64,000 bases of DNA from assembly GCA_002189035.1 (NCBI GenBank), contig NEEC01000013.1, positions 496,001-560,000 on the forward strand. Direction: 5' to 3'. The translations under genes were made by a program, and so were the position numbers. This document shows, one piece after another, positions 1 to 64,000 of this stretch. The notes below the pieces were generated by a model that was given only the letters and a program-made list of their open reading frames with translations, was not told where the DNA came from and searched no databases. The stretch is from Utricularia gibba (lineage: Eukaryota; Plantae; Magnoliophyta). Every line of letters starts with the position of its first letter. The first letter of the stretch is position 1.

Positions 1-189
1 TTTCCTTCCGCACTTCCTGCCTCATCACCACTATTTGAACTTGTGTTGGCATGCTTTCATTTCCTCCCTCCATACACAGATGATGGCTACTCTTGAAATG
101 GAGAAGGCTCATCATGAGCAGATTATTTATCATTAGTTTCAAATGATGAGCTTGGGTAGGGCAACAACAAGTTTATTGAATCAAACATG

Positions 190-2392
190 TAGTCTTCTAT
201 GGCTGAAGGTATTTTCTATTTTACATTAGTTACGTTTCCGTCTTCTAGGAGCATTCCATCTACTCTATCTTTTTTGAAGATATCAATCCAATCCTCATAG
301 TAAGGCAAACTTTTATTCCTCAACATATTGTGAGTATGCTGATGATTGTTTAGAATGGATTTGCTAAATGTCGTGGTCTAGCACATTAAACACATCAAAA
401 TAAATTTATTAACCTAGCTATTCTATTACACAAATCATATGAATTAATATAGTGTGAGAACCAAGAGTCGAATCCACATGGAATTATTGCAATTTCATGA
501 AGCTTATAACATTTACTGAAAACAGGGAGGTTTCTTCTTGGGATTTAGCTCTAATGCACGTAAGATATAAAATAACAGTACCTGAAATAAACAAGTTGCA
601 GGGATGAAAAGGCACTGAAATTAACGTGAATGAGCAAAAAACATAAAATAAAAGTAACTTGGCTGAGTTTTATATCAAGATCTATCTCTTGTGTCACTTA
701 AGAGAGACCATAGGCTTAAACCCAACTTTAAAACACTTAAAAACAGAGCAATGGTTCGCAGGAACAGTGAAAAGCATGTTAAACATAGAACCAAACACGA
801 AAAGGTAAAACGAAACATGTTCATAAACTGAAATAAGGTTTACAGAGTGTTTCCCGTTCACAACTAAGTACCAGAAATGTAACAGAAAGCATCAAAACGA
901 AGACAGTAACAATAGCAAGTTCACGTAAAAATGGAAGTGCATAAATATGCAAATAAAAGTGTCAAGCTGCTTTTGTAGGCTGTAGATCTACTAAAAATCA
1001 AAGTTCTGAGCAAAAAGATGGTGTAGAAATGCAGATCTGGAGGTCACTAGAGATGTTCACTGGAGAAACATAGTTTTTGTTTTTCCCCGTCTATTCACTT
1101 CCCCCGTCTACCTACTATGTGCTCCTTGTCTCTCTCTTCCTTTTTCCTTTTTCAGCTTAAAAGTAAGGATAGTTTTGTCTTTTCCTCAAGCTTTTAGAAA
1201 AGATATCTCTGCTCCAAATCTTATCTCTTCAAAAGGGTGTTTGCTTTCAGTGAAAATTAACTTTTGCATAGCATTTCTGTCCCTATTGACTTGTCAACGC
1301 AGAAAAAGCGTTATTACAATACTAGCTCTTACCTTGTTAAAATTTAAACACACACTAGATGAAAATTTTAGATCTTTCAGCTCAATTGTTGCTAATTGAT
1401 CATGTTTTCACAATAAACACATTTTAACAAACGAAATACACAAAAGCAAACAATTCAGCATACTAAACAACATTTGACCCTACAAAACACACATAAAAAT
1501 ACATATAAAAACATAATAAAAACAGTGTTATCATATGCGCATCCTACTGTTCACATTGTTAAAGACCATTAAAAAATAAATGAACAAGGGGAAAACAAAA
1601 ATATAAAAAATATATTACATAATGCCTACTTTAACTCCATCCACAATTCTGATGTTGAATATATCCTTGGTAGTCTAGTCAAAACCAGTTGCATTTTTGC
1701 TTAAGAAGTCAACGAATATATTATAATCTCTCTTGAAGCTACCCAACTTGGAATACATATGAGGATGGACTTTTTTTTTAGTTCCAGAACAAAAATTCAT
1801 GAATGCTTGCTCTAAAGCAAATAGACATTTTGGCTTCTATCCATTCTCAGAACGCCACACCATTGGCTATTAACTCCTTCAATACAGTTATAAACATCCT
1901 TTCTTTATGTACATTCCAATTGCACTTAGTCTTAGAACATTCACCTCCTCTGATTCCTATCGCTTTCTTATTGTATCAGTTTGGTTTGTTCATAATAGGC
2001 TAGATGACAGTAAATGTAACAAGTAGACACATCTATTATAACTTAATCAACAGTAAAAAAAAATGTACAATGAACCCTCCATCAATATAAGTAAACAAAA
2101 ATAGTGAAGGATCTTACATGGACATCAAATACACGAGAAAGAACCCTAGAAACCGAAAAGCAAGTGGAGAAGAGCAAAATGGTGCAGAATCAAGATAGTA
2201 ATAACTAAATCTTATTTAATCATGAGAGTATTCTGATGATTTTCCTAAAATCATTTAATTTAATAATATTCTACCAAACATAAAATATTATTAATATCTC
2301 TATTTTAAAATAATGTTACCAAATATATATTCAATCTAAACAACAATAATCTTAGAAAACTACAAACTAAACAATCTTATCGAACGGCACCC
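190..2392 (-). mobile_element. Degenerate PIF/Harbinger-type DNA transposon relic (Myb/SANT-like ORF), interrupted by a solo LTR
   Basis: Minus-strand translation with stops and frameshifts gives KCNWNVHKERMFITVLKELIANG (~1850-1940) and HPHMYSKLGSFKRDYNIFVDFLSKNATGFD*TTK (~1650-1770). Across the excised LTR it continues DAHTHNMLRNKSLPYYEDWIDIFKKDRVDG (1543-1534 joined to 339-260). This matches the recalled Harbinger ORF1 Myb/SANT pattern. A TIR-like end CGAACGGCACCC lies at 2381-2392. The left boundary is approximate. Confidence 0.7.
340..1533 (-). mobile_element. Solo LTR (Gypsy/Athila-like), 1194 bp, perfect 5-bp TSD TATGC
   Basis: TG...CA termini (TGATGA at 340; TGTTATCA ending 1533). TATGC flanks both sides (335-339 and 1534-1538). 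It aligns by eye along its length with the reverse complement of 32137-33337. Confidence 0.9.
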
Positions 2393-5300
2393 TATCAATA
2401 TTTGTTGTCTCCTATTTATTTAATTTCATTTATTGCTTTAATAAGTTACTTTAAATTTTGGTTAGGACTTAAATTATAATTATATGATAAATTAGCATTC
2501 TATTAGCTCACTACAAGCATAAGCTTTTTGTTTTCAATCTCAAGTGTTATTATGCATGTCATTTAAATTTGTAACTTGTGCACACTAGGGAATATAAATC
2601 TATATTCGATACAAGAGTTTCAATATTTTCAGAAAATTGGGAACTTTTGTTTACCAATTTTTAAATCAATGTCGACTATAATCCATGAATAGTAAAATCA
2701 TAAATATGATACAATGTACAATATGCTTTCCATATATTGTTTATCGGTATATTTTTCATATTTGTGATTTTCATTAATGAATATACTCAACATATACTCT
2801 TCTATATGTATCTTGTTGATTTGTATATCTCTCTATCATTCCCTTTTAAATTAATGTATAAAAATCTTAAATATTAATATTTAAAATGATTAATTGCATC
2901 AGTGCCCAATATTTGAGTAAACAAGTTGACAAGTTGTTACATTGAACGAGTGTGCTTAGTGCTGATAAATTCATGTTCAGTAGCATTACGAACAATAAAA
3001 CATTCTACCTCAATGTGTTTAGTTCATTCATGAACTATTAGATTTGCATATATATGAAGAGGTGTTTGATTATCATAACTCAAATGAATAAAATTCTTAT
3101 TCTTAATATTAAGCTCACCAATGAAAATGTTGATCTATTTTACTTTAGACATTATCATAGCCATCTCTTGATACTTTACTTTTGTAGATGAATGAAAAAT
3201 AGTTTTTTTCTTAATTTTTTTATGAGATTACAAATCAACCAAGATTCACAAGATGTTTATCAATAAGCACCAAGTGAAATGATTGATATTATCTACTTTT
3301 TGGGAATTTTTACATTTGAGTTTAATCATAAATTACACAAAATGCATGATTTAGATGATGAAAGTGTTCAAATTATACAATATCATTTTTGTATATTGGT
3401 AACGCCCGAAACTATGCATTTAGTTTTAGTTCAACATTGAAGTAAGTTTAAGAGTATGTTTAAAGGTAGGAATTTTATTTGGAATTGGATATGAGAAGGG
3501 TAAGCCACTTGGGTCAATCCAAAATTATGGAAAAACTTTTCTTAAGATATTTTCTGAACAAGGGCCAGAAAGAAGAAAAAGTGATATGATGGAATCAAAA
3601 AACAAGAAATTGGCATGACATTTAGCTCTAACTGTTATGATGAGGGACATATTAACATGATTTGACTATAGGAATAAAAGAAAAAATAATTAAGATGAAA
3701 AGAATAGAGTGATTCTGGAGGGAAGCTCCACGTCAAGAAATCAAGTAGTTGGAAGGGTGCCTCCAAGACGGAAGATTTTCCACCGACCAATTATGAAAAA
3801 CTTAGGAGAATACAAACTAACGATGATGAGCTCGAGGGAACAACAAGATCTACAATTTGTGTGGCGAGGGGAAAAGCTAAAACTAAATGAAAATTATGAA
3901 AGAGTGAAAAGGTTGCTAATACTGTTCACTCTCTTAAGGATATTATGAAGTAAAACATGGGTGTTGAAAACAACCTATAGAAGAAGACTTACTAAACATA
4001 CTTTCAAGATCATTGTTGCTTTTATTTACTATTTTTCGACTTCATGGCATGAATATTTTAACTATTTTTTTAATTACTATTTTCAATCTATTTAATTTGG
4101 ATAACATTTTATACATTTTCCATATTTGTAGCCTACTAGAAACGTTTCCTTTAATTGTTTTCATATTTACCTATTTACAACATGCTTCCAAATCTTCTAT
4201 TTAATCTAGTTCACATATAGGACTTATATTTAGAAACCAATTTATCTCATTGAATTGATTTGAACTTGCAACTACTATATTTATTTTTATGTAGAATATT
4301 TGTGAATTGCATGTTAACCATATAAATGTTTTGATAAGGAAACTGTTTTAGACTCATGATACTTAAATAAATTTATCATTTACCAATAAAAACTTGTATA
4401 ATCGGAATTGTAATATGACTTCAATTGAATAGAACTAATCACATTTACTTTGTACGATATTGTTTGTTTCGAACACCTAACACTAATTGTTTTACGTTTT
4501 TCCCACATAGGAAAAATGCCTCATATAAGATTAGAAAGGTCCTTTTATTTAGACACATTTATTTTCTGTCCATAATCCATGTCCATCACCAGTCTCTTGG
4601 TTCAAGCAAAATTACTTGCCCTGACAGGCCCTTAAAATATCGCATGACTTGCACCGTAGTTGACTAATGGTACAAGGTAGGCTTTTGAAGAAACTAAGCG
4701 AAAACATTGACTATCTAAAATTCAAACACCTATAAAACAAATACATCAAGAATTTAACCAACCAGCAATATTTCTCACAATCTTGCATTTTTATCATACT
4801 AAATTATATCAAAGTATAATTGGAATCAGATCTAATTCTATTATTTATAATTTTATTTTTTAAATAATGTAAAAAGCATACATTTATTCACACAATGCAT
4901 ACCTCGTACATTTAAAGCCACTTGAGTGTGAGTTAAATACTTTAATGCTCTCAAGTTTTTCATAAAAAAATATAAACCATATATTCACTACTTTCTACTA
5001 TTATCAAGTCATAGACATGCACAAATACCAAAATTATGCTTCTAAAGTTCTCTAACAAAATAATGAATAATTAACTCAAGGCTAGTGAAAGCCAAAAGAT
5101 TTAAAAGAACTAATGAGGTTAACATCACCGTACCTGACTTATATTATGCAAAAAAATTTGTAATTTGCAAACTTTCATTTAGAATTTTCAAGAAAAATTG
5201 ATGGCAAGTGCATGTATATTTATTCATTAAAATCTACATGAGAAAATGAATTATTGACATCTATTTGATGTAATATTGAATTTTGAATAGTTGTAATTAT

Positions 5301-6099
5301 CCATAAGATTTGAATAATCACCATCTTAGCAATTGGGGCAAAGTTTTGTGTGTATTAAAAGAAACTGCATTACTGACACATCCATTTTATGTACTACTCA
5401 ACTTTGTACAATTGCAATTATCAATAAGATTTGAATAGTTACTATTTTGATAAGTACGTTAAAAGCTATGTTTAATCAATTCCTTCAAATTGTGAGTGAT
5501 AACATATAGTCTTAAATAATTTTAAGTTAAAAAATAGATAGTATTGTGTTGTAAAATTAGGATTTTATTAAACATTTTAAAATTTTTGCAATAAGCAGCT
5601 CAACTTTAAGCATTTTATTTGAGATTGACTCTAAATCCTAGATATAGCTCCAATCTTTTATCTGATCATTTTTCATTGGGCTGCATTAGGTTTTTAGCAT
5701 GCCTAATCATGAGGAGGTGAAAGTGTACAATGAAGGTACATAAAAATGAGGATAATAAAAAAGAGAGGGAGAGAGAGTACACCAAATTACAAGAAGATAA
5801 AAAATGAGATTTTTGGATAAAATAGGATAGAGAAAATATCTTGAGGTACACATAACACATGGAGAAAACTTGCCGAAGAACGATAAAGAAGGAGGAGACA
5901 AAATCAAGAACCAAGCACATCTTTGAAAATTTCTACTTTATTGGGAACACTATTCATAGATAAGAGTAGATTGTAAATGATTCATAATTTTGTGTTGAAC
6001 TATTTGCATTTTTTGTTACTATTTATTTTCTTGTTTTCAAGCTGCAAACTTCAACATGTTATTAATGTTCTGTTATGAACTTGTTTTATTTTTCATTAA

Positions 6100-6545
6100 T
6101 ATGAGTATGATCGGGGCATTAAATCGGTATATGCCTCATGGAGACAAAAATTAGCTGGGAAGAGTCTTGGACGACTCTGACAAGTTGTAGTAGGTGGACA
6201 GACCCACAGGCACAGGCACCGTTTTGACAGAATCTGGAAATTAGTTAATTGTAGGAGTCTCACCAGAGATGGCGATTATGTGCAAGAGACCACATATATT
6301 GTCATTAAGTGCAGAAAGCAGCTTACATGTATAGTATTCGGTCGAGACAATCTCTTCTATAAATAAGAGAATGTCTGAAGAAAAAAGAATTGAATTCTCA
6401 ACATACCTCTTGTAACCCTTCTTTCTTTCGTTCATAGTAAAACTATTTTTTCGATAACCTCCTCCAACTTCATAGATTTTCCGTCCATCGATAGTTTTCA
6501 CATAAAAAATCTTTGTCTTATCTTATCGCTTAACTTCCAACAACA
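6100..6545 (+). mobile_element. LTR-like fragment (Gypsy Tat/Ogre-like), degenerate
   Basis: GC-richer island with CTATAAATAAGAG followed by a pyrimidine-rich tail ending CAACA. The layout resembles 52312-52920. No TSD was found and the boundaries are approximate. Confidence 0.3.
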
Positions 6546-8859
6546 CTCCTAGAAACCCCCAACTCGAGAATTGGATACATATAAGCCGATTTCATAATCC
6601 GAAAAATCAGCCACCTTCATAAATTCAATTTTCTACCACATTAGCTAAGGACCAAATGTTGCCTTGGGACAAAAAGGAATAAACATGATTGTTAATTATT
6701 AGACCACACTAGCTAGATAATTACATTTATTTCTTATCCAACGAAAATAGATTCAGAAGAGATAAATAGTGATATGTTTATCAATATACAAACCTAATAA
6801 AAGGTAACCCATAGGTTAGGGAGAGATAAAGGTTTAGATAAACTTGAATTTTTATTATATTTGATGAATGATTTTTTTGGTTAGGGTGAGATAATGATAG
6901 TGATGATCATACTACTTCTAGAAATCCCAAGGTGTCACTTTTTGCACAGCAACCGAATTTACTAGTTCAATGTATTGCTTTATTGTATTTTATCCAAAAA
7001 CTGCATTAGTCTTAGTTTAGACTTAATATTCCATCTTGAAAAAAATAGAATGTCTCATGTCCCACATAATAACCACAAAGCTCTTTGTGTTCAACCATAA
7101 TTCCACTATGCTCACATTTTTTATGATGGATCATAAATTAAGCTTATAAATTTATCGTAGAATTGCATTTGTATAATGACATGTGAACTTTCCGTTTATC
7201 AAGGAGTTTTTCTATATCTAGAAATCATAGATTGTAGCATTCAACATTGTCATTTTATTTATTATTACTTCAAAATACCTACATGTTTATCAAGGGTCTT
7301 TTCCTTAAGGGGAAGGGGTTTCAAGTCCAAATTTTGTTGCTTTCCAAAGCATGAAATAAATTTTTATAGTAATATGCCATTTAAAATCTTTAAGAACTCC
7401 CTCTTAACTATTGAATCGAAACACAAAATAGAACTAAGTATATGACAAATTATCGGCATCTTTGTACACCCAAGAAGTCAAGATATTTAGAGGCACTAAA
7501 TTAGAAAATTTACTTTGCAAAAAGTATGCTCATGTAATCTTGGAACTTCTCGTGAGGCTTTTTTTTATTTGAGTGCTCCATTGTTGATTTTATTCATTTT
7601 CAACAACACTTTCCAAGTTTGCAGCCATTCTTTAGTTTTGTTCTTTTACGAATGATTCAAATGGATCAAAGGGAGAGTAGATGATAAATGCTAAATTCAA
7701 GAGGATACTGTAAAATAGGAAGTTCACATATTAAATAAAATTTATGATCACTAATACGCATTAGTAACTAACTTTATAGAAGCATATAATAGTGTCAGAA
7801 TCAAATATATAGAAGTCGTACTTATAATGTGCACTAGTATAACTATTCACCATTTATTCACATTCTAGTGGTTTGATTATGCAATACAATGGTTACCAAT
7901 TTTCATGAAATGTGATAACAGTACATAAAAATGCAGATAAAACTAATTTGATATTTTTATATACCACTCATTTGAAAGTATTTGAAGAATAAAATAAAAC
8001 ATACCTATTTGATATTTATCAACGATCCACCTCTGGATATCTAGATGAGACGAAGAAATAATTCACATAATAGAAACAGAAGAATTAACAGCAATTGAAA
8101 CATTCCGAAAAACTATGATATTATTATAGTCAAATCTCAAGAAGTGAAAAATGAAAAAAAAAAACAAAAAGAATTTGGAGAAATGAATTAAAATATAGAA
8201 TAATAAAAGGAATATTATTAAGAATAATTTTGCTAAAGTGAGAATGAAAAACCAGAATTTGTGAAATGGTACATTTTTCATTAAAGTGTTATTTTTTATT
8301 ATATTATTTTAAAAATGAGAAATAGATGTATTTTATAAAAAAATGAAAATAAATATTTACAAAAAATAGTTTAACTCTCTGTAATTGATGCTCAATAGTT
8401 TTTTTTTGGGTCTTGCAATCGTGATTAATTCTTGAAACATAACTTATTTGTAATAAGAAATCACCATCGACTGTGTGATACATAGTAGGATTTCCCACAT
8501 GGCATGGGGAATGAATGGTATGCCGTACAGCAAATGGATTCCCCTATTTCTAAGGTGTCGTCGTTCGATATGCACCCACACAATTCTAATTATAGAATTT
8601 AAAATGAGAATGTAATTAAAAAAATAGAAAGTAAGAATATCCGAGCTATCCGAGTGCCAATGTGGTGCATGTACGAGTACGCTGTTAGAATCTATACGGT
8701 GAAAATACGAGTTTACCCCCATTTGAAAACCCAGAATTATCCTGTGAATTATTAAGAAGGCAATAATGAGGAGAAAGATTGGTTTCTCTGCCCTGGTTAT
8801 TATTTAATTTCCGAAAGGGGTGATTGATGTGATGGAATGAGTAATCGGGGCCGTAGATC

Positions 8860-9215
8860 TCACACGTGATCAGCGGTCCGGTGCACCCGCTCCCACGAGA
8901 TAGATTATTTTCTCCCTCCGGTTAAAACGCGCAATCATGGTTGGTAATGACAATCTTGTCTGCATGACGCAACGGTGACGTTTTGCACGCCCACGCAATC
9001 CAACGGCTGGGATTGGAGATGCCCTTCGTATCTGACGCTCTGACACCCTTTCAATTTCTATTCATCAAATTAATCGAATTATTATTACATTCGTACCTAG
9101 ATACTTTTTGTGACTTTATACCAGCTGAGCTGTCGTGGCACAACCCCCCGTGTAAGGTGGCCGCGAATACTATCTATCTATGAACTCGAGCACGTGTGTG
9201 GTGATGACGTGTGCA
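8860..9215. promoter_or_regulatory. Cluster of bZIP/CAMTA-type motifs upstream of the ERF084-like gene
   Basis: CACGTG at 8863-8868 and 9191-9196, TGACG-N6-TGACG at 8965-8980, ACGCG near 8928 and TGACGTG near 9205, all in a GC-rich island inside AT-rich DNA. Function is inferred only. Confidence 0.35.
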
Positions 9216-10353
9216 TGGGCTGCCCAATTTCGCACCAGGGAAGGACTTCCTCTTCATACGAATTACGAGCCACTCCTGAAGAACGAAAGGTCTGATCTTT
9301 ACTGCATGGATGGATGGAAGGTCCGAACGATCAACTCTGCAATCAGTTAACATTGGTTGGTTCCATTAACAATTTGAACTCCCAAGGGACACTCCATGCT
9401 CACCAGAAATTGAGATCTTAACTCGTAGCATAGCCTGGAGTATATGGCCCCATTCCGTCATTCCAATCTTTGAAATGATTGTAGAGAATTATTTGAATTT
9501 GGGGATTATGTGAATGATTAATGTCAAAAACAGTGGACGGTCTTTGTTTTTTTGAAACACTATATTTTTATATTTAATGTCGTGCATGAAATTGCATATT
9601 CTATGAATGTGGTTGCGAAATCCAATCCATTATGAAGTATTTCAAAAGTTAATCGTGTACACATCCTAATTTTAAAGAGTACTAAGAACATGTTTCATTC
9701 TACTCCTTCAAAAAATGCTTTTAATAAAATAAAATTTGAAAATTTATAACTTCTTAGGAATAAGATGTGCTTTTAAATTTCTATTTTTTGAATTAAAAAG
9801 TCATTCATCTATTTTAAAAAGACTTTGAGGGGTTTTTCTAAAAGTAGAAATATAATGCTCGAGAGAAATAAGATGAGGTAATGAATGAATGGCTCAAATG
9901 ATGGCCAAGTTTAATACAAAACCAGCTTGAAAAAAGAGAAGAAGGTCTGGTTTATCTTAAAAAGGTGATGGGAAGTTGGATGGATGGATACTGATGGATT
10001 GATAGCATCAAAACCCCCAGTCCAGTATTAGCCCAAATCACCCCCCAAGCCTTCAGCCCCCTCGATCAGCTTCAAAGCACAGCAAATCCACTCTCCGTAC
10101 GGTCACATCAAATAAATCTATTTTATGCATCTATCATTTTTTTTTTTTTTTTACGAAGAGGCGAATGAGTATATATTTTTGTACACATAGGAACTGATTT
10201 AGTGGCCATAGTGTAAATATGAACTATTTTAGTGCACAAAACGCCCATCCCAACCCAGCGGCTATGGGCATGTGTGCATTTCTTTGTGGTTGTGATTCTT
10301 CTGGTAATGCCCAAATTCGAGGAAAAATGAACGACTAGGCTCAGGGCACTGAT

Positions 10354-10360
10354 TATAAAT
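10354..10360 (+). promoter_or_regulatory. TATA box of the ERF084-like gene
   Basis: TATAAAT starting 70 bp upstream of the ATG at 10424. Confidence 0.55.
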
Positions 10361-10423
10361 AGTGCAAGCCCTGGGGTTGAATCTGCAACGCTCTGTTCAC
10401 TCTTTCGTCTCCCACCGAAAGCC

Positions 10424-10992
10424 ATGATGGCCAACAATCTCACTTTCCTTCCTTTTTCGCCGGAACCGCCTCTCCTTGAAGGTATCGCCGCGGTTGTCGG
10501 CGAGCACGTCCTCTTCGGACACAGCGCCGCCGCCCAGAAACCCCTCAAAGATGCGTCGGCTACAACCCCCATCGGAGTAACCAAAGCTTACCGCGGAGTG
10601 AGGAAGAGGCCGTGGGGAGATGGTCCGCGGAGATCCGAGACCGTATTGGGAGGTGTCGACACTGGCTCGGGACGTTTGACACGGCTGAGGACGCCGCCCG
10701 GGCTTACGACGCGGCGGCCCGTCGGCTACGTGGGTCCAAAGCGAGAACCAATTTTCCGATCCCCTCCGTGGTTCCAGTGAGCGAGCCATCATCATCATCA
10801 TCATCATCGAAGAAAAAGAAGAGCGGTGGCGGCGGCGCGGTTAGATCCAACGGCGGGAAGAAGTGCCGCGTGGTGACATCGGTTGCGCATCTTTTTGGGC
10901 CGAATCTGAATCCGAATCCATCGGTGGAGATTGAAACTGGGGTTAGCCTGGAACTTGGGCTGAAGACTGCCTTCTTCAACGCAAAACAGTAG
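10424..10992 (+). CDS. ERF084: AP2/ERF transcription factor, ERF084-like, intronless, about 189 aa; one-base frameshift in GGGG at 10614-10617
   Basis: Frame 1 reads MMANN...[14 protein letters not shown]...[10 protein letters not shown]. Frame 2 continues [46 protein letters not shown] to TAG at 10992. Adding one G (CCG TGG GGG AGA TGG) restores a complete AP2 domain (570 nt). The symbol rests on the recalled diagnostic [10 protein letters not shown]. Confidence 0.88.
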
Positions 10993-13689
10993 TATATGAA
11001 GGCTGATCTGATATACTATAATCTCTCTCCATGTGTAAATCTTTAAGCTTAAGTTTACTAGGGTTTTAGACTCGCAGCTGAAATGGAATTTGTGCTTCCT
11101 TTTGCTGCCTAGGTGGGATCAACCTTTCTCGGTCTCTGAGTAAGCTTCTGTTATTATCCTCCAGTGCTTTTTCTCAGGTTTCTGTGAAACACCCTCATGA
11201 ACTGAATGTTCCAGTGCAGGATTCACAGCGAAGCATTTACTCACACGTTGTTAAATAGTTATTTTATATCGAACTGCGGTGCTCTTTGTGCAGAACAAGA
11301 AAAGCTTCAAAAGTTATGATGAGTGTTTTTACGGAGAAGAAAATCAAGTAATGATATCAAGTGGGGTTTTAAGGGTTAATGACCCATTGTGCACGTTAAT
11401 TGTTCGTATAATGAATATGCCACATATAAAAAAAAACTCCTTGATGCTCTATGTAAACTAGGAGATGAAGAAGGTGGCCACCCAGGTTTAAAAACCCTAA
11501 GCAGGGAAATGTAGTTGGGATGCAACACTAGTCGGTTTTTTTATATTATATTCAAACCTGTGTACCAGTCATGGAAATAGAATTTGATAGTGTGTAAGGG
11601 AGTGAGATTAATCATGATGGTTGCTGAATCCTCCAAACTCATGATTAATTGAAGTAGATGAATGCAAGTGAAAACTTAATTTTAGGGTGATAGTAGACCA
11701 ATCTCTCTTACAAACCTACCCAATTCTCCCAATTCGTACACTTATTGTGTCGTGTTTGAGAAAATGCCATTGATGTTGTCCAGTTGCATCAGTTGTGAGC
11801 AGGTGTATTGCATTTGTCATTGCCAAGGAGGTTGGTGTCGTTTGATGCTGCAAAAGAGTTTTTTTTTTCCCCAAATAAAGGGACCATAAATGATAGTTAA
11901 ATTCTTTTTCTTGCCGGAGCTCAGCACCCCAAGCAGCGGGAACATTGAAACTGATAGAAATTTGCCGAATACGATTCCGGTGAACAATGGGGAGAACATG
12001 TGAGTGATAAACCAAGTAATAATGGGTCGAGATTAACCCCCATCAAGCATACTGCATTTTTGAAGCTATTGTGATGCTGTTGGAGGAGGCAAGAAAGGAT
12101 GGTGGACAGTTTTCAGGGTGGTATCTGTGATTGGATCTTGATGAAAACTGTTGGATTTTAGCAGTTGGGTGAGACGCCGCTCGCTGTGTTCCAAGATAAG
12201 CAGCAAAAAGCTGATGCATGATTTTTCCCTCTTCTTCTTCCATTCAACGATCCGATCCATGCCGTGCACTGCTCACTTTAGTATCGAAACTCACATTATC
12301 TCCTACTTTATAACTTGCTCATCACTCCCATACACAGCATCACTAACTCATACCTTGTAGGGTATATTTTAATATCCCAATTTCACGTTAGAATAATTTT
12401 TATGAATTGAAAGTTGAAACATGATTCAATATGAATATTTTATAACTTTAGTTATTTCATGATATTCATCAAAATATTTAAAAATTAATAGAATTTATAT
12501 TTTATTAGCAATGTAAATTAGTTTTTTTATTTGGCATGAAAATAGATATTTTATAAATATAGAATATAATTACAAGTGATAAAAAAGATATTAGAGTATA
12601 AAACTACATTCTATGACTTTTTCATACAAGAACTTCGAGGGAGTTGTCTTTTTTACTCATGTAAAACCTGATTTGTATTCTCGTGATTCGGCTTTCTCTT
12701 ATGGTTATGTGTAGTTTGAAAATCAATGAATTTCTATCTGATCATAAATACCAACATAACATTAATACTATAAGGACGGAGATTAGTAAAAAACCATTCA
12801 TTTGAGCTCAATGTTATCATCATAATTATTATTATGGTGTCATGGTTACAAAGATTGGTTGAACAGTTTCTTTTGCAAACATTCAAATATGTTGCTAGTT
12901 ACAATTGAGTGGTACAGAAAGTACAAGAAAGATGACATAATGGAGGTATTTTACATTACTTATAATAAATTAACTTATAAGTAGTAGTTACTAAAAATTA
13001 ACTTAAAGTAAACAAAAAAGTAGGAATTGTTTGTTTTAATTTATTATAAAAAATATAAGTAAAAGTTAAGAGTGTTTGATATAATTTTTATAATTAATGA
13101 ATAAAAGTCTAAAACACCCTTATAGTCATATAAATGCTTTTAATATTATAGATTATATTTATTATACCTATATAATTATAATCCAATGTTTTTAAGTTAT
13201 GTGTATATATAACAAATTAATAATTATTTTTTACATATTTTAATGTATTTATAGATATTTGTATAGTTATATGAATCGCAATATATAAGAAATTAATATC
13301 AACACAAACTTCATTCAATCATAATAACATGGATAATAAATGATAGATTGACTTATATAAATTCTGAAAACAACAAGAGATAAGCTAAATTTGATATTAA
13401 AAGATGTGTTTAATTCATCCTATTAATTGATGCATATATTACATCAAGTAGAGTATTCATATATTCATTTTGAGTTGAGAATGCAAAAGATTCTATTGGT
13501 ATTCCATGCCAAGTCAACTGATGTGGTTACTGGTGTGAAGTTTCCTTATAAGTCAGAATAAATAAATGGATTGGTTCTGAATTTTTTGCATCCCAACATC
13601 TTCTAGTAAATATAAAATAATTGAGTTATAATGCATTTATCATTTATATGTAAGTGCAAATAAAACAAATTCACCTTAATCACTCTTGA

Positions 13690-13980
13690 CCACCATTCAT
13701 CTATTTAGGTTATAATTCTCAAGTTATCAATCCCAACCACTTCTAGTTGTTTTTTGAAGCCTCATCCATATAGATCCATCTTTGTTCATTATATTTAATT
13801 TATTCTACAATTGTTTCATCACATAACGACAGCCCATTCATTCATTGAAATCTTTCAAAAACCTATATCACCCTTGAGAATTGAAATATATTCCAAACAT
13901 GTTATTTACATAAACTTGATGTACACAAGCTTCCAAAAATACATGAGTTATATTTTCGTCCCAAGCAATATTGAAGGTAG
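13690..13980 (-). mobile_element. Second PIF/Harbinger Myb/SANT-like ORF relic
   Basis: A single minus frame with several stops reads AWDENITHVFLEACVHQV...FNSQG*YRFLKDFNE*MGCRYVMKQL*NKLNIMNKDGSIWMRLQKTTRSGWD. This matches the Myb_DNA-bind_3-type pattern of Harbinger ORF1. Confidence 0.72.
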
Positions 13981-16900
13981 CCAAATATAGTCCTTGTTTA
14001 TCATTTGTTTTTTGTTTTAAAAAATGATTACCATATCATTCAAATATAAATATTTAATACTATTTCAAATGCACTTTCAAAAATAAAAAATAAAGTAACA
14101 AACTGTGCATATAAAACATTTAACTATATGTCATGTGTGATTCTTTAATATTTTCTTAACTTTTATATTAAAACATGATTAGATTCAGATGCCTAAAATA
14201 TATATTTATGTATTTTCTTCAATGAAGTATCATTTCTTTATTATTGCATTTCTCCACCATAAATTATGGAAGTTCATTTTCTCTAATAAACTAAGTAAAA
14301 ATAATTACATGGTAAAAGTTGAAAATGAAACTCAATTCACTAGATAATTCGTATTTTGCATTTTATAATGGCTACTTGTGCTTAAATCCTTTCGTTTCTA
14401 GATACTTTGCATTCCATTTTTTTATGAATAATCTTCAATTTTTTCTAGTATTTCTTTTCGGTTTTGCATATTTCTATGGATATATATTATAGTCTTTCTG
14501 TAATGTTTTCTTGAATAAAAATCACGGGTTGGTGACCTCTATTTGTGAATTTTTGGAGGAGCAAATGAGTAGTACCATCTTCAATACTTTTTATTTGAGG
14601 AAGATAGCGATTTGTATATAATTAGTTCATTTAATCATAAACATATAGTGACCTCATATATGAACCATTTGGTTATTAATAACATTCGAACGGACATGGA
14701 ATATTTAGTATTGAAGACAAAGTGTGACAATTTATGTTGCTTCCTTGATCACTATTAGGGAGAATCACAAGAAGCAATTCTTTAGCGCTCCTATCAAAGA
14801 GTGTATAGAGAATAACTATTTACGAATAAAATCAAAGAGAGATGAATGTTTACACTGTTTACATTGTAAAACTCTGTTTAGAAAATATCATATTAGTCTG
14901 TATTTGATTTTTTACTTCATCTATCTTTTTTAAATTAACTCCTTATGATTTGATACTACCCTATAGGTATGTCTTACGTTTTACTTTTATTTAAAATGTA
15001 AGGAACAACACATCTTGTGATCAATTCCATTTATCATAATATTTAATTTTGTAAAATACGTGACCAGGGCATTTTTGTTAAAGCCACACGATTCTCCAAG
15101 TGTTTGTTATTATTTTCACTTCTCTGCACATTTTTCCAAAGAACAACAACTGCCAACAAATATATGGCATTTTCATTCATAATGAATGCAGATTCTTCCA
15201 TTTTCCATAATGCATCCCAATTGTGGGATGTCATTCTCAATCCAGTCGATGGCCATCTAGGATTCTTCATTCAAATCAACAAAATAGAAAACGTTTTCCA
15301 TAAAAAAAAGAAAATCAGCATGAAATGTTTTAGTAATGTTAGTGGAGTTGGTATGCATTCAGCAGCGGCATTGGAACAGAATCTCCGGCATGGCACCCGG
15401 CGGGGTTTCCTCACAGAATTTCCGGCGGAAATCACAACCAAAATCTGCGGAGGAAACTCATTGTCCACAAGCAAAGTGAATCACAAGCTAGTCGCAGACG
15501 CAGACTAGTAAAACCCTAATTAGGTTTTAGATTGGATTTGATGGAGTGGGTCAAACGTCAAGTCTATAGAATTAGAGATATAGATTCAAGTGCTCGGTGG
15601 CAGCAGAGCAACCTTTGCATGCTACTATTTAAAGACCGATTCACGCCCAACTCAGCTATTTCGTGACCGACTCGGGCAAAGATTTCTCTTCCTTTTTCGC
15701 TGTAAATAAGCCTGGTAAACCTCACCTTTTTACCACCGCCCCTAATCTTTCACTTTTTCGATCCAAGTATTCACTGTTCCACACGCCATAATCAGTCCAA
15801 CTCTTTTTAGAGTGAACATAATAAATAAGTTATAAAGTTGATTTTATTATATTAACTTTTCTTAGGATGGTTGGTTCAAGGGCCAATTTGTGTAATAATT
15901 AAAATAACAATGATTTCCATGTTATTTTAAACTACCATATCTAAAAGCCCATGTTGGTCACTCACTGAAGGCCCAGTAACTCATCCCTGAGTCCAGTTTA
16001 TTTTCCGAACGTGGAAACAAAATTAGTAAACAGAGATTTATGTGGCACGAGGAGTTGCTTTCATTGTTTTACATAGTCAAAAAAGACGGACATAACTTAC
16101 ACAAATATTCTGCAGCTTTAAAGATTCAACTATGGATTAGATTTTGTTTTGAACGTTTGTGTTTTAAAAACCAAACTTTTTTAAATATTTTTACTATGTG
16201 TTTAAACTATAATTGAATCATGGTCGAAACTTAATTGAATCGTAATTAGATTACGATACATTTTTTCTATTTTAAAACATTTTAAATTTGGCTCATATTC
16301 ACAATTGAAGAGAAGAGTAGCAGCACCACCACAATAATTGACTACTCCAACAACACGTAACATGGACTTAAAACACAAGTTCAACACTGAAATCTTCAAA
16401 ACGTTCAAAATTAATTTACATATGCTCAAACATTTATTAAGTTGTAAACTCAATTGTTTTATTGAATGTAAAATAAATAAAGAGAGATGCATGAGAATCT
16501 AAATGAATAATGGTTGTAACCTTCTTTGATAATTATTGAACCTCTAATCATCGATCAGCTAAACAATTCTAGTTTTGAAATATCTAAGAACATCACTATT
16601 CGTGATTGTATGTACCATAGATCAAGTAATGAGAATATCAATCTTGTTATTGAAAAAAAAAAATCTATACGCAAAGATTCACTTTTCTCGAGTTGGGTTT
16701 CGATTTCATTAACAAAAAAAAAAACAAAGATCGTTCACGTGATCCCAATTCGATTTGAGGATGTAATATTAGAAGATACATGGATAGATGTGGTTGAAAT
16801 AAGAATATTTGGATCTATAATAAGGAATGGTGACTGAAGTAATCAGCTGCCGGCCACCCAACTCACATAAGCTTAGTTTAGGATTGGGACGTTCAACTTC

Positions 16901-18471
16901 TGTTATCTTCCATTGCGGTTGGGTGTATTGTGCAAGACCCGGTAGAGAGAAGATGGTTGCAACCACCCAGAGCAAGTTGTTGGTTGGAGAGCAGGGTGGG
17001 CATATGATATCTTTGTCGAAGGATGTCGCATTAAGTGCTGGGCTCCCATTTTCTCCAGTGCGCTGCATGAGATGTATGGCGGTAGTCAAACAGAGCACGA
17101 TGAGACTGGGTCTGGGAGGAGCACGCAGGAGCATGTGTAGTTAATGATAGGAATGGTGGGCGGTGAGAGATGAGGACAGAGGCTGACGGCAAGTCATCAC
17201 ATGCCATGGAAAATGAAATTTGCGGCCCAAGTCTAAAGGGTAACATGCCTGTGTACATTGGAATGGGGTATCGCACATGCAAACCCTCAGTCCTTGTTTC
17301 CAATTCCATCCACATGAATAAACAAATGCCAATGATTTGCACCCCCAATGGAATTGTCTATGTTGATGTGACATCACAATTACCACACATTTTCATAAAC
17401 TACTTACTACACCTCTCTCCTACATTCTTCTTATGGGAGTGACACCTTGCCCACAACAGGGAGGGACCAGCGTCACTGAGTCGGTTCCTACTGCTACTTT
17501 CATTATTGGGGGAGCCCGAGCTCTGCTCTTGCAGCAGTGACGCAATATACCAGTTAAGTTTACAACACAAGTAGTGATTTATCCTGAACTCAATTGTTTG
17601 TGTGTGTGTTTTTTGTATGGTTTCTTTTTCTTCTTGTTCATGAAGTGCTGATTCTTATCGCGGTAGAATATGATGCATCTGGGGTTGCAGACACGGTTGT
17701 TCCACACTTGAATTAAACACATGTAGCTCTTTTGGTAACAACTGACTCTAGGGACCACTATGCAAACCGTTGCATAACGGTACAGACCAAACAAATTCTT
17801 TAAAATGAAAAATGGAGGATACGATTGTTCACTGTTCTGGATGGAAATACGAGCACCACATATTATCGTTTTCTAACTGTTTCTTGAAGTTGTTTCGATG
17901 AGTTTCCAAATGAAGCATGGTGTCCCTCATTTTAAAGAAATGAGAAAAAAAGGGAATCACCAAGGGAAGCATTTCGTTATCCTGAGAAGAGGAAAGCCGA
18001 GGGGGACAGAATCAATTATCCGAATGTTACAAGGAGCATTTCATTCATTGGGAAAAGGACTGGATCATGCACTTTCATTCCATCCAACGGCACCCTAAAT
18101 CCGCTTCCTCACTTCAATTGCACTGCAACAGTGAACACTTGCGAATTCCGATGTTTGAAACCTCTGCACGTTATCGGGTGCGAAAGAGGAGGAGGAGACC
18201 ATTTTAGTGGAAAGGATGCCTCTCAATTCTCATGCTCCTGAGAAGCATGAATGGGCACAAACTTGGACATGCAAAGGTACAACAACAAGACTCGAATACA
18301 GAACACAGACGCTCCTCCTATGTGACAGCAACAACGCTAAAAGGTTGTAGTAATAATGTAAAGGCACTCTCCTAAACGGGCAGCAGAAGTTTCACGATGA
18401 ACTCAACTGCACTGCTCCACTTCAAATCCAACACAACATGTAAAAAAAGTTGCCAACTTTATGGAAGTCGT

Positions 18472-19024
18472 TCAATTCCCAACTGCAGAAGAAGAGGAAG
18501 AAGAGAGCTCTATGGAACCATAGTGGAGCAGCTCCTGAATCATCTGCTCAATCTGATCATCATCAAGAGGACTCATTTGCTCTTTATTCTGGTAGCTGCT
18601 GCTTGAGGCATCATCAACGTTCACAACAGCTGACTTACTAGGCGACGGTTCTCCTGATTTTTGAGCTAATTGCAGAGATGCTAGGTGACATTTATGGAGC
18701 TTCGCCATCAAGTTTGCTGATAAAAGGTGCTTCCCTGAAGACGCTGATTCGTTAGTGAAATTGGTGCGAGCTCTTGGTCCGCACATTATTCGGGCAGCTT
18801 CATCGTATGCACGTGCAGCATCCTCAGCGGTTTCGAACGTCCCGAGCCATATTCTCGTTTTCCTGAGATTAGAAAGAGTTGAGAAACAGAGCATAACGAG
18901 ATGTCGGCGGATGAAGGTAGGTGCGTGTGTTCATTACATACAGCAAAGGGTGGCGAATCTCGGAGACCCATGAGCCCCAATGGCGTTGGCGGACACCGCG
19001 GTAGCGCTGGTGAGATCTGGCCAT
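18472..19024 (-). CDS. ERF003: Group V AP2/ERF, ERF003/ESE3-like, 157 aa; exons 19024-18942 and 18862-18472
   Basis: Exon 1 encodes [28 protein letters not shown] 79-nt GT-AG intron follows at the group V position, then [48 protein letters not shown] and a C-terminal [20 protein letters not shown]. Total 474 nt, in frame. Confidence 0.93.
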
Positions 19025-20019
19025 TGAAGGAGTGAGGAGCTTGCAAGACGTGTTTGATGAAATGTCTCTGAGAGAGTGATGGAAGGTGGAAGAAGAGTGG
19101 AGAGGGGAATTTATTCAATCACAACAACTCCGGATTTCTGTTGGCATTAAATGAGATCTTGGGCCTACATTAACTTCCTCGCAGTAGATTGGCATTTGGG
19201 TTTTCCTCCATTCGCTGAATCATTTTCGGAACATGGCCAAGGGCGCACTCAGACAATCTTTCTTCAAACGGTTCGGACATCCAAAAATGCAGTAGCAGAT
19301 GATACCATCCCAATACCAATATCCTGGAATTCCCTTGTGTCTCTATAGTCTAACGTATAATTTAGTTTTGTGCAGTGAATCCATGGGCGAGGATTTGATA
19401 TGAATCTGAAAGGGGTTAATATATTGTCTGTACTACTCGTATTAAAACACAGATTTTGGGTGGAGGGCAGCGATCACATCAGATGTTCGGTTGGAATACG
19501 GGAGAACCTGCCCATGTGACTGCAACCAAGGGAGGCCTCCTTGGACGCTACTTTATCAAGGAAACTATTTCACTACAGTGTCATGCTCCACATTCAATGC
19601 CCCATGCCGTCAGTATGAATATCATGCGTATCCATCCTCCGACTCTCTCACATTCTTCTACATGTCAGTCAGGCGTAACATTTTGGTTCACTTCCAGATG
19701 CCAGTTACCCATGAAGAATTCCTGGAAGTAGGAAGGCTGATTCATGGCTGGTTTACAATGAGATTCTGTAGTCCGAAGGCAAAGCAAGCACCACATCTGC
19801 GGGATCGCTTTCATGAAAGTAAAATAGTTCGCAAACTTCAATACAATGTACCTATTGCCCACCAACCCCTCCATTGCGTATCCAAGCCAACTTGGTGCAT
19901 CATCTTAGTATATCATCAATGCCTCCTTTACACAAACGCTCGATAGACTCTTCCTAGTTTCGCACTCGGGCTTAGAATCCCAGGAGAACCCTTGCACGTA
20001 CTCTTGTGTTACTTTACTT

Positions 20020-20163
20020 TGATGAAATTCAGGATCCGATGGGTAATAAGAAACGTGGATCACATTATAAAAAATTAAATATAATTAATTATTTGTGATT
20101 TATAATTTATTGTATACTTGATTATTTTACTTTCATTTTCTAATGTGAGATTGTGTTTTTTGT
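20020..20163 (+). repeat. Degenerate copy of the ~172-bp short LTR-like element
   Basis: Shares AAATTCA(G/A)GATC..GATGGGT, AAGAAACGTG, GTGAT(T/C)TATAATT and GATTGTGT blocks with 20274-20444. Confidence 0.5.
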
Positions 20164-20273
20164 TGACTTAGCTCAATGCATCTTATTTCTTTTTTTCTTA
20201 TCCGAAACTCAAACCAGAACAAAACCCATCTTGATCACCTAAGTTGTGATGTGAGTCAAATGTTATGATAACA

Positions 20274-20444
20274 TGTTAAAATTCAAGATCTGATGGGTCG
20301 GATGAGCAAGTACGTAAAGTCCAAATACACAAGAAACGTGTATCATAATAGAAAAGATTAAGTATAACCAATTAATAGTGATCTATAATTGGTGTATCGA
20401 GTGTGTTACTTTCAAATACTGATGTGGGATTGTGTATTCTAACA
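20274..20444 (+). mobile_element. Short (171 bp) LTR-like element (TRIM or short Copia solo LTR)
   Basis: Termini TGTTAAAAT...ATTCTAACA (8/9 inverted match) and an internal GATGTGGGA. A homologous copy lies at 31575-31747. No clean TSD. Confidence 0.55.
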
Positions 20445-21197
20445 CACTTTTAGCCGAAGCCTTTTCTACCATCAAGGATACGGAGATGAAGGAAAGGAGA
20501 TACGATCATACAAGGGGTCGGCTAGAGATAGTGTTGGCAATAAAAGGGAAGGATGTGGACCGGGACGTGAGAAGTATTTGAGAAGGGCTCTGCTCCCCTT
20601 GAACAACTTTGCATTCATACTGAAGACCATCCATGAAGCGACTCCAAATTGTGTGAGAAGGACGTTGTCTGGAGTCTCCATCGCCACTTGCGTTTCCTTC
20701 TCACTATCTCATTAGACTTGTTTGTATGTCCCTTAATATTTGTATTTTTCTTCTAATTTATTCCTTTTAAAAAGAAAATTGATGCCCCACAAATTAAAGC
20801 TCATGTCCCCCTTCATATATATTCTTTTTTTTTTATATATATACTGGTGATAACAAATCAACACAACACATGAGAGCCTATTTCTTTAGAATATAAATGG
20901 CAACTTTGGTACAAGTTTGGGGGACGTGGCGTCGTAAGTGGTAAGATATGTTTCTATTTCTGTGTGTTATTCTGCAGAGTTACTTTCCAAGAAGACAAAA
21001 AGGATATGTGCATTAGTTATTCTTCTGGTAGTTCATTGCTAAAATTTCTATTTCTTTTGAATATGATACGGACAGATCATTTCAAGGGAAGATGCAGATT
21101 CCGTCTTCAGTATGTTAGAACATGCGTATTCTTACAAAACACAGATCCAGCCCCTACCAGATACTTTTCTAGATAAACTTGATCGAGGCCAAACGGC

Positions 21198-21906
21198 GTC
21201 GGTTGGTGGCCCAAGTTTTCCATTGCCGCGTGTCTGACAGAAGGAGAACCCAACAGTTTCATAGAAGAACCCAACCGGAAACACTGGTTCAGATATTACG
21301 GCGAGTCAAGGCGACGCTGCTGAGCAAGAGTCCGTACATCGAATAAACTTTTTAGCGTTTGAATTGTGTAAGCCTCAGAAAAAACGTGCTTAGAGCGATT
21401 ATTTAGACCGATTTTTATTTTTATTTTATTTTATATCACAACCCATATAAAAAACCTCAAATTCATATTTTTAATTCATTATTCTCAATTATAATTTTCA
21501 GAATATATGATTTATTATTTTAGGAGTTTGAGAGTGTGGATATGGGTTTGGGCCAACCTACCTAACTCAAAAACTGTCATCTAGAGTGCATCATGGGCTT
21601 TCATGAAATAAAAAAAAAATTGACATTATATAAAAAATTAAGTTAAAATTATAAAAGTCTGGGGTTAAATTCAATATCAACAAGGATTTTATATTGAGCC
21701 CGTTGTCCACTGAATCTTTGAGATTCCATTGTGGGTGCATCAAGATGGGAGTTGTAAGAAGATTCTTTAAAAAAACTAAACCGCGTTAGATTTTTCTCGT
21801 TTGAGTAATTGACGATGACGTAGTCATTGCGTTCACAAGGGGGGAAGGAATTCCCTCCTACTCCGTCACCGTTAAGACGTGGTTGGTGAAATTTTTCGCT
21901 ATATAA
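21198..21906 (+). promoter_or_regulatory. CCR promoter with AC elements (MYB sites) and TATA box
   Basis: GGTTGGTG (reverse complement CACCAACC) at 21201-21208 and 21881-21888. ACCTACC/ACCTAAC at 21556-21566. ACCGAC core at 21198-21203 (minus). TATATAA at 21900-21906. AC elements are established features of monolignol gene promoters. Confidence 0.65.
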
Positions 21907-22013
21907 GGTGAATATTCGCCCCATCACTCTCCACTACTCCCCAACCGCCACCCAGCGCAGCAGCCAACGTTTCTGTGATCACAGGCACACCGTGGTTGCT
22001 TCCACCTCCGGCG

Positions 22014-24073
22014 ATGACATTGGTTCCGGAGAAGTTGGTTTGCGTCACCGGTTCTGGGGGATACGTAGCCTCCTGGCTCGTCAAGCTTCTTCTCGAGAAA
22101 GGGTACACCGTGCGGGGTACCGTGCGAAACCCAGGTGAGATTCCTGCGCTGAAAATGGGAGAAACATGGAACTCCTAGAAACGTCAACTCTTATGTATCT
22201 TTTATATTATGAATGGCAAATCCAACTCTCGATTCCCGCATAGATTCATGGTTCTAAACTGAAGGAATTTCTGCATATCTAAATTTTGTAGATGATTCAA
22301 AGAACTCGCACTTGAGAGAGCTTGAGGGAGCGGATGAGAGGCTGATTCTCCTGAGAGCTGATCTCAATGACTACGGGAGCTTAATCGAGGCCATTAATGG
22401 CTGCCAGGGCGTTTTCCACACTGCGTCTCCGGTTACCGACGATCCCGTGAGTACAAATCAAGCCCACCTGTGTTTGGTCATCAGATAATAACTGGGGGCC
22501 CCTCTTAGAATAGTATGATTACCTACTCTATAAATCTATATTAAATTAAAGGTGCCCCCTTTGGTAGTGAAGTTTCAATGTGATCTTCTGGATTGCCGTG
22601 AAGAAATCATTGGTGTTGGGGGATTGGTGGGGTAGGTGTAGGCCACGGGAAATAGTTTATGCGTATTTCCTTGGGTGAGTGAGATGGCAAAGCAAATTAG
22701 GTGAAATGGGGTTTTGGGTATTTGGTAGACTTCCCATGTCGCTAATTGATTTAGTACATCCCACTTAAAGGGACATTACAACAAATTAGGTAGGCTTTCA
22801 ATGGATGATCCAAATATGATGGGACATTTTTATTTAGATTGAAATCATTGAGGAGGAGGGGGGTCACTCTTCTGACCTTCTTTTTGCTAAGGCAGCGCTT
22901 CCAAAAGTTTGCTCTCTTCTTCTAATGCATCTTAAAAATGATACTTGATATTGTGCCCTGTGAAGGAGGAGATGGTGGAACCGGCGGTGAACGGAGCGAA
23001 AAACGTGATACGGGCAGCTTCAGAAGCCAAGGTTGGGAGGGTGGTGCTCACCTCCTCCATTGGAGCCGTTTACATGGACCCTAACCGCGACAGTGAACAA
23101 GTTGTGGACGAAGGATGCTGGAGTGACCTTGAGTTTTGCAAGAACACAAAGGTAGGTAGTCGATATGGGAAGTGGCTGACCCAATTCCACGAATTGTTAT
23201 TATTATATTTTCTCTTATCTCGTCCTCTATTTCCTCAGAATTGGTACTGCTACGGCAAAGCCGTGGCCGAGAAGGCAGCGTGGGAGACGGCCTCGGAGTT
23301 GGGCGTGGACATGGTGGTGATCAATCCGGTTCTTGTGCTGGGGCCAATGCTCCAACCCACCGTCAACGCCAGTGTGCTTCACATACTCAAGTACTTGACC
23401 GGGTCAGCCAAGACATACGCCAATTCCGTACAGGCCTATGTCCATGTGAAAGACGTCGCATTGGCTCACATCCTCTTGTACGAGACTCCGGCCGCGTCGG
23501 GGAGATATCTCTGCGCAGAGAGCGTCCTCCACCGCAGCGAGGTCGTCGAGATCCTCGCCAAGTTCTTCCCGGAGTACCCCGTTCCCACCAGGTAACAATC
23601 CTCACTCATACCACACATCCTACTTCTCCTAATCAAGAGTAAAGTTTCATTCATCGTCTTCCCTAAGAAACTCGAATTTCTCCATTCGAAACTGGGCGAC
23701 GCGTGGTTTGGTTTGGTACTGACTTGGAGTCTTCTCAAGTTTTTCTCACCTGCTACGCGCATGACCCCTCTCGTTATTTTTCTTATCTTTTACGAATTGA
23801 GATGTAAAGCAAGACAAGACATGATGATGGTATGAGATAGAAGCATTTAGAACTAATGTGTGGTGGATGGGGGTGATCAGATGTTCGGACGAGAAGAATC
23901 CGAGGAAGAAAGCCTACAAGTTCTCAAATCAAAGGCTCAAGGATCTGGGGCTGGAGTTCACCAGCGTGAAGCAGTGCCTATACGACACCGTAAAGTGCTT
24001 GCAGGAGAAGGGTCATCTTCCATTACCTACCACCGCCATTCCCAGTGACAACAAATTCCTCATCAAAACTTAG
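22014..24073 (+). CDS. CCR1: Cinnamoyl-CoA reductase, 335 aa; exons 22014-22134, 22292-22446, 22966-23151, 23239-23591, 23881-24073
   Basis: All four introns are GT-AG and the exon sum is 1008 nt, in frame. Motifs: [19 protein letters not shown] (NADPH binding), [24 protein letters not shown], the CCR signature [18 protein letters not shown] and AASGRYLC. Confidence 0.97.
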
Positions 24074-24971
24074 CCACTAATCTCACCCCCCGCCCCCACC
24101 ATTTTATCCCATCCTTCCTTGACCATCAGTCCCTGGGATGAACCACCCACCCATCCATGATGTGATGTGATGTGATGTCTAGTCCCGCACATTGTATTTC
24201 TATCTTTTTATTGTAAAACAATGGGCCGAATCCCAAACGCATTCCCAATCTCTGTATAATAAGTTGTCTTTTTTATATTCTATGCTTTTTCACAAAGCCA
24301 AGTTTTCTTTATTCTCGTCATACTTTTAACATTTCAAATTGCAATTAGATACCATTATTTTTAATTTAGTGTTATTCACATATGAAAATGTATATTATCT
24401 TCAAAAACTGTATCCCACTTTTGTTATTCTCCATTTGATATATTTTTTGTGATTGAAAATGATTTATATTGGAAAAAAAGGATATCGATAGTGTGAGCAT
24501 TTTTAAATGGGGTATGAAAGTGTGCGATGCCACTGCCGGATTTGTCCAGCGTCCACATTGGCGTGCGATTCCACTGCCGTGACGTGTCAGACACGAGCCA
24601 ATTTTTATATAAAAAAAATAATTCAAAAAAATACTGAGCTTTATACTTGATAATAATTAAAGCCACTGAAAGCACTATCAGAATCTCATTCGCCTACACA
24701 CTGCAAATCTCCAACACCATGTACATTGAGCTACCTAAAAGCAGTGCGGACAACCTCCGCTGAGCAACTTGAACTCTGTACATTCATACACAACATGAAG
24801 AAGATAACAAGAGACAACAACGCGCACCCATATCGACAAATCTCGTTTGCTGGAAGAAGAGCTGACGGATGAAATGAGACACGCTTGTTCAACTCCTATC
24901 ATTTTGCACAGCTTCTGGTATTCCTAAGGAAATGTCGAGAGCTCCTTGAAATCAGGTTGCCATCGTCGGGT

Positions 24972-25851
24972 TTAATTTTGAGGGGCAACTCCATCATTTC
25001 TATTCAGCATTTCCCACATGGTCTGCACATCCTTGTACTCACAGGTTTGTACATCATCGTGCAGCTTCACAAGGCCGCCTAAGAAGAAAACCAACAAGCA
25101 GAAAACATGAGCGAGTTTCCACCGTGAGAGGTTATACTACTATCATATTCCAAACAGCCTTGCAGAAATTCAGGACGGGGCATGCTTAAAATCCCAATCA
25201 TAAAAGTCAAAGCCAAAATGATCCTAAATTGATTTGTCTCGGCCCACAACTAGAGTAGCTCACATAGGTTATTGAATTGTTGCAGTTGGGTCCAAGCAAC
25301 AACAGCCAAGGTAAAAAATGTACAAGTATGCTGGTTAATAGTAAATGATCCTCGAACTTGAGTTCGCATGTATCTATCTAATTAGTACAGACAATAGATT
25401 CCCCTTTGGGCACTTTAAAACCGAACAAAAACTATTGGATTCACCATACATACTCCTGATGATGTAACATTCTCTCCAAAGAAGGTAATACTACAGGAAT
25501 GAAGCAGAAACTACACCTCAACTCCAAAGGCCGACCACTAGAAGAGAGAAAAGTCTAAATCAGCAGGACTCTTCATCTTGGATGACGGAAAAAAACAAAA
25601 AACACATCTTTATTCTCCACCAACACTAACTGGTGGGACGAATGCAGGACTCTTCATCTTGAACAAAAATCAGGGGCAACCATTCGACCCCACGAAAATC
25701 TCGATCACCCATATTAGCGAATCGACGAATTGACCCCTTAGCAAAAGAAATAAATAGGGACACACAAACCATTTTTCCGAGACTTGAAACGAGAGGAAAC
25801 AGAGCACCAAACTCTTCTTATGGGGAAAGCAAAGTTGCTCCACCACTCCAT
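24972..25851 (-). CDS. Conserved plant small protein of unknown function, 62 aa; exons 25851-25770 and 25078-24972
   Basis: Exon 1 encodes MEWWSNFAFPIRRVWCSVSSRFKSRKN. A GT...TTCTTAG phase-1 intron follows, then GGLVKLHDDVQTCEYKDVQTMWEMLNRNDGVAPQN*. This matches a recalled family pattern (MxWWxxxxFPxRRVW...GLLKLHDDVQTCxYEDVxVMWEML). It is absent from the ORF track because each exon is under 60 codons. Confidence 0.88.
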
Positions 25852-28479
25852 CGCCAGACTCCGCCGCCGAAAAAAACGCACTCGTCCGCCCGGTGCCGTG
25901 TCCACCGTCCCCCCCCGTTTGAAATATATATTGCGAGAGAGCCCTCCCTAGTAACCGTTGAGGGCAGCAAGATCCAGTGGCACGTGTCACCTCTTCGAGA
26001 ATTTAAATATTTATTGGACTTCCTTGATCTCATTCCGACAATTTTTTGAAATTCGAATTAATTAATTTTTGTAATCATATTTGAAAAATAGTTCCCTTAT
26101 TTGAGTATTCTACAATTATTACACTGTGAATAAGTCTAACGCATATTGCTTTAATTTTTCAAAAAAAAAAAAATCTATGAATTTCATTGATTCAAATCAT
26201 AAAAATGAATACTATGAATTTTAATAAAAAATTAGACCATAGATTATAAAATCATGGTTTCATTGTAATTAGCCCATATTTCATGTCTCGGTTTTTTAAA
26301 CAATACTTACCCACATGACATGCTAATCAAAATGAATAATGCTTTGTGAATTAAACCGAGAATGATTTTGTTTCCATAACAAAAAAAAAATATGATTTCA
26401 AATTCAGACTAATTTCAGATGAGATGTAAATTTCTGCGATTTTGCTGGTGTACATATGCATAATACAATTGCTCCTGAGAGGGCCAGCTAATACGTTACT
26501 ACGCAGGGTTTCGATTTCGCATGTCTTATAAATTACGGCATTATCTTTCAATCACCAACCAGTTGGAAAGTTGCAATTTCATGTCAGGAAAACTTAGGAG
26601 CTAAGAAGCTAATATTAACCACAATTTAATTACGGCAAAATAATGCAAGACTAAGATATGGACGCAACCTCGGGAAAATGAAATGATTGATAGACAGACA
26701 TTAGATTCCTTGCTCGAAAACAATATCATATATCATAATGTTTCTCTATCGGAGTATTAAGTGTGCATTTTTGAACACCTTGCTTAATGTGCATCTAAGA
26801 TGCACCTGCCGTCACGCTGCTATTGCTAGCGTACGCATACGGGCGTTATGTACGTGTACTATTTGGTCAGCCAAAGGAACACAACTGGATTCGCCAAGCT
26901 CAATGCGGCAGGCACATGGTAGTACTAATCAAGGTGCCCCTGGTTCAAATCGTCCCGGATCCATCCCGGGTTTCCGTTTCGACCCGTTATTCGCCTGATC
27001 ATCAAGGTGCACATCCATGGCCAGCGTTGTGAGTCCGAGGGCGGAGCATATGCTGCGCATCCCATCGGGCGCTTATTCGTAGAAGAAATCGACCAACACC
27101 AGCACTTGAGCGCACCCGACGATGAAGTATTGGGGCACTTGCCACAGAATGGACACGGGGACTCGCTCCGAGTCGAAATGGCTATGTGTTTTTGACATAA
27201 TGAACCCGAGGGCTCCGGCGCAAGCAATGGCGATGATGGAGATGAAGAGGCCATCTCTTGTGGCCCCTAGACCTTGTTGTGATAGGGGCGGGACAATCAG
27301 TCTGTCATAGATAGGGTGCAAAATATGACACCCAGAGTGTTGAAGAAGGCTAACGAGGCTGCCGGGATTTCGATTACAAGACCTTCAAGTTGTCAATTTG
27401 GCAATACACACTTGCAAAAGTGATCCCCGTCGCCCAAATGGGAACCAAACGTATCATGGCTTTTAGCGAGTCTTTCTTCTTCAAGGATCACGGCTGCCTT
27501 GTCGAAGAATCTACATGCAAAAGATTGTGTATTGATAGTTGAAACATACGCCCCAAGCTTAAAACAAGGGGGCAATTGAATGAACAAACGGGTGGTTAAC
27601 TACTGAGTTTAAAATTTAGAATAAAAGGAGACAAGTATTTCTTGACTCTAACATATAATTTTGTAATTAAAATTTCGAAGGACTGTTGATTCTGATTTTT
27701 AATATTTTATTATTTAATTTCATTGTACAGAAACAATCCATAACTTTATTGTAGTTTAATGCATGATAACAATATAATATACAATGATGAGCTTAGAAAT
27801 ATTAACTTTTTACTCTAAACTATTGGAAGTTGGAATAGAAAACTGACGGCAGATTGATTCGTGCAAATTCATTCTCTCACTAAGTATTGGAGAGATAATT
27901 CCAAAACATGATCAATTTTGTATTTTTTTTACATAAAAATTCACATAAATATAGATTTCTTGAAAAAAAAAATACATTTGATCATATTTTATATTGAAAA
28001 ATTTTAATATAATATATTACAATACAATGATATTATAAATGTATATTAACCAACAAGTTAAAACATAATCAATTAAATGCATGCAAAAATTATACAATAA
28101 AACATAAAATAATTACATAAACAATATTATTTGAATTAAAATCCCAAAGTTTTGAAAACGCACCCATGAAAATATTTGAAATTAAAATTAATCAATTCTT
28201 GATTTTCTTTTCGAATGAATATGAGTTAAGCTACTTGAGAATAATTTTGATGTAGCACGATCTCTAATAGGCAATTTTCTTACTAGATTGTGAACAAGGT
28301 CAAATGAAGATGCATCCCATCCACTCACATGAATTGGTGAATTTAATTACATTTTGTGTATTTTTGCAAATGTTTTCACTTGATAATATTTTGAAATATA
28401 AGAACTTACATTTTTATTAAATTCCTTATACATCTAGAACATGAACAAACTTAACAACTGTTATGATATTGTAAGTTAC

Positions 28480-30060
28480 ATGATACATCATAAGATAATT
28501 CGTATCTGAATAACATGCAAACATGAAATAGCTTTTTGTTGTCATTTTCCACAAGTACATGTCAAATCTGTCAAACAAAAAATATAGTAATATTTGTTTT
28601 TTCTAGAACTTTTGCTTCGAGACAGCAACATGGTATTCATTTTCTCTGCATTATATTTCTTGACCCAATAGTTGGTTGATTTATCATCATATCTTCTATA
28701 AACATAGAGCGAACATGAAGTAAATCATTGGCTCCTTTCCATGAGTAAATCCATCTTTGATTTAATATTAGTGAAAATTTTAACATATCTCTCGAAAAAT
28801 GCCCTCAACAAGAGCTTTGGGGGGGGGGGGTAATCTTTGTGCCCATATAAAACACTGTTTAATGATTCATAAATACTTGTGGTATGCACATCACATCTGC
28901 AAAAATAAGAATTATAAGATTAATATAGTAATAATATGAATAAAATTATTACATTTTGAGTTACCTTATACCATTACTATACGATAATATCCATTGCATT
29001 GAATCGATTCATAAAGATACTAAAATGCTGCTGTATTCCTATTTCTGATTTTCTGCATAATTATTTGGAACTTTTTCGTTTTTGAACTCAAGATAACCTC
29101 CCAAAATACATTAACCAAGTGTTTTGACTTGAAATTGGACACGAAATTAACAAGTAGATGTTGCATACATAATCTATAATCTCCCATAGAGTTATTGAAT
29201 GTAGGTATATCCTTAATTGTAGATAATAATCTTACACCATGATCAGTTACTAGACAAATACAACATCTTTTCACGATATGCTTAACTAAAAGGTTAAAAA
29301 ATTAATAGCAGGATTCATAAGATTCTTCCTTAACAATAACAAATGCAAGTGGAATTATAATGCGAACACCATCAAGTGTGCATGCTATTAGTAAGTGTGC
29401 ATGGTATTAGAAGATGATATCTATATTCTACATATAGATATATTCCATCAATAGTAATGACTAATCAGCAATACTGAAATGCATGGACGCATGACTCCAA
29501 AGCCCACAATACATGATGTAGCATTGGCTTGCCATCATAAGAACAAAGATTCTCATATTTAAATATAATATTTATGATAAAATAAATATGTTAGTAAACA
29601 TAAATCAATACTTGTAAAATAATAAAAATGAATTATGTGGATTAGTTTTTTTAATAGATAACAAATAGTAAATGAGCTTTGTCACCGATTCTTTCCAAGT
29701 GCTATACATATGCATAATATCATCTCTAATAGTAGTACATCCAAGTTTATATGATATCTTGAAATGATAAGCTTCACTAAAATCATCCAAGTACATCAAA
29801 AACACGTATCACTGGATTCGTTTTAACTTTGCTCATGATGTGAAGAAACACAAATTTCTAACAGTCATGGAACTGTTAGAAAACCAAGTATGAGGTCCCT
29901 CATGTTGTGTCGTAGTTCAAAATTGAGTAACAGTATTGTTCCATATTCTAACACACCATTCACATGGACGTGTTGCATTTTAGTTGATATAGTTTATTTC
30001 ATATTGTTTGTTGTTGCTCTTCTCAATATGGAAATGCGTTTTCAACTTTGTGACACAGTA
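28480..30060 (-). mobile_element. MuDR/MULE transposase relic inside intron 3 of the NPF pseudogene
   Basis: Minus-strand fragments in MuDRA order: PCEWCVR...HEGPHT, then ISYK...MYSTWKES, then VLWALESCVHAFQYC*LVITIDGIYLY...IPLAFVIVKEES, then CLVTDH...YRLCMQHLLVNFVSNFK, then SWIM-like DLTCTCGK*QQKAISCLHV. TIRs were not identified. Confidence 0.85.
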
Positions 30061-31574
30061 ATAACTCAATGCTTAATTTATTGAACTTTTATCTTTTAAA
30101 AAAATCCCCCTTGCATGAATCACCACTTATCCTGTCGATAAAATTCAAAGTTTTCTCAAACTCAATTGTTGTTGGAATTTCTATTGCAACGCTGTTTTCA
30201 CAATATTTCATTCTATTTATTCATCATTATCATTATTTGAAGAAAATAGAGATGAAATAACTTATTGCATCATTTTGTATTTAGCTTGCTCAATATCATC
30301 TTTCTTCATAAATGATCTGAATCCCATAATATGTTTTCGTCATAAGGTGATTCGGGTGATGAAGAATTATGATATGTTGGTGAAGTATATGAATTATTAT
30401 GACTAGTTGATACTTCTATTACATTAACTAGAGATTAAAAATACAATATAGTATTGATATACTTTAATCATATGAATTAAAAAAACACCTAAATATAATT
30501 TAAAACTAATAATAATAAAATTTATTTAGAAAAAAAATTTGCATACCATTATGTTGTTGAATGAATAAATGTATGAAGTTTAGAGTTGCACTAATATACA
30601 TATCAACATTTGAAACTATATGGCTTTAATTAAAAATCCAAGACAAATTGTTATTCGTTTGATCAAGAGGATGATTGTACTTTTGAAGACACATTGTTAG
30701 ATTTATAATAATATAATTCACAATAATACTAATAGAATACTCAACTGAAGATAATTGTATAACTTCAAAAATTAACGATATTAGCATGGATATTGAACCA
30801 TCTCGAGCAACCCAAATAGAAAATCGCAATGGTGAGTCATATCACATATTATTTTTTCCATAAAATAAGTTACCTCCCCAATAAAACTGGATCTCAATTG
30901 GATAATAAGCCATTGAAATTCTGAGAGGAAGAAAAGGAGGAAGAATGATGATATGAGAGATATATTCCATAGTATTCTTTGTTTATGAATTTTGAATTGG
31001 AAAAAAGACAAATGAATTTAATGTAACACCAAAATTTTTTCAAAATTTTAATACTAAAATCTGAACATGTCAATGTCACATGTGTACTATTGCACTGAAC
31101 GGATTGCTTTTGATATAATATAAAATGAAATAAATACAAGACACTATTTATATGAATTTTCGTGCAAAAAATAAACACAACATTCTGATATGAAAATTTG
31201 ATTAAATATTAATGAACAAAGTTGGTCATGATTTGGAATTTTCTCTTCAATACTTGGTGGTAAAAAGAATTTTATAAGATTTCTTGTATGTTGAAAAACT
31301 TTCTTGGCGCTTGCTTCGATATCAATCTTTTCATGTAGTAAGCTGGCATCCTGGGGAGCCTGCACCCTGTACTTCCTCAAGGATGCCACCAGCACTTTGC
31401 ATAGTTGAGTGATCGGACTCCCACTACGTTTTTGTTATCGGTAGAAGCGAGTTCCCAAAACGAAGGGGGAAACTACGAATATCATCAGCACACAAGGAAT
31501 CCCAAACCCCCATTTCTAGTTAACATTGGTTTGCACCCAAACCAACATAGTGCAAGCAACTATATTGCCGAAAG

Positions 31575-31747
31575 TATTAGAATATACAATCTCATATCGA
31601 AATATGAAACCAAAACAATTAAGTATATAAGAAATTATAGATCACTATTAATTGGTTGGACCTAATTTTTTTTAATATAATTCAAATTTCTTATGTACTT
31701 GGACTTCATGTATGCTCGTCCGATCTATCGGATCCTTACGTTCAACT
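31575..31747 (-). mobile_element. Short LTR-like element (same family as 20274-20444) inserted in NPF pseudogene exon 3
   Basis: The reverse complement aligns with 20274-20444 (GGATC..AT...TCGGA.GAGCA, AAGTCCAA.TAC, AATAGTGATCTATAATT, GATTGT.TATTCTAA). NPF coding sequence flanks both sides. Confidence 0.7.
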
Positions 31748-32136
31748 GAAGATGGAACCATCTTTTGTATACCCAACTGAAGAAGGAACTTTGACTCCTC
31801 GTCTCCATTTTGTCATTTTCATCGAATTAGGTAGCCCGAAGAGAGGCGATGCATGGACGAAGTCTGCCTTCTCAATTGTCGTAGCTCAACATGAGCCAAT
31901 TGTTCTAATATTAAAATCAAAGTGATTTAATTATTGAAAAAGAAAATTAAGGGCAAAATAATTACTCTAAGACTTGATTTAGTCTTAGGCTGTTATAACC
32001 GAACTGCTAGTCTTGTGTAAGTTGACTTGAATAAGTTCTCTAATTTTGTGAAAGTAGTTGCATCTTATCCAATTGTTCTTATTCTTTAAAAGGAGGTATC
32101 TCTTTTCATATGAATCATCTGAATCATGGAAGTAAC

Positions 32137-33337
32137 TGATAGCACAATTTTTATTGTGTTTTTATATATGTTTTTAAGTGTGTTTTGTAGGGTTAAATAT
32201 TGTTTAGTGTGCTAAATTATGTCATTTTGCATATTTAGATTGTTAGAATGTGTTTATTGTGAAAACAGGCTCAATTGGCAATAATTGAGCCGAAAACTCT
32301 AATATTTCGTCTAGTCTGTGTTTTAAATCTTAGCAGGATAAGAACTAGTATTGTAGCAGCACACTTTCCGCGTTGACAAGTCAAAGGGGACAGAAAAGCT
32401 GTGCAAAAGTCACTTTCTGTTGAAAGTAGCCACCCTTCTGAAAAGTTAAGATTTGAAACATAGATCTAACTTCTAAAAGCCTGAGGAAAAGACGAAGCTA
32501 CCCTTACTTTTGAGTTGCAAAAGAAAAAAAGAAGGGAGAGAGAGAAAAGAAGACACAATGTGCATAGAGTGCACGGATAGTGAATAGTAGGAGCAGGAGT
32601 GAGGAGAACTTCATTTCTTTGGCGAATGTCTCCGGCAACCTTCAGATCTACACTTCTACATCGTCTTTCCGCCCAGAAACTTGATTTCCAGCAGATCTAC
32701 GATCGAGAGCAACCGCTGAACACTTTATTTTCCATTTTCTGCACTCCCATTTCTGTTGACAAACTAGCTGCTGTTTCCTTCTACATTTTCATGCTTTTTG
32801 TTATGTTCTTGCACCTTGTCGTGAACGATAAATCCTCTATAGAACTTATTTCCGCATATGAACATGTTCTTGCTTACGCCTTTCGTGTTTGCCTTTAAGT
32901 TTAATATGCTATTTACTGTTCTTGCAAACCCTTACTCTGTTTTCAAGCATTTTAAAGTTGGGTTTAAGCCTATGGGCTCTCTTGAGTGACACAAGAGTTA
33001 GACTCTAGTGTAAAACCTAGTAAAATCACTTTTATTTTATGCTTCCTATGCATTTGCATTAATTTCAGTGTCTCTTCATCCCTGCAACTAGTTTCTTTTA
33101 GTCACTATTATTTTAGGTTTTACTCGCGTTAGAACTAAACCCCAGAAAACCCCATGTTTTCAGTAAATGTGATAAATTTCAAGAAATTGCAACCATTCCC
33201 TGTGGATTCGATCCTTGCTTGCCACACTACATTAATTTCTGTGATTTGTGTAGTAGAATAGTTAGGTTTATAAATTTTTTTTGATGCATTGAATGTGCTA
33301 GACCGTGATATTTAACAACCCATTTAAACGTTCATCA
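32137..33337 (+). mobile_element. Solo LTR (Gypsy/Athila-like), 1201 bp, same family as 340-1533
   Basis: TGATAGCAC...TTCATCA termini and co-linear homology to 340-1533. The flanks GTAAC/ATAAT match 3/5 and both mismatches are transitions, consistent with a decayed TSD. Confidence 0.85.
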
Positions 33338-35556
33338 ATAATTGATTTGGTGAGTAGTTAAAAATACCTTTAGGAGGGGTGTTGTATGGGATAAATGTAT
33401 GCTATTAGTAAGGTTAATAAATGTACCGGAAAAAAATTATACCAATTATCAAACACACATTATGTATCCCAATACCAGGTATATCTATGCTTATACTAGC
33501 TACCAAACACAACCTTAGGACATTGAATTACCAAGTCTTTAGTCTCTTCATTTTCTTGTTCTTATTCTTTTGTGTTTTCTTTATTCATTCTAGTGTACAT
33601 CGATTTTGGCTTCATTGTTCATCGGTTTTAGCTGTGGAAGCGAGGCCAATATAGCCAACAACACCATCCCCTGAACCACATATGAAAGAAGCTTATTCAT
33701 TAAACATGAACCCCTGTATAAGAGAGTGTGTCAAACATAGTTTAACATTGATTATTCTAATGCATACTAGTGAATGAATTAAACAACTCACAACAATGTA
33801 GATGATCAAGAAGATGAGTATGCTCCATTATCTTCCAATATATTCATTGGCCACAAATGCTGGCATCAGAGGGGTTACGTAGCATGTGCCAGTTCAATTT
33901 GTGACACTTATACAAGCATCGTAGTTGCTTCGCCCGATCCTATTCTTGAAGTAGACTACCAAATTACGGCTCACACCATCATAGACAACTCCCTCAAAGC
34001 ATGCATCTATTGAGTGAAGGAAAACCCTCAAATTAGATGAGCAAGAACTAGACTCGGGGTTCCGGGTTAAGTTCAAAGTGAAACATGACGATACCTAAAA
34101 CAAAGGTGCAAGCTTTCCATCCCCCGGTTAAGCTCTTCTTTTCTGGATTACCCTGGAAATCCGAGGCTCCATCTTTTGCACAAACATCCTCTTCAGGCAT
34201 GGGGTGCTACTACAAAATGGAGATGAAATAACAATAGTGGAAAGATCATAAGAAGCTACATAAAAGGAAGCATGTATATGCTTCCACTAAATCAGAAATA
34301 TCAAGGAATTGATCTGGCCTTGGCCTAACAGTACTCCGAATTAATGAACTCGATTGGTGCATAGAACCGATAATGCCGAGACTAAAGTAAATTCAAGTAA
34401 TATTTTATGTAAATTTCGAAGTAGAAGTGACTATATCGTTCAATAGGCCTATTCATCATTTTAGATTTTTGCACGATTTAAACAAAAATAAAATATAAAA
34501 ACTTGCTCTGGAAAATCAAAACATGTCAACAGAAAAAGATTAGACTATTATGGATCTTTCTCCCGTTCCCATATTAGTTTTGGGATTCAATTCTGTCTTG
34601 TTTATTCCGCCAATAGGATGACCCCAATTTAGAAAATGGGTTTTTACCTCTAGTTACGTGGTCTTGGTAACATTGGTGTCCTCTTACACACACGTGTGGC
34701 ATTCATCCCAAAACCAAAATTTGTTGCGGGCCTTTGCGATTGCATTCTTTTTATTATTTTCAAAAAACGTTATGTTTCGTCATTTTCTGTAGTTATGGTT
34801 TTTAATTTCTTTCCCAAAGCGTATTCATAAAATATTTATTCGTCTTCTTCTTTTTTTTTTTACAATTATTCGGAAATCAGAAACAAAATATGTATTTTTT
34901 TTGCAGCTGCTTTTAAAAAAGATTTTTTAAATGCAAAATGAATTTTTTTGGGAGTTGACCCCACATGGCTCATTATCAAAAATATAATTCAAAGTTATAG
35001 TAAAACCATGGTCATTTTTGGTTTGTCAAAAATCTCCAATTAATCGTGCCTAGTTATTAAATAAAGAGAATTAATTATACCTAATCTTCAAATAGTAAAT
35101 ACTAAAAATATCTAATACATAAAATTTTAAGAATTAATTATGTTCCATACCCTAAATCATGAAGTATACTTAATATTTTAAGAATCGATTTTGTTAATAG
35201 GCATGAAATATGTATATATTAAATAATAGTGAATAATTCCATCCAAATTTTAAATATTAAGTTTTTGGTACAATTTTCCCATTTTTTTTAACTCAGGAAT
35301 TAAGTGGCTATATTCATGTTACTGACTCAGGAATTAAGTGGCCGCAAGAGTACTACTGGGTACATTTTCCAACAGGTTTTTTATATTCATCCCTCTATTG
35401 TAAAGTAAAAGCTTTTGCATAGTTTACAACGAAATTATAAAATTATGATCCAGCATAAGGCCTATCATTCAAACCCTTAGAAGACGTGCACGCACATTGA
35501 TTTACACTACAAGTCAATTGGCACATACTAAACACTCATGTTATTACAATATACTT

Positions 35557-35578
35557 TGTGTGTGTGTGTGTGTGTGTG
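35557..35578. repeat. (TG)n microsatellite
   Basis: Direct reading; about 10-11 units. Boundaries are good to +/-2 bp. Confidence 0.85.
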
Positions 35579-36702
35579 ACATGAGTAGAGTGCGACCTGT
35601 TTCGATCCATTCGATTTTGATTCAGAACTGTACGGTTTCAACAAATCGCTGATTCATAAATCGCGGTTCATTGTAAATTATAATTTCAGTTTCAATTCAA
35701 AACAGATTCCAAAATTTTGAATTGAATCGAAAGGGGAACAGAGATTGAAAGCGTTAAACCGAAACCATATGGATGCTCATGTCCATAAACTAGATCTGCT
35801 GTTTTGATTGGAATCTATTACACCTCTATCCACGAGCATGGAGTTAATGGCATCGTTCACTCCGCCCGCAACCCATTAGGGAGCCCATGATGTACCGTTT
35901 CCATCAGCATGGGGTCTACGAGTAGGCCCATTTCGTGCGCCAATCGGGAAGCCGAATTTAGTTCCCCTTCCGTTCGCGTGATGGCGGTGGAGGCGCCGCC
36001 GCATCTGGCTGCTGCTGTTTGAGCTACCCAGGATGTGCCAATCCCCTGGCCGAGGAAGACGTGGACCGCTGCTTACCTTCCGCCACTACCCAGATTCAGC
36101 TTTCAGGTGCTGCTTCTTTCTTGCTTTCTGGACGATACCATCGTTTCTGCCTGGGATGCAAAGAGTTTGAAATTCGTTTGGAAAATCAAACCTTGAATTT
36201 CCATTCTTTTTTTGTATAAATCGTAGGAAGATCATTCTTTCTCTCTTGATTCGAGTAAAACTAATTTTACACGTTGTTTCATGCTGAGGCTTCGATGATT
36301 TTGGGTGTTGAATGATGCGCGTCACCTAGAGAAAGAGAGAGAAATGTTTTTGGGGATTTGCGTTTCAGGATCATCCAATGCTTTCTGGGTTTGTTGCAAA
36401 TGGGCATATCCAGGTATGACCTTGAAGCTCCATCCGCAAACGAACGAAATGATGAGAATGCAAGGTGGCAGCCAATTCAGAAAGCACAAAGTTTGTTTCA
36501 GCGCTAAGTAGTTCGGTGAGTGCAATGTTTATTTGTACTTGGTTGTGTTTGAGAATCAATTTGTGCATTGAAATACATCAGTGTGCTATAAAGTAGTAGG
36601 AAATACTGCTCTTCATGCGCCTCAGAACGATGCATCCTGATTCTCTTGGTGTAAGGTGTCTTGTTTTGTTTTCTCAGTGTGGTTTACATGTTCCTTCATA
36701 TG

Positions 36703-38738
36703 TTACAGCATCTTGTACGTGTACCAGTTGGACAAGAAAAGAAACACCACCAGATTCAGCATGCTCAGCACAATCATCAGATAGTAGAAGTAGTCAAGAT
36801 GTCCGTAGTTCAAGTTATCCTGGATCCATCCCGCGTTTCCGCCATGACTGGTTACTAGTGTTACAATGCTGACCATCAAGGTGCTCATGAAGTTCCCCAT
36901 GGCCAGTGTCGTGAGTCCAAGAGCCGAGCATAGGCTTCGCATCGTGTCAGGGGCTTGTTCATAGAAGAACTCAAGCTGCCCCACCAACACAAACACTTCT
37001 GCGCACCCGAGAATGAAGTACTGAGGCACCTGCCAGAGAATGGACATGGGAATTTGCCCCATGTCGTGGTAATCGTGTCTTTTGACGTAGTTCAACCTGA
37101 CGAGCTCGAGGAGCCCTGCATAAGTCATGGCGATTATTGAGATGAAGAGACCAGCACCCATCCGTTGGAGCTGAGTTAGGCCGTTTCTGTGCCCTGTAAA
37201 CCTTCTGCTTACAGGAACAATGATCCTATCATATATCGGAGTCCAGAAGAGAACACTCAGAGTGTTGAAGAAGACCAACGAGGCTGCCGGGATTTCAAAG
37301 TTCGAATTTCCGATACGGGCATCCATTGTAAGACCTTGGAGCACGAAGAAGCTGTCAATTTGACAGTACACACACGCAAATGTGATTCCTGTGGCCCAAA
37401 TGGGAAGCAAACGTATGATGGCTTTCAGTTCTTCCACTTCAGTTACTGTGCAGAGCCGCCATGGATTCACTGTTAACTTCAGTTTGTCTTCTTCTATTAC
37501 AACAGCAGCCTTGTCAAAGAATCTGTAGCCAAAAACACACGTGGAGAGTCAATAAAAAAACCTCGAGAGCTTCTTCTATATTACTGAAACTTACGAAAGG
37601 TCTTTTGTATGTTGAAGATGCTTCCTGCTTCCTTCGACGTCTGAAACTTCGTATAGCAGCCTGACGTCCTCAGGAACTCGAGCCTTGTACTTCCGCAATG
37701 AGGCTACGAGCACTCTACAAATTTGAGTGATCGGACTCCCGTTCGGTCGCTGGTGTCGATAGTAGCGAGTTCCGGCAACAAAGGCAACGACGACGATGAC
37801 CATGAACATGGAAGGAATCCCAAAGCCCCATTGCCAGTTGACATTCATCTGCACCCAAACCAGGGCCGTACAAGCGATCATACTTCCCATGTTAATTGAG
37901 AAATACATCCAATTGAAGAATGAACTTCGACTCCTCTTCTCGGCTTCGTCGTTCTCATCAAACTGGTCAGCACCAAAAGAGGAGACACATGGACTAACTC
38001 CACCCGACCCAAGCGCGATCATGTAAAGGGCTACGTAGAAAAACGAGGCTTGCATCTCCGTCGCGTGGCACGAGCCTACCTCACCTTCACAGTTGGAAGG
38101 TCTCAAGCCTGGAATCGACGCCGACGACACCAATAATAACATCCCCTAGACATGAGAAATTCATAGGGTTAGTTAATCTCGAATCAGGCTTTAGTTTCTA
38201 AAGCGAAAACACACAAACTTACAAGAGCGTAGATGATCAGGAAGACCACTATCGTCCAATATCTTCCAATGTAGGCATCAGCCACAAATGCCCCAATCAA
38301 CGGAGTCACGTTGCAGGCTCCCGCCCAATTCGTGACATTCACAGAAGCACTCGAACTGCTCTCCCCTATCTGATTCTTGAAGTAGACCACCAAGTTCCGG
38401 CTCATGCCATCGTACGCCAATCCCTCAAAGCATGCATGCACTGCAATTTCATATTGAAGGTTGAGACTTTGAACCTCATGCGGAAAATACAGAAATTCAG
38501 AACTCGTCTCTACAAAAGCTAGTGCACCGATTGAGTTTACAATGCGAGCTGCTCACAATAAAAAATATTTCACAAACTCTATTACTTGAGTTTTACTCGT
38601 TGCAATTCTTATCTAAAATTCTAATACGAAACCTAAGATGAAGGCGCAGGCTTTCCATGTCCCGGTGGAGCTCCTCCTGGCCGGATCGCCGTGGAAATCC
38701 AACGTCCCGTCTTTAGTATGCGAATCCTCTTCAGACAT
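36703..38738 (-). CDS. NRT1/PTR family transporter, NPF8 (PTR1-like), about 564 aa; exons 38738-38633, 38440-38223, 38145-37595, 37522-36703
   Basis: Three GT-AG introns join four exons in frame. Motifs: GTWKAC, NVTNWAGACNVTPLIGAFVADAYIGRYWTI, FGADQFDE, SFFNW, GSPITQ, FFDKAA, NPWRLCTVTEVEELK, WQVPQY and LEFFYEQAPD. The upstream in-frame ATG at 38828 (594 aa) overlaps a CTATATAT TATA-like box, whereas the ATG at 38738 matches the paralogue start. Confidence 0.93.
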
Positions 38739-41588
38739 GGGTTTCATGCTGCATTGAGGAGCGCCGCCAAGTGATTGTTTGTATGAAGAAGAAGGTGCAT
38801 GAAGTGAAAGCAAGGGAGTACCTTCCATATATAGGTCTGATTCCGCTGACTAAAATGAAACTGTTTTTATAGGAAAAATGGGTCCGATCTCCTCTCCCCC
38901 ATCCTTTTTTTAATATTTAACTGGGAAGAGTTGACTGCGGAGTGCTGAAAGCGGAGTGTCTTGTGAAGCATTGATGGAGCACTGGAAAATGAATCAGCCG
39001 TCGATATCATGTAATCGTCTCTGGAAAAAAAGTACCCTCAGAAAGTCAAATTGGGGATTAGGGCAAAATCCCAACCCGCTCGCTCCTCCGCCACGAAATT
39101 GATTGTGTGGATTTACAACGGAAATATACCTCTCTTGTGGTTGTGTTCCTCAGAGAGTCTCTTCACATAATTCTAAATGAACCAAACTTTTACGCATACC
39201 TTCGTTTTTCGTAAGGAGCCTAAATCTCTATTTTTACTATTCTGTTTTGTATGTTATCAATTATATAAAAAAATATTTTGATAATGGAAAAATTGTGTCA
39301 GTAAATAGTAATTACTATTATGTATCTAAATTAGTCTTCAAAACAATGTTTTAGTTATTACTATTTGAAAATTATTTATAATTGATAAATACGGTTCGAA
39401 AATCAATAAAAATAGTCTCTATTATTTAAATTAACAACGAAATTGATTCCCAATTTAAAACCTTTATTCTTTTCGTAATTCAATTTTATTATTTTTGATT
39501 GACTTTACATCCCTTATAACCACTGCCCACTGTCTACACATGAACCACCCGCCGCTGGTATTTAAACAATTGGAATAAATAAAATTTGGATAAACCATTG
39601 AGTAACATAAAAACTTGTAGACATAATGACGGTAACTGTCAGGAATATTAAAAACAATGTAAAAATCGCAACAGGGTCTCTGCGGCAGCACCTGCAACAA
39701 AAAAAAAAACAAAAAAAATAAATAAAAATAAGTAAAATACAAGCATTCCAGTGTAAAAATAAAAATATTCGAGACATTGTAAATAATGTGTTTTTTAATT
39801 TACCTGTGCATTGATGACATGGCAAACACTCATTTTGGGTTTGAATACCTACAGCTTTATTTTAATCAAAACCAAATTTTGTAGTATAGCACTACAAACA
39901 CTCGTACTTGTCTTAAAATTTACACTGTGGGCACCCCTGTTCCTGTTTTCAGTGCCTACAGTTTCTATCAGCTGTAACGGGTTAACTTCAGAGACTGCAA
40001 AGGAGTTTTCTGTGGTACTTGTTATCTCATATATCATTTTAAATTTCATTTAAACACTTGTCTGTGGTATGTGGCTGTTTTTAATATTCAAAGTGCATGC
40101 AATGCAGGGTAAGATGTTGTATGATTACCAATACACAATTGTGGTTAAAATAGGAATTGATTAAAAATTATACGGTTGAAGTGTGTCATTACGTGGCCGC
40201 AATCAATGGATCGGATAATTATTTTTGGTCACATGTTGTTTCAGATAATAGTATCATTAAATGAAGTCTCTAATTACTTGCTTACTCTTTTAGGCTATCT
40301 TAATTACAATATATATTTGACGTATTTATTCTTTTTTCTCATCTAAAGTTCATCTTTAGCATAAAAAAATTAGAATGCAAAATTTATTCAGTGAAGCTTT
40401 TTCAACCTAATTGAAATCATTGGCCAAGGATTTTGAAATACAAAAAAGTATTTTTAAGATAAAAGAATCTTTTTATTAATTAAAATAATTTTACAGATAA
40501 ATGTTATGGAAAAGGAAAATTATTCATGGATCTCAAAAGACTAGATCGAGGTTGGTATCTGCCAAACCTTTTTGTACGAGGAGAAGAAGAGGGGATGGCA
40601 TACCTTATAAAGGGGTGCAGCATCCATCTAATAGGAACATACCCTATGACTGAGATGTAGTGCAGCCCGCTTCGCACGATCTTCATTACATGATCATGAG
40701 ATGGGGTTTGGTTAAATAGTCGGTGCTTCACGCTGTAAGAGGTCGCTAAGAATACAAAAGATGGCAGCTGCAGCTCAATGTAAGGGAAGAGAGAAGAATA
40801 CATTTCCGTGATGGATTTCTAGTTCATTCAAAATATACTTGTTATTATTGTGTGAACCAACTCTAGCATTTCCATCGTACTGGAGCGATTCGCGAAGAAC
40901 CGGTTTCATGGAATTATGACACTCAACAACACAGATTCTAAATGGCAAAATCTTTCCCAAGTGAGAGCAGGGAAGGCGATAACCATACATTTCTAATTTT
41001 GTCAGTTTTATGGATCGCTGCTCGTCATTTTCTTTAACTATTAATGTACATTTAATATTTATTAAATCGACCAAAAATAATAAATAAAATTTGTAGTAAT
41101 AAAATGCTAAAATAATATACAAAATACATTTTAGAAACAATTTACTGGTTACTGAAAAAAAAAATAGTTCTTGCAATTTCATTCAAACCTTATTCATATT
41201 TTTAGTATATTTGACTTCATGTGGTTTTGCGATGCATCCCCAATTTTGTCAATTTTTCGGATTATCATCTTGACTTATCATTTTCTTTAACTATTAATTT
41301 AAATTTAATATTAATTAAATCGACCTAAAATAATAAAAAAAACTTTGTAGTAATAGAATACTAAAATAATATACCAAACAAATCTTAGAAACGTAAGGCA
41401 ATATTTAACTTTAATGAACTCTTAAATTAATAATCATATCTTGAACTATGCTAATTACTAGATACCTCACCAACAGTTTCATCATAAAATATAATGGATG
41501 GTTGGTTTGAGGGCTAAACCATTTCATCATATAAAACACGTAGTTGAGAAAAGAATGTAAATAGGACGAATCCCATGCACCGTGTGGT

Positions 41589-41604
41589 GTGTGTGTGTGT
41601 GTGT
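41589..41604. repeat. (TG)n microsatellite
   Basis: Direct reading of GTGTGTGTGTGTGTGT. Boundaries are approximate. Confidence 0.75.
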
Positions 41605-44039
41605 ATTAGTGAAGAAGCAATGAGGTGAGCACAAAGTCCGTCCATACGCGTTCAAAATCCATGGGGATGTACTTGTACTGTCCACCTACCACAATTGTCA
41701 CAGCGGTTGATTCGCGTAATTAAGGGCCTGGATTCAATGGAGCCACTTGAAGGCTTGACGTTAATGATGTCATTAGTCAAGGATTAAATCTGATTAGTAA
41801 ACCAACATTAATATGTTATAATTCAATTGGGATCTTTATTTGCAATCAATTTCCATGCACACCAACTGCTGCATTTACTTGCATTGACTTGTGCTCTCTT
41901 TTTCACCAACCCCCTCATCTCCAAAATTTGTTACTCAACCTTTTTAGTTTTTTTTTTTAACATTCCTGCTGATTGTACCTTTTGAAAGAAGAAACACGGG
42001 CCTCCATTTGAATTCCATGAAATGCGTAGTTTCACTTTTGATGTATAACAACAACATGTGTTATTTTTCGTACCCGAGGGAGGCTTCTTCTACCACTTAA
42101 GTTGTGTCTACTAATTTCTTAAAGTTGTTAGGTAAAAGTGTCGAGGCAGCACAACATGGGCATTAGGTGCCTTAAAAAGCCTATTATCATGAATACAACA
42201 CATCACGAAGCACGGTGGGTTGGGGGCAGAGATGCGCGTAAAAAATGAGAAGAGAAGACAATGACAATGGGACGGATAATTTGCTTAAATACAATTGCAG
42301 AAGTGGGCCATCCATTCTTGGGTTGGGCTTGGCATCACATTCGGATTTCATGGTGAACATGAAATTTGTTTTCGCGTCTACGGCTCATTTGGATATCATG
42401 TTTTAGCTGACACGATTTAAATATAAATCACATTATTTTTTTTACACTAAAATGAATGATTTAAAGAATATGAGTTTATTTTGTAGAAGATTTTATTTAA
42501 TATAGTATTATTTATCATGTGTTTGATAGTAATGTTTATAATTTGTTTTATATATAATTTTACTATAATTTGACTGAATGTGATATATCCCACATAGGTT
42601 ATGCCTAAAAATTATTATTTCGGTAATTTGCAAATAACTTGATTTGAACCCATTTTCAGATTTTCATCTAGTAGCAATAATCTTTTTTATGTCTTGAATT
42701 AATAATTTCTCTTTAGAGAGTAACCATAATCATCGTTTTCCTAGTTGATCTCGACATTTTCTTTCCTTTTGTTTCCTTCATTTTGGGCCATCGGATTTCG
42801 AATTTCTTAAATGCATACAAAAGTTGTAAAATAAAAGAGTATTATTGACTTTAATTATCATGGGATTAACACACCCATAATTCACATGAGTTTATGTTTC
42901 ATTATACATAATATGTTAAATAATAAATTTATAGGAATATATTATCCATAGTGCATTATATACCAAACATATGATTAAAATATGCTATTTAACATAACAT
43001 CATCTTATACCTCCTACTCAATGGACCCTTAGAATATTATATTACCTATAGTGTATGTACATTTTTAAATCAGAGTTCAAAATTAACTAATGTGGGGCCA
43101 ATTTGATCCAAAAATTGATTGAAGTTTCAAAAAATTATTTTGAAAAATAAAAATAAAAAATATATATCTCATGCATTTTCATTAATAAAAGAATGAAAAT
43201 GAAGTTTCTATGAATATATTGAATCTTTCTTTCAATTTCGTATTTGGAAAATTTGAAAAACTTACCTCCTTTTCATTTTTTGATTTTAAAAAATTAAATT
43301 CTAAACTTACAAAAATTTTAAATCCAAAATTGATAATCTGATCTTTGATTAAGCGCTGAGTTATTGAAAAATTTGTTAATTGATTTGATCCATTGGTTAG
43401 CTGACCAAATTGAAAACACGAACTCTCAATTCAACTACAACTACAAGTGGATATGACACGATGCAACTATATACTACTCCCTAATCCACCTAAAAGGAAT
43501 TAAGTTTTTACATGATATGAGACATTGCGAGGGCCCCCATATCATGGGGTTTATATGTGAACATAATGACATTACAAGAATGGCCAATGTGTGTTGTGGT
43601 GTAACATGAACAAGTAGGTAAGGGGAGTGGGGGTATCTAATTGTTAATATAAAAATTTGATCTTATTAATAACTCAAATACATATAAAAGTTAACATTAA
43701 ATTAAAAACATGGATTATAGAAAGAATGATTAAAAATAATCTCTTCAAAATTTAAAAAAACACGAGCATATTATTAGCAAGAAAATTATGTTGTATCTTT
43801 TTTTGTAATCTTGTTTTAATCGTTTTCAATGTAGAAAATACTTGCTCACCAAAAGTGATGGTAATTTGAAGTTTTACAAATAATCATCTTAGACAATCAA
43901 TTAGATGTTAAACACCATGTCGATTTGTTTCAATATTACGATAATATAATTCTGTAAAAGTATCTATCTTTGATAATTCAGCATCCTCAAATATGTTTCA
44001 AAGGACAAAGTCAAGTTGCATTTCAATTCTTTTTTGGAG

Positions 44040-47000
44040 AATAAAGCATTCTAGAGAATACAATTTTATCAATCCATAAAAATTTTGAACAAATTTACCT
44101 GCCATTCTTGTGCTAATACTCCGGTATTCGAGGTTGATTAATAACTTGGTGACAACTGTGGAATTATTGAAAAAAAAATGACAATGGCAATTGCTCCGCC
44201 ATCAAAGTTTGATGGCACACACTATGCTATTTGAACAAAAATGATGAGAAATTACGTCATAAATATCAAGGTTTGAGAGGTTTTCATCAAACTTAATCTT
44301 CCACTAGGTTTGTTAGATACTTCTGAAAAAGGAAAGAACTCAACCAAAGAGAAAAATAATTATATAGAGTTGGAATTCACCGCAGCTCATGATCACAACA
44401 GAGCTCCCACAATGGAAATCTACGAAAAGTTATTAAATTATGAAACACCAAAAGAATTATGGATAGCATTGCAAAACATCTATGGGACTACAACTATCAA
44501 CAAGGACCAAAAAATTGATAGAATATGACATTTTATTGAAGAACTTAGCATTACATTTGTAATCACAGATTTCTCCACCAAACTTTTAGGCTTTCTAGAT
44601 AGCCTTGAAGCTTTGGAAGAGAAAATTGATGAAAAATGGATTAAACACAAAATTATTAGCTCCTTACATGTTTCTTTTCAACCTCTTGTAGGAATGCTTG
44701 AGATGACTGGAACACTAAGAACAATGATACACTTACAACTCCTTGATGATCTTTTAGGATATACATGGAAATAAAGGCACGCATTCTAGCAAGAGACAAG
44801 ATTATCAACATAATGTCAAGGAAAAAGGCAAAAATTCTTAAGGATTCAGACACTAAGGAGGAAGATCCTTATCCATACTACAAGAGATTTCAGCCAGATG
44901 AATATTGGTACCATCCTAAAGTAACTTGTGAAAAATGCCACAAAAAGGTTATGTAATGTGAGTTTGTATAAGATGCAAGAATCAGGTTAAAACAAAAACA
45001 ACATTAAACAAATTCAATGTAAAGGATCTAGCAAAATTCTTATCTTTTTTAAACATAAACACAAGATCAACAAAATCTGAGAAAGTTAACATTTAAACTA
45101 TGTGTCAAGCCACTATATTCTCAGCGATGAAAATGTTGAAATCTAAAAAAAAATATAACTATTGGATAGTGGATGCAGCAAGCCTATGGGGCAATTGGTA
45201 CAAAAAAACTTCAAGGTTCAATTTACAAAGGGAATTTTCAAAATTAAGAACCTAGTCGGAACTGCTGTGTTGGAAGTTTTGATATTTAAAAGAGTCTTTC
45301 CTCTAAACTTTTAGATTGATGATAAATTGGAAGAAGTGTGCCTTATAACAAAGGAAGGTATAAATATCTAGCATAAATGATTAGGGGACATAAATTATTC
45401 AAAACTGTTTAAGGTGTCATCACAATCATGAGCAATGGTTCAAAGACTGTCTCCCTTAAGAAAAGAAGATGAAATCTGTAGCACCTGTCAAATTGGAAAA
45501 ATGCACAAATTACCATTCGGTCTTGGAACCTATCAAGTAGGAAAATGTGAGAATTAATATGTAACGATCTAGGATCTATTGGAAGTTCTTACCTTATTCA
45601 GAAACAAATATTTCTTGATCTTTACAGATGACTTTACCAAATTTGGTTGGGTTTTCCTTTTAAACAAAAATCAAAAGTGCTTGAAAAATTCAAGATTTTT
45701 GGAGCAATAGTTGAAGAACAAAATGAACAATCCATTCAATTTTTGAGGTCAGACAATAGAAAAGAATACATTCCTGATGAGCTGCAAAAATATTGTGAAG
45801 AACATGAAATAATTCACCAATTCAAAACACTTCACATCCTAGAACAAAATGGTGAGGAGAATCAAGATATCAACCTATTATGAAAATGAGTTGATGCGTG
45901 ATATTTGAGAAAAACCAATCTTGAAAAATTCTTGAGTAAAGCTGTAAATATTGCTACATATCTTTTTTAGTTAACTCCTTACCGCTAGACAAAAAGCAAG
46001 AAAAACACTATATGAATTGTGGTATAATAGGAAGGTTAACATAAAGTATGTGAGAATCTTTGGATTATAGTGTTATGTATACTTGCTAATGCAATTGAGA
46101 AGTAAATTGAATTTAAAATGCATAGTCGGAGTTTATATGGATTTTACTTAAATAATTAACACATATAGAGTCTATGATCTAACTAAGAACAAAATTCTAG
46201 TTAGCATACATATTATTTGTTACGAGAGAAAGGAGTTTGACTGGAAAAACTTCAATTAGAGTAGCATATTAAGAACTTGCAATACCATAAATGAGTATAG
46301 GTTTGTTTCTTCATTTCCTACTTCAACAAACATGGAGTTTGTAACAACTAAAGATTACAAGTAAAATGAAATCATTAATGATATTGATGTAGAAAATAGG
46401 GACTCAAGGATAGACATTGAAAGAAATACATACACTATAGAAGAATATGAAAGTGAACATGATTCAAATTGTTGAAAAGTGGAACACATCAGGAAACCTT
46501 AAGATATCTTGACAATGAAGACCAAGAATTTGCAACAAAATCAAAAAAAGATAGTTTAGTAGAGGAGAAGCAAGAAAATGAAGACAGAAATGATGAATCA
46601 CAACGAGGGTTTTCAAGCTTAACAAATATTTATAATAGACGTCTTATGATGCTGAAAAATAAAAGTGTAAATAAAGCGCTCAGTCATCACGTTAAAAAGT
46701 TGGCAATGAAACAAGAACTTGAATACATCGAGAAATTTCATACTTGGAGCTTACTATCAAAACCCAAAAACTACAAACCTATTGAGATAAAGTGGGTGAT
46801 TCTAATAAAGTTGAATGCAGATGGGATTGTAAACAAATTAAAGACTAGATTGGTATGTAAATAATACACTCGAAGACTTGAAATTGAATATCAAGAGACC
46901 TTTGTTCCCGTCGCATGGTTGGATACAATCAAATTTCTCTTAGCCATTGCAGCATTTTAAAGATAGGAAATATATCAATTAAATATTATAGTCATATTTT

Positions 47001-50000
47001 TTTGGTTATACATGAGCGCATATATATAGAACGACTACTGGATTTTGAAAAAAGTGAGTAATAAAAAGTCTCAAAACTACATAAAGCACTCTATGGCTTA
47101 AAACAATTTATTAGAAAATGATAATCAAGAATTGATGATTTTTTTCTTATCACAAGGATATCAAAGAAGTTCTAATTGTCCAACGTTATGTGGTGTTTTG
47201 CAAGAATGAATAAGGAAATTCTAAATGAAGAACAAAGATAAAAAAGGGGGAAGGAAATACTGAATTTCATTTGCCCAATCAAAATGTAAATGCATAAATT
47301 GGTATTTATAATTCATACTAGCCAACAGTCATTTCTCAAAACATCAAATGCTATTGATCATATAGATAAAAGAGTAAAATGGTAACTATAGAATGAACTA
47401 TTTCTTGAGGTGCATCTTGAATAAACTTGAATTGGTTTGTTTGATATGTCATATGATAATTGTGATGCCTCAGGTATGCGGATTGAGAATGTGAAACATT
47501 ATATACTCTCATTAATGACAAATACATAGTAGCCATCTCCTTGTATGTGGATGACATATTAATTACCAGAAGTTGCAAGGGGATGATAGAAATAGAAAAA
47601 CAACAACTTATGGATAAATTTGAAATGATAGATTTTGAAAAATTGAGCTATTTTCTGAGATTAATAATCAATCATATAGAGGAATATATATTTCTAACTC
47701 AATAAAGATGTCTTAGACCACATAACAAGATACTTGATACGTGATTTTGTGTTATTTTTATTTTTACTTTCTATTACACTATTAAGTCAATTTACATTTC
47801 TTTTATTCCACTTTCTCAATGTTTTTAGATAAATTTTATATTTTTTCTATCACTTTGACTTTTTTGGAGGAAAATGTATTTTATGATTTTTTAGGACAAT
47901 TTTGGTCTATGTTGCGGTTGAAAATCATGCTAAGGTGGAGACCGATGTTTGGATTAGGGATACATCCGAATGCATCGTATCCAATTAAGATTTCAGCATT
48001 TTGTGTGATGTGATGCGGCTGACAGAAATGAAGAAAGACAAGGATTTTAACGTGGAAAACATCCGGAAGAACCACAGAGTTGTCGGGGCTAGCCTAAAAA
48101 TGGTTTCACTAGACAGAGATGGAGAAAAGATACAAGTTAGAAGGCTCGGAGTTAACCCTTTCTTCTTTAGGGTTTCTTATATTTATAGGAGAGGTTAGTC
48201 AGTTTTACATTTCTGCACCGACTGTTCGTATTGTGGTCTTGTTTTCAAATAACTGCCGACTATTCTGACATTACTGCAATTTTACTACTTTTCAGACTAT
48301 TCAAAATGACTGCCGCTGTCAATACCTGACACATATTAGTTTTTCGGTCTACAACAGTTTGTCAAAGCACCTTTTAGCTCCTTTTTCAGTACTCATGAGC
48401 CTGACAGATTCTAGACTCCATCATTCAGCCCATTTGATTTATCGATATTGGCCTTTTTGGGCAGATTAGTGAATTAGAATCACCGTCGTATCGATCTCGA
48501 GCATTCCGATCTCTCGTGGGTTAGTCTTCACCCGATTTAAACAGATCTCCATGCCACACGTCATCCCTCGGGTACTCCATGTTTTTCCCGCTCATTTTTG
48601 AGCACCTCAATCGACACGTCGCTTCACCTCCCGAATTACCCATATCTAAATAAGCTTGTTCTCCTTTGCCGTGCACTCTCGCTGCCTACTAGAGTTCCTT
48701 GTGCTCTACATTCCCCGTCGTTGTTTGCTGCTGTCTCGCCGACGCAAAATTCTTCGATGTTCCCAAGTTTCCAGGTATTTCCCTCCTTTCTTGCATCTTC
48801 GACTCGGTCATTCAGGGATTTCAAAGCTTTTTCGAATTTTTTGCTTGTCTACGCTTAGTCCCTCTTTTTGTTAGGATTTTTTGCTTATTGCATTTCTAAG
48901 CATCTGATCTCCTGTCCCTTATTTCCAAATACTAAGATGGGTAGGAAATTGATAATACATATTTTTGAGTGATTAAGTACATGGAAAATATTCATATTGT
49001 GCTCCAAAAATTAAGTTTTACTGCCTAGTTCTATATTTTTGTGCATAAGTACCATAATTGTGTTATTTTAGTCTTAGTTGGGGACTAAATCTACGATTTT
49101 GACTGTTACTATTATGATATTACTACAATTTTGCTACTTTTCAGACTGTTCAAAATGACCGCCATTGCCAAACCTTAATGCATATCGGTCTGTCGGTCTG
49201 CAGTAGTTTTTTAGGGCACCTTTTTGCTCCTTTTTCAGTAACCGATGAGCTCGACCGATTCCAGACTCCATTAGTCTAATTTAGAGGAAATTCGAGCTGA
49301 CCTTACTATAGGCAAATATTTGATCTATACAGATGAATATTTGATCAAAGATTCTCGGATAAGATAAGATCTTCATCTTATCTTGGAAGATTTGGATTTA
49401 TTCTAGGAGATTTGCATCCGAAATTAGAAGATTATGATAGAAGATTTGATATGAGCATATTAAAAAAGTCCCAGAATTTTCACTCCTATAAAAGGACCTG
49501 AACACCAAGCTATTGAAAGGGATCGACGCCCTGGTGACGGGAGTTGTTGAATATGTCTAGGAGTCTAGAGTCGAGTCTTTCACCTTTTGATTCATTTCAT
49601 TTCGTTTTTCATCAATTTTATGTATTAGAGTCGAGCATGTGGTGAAGTTTTGGCTGTGCAAGTCCTGCGCGTGTGGTTGTTTTATTATATTTTTCAACAT
49701 TTAATATGAGGTTTGATTATTTTTTTATGATATTTTCTTTACCAATATTTTAGTATCACATAAACCTAAAGGAGTGTAGGAGAATCTTAGATTGGCCTCA
49801 AGCACTTAAAGAGAAGGATTTAATCAGAATCATTGATAAGATGCATTCTATCTAATATGTCTACAAGGTAAGACACATTGATAAGATCATTCACTACCAC
49901 TAATTTGTGAAACTGACTCCACCATCTTAATAGAGAGTTTCATATACCTCATACCAACGCATCCTGGCATAACATTTGCTGTAAATTATTAATCCCAATT

Positions 50001-50760
50001 TCTTGCAGCACCTAAGCATGTTCACTTGGATGCAAAAAAGCATGTTTTGAAGCACCTGAAAAACACAAATAACTATGGATTAAAATATGCAAGAGTACAT
50101 TGGAATTAGAAACTTTTTACGATAGTGATTATGCCGAAGATAAAATCAATAAAAAAAAGTCCAGCTCACACTATTTCTTTTTTCATGGAAAAATAGGAAA
50201 TGAACAACATTATATCAATAAGAACCTTATCAAGTTATGGTACGTGAAATCCAAGGACCACAAAGCTAATATACTCATCAAATTATTGTAAAACGAAGTC
50301 ATTTACAAATCTTTGTGCACAATTGGGGGTAATGGAGAATCTGATCAAAGTTGAAGAAATTCAATAGGAGAAACTCTCAAAGTGTCAAGGAGGAGAAATG
50401 AACAATGACACCTTGGCTAATCCACCTGATTCGTCCAACATTGGTAGAGGAGACCAACCCTAATGTTGTAGAAACTTATGTTAGAGGTAATAGGGAATGA
50501 GGAGTTTTTATATTATGGCTCATACCAAGAAGTTTCAAGGAAGGCAAAGAAAAGAAAACCAATTCCATCTACAACGACTACTTGCAAGGAAACTCATATA
50601 TAAATCATAGAAATTTTAAAAATCTTTAGAAAAAATTGTAGAAAAAAACCATTCTACATCTATTTGAAAATCAATAATTTATCAAAAATCTTGAGCATAT
50701 CTATTTGCCATTCTAGTGCTAATACTCAAGTATTAAGGACTTATTTTTTTACTGAGATTG
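44040..50760 (+). mobile_element. Ancient Ty1/Copia retrotransposon, heavily degenerate, with a nested insertion
   Basis: Domains occur in Copia order: gag PPSKFDG (~44195), Zn knuckle TCEKCHKK (~44925), CSTCQIGK, integrase FTDDFTKFGWV...FLRSDN (~45620-45760), RT TWSL...KW...KTRLVCK, KALYGLKQ and YVDD (47544-47555), then RNase H DSDYA (~50120). A PPT (AAGGAGGAGAAA, 50387-50398) is followed by TG. An LTR remnant pair matches 21/22 (44100-44121 vs 50706-50727). Confidence 0.9.
47735..49900. mobile_element. Nested Gypsy-type LTR/non-coding remnants inside the Copia RT
   Basis: Starts TGATACGTG right where the Copia RT breaks. It holds a ~160-bp direct repeat (~48270-48425 and ~49110-49272) and TATA-like cores on both strands (~48180 minus, ~49486 plus). 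The 3' end appears deleted. Confidence 0.6.
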
Positions 50761-52311
50761 AAATCAATGTTGTGTTCTCATGTTATTATTGATTACTTAA
50801 TGACTAGGATATGAATGAACTCTTTTGGTATTGAGAGAGTGTGAGATGGGTTATATGTGTGACAAAAGATCATTTTTCACAAATGTGATTAGAGCATTGA
50901 TTGGAATGGTAAAGAAACCTCATAGTTTGGAGAATCACCTTGTGAATTTTACATCCATGTCCCAATTTACAATTAATGTCTCTTTGCTGAAACATTACAC
51001 GAAAAGAATGTAAAACTTGATGGCATTGTGAATTGGGACACATTTTACATTCAAAATCCAAATCATGAACATTAATTGTGAATTACATGCCAGGCCTTGT
51101 GATATAATTCACAACTAAATCAACTCGTGCATGTGATATAGGTTTAGTCAGTTGATTTACATAGTGTATGTATTGTTTGTGTGATTTAAAAGCATTTTCA
51201 TGTCTGCTAGCAAAATAAAATTTTTTAACGTGTAAAAGTTAACTATAACAAAATAGTATTTAATGTGTGATAATATTGATTTATTTGTATAAGTAATGAT
51301 ACTTGTGCCAAATCAATAATTGATAAATATCTTTTTTCAAAATGACTTCATAGCATTAACTTGTTTTATTGTCATTATATCACATTTAAAAATGAATAAT
51401 TAATACGTCCTAAAATAAAGGTCAAAGAAATGTGTTATATTACCTAGTTCCTCTTTTATGTGAAAGTGTTCATAACTTCTGAGATAATTTATTCACATTC
51501 ATGCTTTACAATGATTTTTTTAATTCTTCACATATATTTTTTAACTTTGGTGACTAAAGATACATATGCTGCTTTCATAAATAACTCATGTAGCCTTTCG
51601 TGTCCATACTTTGATGGTAAATTTTAATGAAAATGCCATAAGCAATGATGATGACTAGTGAATTTAGGTACATTTAAAAATGCTTTTTTGATTGATGTAT
51701 ATTGGTGTGAGAAAATTCACACTTCAAGGCAAGTGTAACATATGAATCTAAAAAGCACAATCATCAAAGAAAATGCTACGGAGTGAAAGCACCTACTAAA
51801 TCGATGAGCTTATGGCCTACTTAGACTTCACCTGATGAGATAGTCATATAGTTCAACAAATATCTTCTAAGGCCAGTTGACAAGCAAAACGTGTACAATA
51901 ATAAGAAGCATTGAGAATAATATATTCATTAAGTAAACATACCTAGCAAAGAAAGACATGCCTTAATGATCAAAATACATTCGACAAGCGAACAAGCATG
52001 AGAAGGAAAATGCAATGGAATATGGAAATACAATTCATGATATATACATGATATATGGAAATATAATTCATGGCTTAATAATTGAATAGAACACATTAAT
52101 GAATTACAATATTGTGTAGAAATACCAAGATTATAATATGATTCGTAAAGCTTACAAACCAAAAGTAGATGTTTATCATATGCAAGAGATAGGTTGTTGT
52201 GATGGATGATATTGCCTATATAGAACACATTTTTGCAAATAATGTCCTCAGTTTGTGAATTGTGATGATGCCAAAAATCCACATGTAGTACAGAGATGGT
52301 ATAAGACAAAA

Positions 52312-52920
52312 TGTTATCCTGGGTAACATATATCAGGGAGAGAAATCAAAAACCAATATAATGCTAAATCGGACACTTATGCGGATTTGGTAGATACTGC
52401 ATGGACTGGCTAGAGTGATGTGAATCAGCTACTAAATGAAGCAGAAATAATAAATCTGGCCTTGAGCATTACAATGGCATACTCACATTAATCGGTCCAT
52501 GGCAACTGACAAGATAGGAGCACACCTATGGAGGATAGGAAAAGGATAGTGTCAGATCCAAACCATTCTACCACAGTCTAAAAAGTAGTCGATCTACAGT
52601 AATTTAGAGTAGGTGACGATTACCTGTCAGTAGGACCACAAGTGAGGCCAACATATCCTGCTAGGTGTAGAAAGTGATTGGCCTTTTCAGAATCGGTCGA
52701 CTAGGATCCTCTATAAATAGAAGCTCCATTTCAGAACGAAGGGATCTTGCATTTTTTCTATGCTCAATACATCTTGTAATCCTCTTTTTTCCTCTTAATG
52801 GAACCCTTTTCTCTAGCAACCTCCCCCATCTCCGTGGTCTTCTATCACAGTGGTTCCTATGTGAAAATCTTGGTCTCATTGCCTACATTTATACGCACAC
52901 CAAAAATTGGAATCATAAAT
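52312..52920 (+). mobile_element. LTR-like sequence (Tat/Ogre-like)
   Basis: Starts TGTTATCC and has CTCTATAAATAG near 52710 followed by a pyrimidine-rich R/U5-like tail. No convincing TSD. Confidence 0.45.
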
Positions 52921-53089
52921 TGGTGACATTCACCCTGTGATAAGATTGATTTATCCTAACATATTGACCCCCTCTCCTTAACCAGTTTTTCAACCATAAT
53001 AGCTTGAAAATTGTGTGAAAAGAATAAATCAACCAAGAACATTGGTACCCAAACTTTGCATTGCGTTGTTTCCTATTTATAGCCGATTG

Positions 53090-54300
53090 TGGTAAGAAAA
53101 ATATTATAGTTACATTGAATATGTGTAGGATTGATGTTGTGTCAAATTTGATTATATTTGTAGTATTTTTAGTGTTTCGGTAAGGAGTTAGGCAAATTAG
53201 AATAAGGATAAAACTTTAAAATCGGAATTAGTAATTTTATTTTCAATAAAAACTTGTTTTCGACTTATTTGCTTCAATTTGAGGACTGGGATGAATTTAC
53301 TGCTCATCCAAGCCCAAGAATGGCCAGCTCATCTTGGTTGGGCCGTTAATTCTTATCAATCTATGCAGTCATTATTAGTTTAAGAGTAAAATGGAAAATA
53401 CATGTATACATGCATGATGAGATAAGAGGAGCCGGTGAGAAAGAAGGAACAAGCTTCTCCACGGCATGCCATAGGTGCGGGCCAGAGTGAATGGAGAAAG
53501 AAGAGAGAATTCTGATTTCTAGAGACTTTTCAGCGAGGTTGGAGCAGTTTTTGAAGGAAAAAGATGATGAAGGAATAATTCCAACATGACACTAGAACTA
53601 ACCTTCATTGTCCAAAACCCATCAAAGATAGAGACCTTCAACTGAGGAGCTTGAGAACTAGTCTGTTTGAGAAGAAGAAGAAGCGCAAGCGAGAATGAAT
53701 TGGAGCAGCATAAACAAATATTTTATTTTCTTGCATTGTTTTATTTCTACATTTCTCTTCATGAACTTGCTAGCTTATTCTACATTTCTTGTTTGAACAT
53801 TCACCTTGTTTGAATGTATTTCTCGACTGAACTTGTTTACTTCAATATTTTTGATATTGTTTTCACGTGCAAATTGGAACAGTAACTTGAGGATGTATTA
53901 GTCTTTTCCATAATGGTAAACTCTTGGATTAAGGGAAATCTTTTCTATTAATTTAAGATGAGAATTTACATATTTTGTTCAATGCTTTCTGATTAGGATG
54001 AATAGAAGAATTTTACGAATTTTAGCTAGAGTAGAAATCTACTTTAAGACAGATTCCTTGTTTAATCCCAAATACGCATAGGACTAACAATTGAAAATCG
54101 TGTACTTTATGTAGATCAACTTGAACTTAATGATATTGAATTACTTTATTTGCGAATGACATGTAGATTATCTGTTCAGCTTATAAATTTATTTTGATAG
54201 AGAAGATGTTTACATACCAATAACACTTTTAGAGTTTTCCACTCATCAAGGATAAAGTTAAAAAATATCGAAGTGATATAAATGCATCTAATTACAATCA
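53090..54300 (+). mobile_element. Degenerate LTR-like region (Athila-like layout)
   Basis: A T-rich start, a purine-rich centre (GAGAAGAAGAAG) and then a T-rich tail, as in the other LTRs here. Judged on composition only; boundaries are uncertain. Confidence 0.3.
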
Positions 54301-56441
54301 CATGCAACTTCATGTTTCCAAAGACATCGAATAATATATTAGTTATAGAATTATTTTTTTTAATATATTAAAATAAAAGTGATAAAATAAATTGAGAAAT
54401 TATGTATTTTAAGAAAACTTTTATATAAATTGCATAAATCATACTTGCCAATTTGTATTTTTATGATTATCACATATTCATGAACGTGATAAATTATATC
54501 CATCAAATTGTATTTTTAATAAAAAAATTGTTATGTTCTGCAATTGTTTTCATTATTTTTATAAAAATTAAATAAATTTGTTTATGGGATAGCCACTTTT
54601 TTAAAACACTACACAATGGTAATTTTTTAAGGATATAATTAACCTGGAGATCTTTGATTTTGCACGGACGGAGACAAAAAACGAGCGTGGTTCATAAAAC
54701 GTTGATATTAATTAGCAAACGTTCTGATGGTTTGTCTGCATTGCAGTATAGATGCTGCAATGATTGATCTCATCTATGCGGCTTAAGAAACAGCAATTCC
54801 ACTTGTAGTAGATGCTGAAAAAAATGTGATGACAATTATTTAAAGACTGACTCTTTACAACCAAAGACGAGAATCAAGGAAAAGTAAACACAAGATGGGG
54901 ATCGTGGCTTAGTTGAAGTCGAGCAGAGCTTGCCCTTGATGCCGAGTCAAATTGAGTTGGAGGAACTGGCTTCATTGCCGTATAAAACAACACTGCATTA
55001 TCCGATCATGTTGTGTGGACAGCAACGGGACTTTTGGACGTCTTGGTGTGGGCGGGGGCACCGGGCTTCTAGCTGTCAAAAACCGCGTGTGTTTATCATT
55101 CACGACCCGACCCCATGGTTTTGACAAACACCATTCCGCTTGATGAAAGTAAAACTCGTGTGTATGTATATTTGTGTTTTATATCTTATAAAGATTACAT
55201 AAAGCGCCATGATGTATTTGTTAGAATGCATAGTACCACATCAAAAAAAGAAATTAATATAATTAAATATATAAAAATTATGAATCAATATAAGTAAATT
55301 GTAACTAATTTTTTATATTATGATTCATATTTCTTGTATACTTAAACTTCATCTGTGCTCTCATGATCTATCAGATCTTGAATTTCAACAATATTAAGAC
55401 CATATAGGTTTTGGTTCTCGGTTCACCGGAATACTGAAGCTTAACTTATTACCAAAGAACACGATTTATAATCCTAAATTAGGTAGGCTAACACTTGTGC
55501 AATGTATTTGAGCCATTCATATTTTGGGTTGCAAGAGGAAAACAAATTTACAAGAATATATAGGTTGTGTTTAGTATAACTTTTCAAAAATCATTTTTCT
55601 AGAAATATTTCTGTAAAATTAAGAAATTGAGATTTTGCAACTTCTTTTTTTTAAAGATGCTTTTTAAATTTTTTGATTTGTTCAAAATAGAAATCCTTTG
55701 TATTTAAAATAAAAGTTTTAAGAAAAGTACTTATATAACATTTCTACAAAAACAAAAGTTATGATAAACATAACAATTCACATCTGACCAAAAACTGCTT
55801 TTAATTGCATGTGCTAATAAGAAGCGCTTCAAAATTATGATAGTTTTGGAATAAAAATTATTCATATTTATTAAAAAATTAGTTTTGAAGTATTTTTGTA
55901 AAAACATAAATCACGTCTTAATTGTATGAGTTGGTAATAAGCACTTCCAAATTTTTGTTATTTTTAGAATAAAAATTATTCATATTTATTAATAAAATTG
56001 ATTTTGAGTATTTTTTTTAAAAAATACAAACTACTTCTAAATAGTATATGATAATAATGGGTACTTTACGATTTATGAGAAATCTTAATAACATGATAAT
56101 AATAGGTACTTTACGGTTTGTGAGAAGAGAACCACCTCCATCTTTTTGGTTCTTTAGGGCTTAACTTTATGCCTTCTCTTCAAAAATTCAACCTTTATTC
56201 CTTCCAAAGGTAACTTTCACCCAAGTAATCCCCAACGATTCTTATATATTTTTTTTCGAATTTTTAATTCGGAGTGAAAAAGATCACTTGAATTAACTAA
56301 TGACGTTAAGCAGTTGAGCCGTCATGTCAAAAAGAGTCATTTCTCCAAACCTTCAAATACGAATAGACACGTACACTTTTGGCCTAAATAAAAAAGAGTA
56401 GACCAAGTTCACATTTCTCCGGCCCCTCTCTTCTCCGATCG

Positions 56442-56905
56442 ATGGAAGACCACAGCTGCGGCGCCACCGACCGGCAACCACCGTCGCCCCCCTTTTCAAT
56501 AACCCAACAAAACAATCCCTTTCCGACCACCTTTGTCCAGGCCGATACCGGCAACTTCAAGCAAGTCGTCCAAATACTGACTGGAACCCCAGGGAAGACG
56601 AGGGAGAGCTCTCCGGCTTCGAGGCTCTACGAGAGAAGAAAAGCTGTGAGGATGAGTCCTTTGGCTTCTAGGTCACTGCGTAGGAGTAAGCCTGAGATTA
56701 CGTCGCCGAGTGTCCTCGATTTTCCGGGACTGGTGCTCAGTCCGGTGACTCCGCTCCTGGATTCCAATACGGCGCCGGGGAGGAGGAGGAGGAGGAGAAG
56801 GCCATTAAAGAGAAAGGATTCTACTTCCACCCCAGCACACCCAGAGATTCTCAACCTCCACTTCTCCCACTTTTCCCCGTCACTTCTCCATCACCACGTG
56901 AGTGA
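56442..56905 (+). CDS. VQ motif protein (VQ4/VQ11/MVQ-type), intronless, about 154 aa; one-base frameshift in GGGG at 56777-56780
   Basis: TTFVQADTGNFKQVVQILTG (FxxxVQxLTG), RLYERR and SPSVLDFPGLVLSPVTPL are present. The conserved tail EEEEEKAIKEKGFYFHPSTPRDSQPPLLPLFPVTSP lies in the shifted frame and ends at TGA 56903-56905. One extra G restores a 465-nt ORF. Confidence 0.9.
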
Positions 56906-59029
56906 GTTTACTATTTCTATCTTCGCGGTGGCTCCATTAATTCTAATTTGTAAAATTGTTAAGTTATCCACTCGGCCAATGTGCCTAGTTGCCCATGTTC
57001 ATCGTCATTTGTTACTTTAACCATTGATCAATAAGATCCTTCATCAGAATGCTTTTGTTATTGTTTTTGTTAAAAAGAAACCCTAACTACAGACCATGTC
57101 ATTCGATCGACTTTAAAATTGCACTATAACCAACACTATTTTTACAACGAATTGCGGTGCTAGACGTGGTCCGGAATCTCCAAACTTTCTTCTGAAGATA
57201 AGATCACATCATGAACAAGCTTGAAAAAATAAAAAAGGAATGGGTTGCCATTTGAGTACTTTCCTTTTTGCAAAACTAGAAAATACTTGTAGAAAACGTA
57301 ACTTGTTTGGATTTTTCTTACAAAATTAATGGAGGACCACTAAAATTCAGGAGGAAAAAATAATATTATCTTCATCATCTGCACAATGAACTGACAAGTG
57401 CAAGACTTTGCTACACAGACTCAGACTGGACACCAGTGGGCCATGCGTCCGTGTGAACGTTTGGACCAGCCGCTGATGGTTTGGGAATAGTCGTCAACTT
57501 TTTCTGCGCTTACAAGGATAGAATCTCCCTCCACCTTCATGGGACTGAGATTTACCAGTTGTGCTCTCTGTTTATGCTACTCGCTTTGCGTTTTCCTGAT
57601 TGATTGGCGCATAAGAAGTCAGATGCTGCACACATCAGACCAAGATATGTAAGAGATTAGAGTTTCATATTATAAATTACAAGGACAGGTCAGTTACTAC
57701 AGCAACCGGGTGCCATCAACTAGGGTTGGAGTAGAAGAAGAGAACTTTCCGCCAAAGGGTCCTAAGATTTCGACAGCTCTTGTTGACTCTGAGGGACATA
57801 CACAAAACTGATAGCATTAAAAGAAACAGCAGACTTATGGCTTATCAGATTGCATAAAAAAATAATAAAATTGTGATATCTGCATGGAAATGAGTGATCC
57901 AAGTCAAGTAACAAGTTGGTTTGGACAGAAGCTGGTCATTGAGAAGATGTAATAATAAATAGATGCCTACTATTTGTGGGCCCCCGCCGACAAGGATTGG
58001 TATTGGGCCGAACAATTTGAACCTAGGCTTATTATGGATTGTCGAAAACAAAAACCATTTTAATGGAAATCTATTTCTCTAACACATTATTATACTTTCT
58101 CCAATAATGCTGATAATTAATTTTTATATTATTTAAATGGTTTGATATTTTTTCAATTCCAAATAGCATTAAGAGTAATGTATAAAATGATTTTTATAAA
58201 CCGCTTGATTTTTTATAACATTCTGTGTAATAAATTGTAGCTACATCCATATCTCATGTTCATTTTATTGTGAACATTGGTTGCTACTATACTATCCTTT
58301 CAAACGTTTCCAAAAAATTCCCATATTTTTGGATTTGTCTAAACCATAAAGTAATTCCTCTCACCTTATTCATTCTTCACATCTACTAGGAGCTATTACT
58401 TGTCATAGATTAAAATTCTTTGCAATTAATGGTGCATTATCAACTCCTTATCATATATTAAAGTTGATAACTCTTCATTTTGTATCTAAATCCATCTCTG
58501 GATTGTTTTCTTATAAATTAGCTGCAATCCCTCATAGGAATTTACTCAATCGTTAAAATTTATTGTCCGGCAACTTCTAACCACCTTTTTGTATGGTGTC
58601 TTCCACACCCACATGCCATTTTTCACTTCTCCTATTATTGCGTGTTGTTTACTCAATAAATTTTAATTAGAAAAACGTAAAATAAAAATAAGCGTAGTAC
58701 GAGTGTTAATCTTAAGGAGTTGAGTTTTGTAAAAAAAATATTTTGTGCTACACTTTTACAAATTATCATAGGTTTGTAAAAGTGGTTTTAAAATATTGAA
58801 ATATACAATATAAGTAATGAACCTTGAATAAGTGAAGCAATTTCTATAAAAGAGATTCCATTTTCTCTTTTATCTATCCTCGTCTCATCTTTTATTGATT
58901 CATTCCGAATAACTGGTTATAGGAGTAAGAAATAGTCTACTCTCTCTTACACTTTCATATACAATGAGGTACGAGAATAGCCTCATTTGAATTCTCTCTT
59001 AAGTGATTTAGATGACAAGAATTATGCAC

Positions 59030-59720
59030 ATGCACCCAATTGTTGCCAATGATCAATGATGGGTATGAGGTCATTACTATCCATTATTGAAGTATCCAGA
59101 TCACAAACAATTCGCTATCTTCCTTGAATCAATAGAGTTGGAAATGATGCTCTTCAACTTGCTTTTCATCAAAATCCATGAAGAGTGACTGATTATTCAT
59201 GGATCATGACTAAGAGAGGTTATAAAAATAATGCAATATGATGCATGGAAATATGAGAAATCTAGAAGAAATTCAGAGAAAAATCAAAATTTGTGCTCAA
59301 AATATTAAAGGAAACTTCATCAATTTCTAGAAACTAAAAGAGTTTATCCACGAATTACTATGAAAATAGAAACTGTAAATCGAAACTAAAAGTCTTCTTC
59401 CTCCCTATGGTGGAGATGAAGAGCATGTTCAAATGCAAAAAAAAAAAAAAAAAAAAAAGTGCGAAAAAAACCAATCCAAGGTGTTCTAAGTTTTGCTTTA
59501 ATTCCCTCCCATGTTTATTAACTTCTTTTGTTTTATTTCTATCATTCTTTATGTTCTGTGTATGCAATCATTTTTTCCATTCATGAAAGTAAATATCCAA
59601 TCATTATTACAAATTCTCACATGTCGTAAGTCATGGGCCCTGAACAATATCAATCTTTTGCCCACAATGGATCTATTTTGCGTACCTGTCACGAAATGTT
59701 AATGTTTTATCCCTTGCAAG
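59030..59720. mobile_element. Retrotransposon internal non-coding remnant, homologous (inverted) to 61140-61960 and (direct) to 63900-64000
   Basis: TGTTGCCAATGA.CA.TGATGGGTATGAGGTCA occurs at ~59042 and ~63917. The blocks CATCAAAATCCA, AAAGAGTTTA.CCA.GAAT, CTTCCTCCC...GGTGGAG and ACATGTC.TAAGTCA recur on the minus strand of 61140-61960. Confidence 0.7.
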
Positions 59721-59994
59721 TTTCCCGCAACACTCCAAGACCAAGATTGCTTATTGCCACATTTAGGTGAAAGTACATGAAACCATTACAAAAATATAGA
59801 AAAATAATAATAATTAGATTTTTATAATAAAATCAATTACTTATTAATAAAACTCCTAATTTAAATGACTTAATTCTAATTTGGCATGTAATAATGCATA
59901 CTAAATAAGTAGAAAATGACACTTAACACCTATCTCACTAACATTTTTCTCCTTTTTTATGGTCATTTATATAATATTGAATATATTTTTATCA

Positions 59995-60340
59995 ATGGTC
60001 TCTCTCCAATCCATCCGTCAAACCAAAACTTAATGTTCTCTCCATTCCTAGCCTTCCATTGGATGCTTCATAATTCAAATTGACATCATTTTTTATTCAC
60101 ATTCACAATCCTTCACCAATAACTTTTTAATAGGAAGGCATTCACCTATATTCATTCCTCCCTCTTTCCTATGAATTTAGGCTATGAACCTCTTCCATAG
60201 TGCACAATTTCCATTCAAGAACTTGTACCACCATTTAGCAAAGAGCATCTATTTTATTTGAGAGACATAATATTCAATCCACCTTTGGAATATTCTTGTC
60301 TACATTTCCTTGTTTTACCTACTATCCATTCAAACAATAA
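59995..60340 (-). mobile_element. LINE (L1-like) ORF2 fragment, C-terminal to RT
   Basis: Minus-strand translation with frameshifts gives KGGLNIMSL...AKWWYKFLNGNCALWKR...WRIVNV...IQWKARNGENI.FW.DGWIG. This follows the typical plant LINE pattern GGLG..L...N.ALL.KW.W and G.G..I.FW.D.W. Confidence 0.7.
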
Positions 60341-61139
60341 TTATACCTCTATGCCTTCATTTTCTAATACACTTACAAAGGCTATATATAATGATAGACT
60401 TGGAAAAACTGATTATATCAATACAAGTTTATAACTTTTAGAAATATGCTGTCACAATCATACACTGATTATGCTCAATGTGTTGCCTATAATTGTATCA
60501 TGTTCAATGCTCCTAGACACATTAGACCCATAGAAATTTCAAGGTAACAATTCACAGTTCCTCTCATTGACAATCTCATATATTAGCCTTCGTTTCATCC
60601 AAGCTTTTCAATATATTTAATCTTATATATTGAATAAAATATATAAATTTTTTAGTAAAAAATAAATTTTTTATCATGCAATATAATTTATTTAGAATAT
60701 CTTGATAAGTGATTTTATATTACTTATATTGAGATTTTTTATGACTACTTTGGTTCACTCTATATATATTTTGTTAATTTTTTCTATGCTTTTAGTGAAT
60801 TTTATATTTTTGTATTAATTTAATCTTTTTGGAGGGAAAGTATGTTTTGTAATTTATGAGGATGATTTCGACTTAAATTAGAGAAATTAGGTTAATCTTG
60901 ATGGCTGAGAATGTCACATATCATTTACTCAACAAATTTTAATTTAGAAAAATGTAAAACGTAAATAAGCGTAGTACGAGTGTCAATGTTAAGTGTAATT
61001 TTCTAAGTATTTATTATATATTATTAGTGCTAATTAAGTATTAAATCACCCAATTAAGGATTTATATTGATAATTGTTCTATTTTCTTAGAAAAATCCTA
61101 TTTTTGTATTTTGTATATATTTTATTGTCTTTTTTTGTA

Positions 61140-61960
61140 CACTTTCATCCAAAATGTTTGGAGGCAGACTTGGAGTGTTGTAGGAGACTTGAAGGAGAAA
61201 AACATTGATATTTCATTCCTTTCACGTGGCTTTGGTAAATTATGAATGGAAGATTGACACTAGTCAAGACTCTTGACTTATGACATGTCAGAGTCTGTAA
61301 CAATGATTCGGCGTTTACTTGCATGCATATGAAAGCTTTTGGCGCATGCAAGGCATAAAAAATGATTGGAATGGAGTAGAAGAAGTTAATGTACATGGGG
61401 AGTGAATTAAAACCAACTTGGAACAATCTCTTTCGAATCTTTTTTTGCACTTTATCTCTAGACTTAGAACTTTTGGTTCTTCCGCTCCACCAAGGGAGGA
61501 AGCACACTTTAGCTTTTCAATTCTTTTTCTGTTTTCATGGCCATTCATGGCTAAACTCTTTGGTTTGTGGGAATAGATGAAGTTTACTTCCATGTCTTGT
61601 GCATCAATCTCGGTTCTTTGTTGAATTCATTCCAGATTTTGCATACTTCCACACATCTTGTTTTAGTCTTTTTGTAACATCTCCTAGTCAAGATTCATGA
61701 GTAGCAGGCTATTCCTCGTGGATTTTGATGAAGAGCAAGATGAAGAGCAAGATGAAGAGCACCATCTCCAACCCTTTCGGTTCAAGGGAAATAGCGAATT
61801 ATTTCTCATTGAGGTACCGCGACAATGGACATGTAGCGACCTCGTACCTACCATTGGTCATTGGCAACAGCTAGGCACATGCTCAAAATTTGGTTTTGAA
61901 GGCAATCGACGGCAATCCTCTTATCTTCTCAATCGTCCAAGGGGAACCACATGAGTGCCT
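61140..61960. mobile_element. Retrotransposon internal non-coding remnant, inverted relative to 59030-59720 and 63840-64000
   Basis: 61840-61960 is a diverged reverse complement of 63830-63950. 61250-61760 is a diverged reverse complement of 59150-59640. Confidence 0.7.
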
Positions 61961-62019
61961 CCTTGTCAATCAGAATATAAACGAAAATAGGTTATTCCTT
62001 GCTCCTATAAGTAGCTATT

Positions 62020-64000
62020 TGATAAACGGAAATTTTAGCAATGTCGTTGCAAATAAAGAAAATCTCCGTATCAAATAAATTTATAAGCCCTAATCTATAC
62101 AAAATACAAATTTAGAAAACTTGTATAGTGGATTTCGAGGTTGATCACAAAGAGCTTGTGCTTGTCATGTATTTCAGCAAATGCAGAATTCAAAATAACG
62201 GTAAATCTTAGTCTAAGCTCAGACCAACAATGGTAAACAAGTTCGGTAAACAAGATCAGTAAATACTATCAGGTCTCACCGCTAAATGTAACAAGTACTG
62301 ATTCTAACTCAAAGTAATACCCAGGTCATTCATCACTCTTTTGGCTAAATTAGTCCCCAATATCATCACCAACATTGCAATTAGGTCTATCCGCATACAA
62401 GACATATAGAACTAGGTCTACCCAGTTCTACTAGTTCTACCCCGGACTAACACCTATTGCTCCCGTCTTGATTTGTGGGTTTACCTCTAAATCAAGCATC
62501 TAAGTTGTGAAGTTACTTATTCCCCTTCTTAGGTAGACACCCATGGATTGATAGAAACAAGAGCTAAGGCACAATGATGAATTTTATTATGAATCCTAGA
62601 TCCACACCACCATACTTTATCTTAAGACATCCAAAGGGTTCTAGTCACTCATATTTGGAAGGTAAAAAGCAATGACATTAACATTAAACAACGAAAATGT
62701 TAAGAACATCGTGCAAAAAGTTGGTTGCAGAAACTAAAAACATAAACAAACGAAAATAAAGTAGTAAGAGTTCTGGTTTCAATCTACTACTGTTCACAGG
62801 CCGGAACAGTAGCACTGGACTGGGTCTTAATCTCCTTCTTTCATGCTGGAGGTTCTTCGGTATTCTTCGTGTTCGAGTTGGGGGAGAGACCCCCTTGTGT
62901 GTGTGTCGCAAACTGCTGGTCATCCCTCTTGCAACTCTCTATCCTCCATTTTTTGCTCTGTCTCGCACTTCCCAAAGCAGGTACAATCTCTGACAAATCT
63001 GCTGCTCCTGGCCCTAACTTGCAGACTACTGCCGCGACAATGTACTCATTGCTCCCTGCAGCGTGGTGACTTGCATGAAATCTAGAATTCTTCCTTGATT
63101 CTCGGGTTGATGCTAGACTCAAAAATCAGGTTAGACATGGGATGGGCTAAATCAAAGGATTTAGCCCACTAACACAACATAAATCATATTTTTCCTAATC
63201 AAATGAAAATATTTAAAACTGTAAAATTAACAACTAAAAATCATTAAAATTTTAGTATAGAAAGTAAGAAAATTTGTGTGCTATCATACTACGCTATAAC
63301 GACACCAAACTTGTCCCCAAGTCCTACCCAAGACTAGCAGGAAACCGGTTACTTCAGTATCAGTAATGAACATAAACAACTGAAAGTTATTTCCGGTGCA
63401 TGTGCTACAAAAGTGCAAGTGTGCATGTCATTTCATCACTCAAATGTGCATGAATAGATTCCTCTTGATAAGCGATTTCGAAGATCATATCTTATAGAAT
63501 TGATCCCTTCAAAGTCACTTAAGGTCATGGTTGCCAACCCATTTTTTTTCTTCTTTTTTTTTCTTTTCCTTTCTTTTTTTTGGGCAGTGAAGGGGCAGCT
63601 TGTTCTAGACTAATCGGGGCATAATTTAATTGTCCTTTTCTTTATCAGAGTGTTGGCTAAGCACTCACACATTATAACACCAGTCGATCTCAAGGAATTG
63701 AGTTTTGCAAAAAGTGTTTTGCATTAAACTTTTACAAATTGTCATAGATTTGTAAAAGAGAGTTTTTGAAATACAGAAATAAAAGACATAATACAAGTAA
63801 TGAATCTTGATTAAGGGTAGTTTTTGGGAAATGGATTCCATTCCCTTGAACGATTAACAGGACAAGAGGATTGACGTCAGTTGCCCTCATAACCAAATTT
63901 TGTGCATGTGTCCAACTGTTGCCAATGACCAGTGATGGGTATGAGGTCACCACTTGTCCATGGTCGCGGTATCTCGGTCACAAAGAATTCACTATCTCCC
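62020..64000 (-). mobile_element. 3' LTR (62020-63286) plus 3' internal region of an Athila-like Gypsy element that continues beyond the window
   Basis: On the minus strand the LTR starts TGATAGCACAC (63286) and ends CCGTTTATCA (62020), with termini like the 32137-33337 LTR. It is preceded by CTTGGGGACAAGTTTGG, reminiscent of the Athila pre-PPT motif. The flanks CTATT/TACTA do not match, so it is not a solo LTR. Confidence 0.65.

Follow-up and report, generated by a model that had tools for sequence, protein, structure and literature searches.

How did the NPF family, starting from proton-coupled peptide uptake, come to handle so many substrates and modes of transport? The question is open, and the clades known to lack the ExxER motif of TM1 are old, so that their individual steps are hard to reconstruct. 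A gene in the 64,000-nucleotide stretch of Utricularia gibba DNA analysed here (contig NEEC01000013.1, positions 496,001 to 560,000 of the forward strand; hereafter the window) bears on this question, as an earlier note on the sequence described it as an intact NPF8-type transporter that has lost the residues for proton coupling. Is it a carrier whose mechanism has changed, or a gene on its way to decay? The case appears to be young, nested among canonical genes and still under selection. If its mechanism has indeed changed, it would provide a young, datable natural example of such a switch in an NPF, and because the canonical ancestral state persists in sister genes, a few reciprocal mutants could show which of the changes matter for coupling or for the substrate. 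Should the protein prove to be no more than a weak carrier of ordinary peptides, it would remain a curiosity.

The gene was modelled on the minus strand and translated exon by exon. All three of its introns are GT..AG. The model and the codons discussed below are as follows.

36703-38747, minus strand: NPF gene, four exons, 567 codons
38633-38747, minus strand: exon 1, start ATG at 38747-38745, encoding MKPMSEED...WKACAFIL and the first base of a split Val codon
38223-38440, minus strand: exon 2, TM1-TM2
38438-38406, minus strand: TM1 motif codons HACFEGLAYDG (exon 2)
38435-38433, minus strand: TM1 Ala, replacing the first Glu (E1) of ExxER (exon 2)
38423-38421, minus strand: TM1 Gly, replacing the Arg of ExxER (exon 2)
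38411-38409, minus strand: TM1 Asp, replacing Tyr (exon 2)
38399-38397, minus strand: new TM1 Arg, at the NPF6.3 V53 position (exon 2)
38324-38322, minus strand: TM2 Ala, at the NPF6.3 L78 position (exon 2)
38312-38310, minus strand: TM2 Asn, at the hPepT1 Y64 position (exon 2)
37595-38145, minus strand: exon 3, TM3-TM6 and the beginning of the central loop
37993-37995, minus strand: TM4 Ser codon AGT, replacing the conserved Lys (exon 3)
36703-37522, minus strand: exon 4, TM7-TM12, coding 37522-36706, stop TAA at 36705-36703
37356-37354, minus strand: TM7 Asp, at the NPF6.3 T360 position (exon 4)
37266-37264, minus strand: TM8 Asn, at the NPF6.3 Y388 position (Asp in canonical NPF8.1) (exon 4)
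36999-36997, minus strand: TM10 Glu, kept (exon 4)

Intron 1 splits a TM1 Val codon (G at 38633, TG at 38440-38439), and exons 2, 3 and 4 begin and end at the same places as in a canonical orthologue encoded on another genomic contig (L001). Exon 1 shares 51-66% identity with NPF8.1-type N-termini over the ∼35 residues compared. A second in-frame ATG lies upstream of its start, at 38828. Exons 3 and 4 match the Pfam PTR2 profile (PF00854) at E = 2.9e-50 (profile positions 14-159) and E = 2.5e-54 (positions 183-392), respectively. The profile is thus matched over both six-helix halves, which places the protein in the POT/PTR/NPF group with its MFS fold, and the exons match NPF6.3, NPF2.10 and SLC15A1-4 in the PDB.

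The TM1 segment of the window gene reads VHACFEGLAYDG, where 51 of 51 close relatives have GNECCERLAYYG. Its translation across the exon junction, ...WKACAFIL|V-HACFEGLAYDG, contains A-C-F-E-G in place of ExxER/K, with the first Glu changed to Ala, Arg changed to Gly and the second Glu (E2) kept. TM4 reads GSGGVSPC and TM10 reads GCAEVF, so that the pair forming the salt bridge of the intracellular gate (Lys or Arg on TM4, Glu or Asp on TM10) is reduced to the TM10 Glu, with Ser at the TM4 position. Alignment with PDB structures places the Glu-Gly of ACFEG on E44-R45 of NPF6.3 and E26-R27 of hPepT1, the Asp of AYDG on hPepT1 Y31 and NPF6.3 L49, the TM4 Ser on NPF6.3 K164, and the Glu of GCAEVF on NPF6.3 E476. 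These states agree in every particular with those given in the earlier note (E to A, R to G and Y to D in TM1; GGVSPC, with AGT at 37993-37995; a retained GCAEVF).

The canonical states are strongly conserved. All 51 full-length canonical NPF8.1-type reference proteins carry NECCERLAYYG, GGIKPC and the TM10 Glu, with E, C, E, R, Y, K and E invariant at the motif positions. The TM4 Lys is likewise kept in 117 of 120 exon-3 homologues (116 with GTGGIKPC, one with GAGGIKPC). Within the assembly, the TM1 motif of the window gene is backed by two loci, for which reason assembly error was rejected as its source, and the TM4 Ser codon by the assembly alone; among the four transcriptome runs placed on 36300-39100, no contig spans the TM1 or TM4 codons. 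Mis-splicing that hides a canonical exon was also considered and rejected: intron 1 has one usable acceptor and donor, and a decayed paralogue (see below) carries the same motif.

The changes extend beyond the coupling motifs. A review of NPF6.3 names twelve functional or pocket residues (PMC11677463), and the window gene departs from the canonical NPF8.1 state at eight of the corresponding positions, listed here by NPF6.3 residue.

E41 position: Glu to Ala
R45 position: Arg to Gly
L49 position: Tyr to Asp
V53 position: Thr to Arg
L78 position: Ser to Ala
K164 position: Lys to Ser
T360 position: Gly to Asp
Y388 position: Asp to Asn

The positions of E44, H356 (Tyr in the window gene), E476 and F511 are unchanged. 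In terms of charge, the cavity has lost Glu, Arg, Asp and Lys and has gained Asp, Arg and Asp. Since other cavity residues have changed along with the motifs, the charged network appears to have been rearranged rather than simply lost. The description of the gene as having lost its proton-coupling residues therefore holds for the losses themselves, but it understated the change, for the cavity has also acquired Arg and Asp residues. Along TM1, the new Arg lies four residues beyond the new Asp, a spacing that would suit an intrahelical salt bridge. Changes at pocket sites exceed the background rate (8 of 12 versus 37%, p = 0.035), and the excess is reduced to 4 of 8 (p = 0.33) without the four residues that prompted the finding. 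We dropped this enrichment as a sign of directional selection, as it is significant only with those four residues included.

To which lineage does a protein of this kind belong? Compared exon by exon, the gene best matches eudicot NPF8.1/PTR1-type proteins (55-71% identity); over the same region, these proteins are 73-88% identical among themselves. We built a maximum-likelihood tree from exon 4 only (careful search, 80 rows, LG+C20 model). In the resulting tree, the window gene groups with Erythranthe 14G076000 and three Logan ORFs in a clade of five rows (support 97/91), which lies within a 26-row core-eudicot NPF8.1/8.2 clade (support 99/97). This affinity with Erythranthe points to an asterid, perhaps from Lamiales. 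NPF8.3-like sequences and a charophyte (Klebsormidium) representative branch outside the larger clade, and all named near relatives of the window gene are NPF8.1/8.2-like. The tree contains no named NPF2a, NPF4 or NPF7 rows, so the exclusion of these clades rests on the supported nesting within NPF8.1/8.2. The terminal branch of the window gene measures 0.73, six times the median of 0.12, and its length makes the exact sister less certain than membership in the clade.

The same pattern emerges from conserved sites. Of the 252 positions with at least 97% conservation among the reference proteins, the window gene differs at 40, and its tree neighbours at one or two of those that they cover. NPF8.3-like and charophyte (Klebsormidium) sequences show as many such differences (∼40). 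The nesting among canonical NPF8.1/8.2 genes, together with the long branch, indicates that the motif loss was independent and fairly recent. By its sequence, the window gene is a young, fast-diverged offshoot of the canonical peptide-transporter lineage and probably lies outside the old motif-less clades. The best matches and the tree thus support the original NPF8-type assignment, more precisely to the PTR1/PTR5 group, and with it the claim of an independent loss. Placement in a clade already known to lack ExxER, which the earlier note named as a possible refutation, is made unlikely by the nesting within NPF8.1/8.2 in the exon-4 tree.

A survey for ACFEG orthologues, also proposed in that note, yielded no orthologue with the same motif. 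Representative and homologue searches found neither ACFEG nor GGVSPC in other species and no homologue more than 71% identical over exon 4 or 65% over exon 3, which, as the searches used single-exon queries, is weak evidence. The part of the Longo et al. supplementary table that covers some of the species likewise holds no match to AxxEG or ACFEG-like motifs and NPF8 variants. For the Erythranthe sequence P0260 there is no encoding contig on record. A liverwort protein (P0087) that seemed to be a parallel case, with AYD, a TM1 Arg and no TM4 Lys, proved to be an artefact of an offset alignment of its DxxER motif.

Loss of the TM1 motif is widespread across the NPF family. In a survey of 2383 NPFs, 62% had a complete ExxER/K and 38% lacked it (Longo et al. 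2018, PMC6288477). The complete motif occurs in 0% of NPF4, NPF7 and NPF2a, 72% of NPF1, 82% of NPF5 and 78% of NPF8, and is correspondingly incomplete in all NPF4, 28% of NPF1, 18% of NPF5 and 22% of NPF8. As for the TM4-TM10 pair, it is intact in 83% of all NPFs and in 86% of NPF8, the remaining 14% of which lack it (PMC6288477). The initial view that natural loss is found mainly in NPF7 and some NPF2 members is therefore too narrow, given that 38% of NPFs and 22% of NPF8 lack the motif (PMC6288477). Motif loss within NPF8 had already been counted and is not unprecedented. What is unusual is a loss inside the otherwise invariant PTR1/PTR5-type group, where none was seen among the 51 full-length canonical relatives sampled, and the removal of both the TM1 residues and the TM4 Lys, together with compensating charge gains, a readable order of events and evidence of selection.

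The old motif-less clades provide a useful comparison. NPF2a/NAXT, NPF7 and NPF4 have a lost or incomplete TM1 motif, as in the window gene, and NPF7 has also lost the TM4-TM10 salt bridge (PMC6288477). Clades lacking ExxER include passive nitrate and chloride exporters and an H+/K+ antiporter (PMC12780319). Unlike NPF2a, NPF7 and NPF4, the window gene appears to descend from canonical NPF8.1/8.2 genes, and it retains E2; in most NPF7 and NPF2a members nothing chargeable is left there. Its canonical counterparts in Arabidopsis, NPF8.1/PTR1 and NPF8.2/PTR5, are H+/di-tripeptide symporters of the same PTR2 fold, with which it shares the borders of exons 2-4 (through the orthologue on L001), the TM10 Glu and the TM7 Tyr at the NPF6.3 H356 position. 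In contrast to them, it lacks E1, the Arg and the second Tyr of ExxERxxYY, the TM4 Lys, the TM2 pocket Tyr and the TM8 Asp, and has an additional TM1 Arg and TM7 Asp.

The order in which these changes arose can be read from a dead tandem paralogue on the same strand.

26850-34203, minus strand: decayed paralogue of the NPF gene

In this copy, nine in-frame stops interrupt the aligned codons; it also has frameshifts, deletions and three insertions (∼1.7, 0.2 and 3.8 kb). Its TM1 reads D-ACFEGVVYDG and its TM4 reads G-R-L-R-P-C, with CGT (Arg) at the Lys position. Both copies have ACFEG..YDG, the new TM1 Arg, the TM7 Asp and the TM8 Asn, and these TM1, TM7 and TM8 changes must therefore predate the duplication. 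The pseudogene has Gln at the TM10 Glu position and keeps the TM2 Tyr. The TM4 Lys to Ser and TM2 Tyr to Asn changes are private to the intact copy, where the Ser codon is one base away from CGT. The TM1, TM7 and TM8 changes were thus the earlier ones, followed by the loss of the TM4 Lys and the TM2 Tyr.

Divergence between the two copies is substantial (Ks 1.04, Ka 0.25). The Ka/Ks of 0.24 indicates that the variant protein was constrained for most of a long history, a conclusion drawn from this single paralogue pair. Compared with the L001 orthologue, the intact copy has a Ka of 0.24 and a saturated Ks (pS at least 0.71), and because of this saturation branch-specific Ks failed and only Ka could be split by branch. 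With L001 as the outgroup, the intact copy has accumulated a Ka of 0.057 since the duplication (bootstrap 0.039-0.079) and the pseudogene one of 0.179. If Ks is assumed to be split equally between both paralogue branches, omega comes to ∼0.1 on the intact branch and ∼0.33 on that of the pseudogene. At sites invariant in canonical proteins, the intact copy has three private changes and the pseudogene 40 (chi2 31.8), with 15 shared. Taken together, the Ka/Ks of the pair, the lower Ka of the intact branch and the few private changes make simple decay of the intact copy unlikely.

Transcript contigs from four public runs were compared with 36300-39100. In a contig from run X1, 37595 is followed directly by 37522, without the 72 bases in between, whose ends read CT..AC on the plus strand. 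This junction corresponds to the modelled intron 3 on the minus strand, and correctly spliced sense RNA therefore exists; part of exon 2 is covered by another contig of this run. Sense RNA is found in this one run of four, at low depth, and an antisense transcript dominates the other three.

36300-37577, plus strand: antisense transcript, spliced and polyadenylated, extending left to ∼36000 (runs X2, X5 and X6, from three studies)

The antisense transcript has an intron at 36516-36708 (GT..AG on the plus strand) and continues unspliced into intron 3 of the NPF gene. An AATAAA lies at 37551-37556, and poly(A) follows 37577, 21 bases downstream. The last NPF exon is overlapped in full by this natural antisense transcript. 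Several points in the original description of the locus can be settled here. The pseudogene does share ACFEG..YDG and does have Arg (CGT) at the Lys position, and the TM1 change, common to both copies, is indeed older than the duplication. The statement that the variant is not simple decay fits the omega of ∼0.1, the 3 versus 40 private changes and the expression of the gene. Relaxed selection and lack of expression, either of which would have spoken against it, were looked for; the intact branch has one third of the Ka of the pseudogene branch, and run X1 contains the spliced sense contig.

What would such a protein do? In the bacterial transporter PepTSt, mutants of Glu22, Arg26, Tyr30 and Lys126 lose proton-driven uptake and keep counterflow, while Glu400 is required for both (PMC3419923). 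The primary amine of the TM4 Lys is strictly required for proton-driven uptake in this protein (PMC3419923). The uncoupled PepTSt mutants (E22A/Q, R26K, Y30A and K126A/R/H/Q) are altered at the same four positions as the window gene, and in both the TM10 Glu (E400) is intact (PMC3419923). The changes in the window gene differ from these in being natural and combined, in involving other replacements (Gly, Asp and Ser) and in being accompanied by new charged residues. Among plant proteins, NPF6.3 is inactivated by each of E41A, E44A, R45A and K164A (PMC11677463), and substrate accumulation by NPF2.11 needs the charged residues of ExxEK (PMC4675897). Several NPFs without a full ExxER (NPF4 and some NPF7) are still proton-coupled (PMC12780319), and motif loss is for that reason no proof of uncoupling.

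Six changes date from the stem lineage before the old tandem duplication: the first Glu and the Arg of ExxER were lost, the second Tyr of ExxERxxYY became Asp, the TM8 Asp was neutralised, TM1 acquired an Arg two turns further along the helix, and TM7 acquired an Asp. The TM4 Lys and the TM2 pocket Tyr disappeared from the surviving copy once the duplication had taken place. The carboxylate-binding Arg and Lys are thus gone, and the TM10 Glu needed for any translocation is kept. As each of the lost TM1 and TM4 residues is needed on its own for proton-driven uptake in the POT/NPF transporters tested, and this Glu is retained, the protein probably cycles as a non-canonical carrier. Its sequence argues against proton-coupled di-/tripeptide uptake, as the Arg and Lys that bind the peptide carboxylate and two pocket Tyr residues are replaced. 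Our best guess would be an equilibrative or exchange-type carrier (a facilitator or exporter) with a substrate other than ordinary peptides. The sequence states, phylogenetic position, purifying selection and transcription are observed here, and the transport mode and the change of substrate are predictions. We give a probability of roughly 55% to the reading that the window gene works, is transcribed and is maintained by selection as a member of the NPF8.1/8.2 (PTR1/PTR5) lineage, and that its rebuilt cavity makes it a non-canonical carrier. A broader proposal, that an asterid NPF8.1/8.2 lineage rearranged its cavity charges under purifying selection and so acquired either another mode of coupling or another substrate, perhaps a charged one that is not a peptide, is more tentative, and we would sooner bet against it than for it.

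Part of the evidence for a non-canonical carrier could also be read in other ways. The gene may be an incipient pseudogene or a silenced gene, in which case its odd residues would stem from weakened constraint on a spare copy whose reading frame has yet to be hit. In favour of this stand the death of the tandem paralogue, a branch six times as long as the median, and the removal of pocket residues by two of the four changes (K to S and Y to N) that are private to the gene at invariant or pocket sites. Transcription could be taken in the same sense, as a polyadenylated antisense RNA covers exon 4 in three of four runs and sense RNA is sparse. However, all 567 codons and three GT..AG introns have stayed intact across a Ks of ∼1, a divergence over which the paralogue gained its stops, frameshifts and insertions. 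The low Ka/Ks was obtained despite the inclusion of the pseudogene branch in the pair, the intact branch has accumulated Ka at one third of the level of its dead neighbour with 3 private changes against 40, and a correctly spliced sense contig is present. Decay or silencing of this kind is therefore quite improbable.

Alternatively, a maintained transporter could have kept proton coupling through a relocated site, a substitute network for proton binding and salt bridges made up of E2, the TM10 Glu and the new TM1 Asp, TM1 Arg and TM7 Asp. The gains (Arg at V53, Asp at T360 and Asp at L49) fall in the same stem lineage as the losses and are all present in the pseudogene, and all three positions line the substrate pocket of NPF6.3 (PMC11677463). 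Bacterial POTs and two moss NPF8s have a basic TM1 residue and an acidic TM7 residue at NPF6.3 positions 52 and 357 (PMC6288477), one and three residues from the new Arg and Asp, and some NPF7 members show electrogenic proton coupling independent of ExxER (PMC12780319). The new residues are nonetheless offset from the bacterial pair, which is absent from seed-plant NPFs (PMC6288477); their proximity is deduced only from the description of the NPF6.3 pocket; and the TM4 Lys was lost later with no obvious replacement. On these grounds we regard relocated coupling as unlikely, if still worth serious attention beside the non-canonical carrier that we favour. A role outside transport would also account for purifying selection that continues though the active-transport residues are lost: the protein could be a sensor (transceptor) or could regulate canonical NPF8 transporters as their partner, selected for binding or conformational change and not for net flux. 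NPF6.3 is an established transceptor (PMC11677463). We nevertheless consider such a role very improbable for the window gene, in which the TM10 gating Glu and the 12-helix PTR2 architecture are conserved, as in working carriers.

The last exon of the intact NPF8.1/8.2-type transporter gene is covered in its entirety by a spliced and polyadenylated transcript from the opposite strand.

Antisense transcript over the last NPF exon (window coordinates)
36300-37577, left end ∼36000 (+): spliced, polyadenylated antisense transcript, assembled as RNA contigs

The antisense RNA is represented in three runs from three studies, and a sense contig of the NPF gene in one run. Its intron (36516-36708) has GT..AG borders on the plus strand, and the acceptor overlaps the stop codon of the NPF gene. 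At its other end, the transcript extends into NPF intron 3, where an AATAAA hexamer lies at 37551-37556 and the poly(A) tail begins 21 nt beyond, after position 37577. The transcript contains no long plus-strand ORF; it may therefore belong to an upstream gene as its 3′ UTR, or act as an antisense RNA with a regulatory role.

A decayed NPF8 paralogue lies on the same strand as the NPF gene and is interrupted by three insertions. As the outgroup for the Ka comparison we used a canonical NPF8.1/8.2-type orthologue, which encodes the motifs NECCERLAYYG and GGIKPC and has borders of exons 2-4 identical to those of the NPF gene.

The decayed paralogue and the outgroup orthologue
26850-34203 (-): dead NPF8 paralogue
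33600-31870: insertion 1 in the paralogue, ∼1.7 kb
31767-31590: insertion 2 in the paralogue, ∼0.2 kb
31276-27509: insertion 3 in the paralogue, ∼3.8 kb
26-2274 of L001 (Logan contig of SRR30527214): canonical NPF8.1/8.2-type orthologue

Judging from Ka on its branch, the dead paralogue seems to have stayed under constraint through about three quarters of the period that followed the duplication.

Lentibulariaceae carry a Cys-Cys motif in COX1. If the host is a carnivorous Lamiales plant evolving fast at the molecular level, both the affinity to Erythranthe and the high Ks would fit, and a divergent peptide-transporter paralogue would gain interest in such a plant.

An in-frame ATG is present 27 codons 5′ of the modelled NPF start (window 38828-38748, minus strand); its use would extend the N-terminus by MEGTPLLSLHAPSSSYKQSLGGAPQCS. 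Because the N-termini of relatives begin near MSEED/MAEED, the ATG giving the shorter protein is the preferred candidate start.
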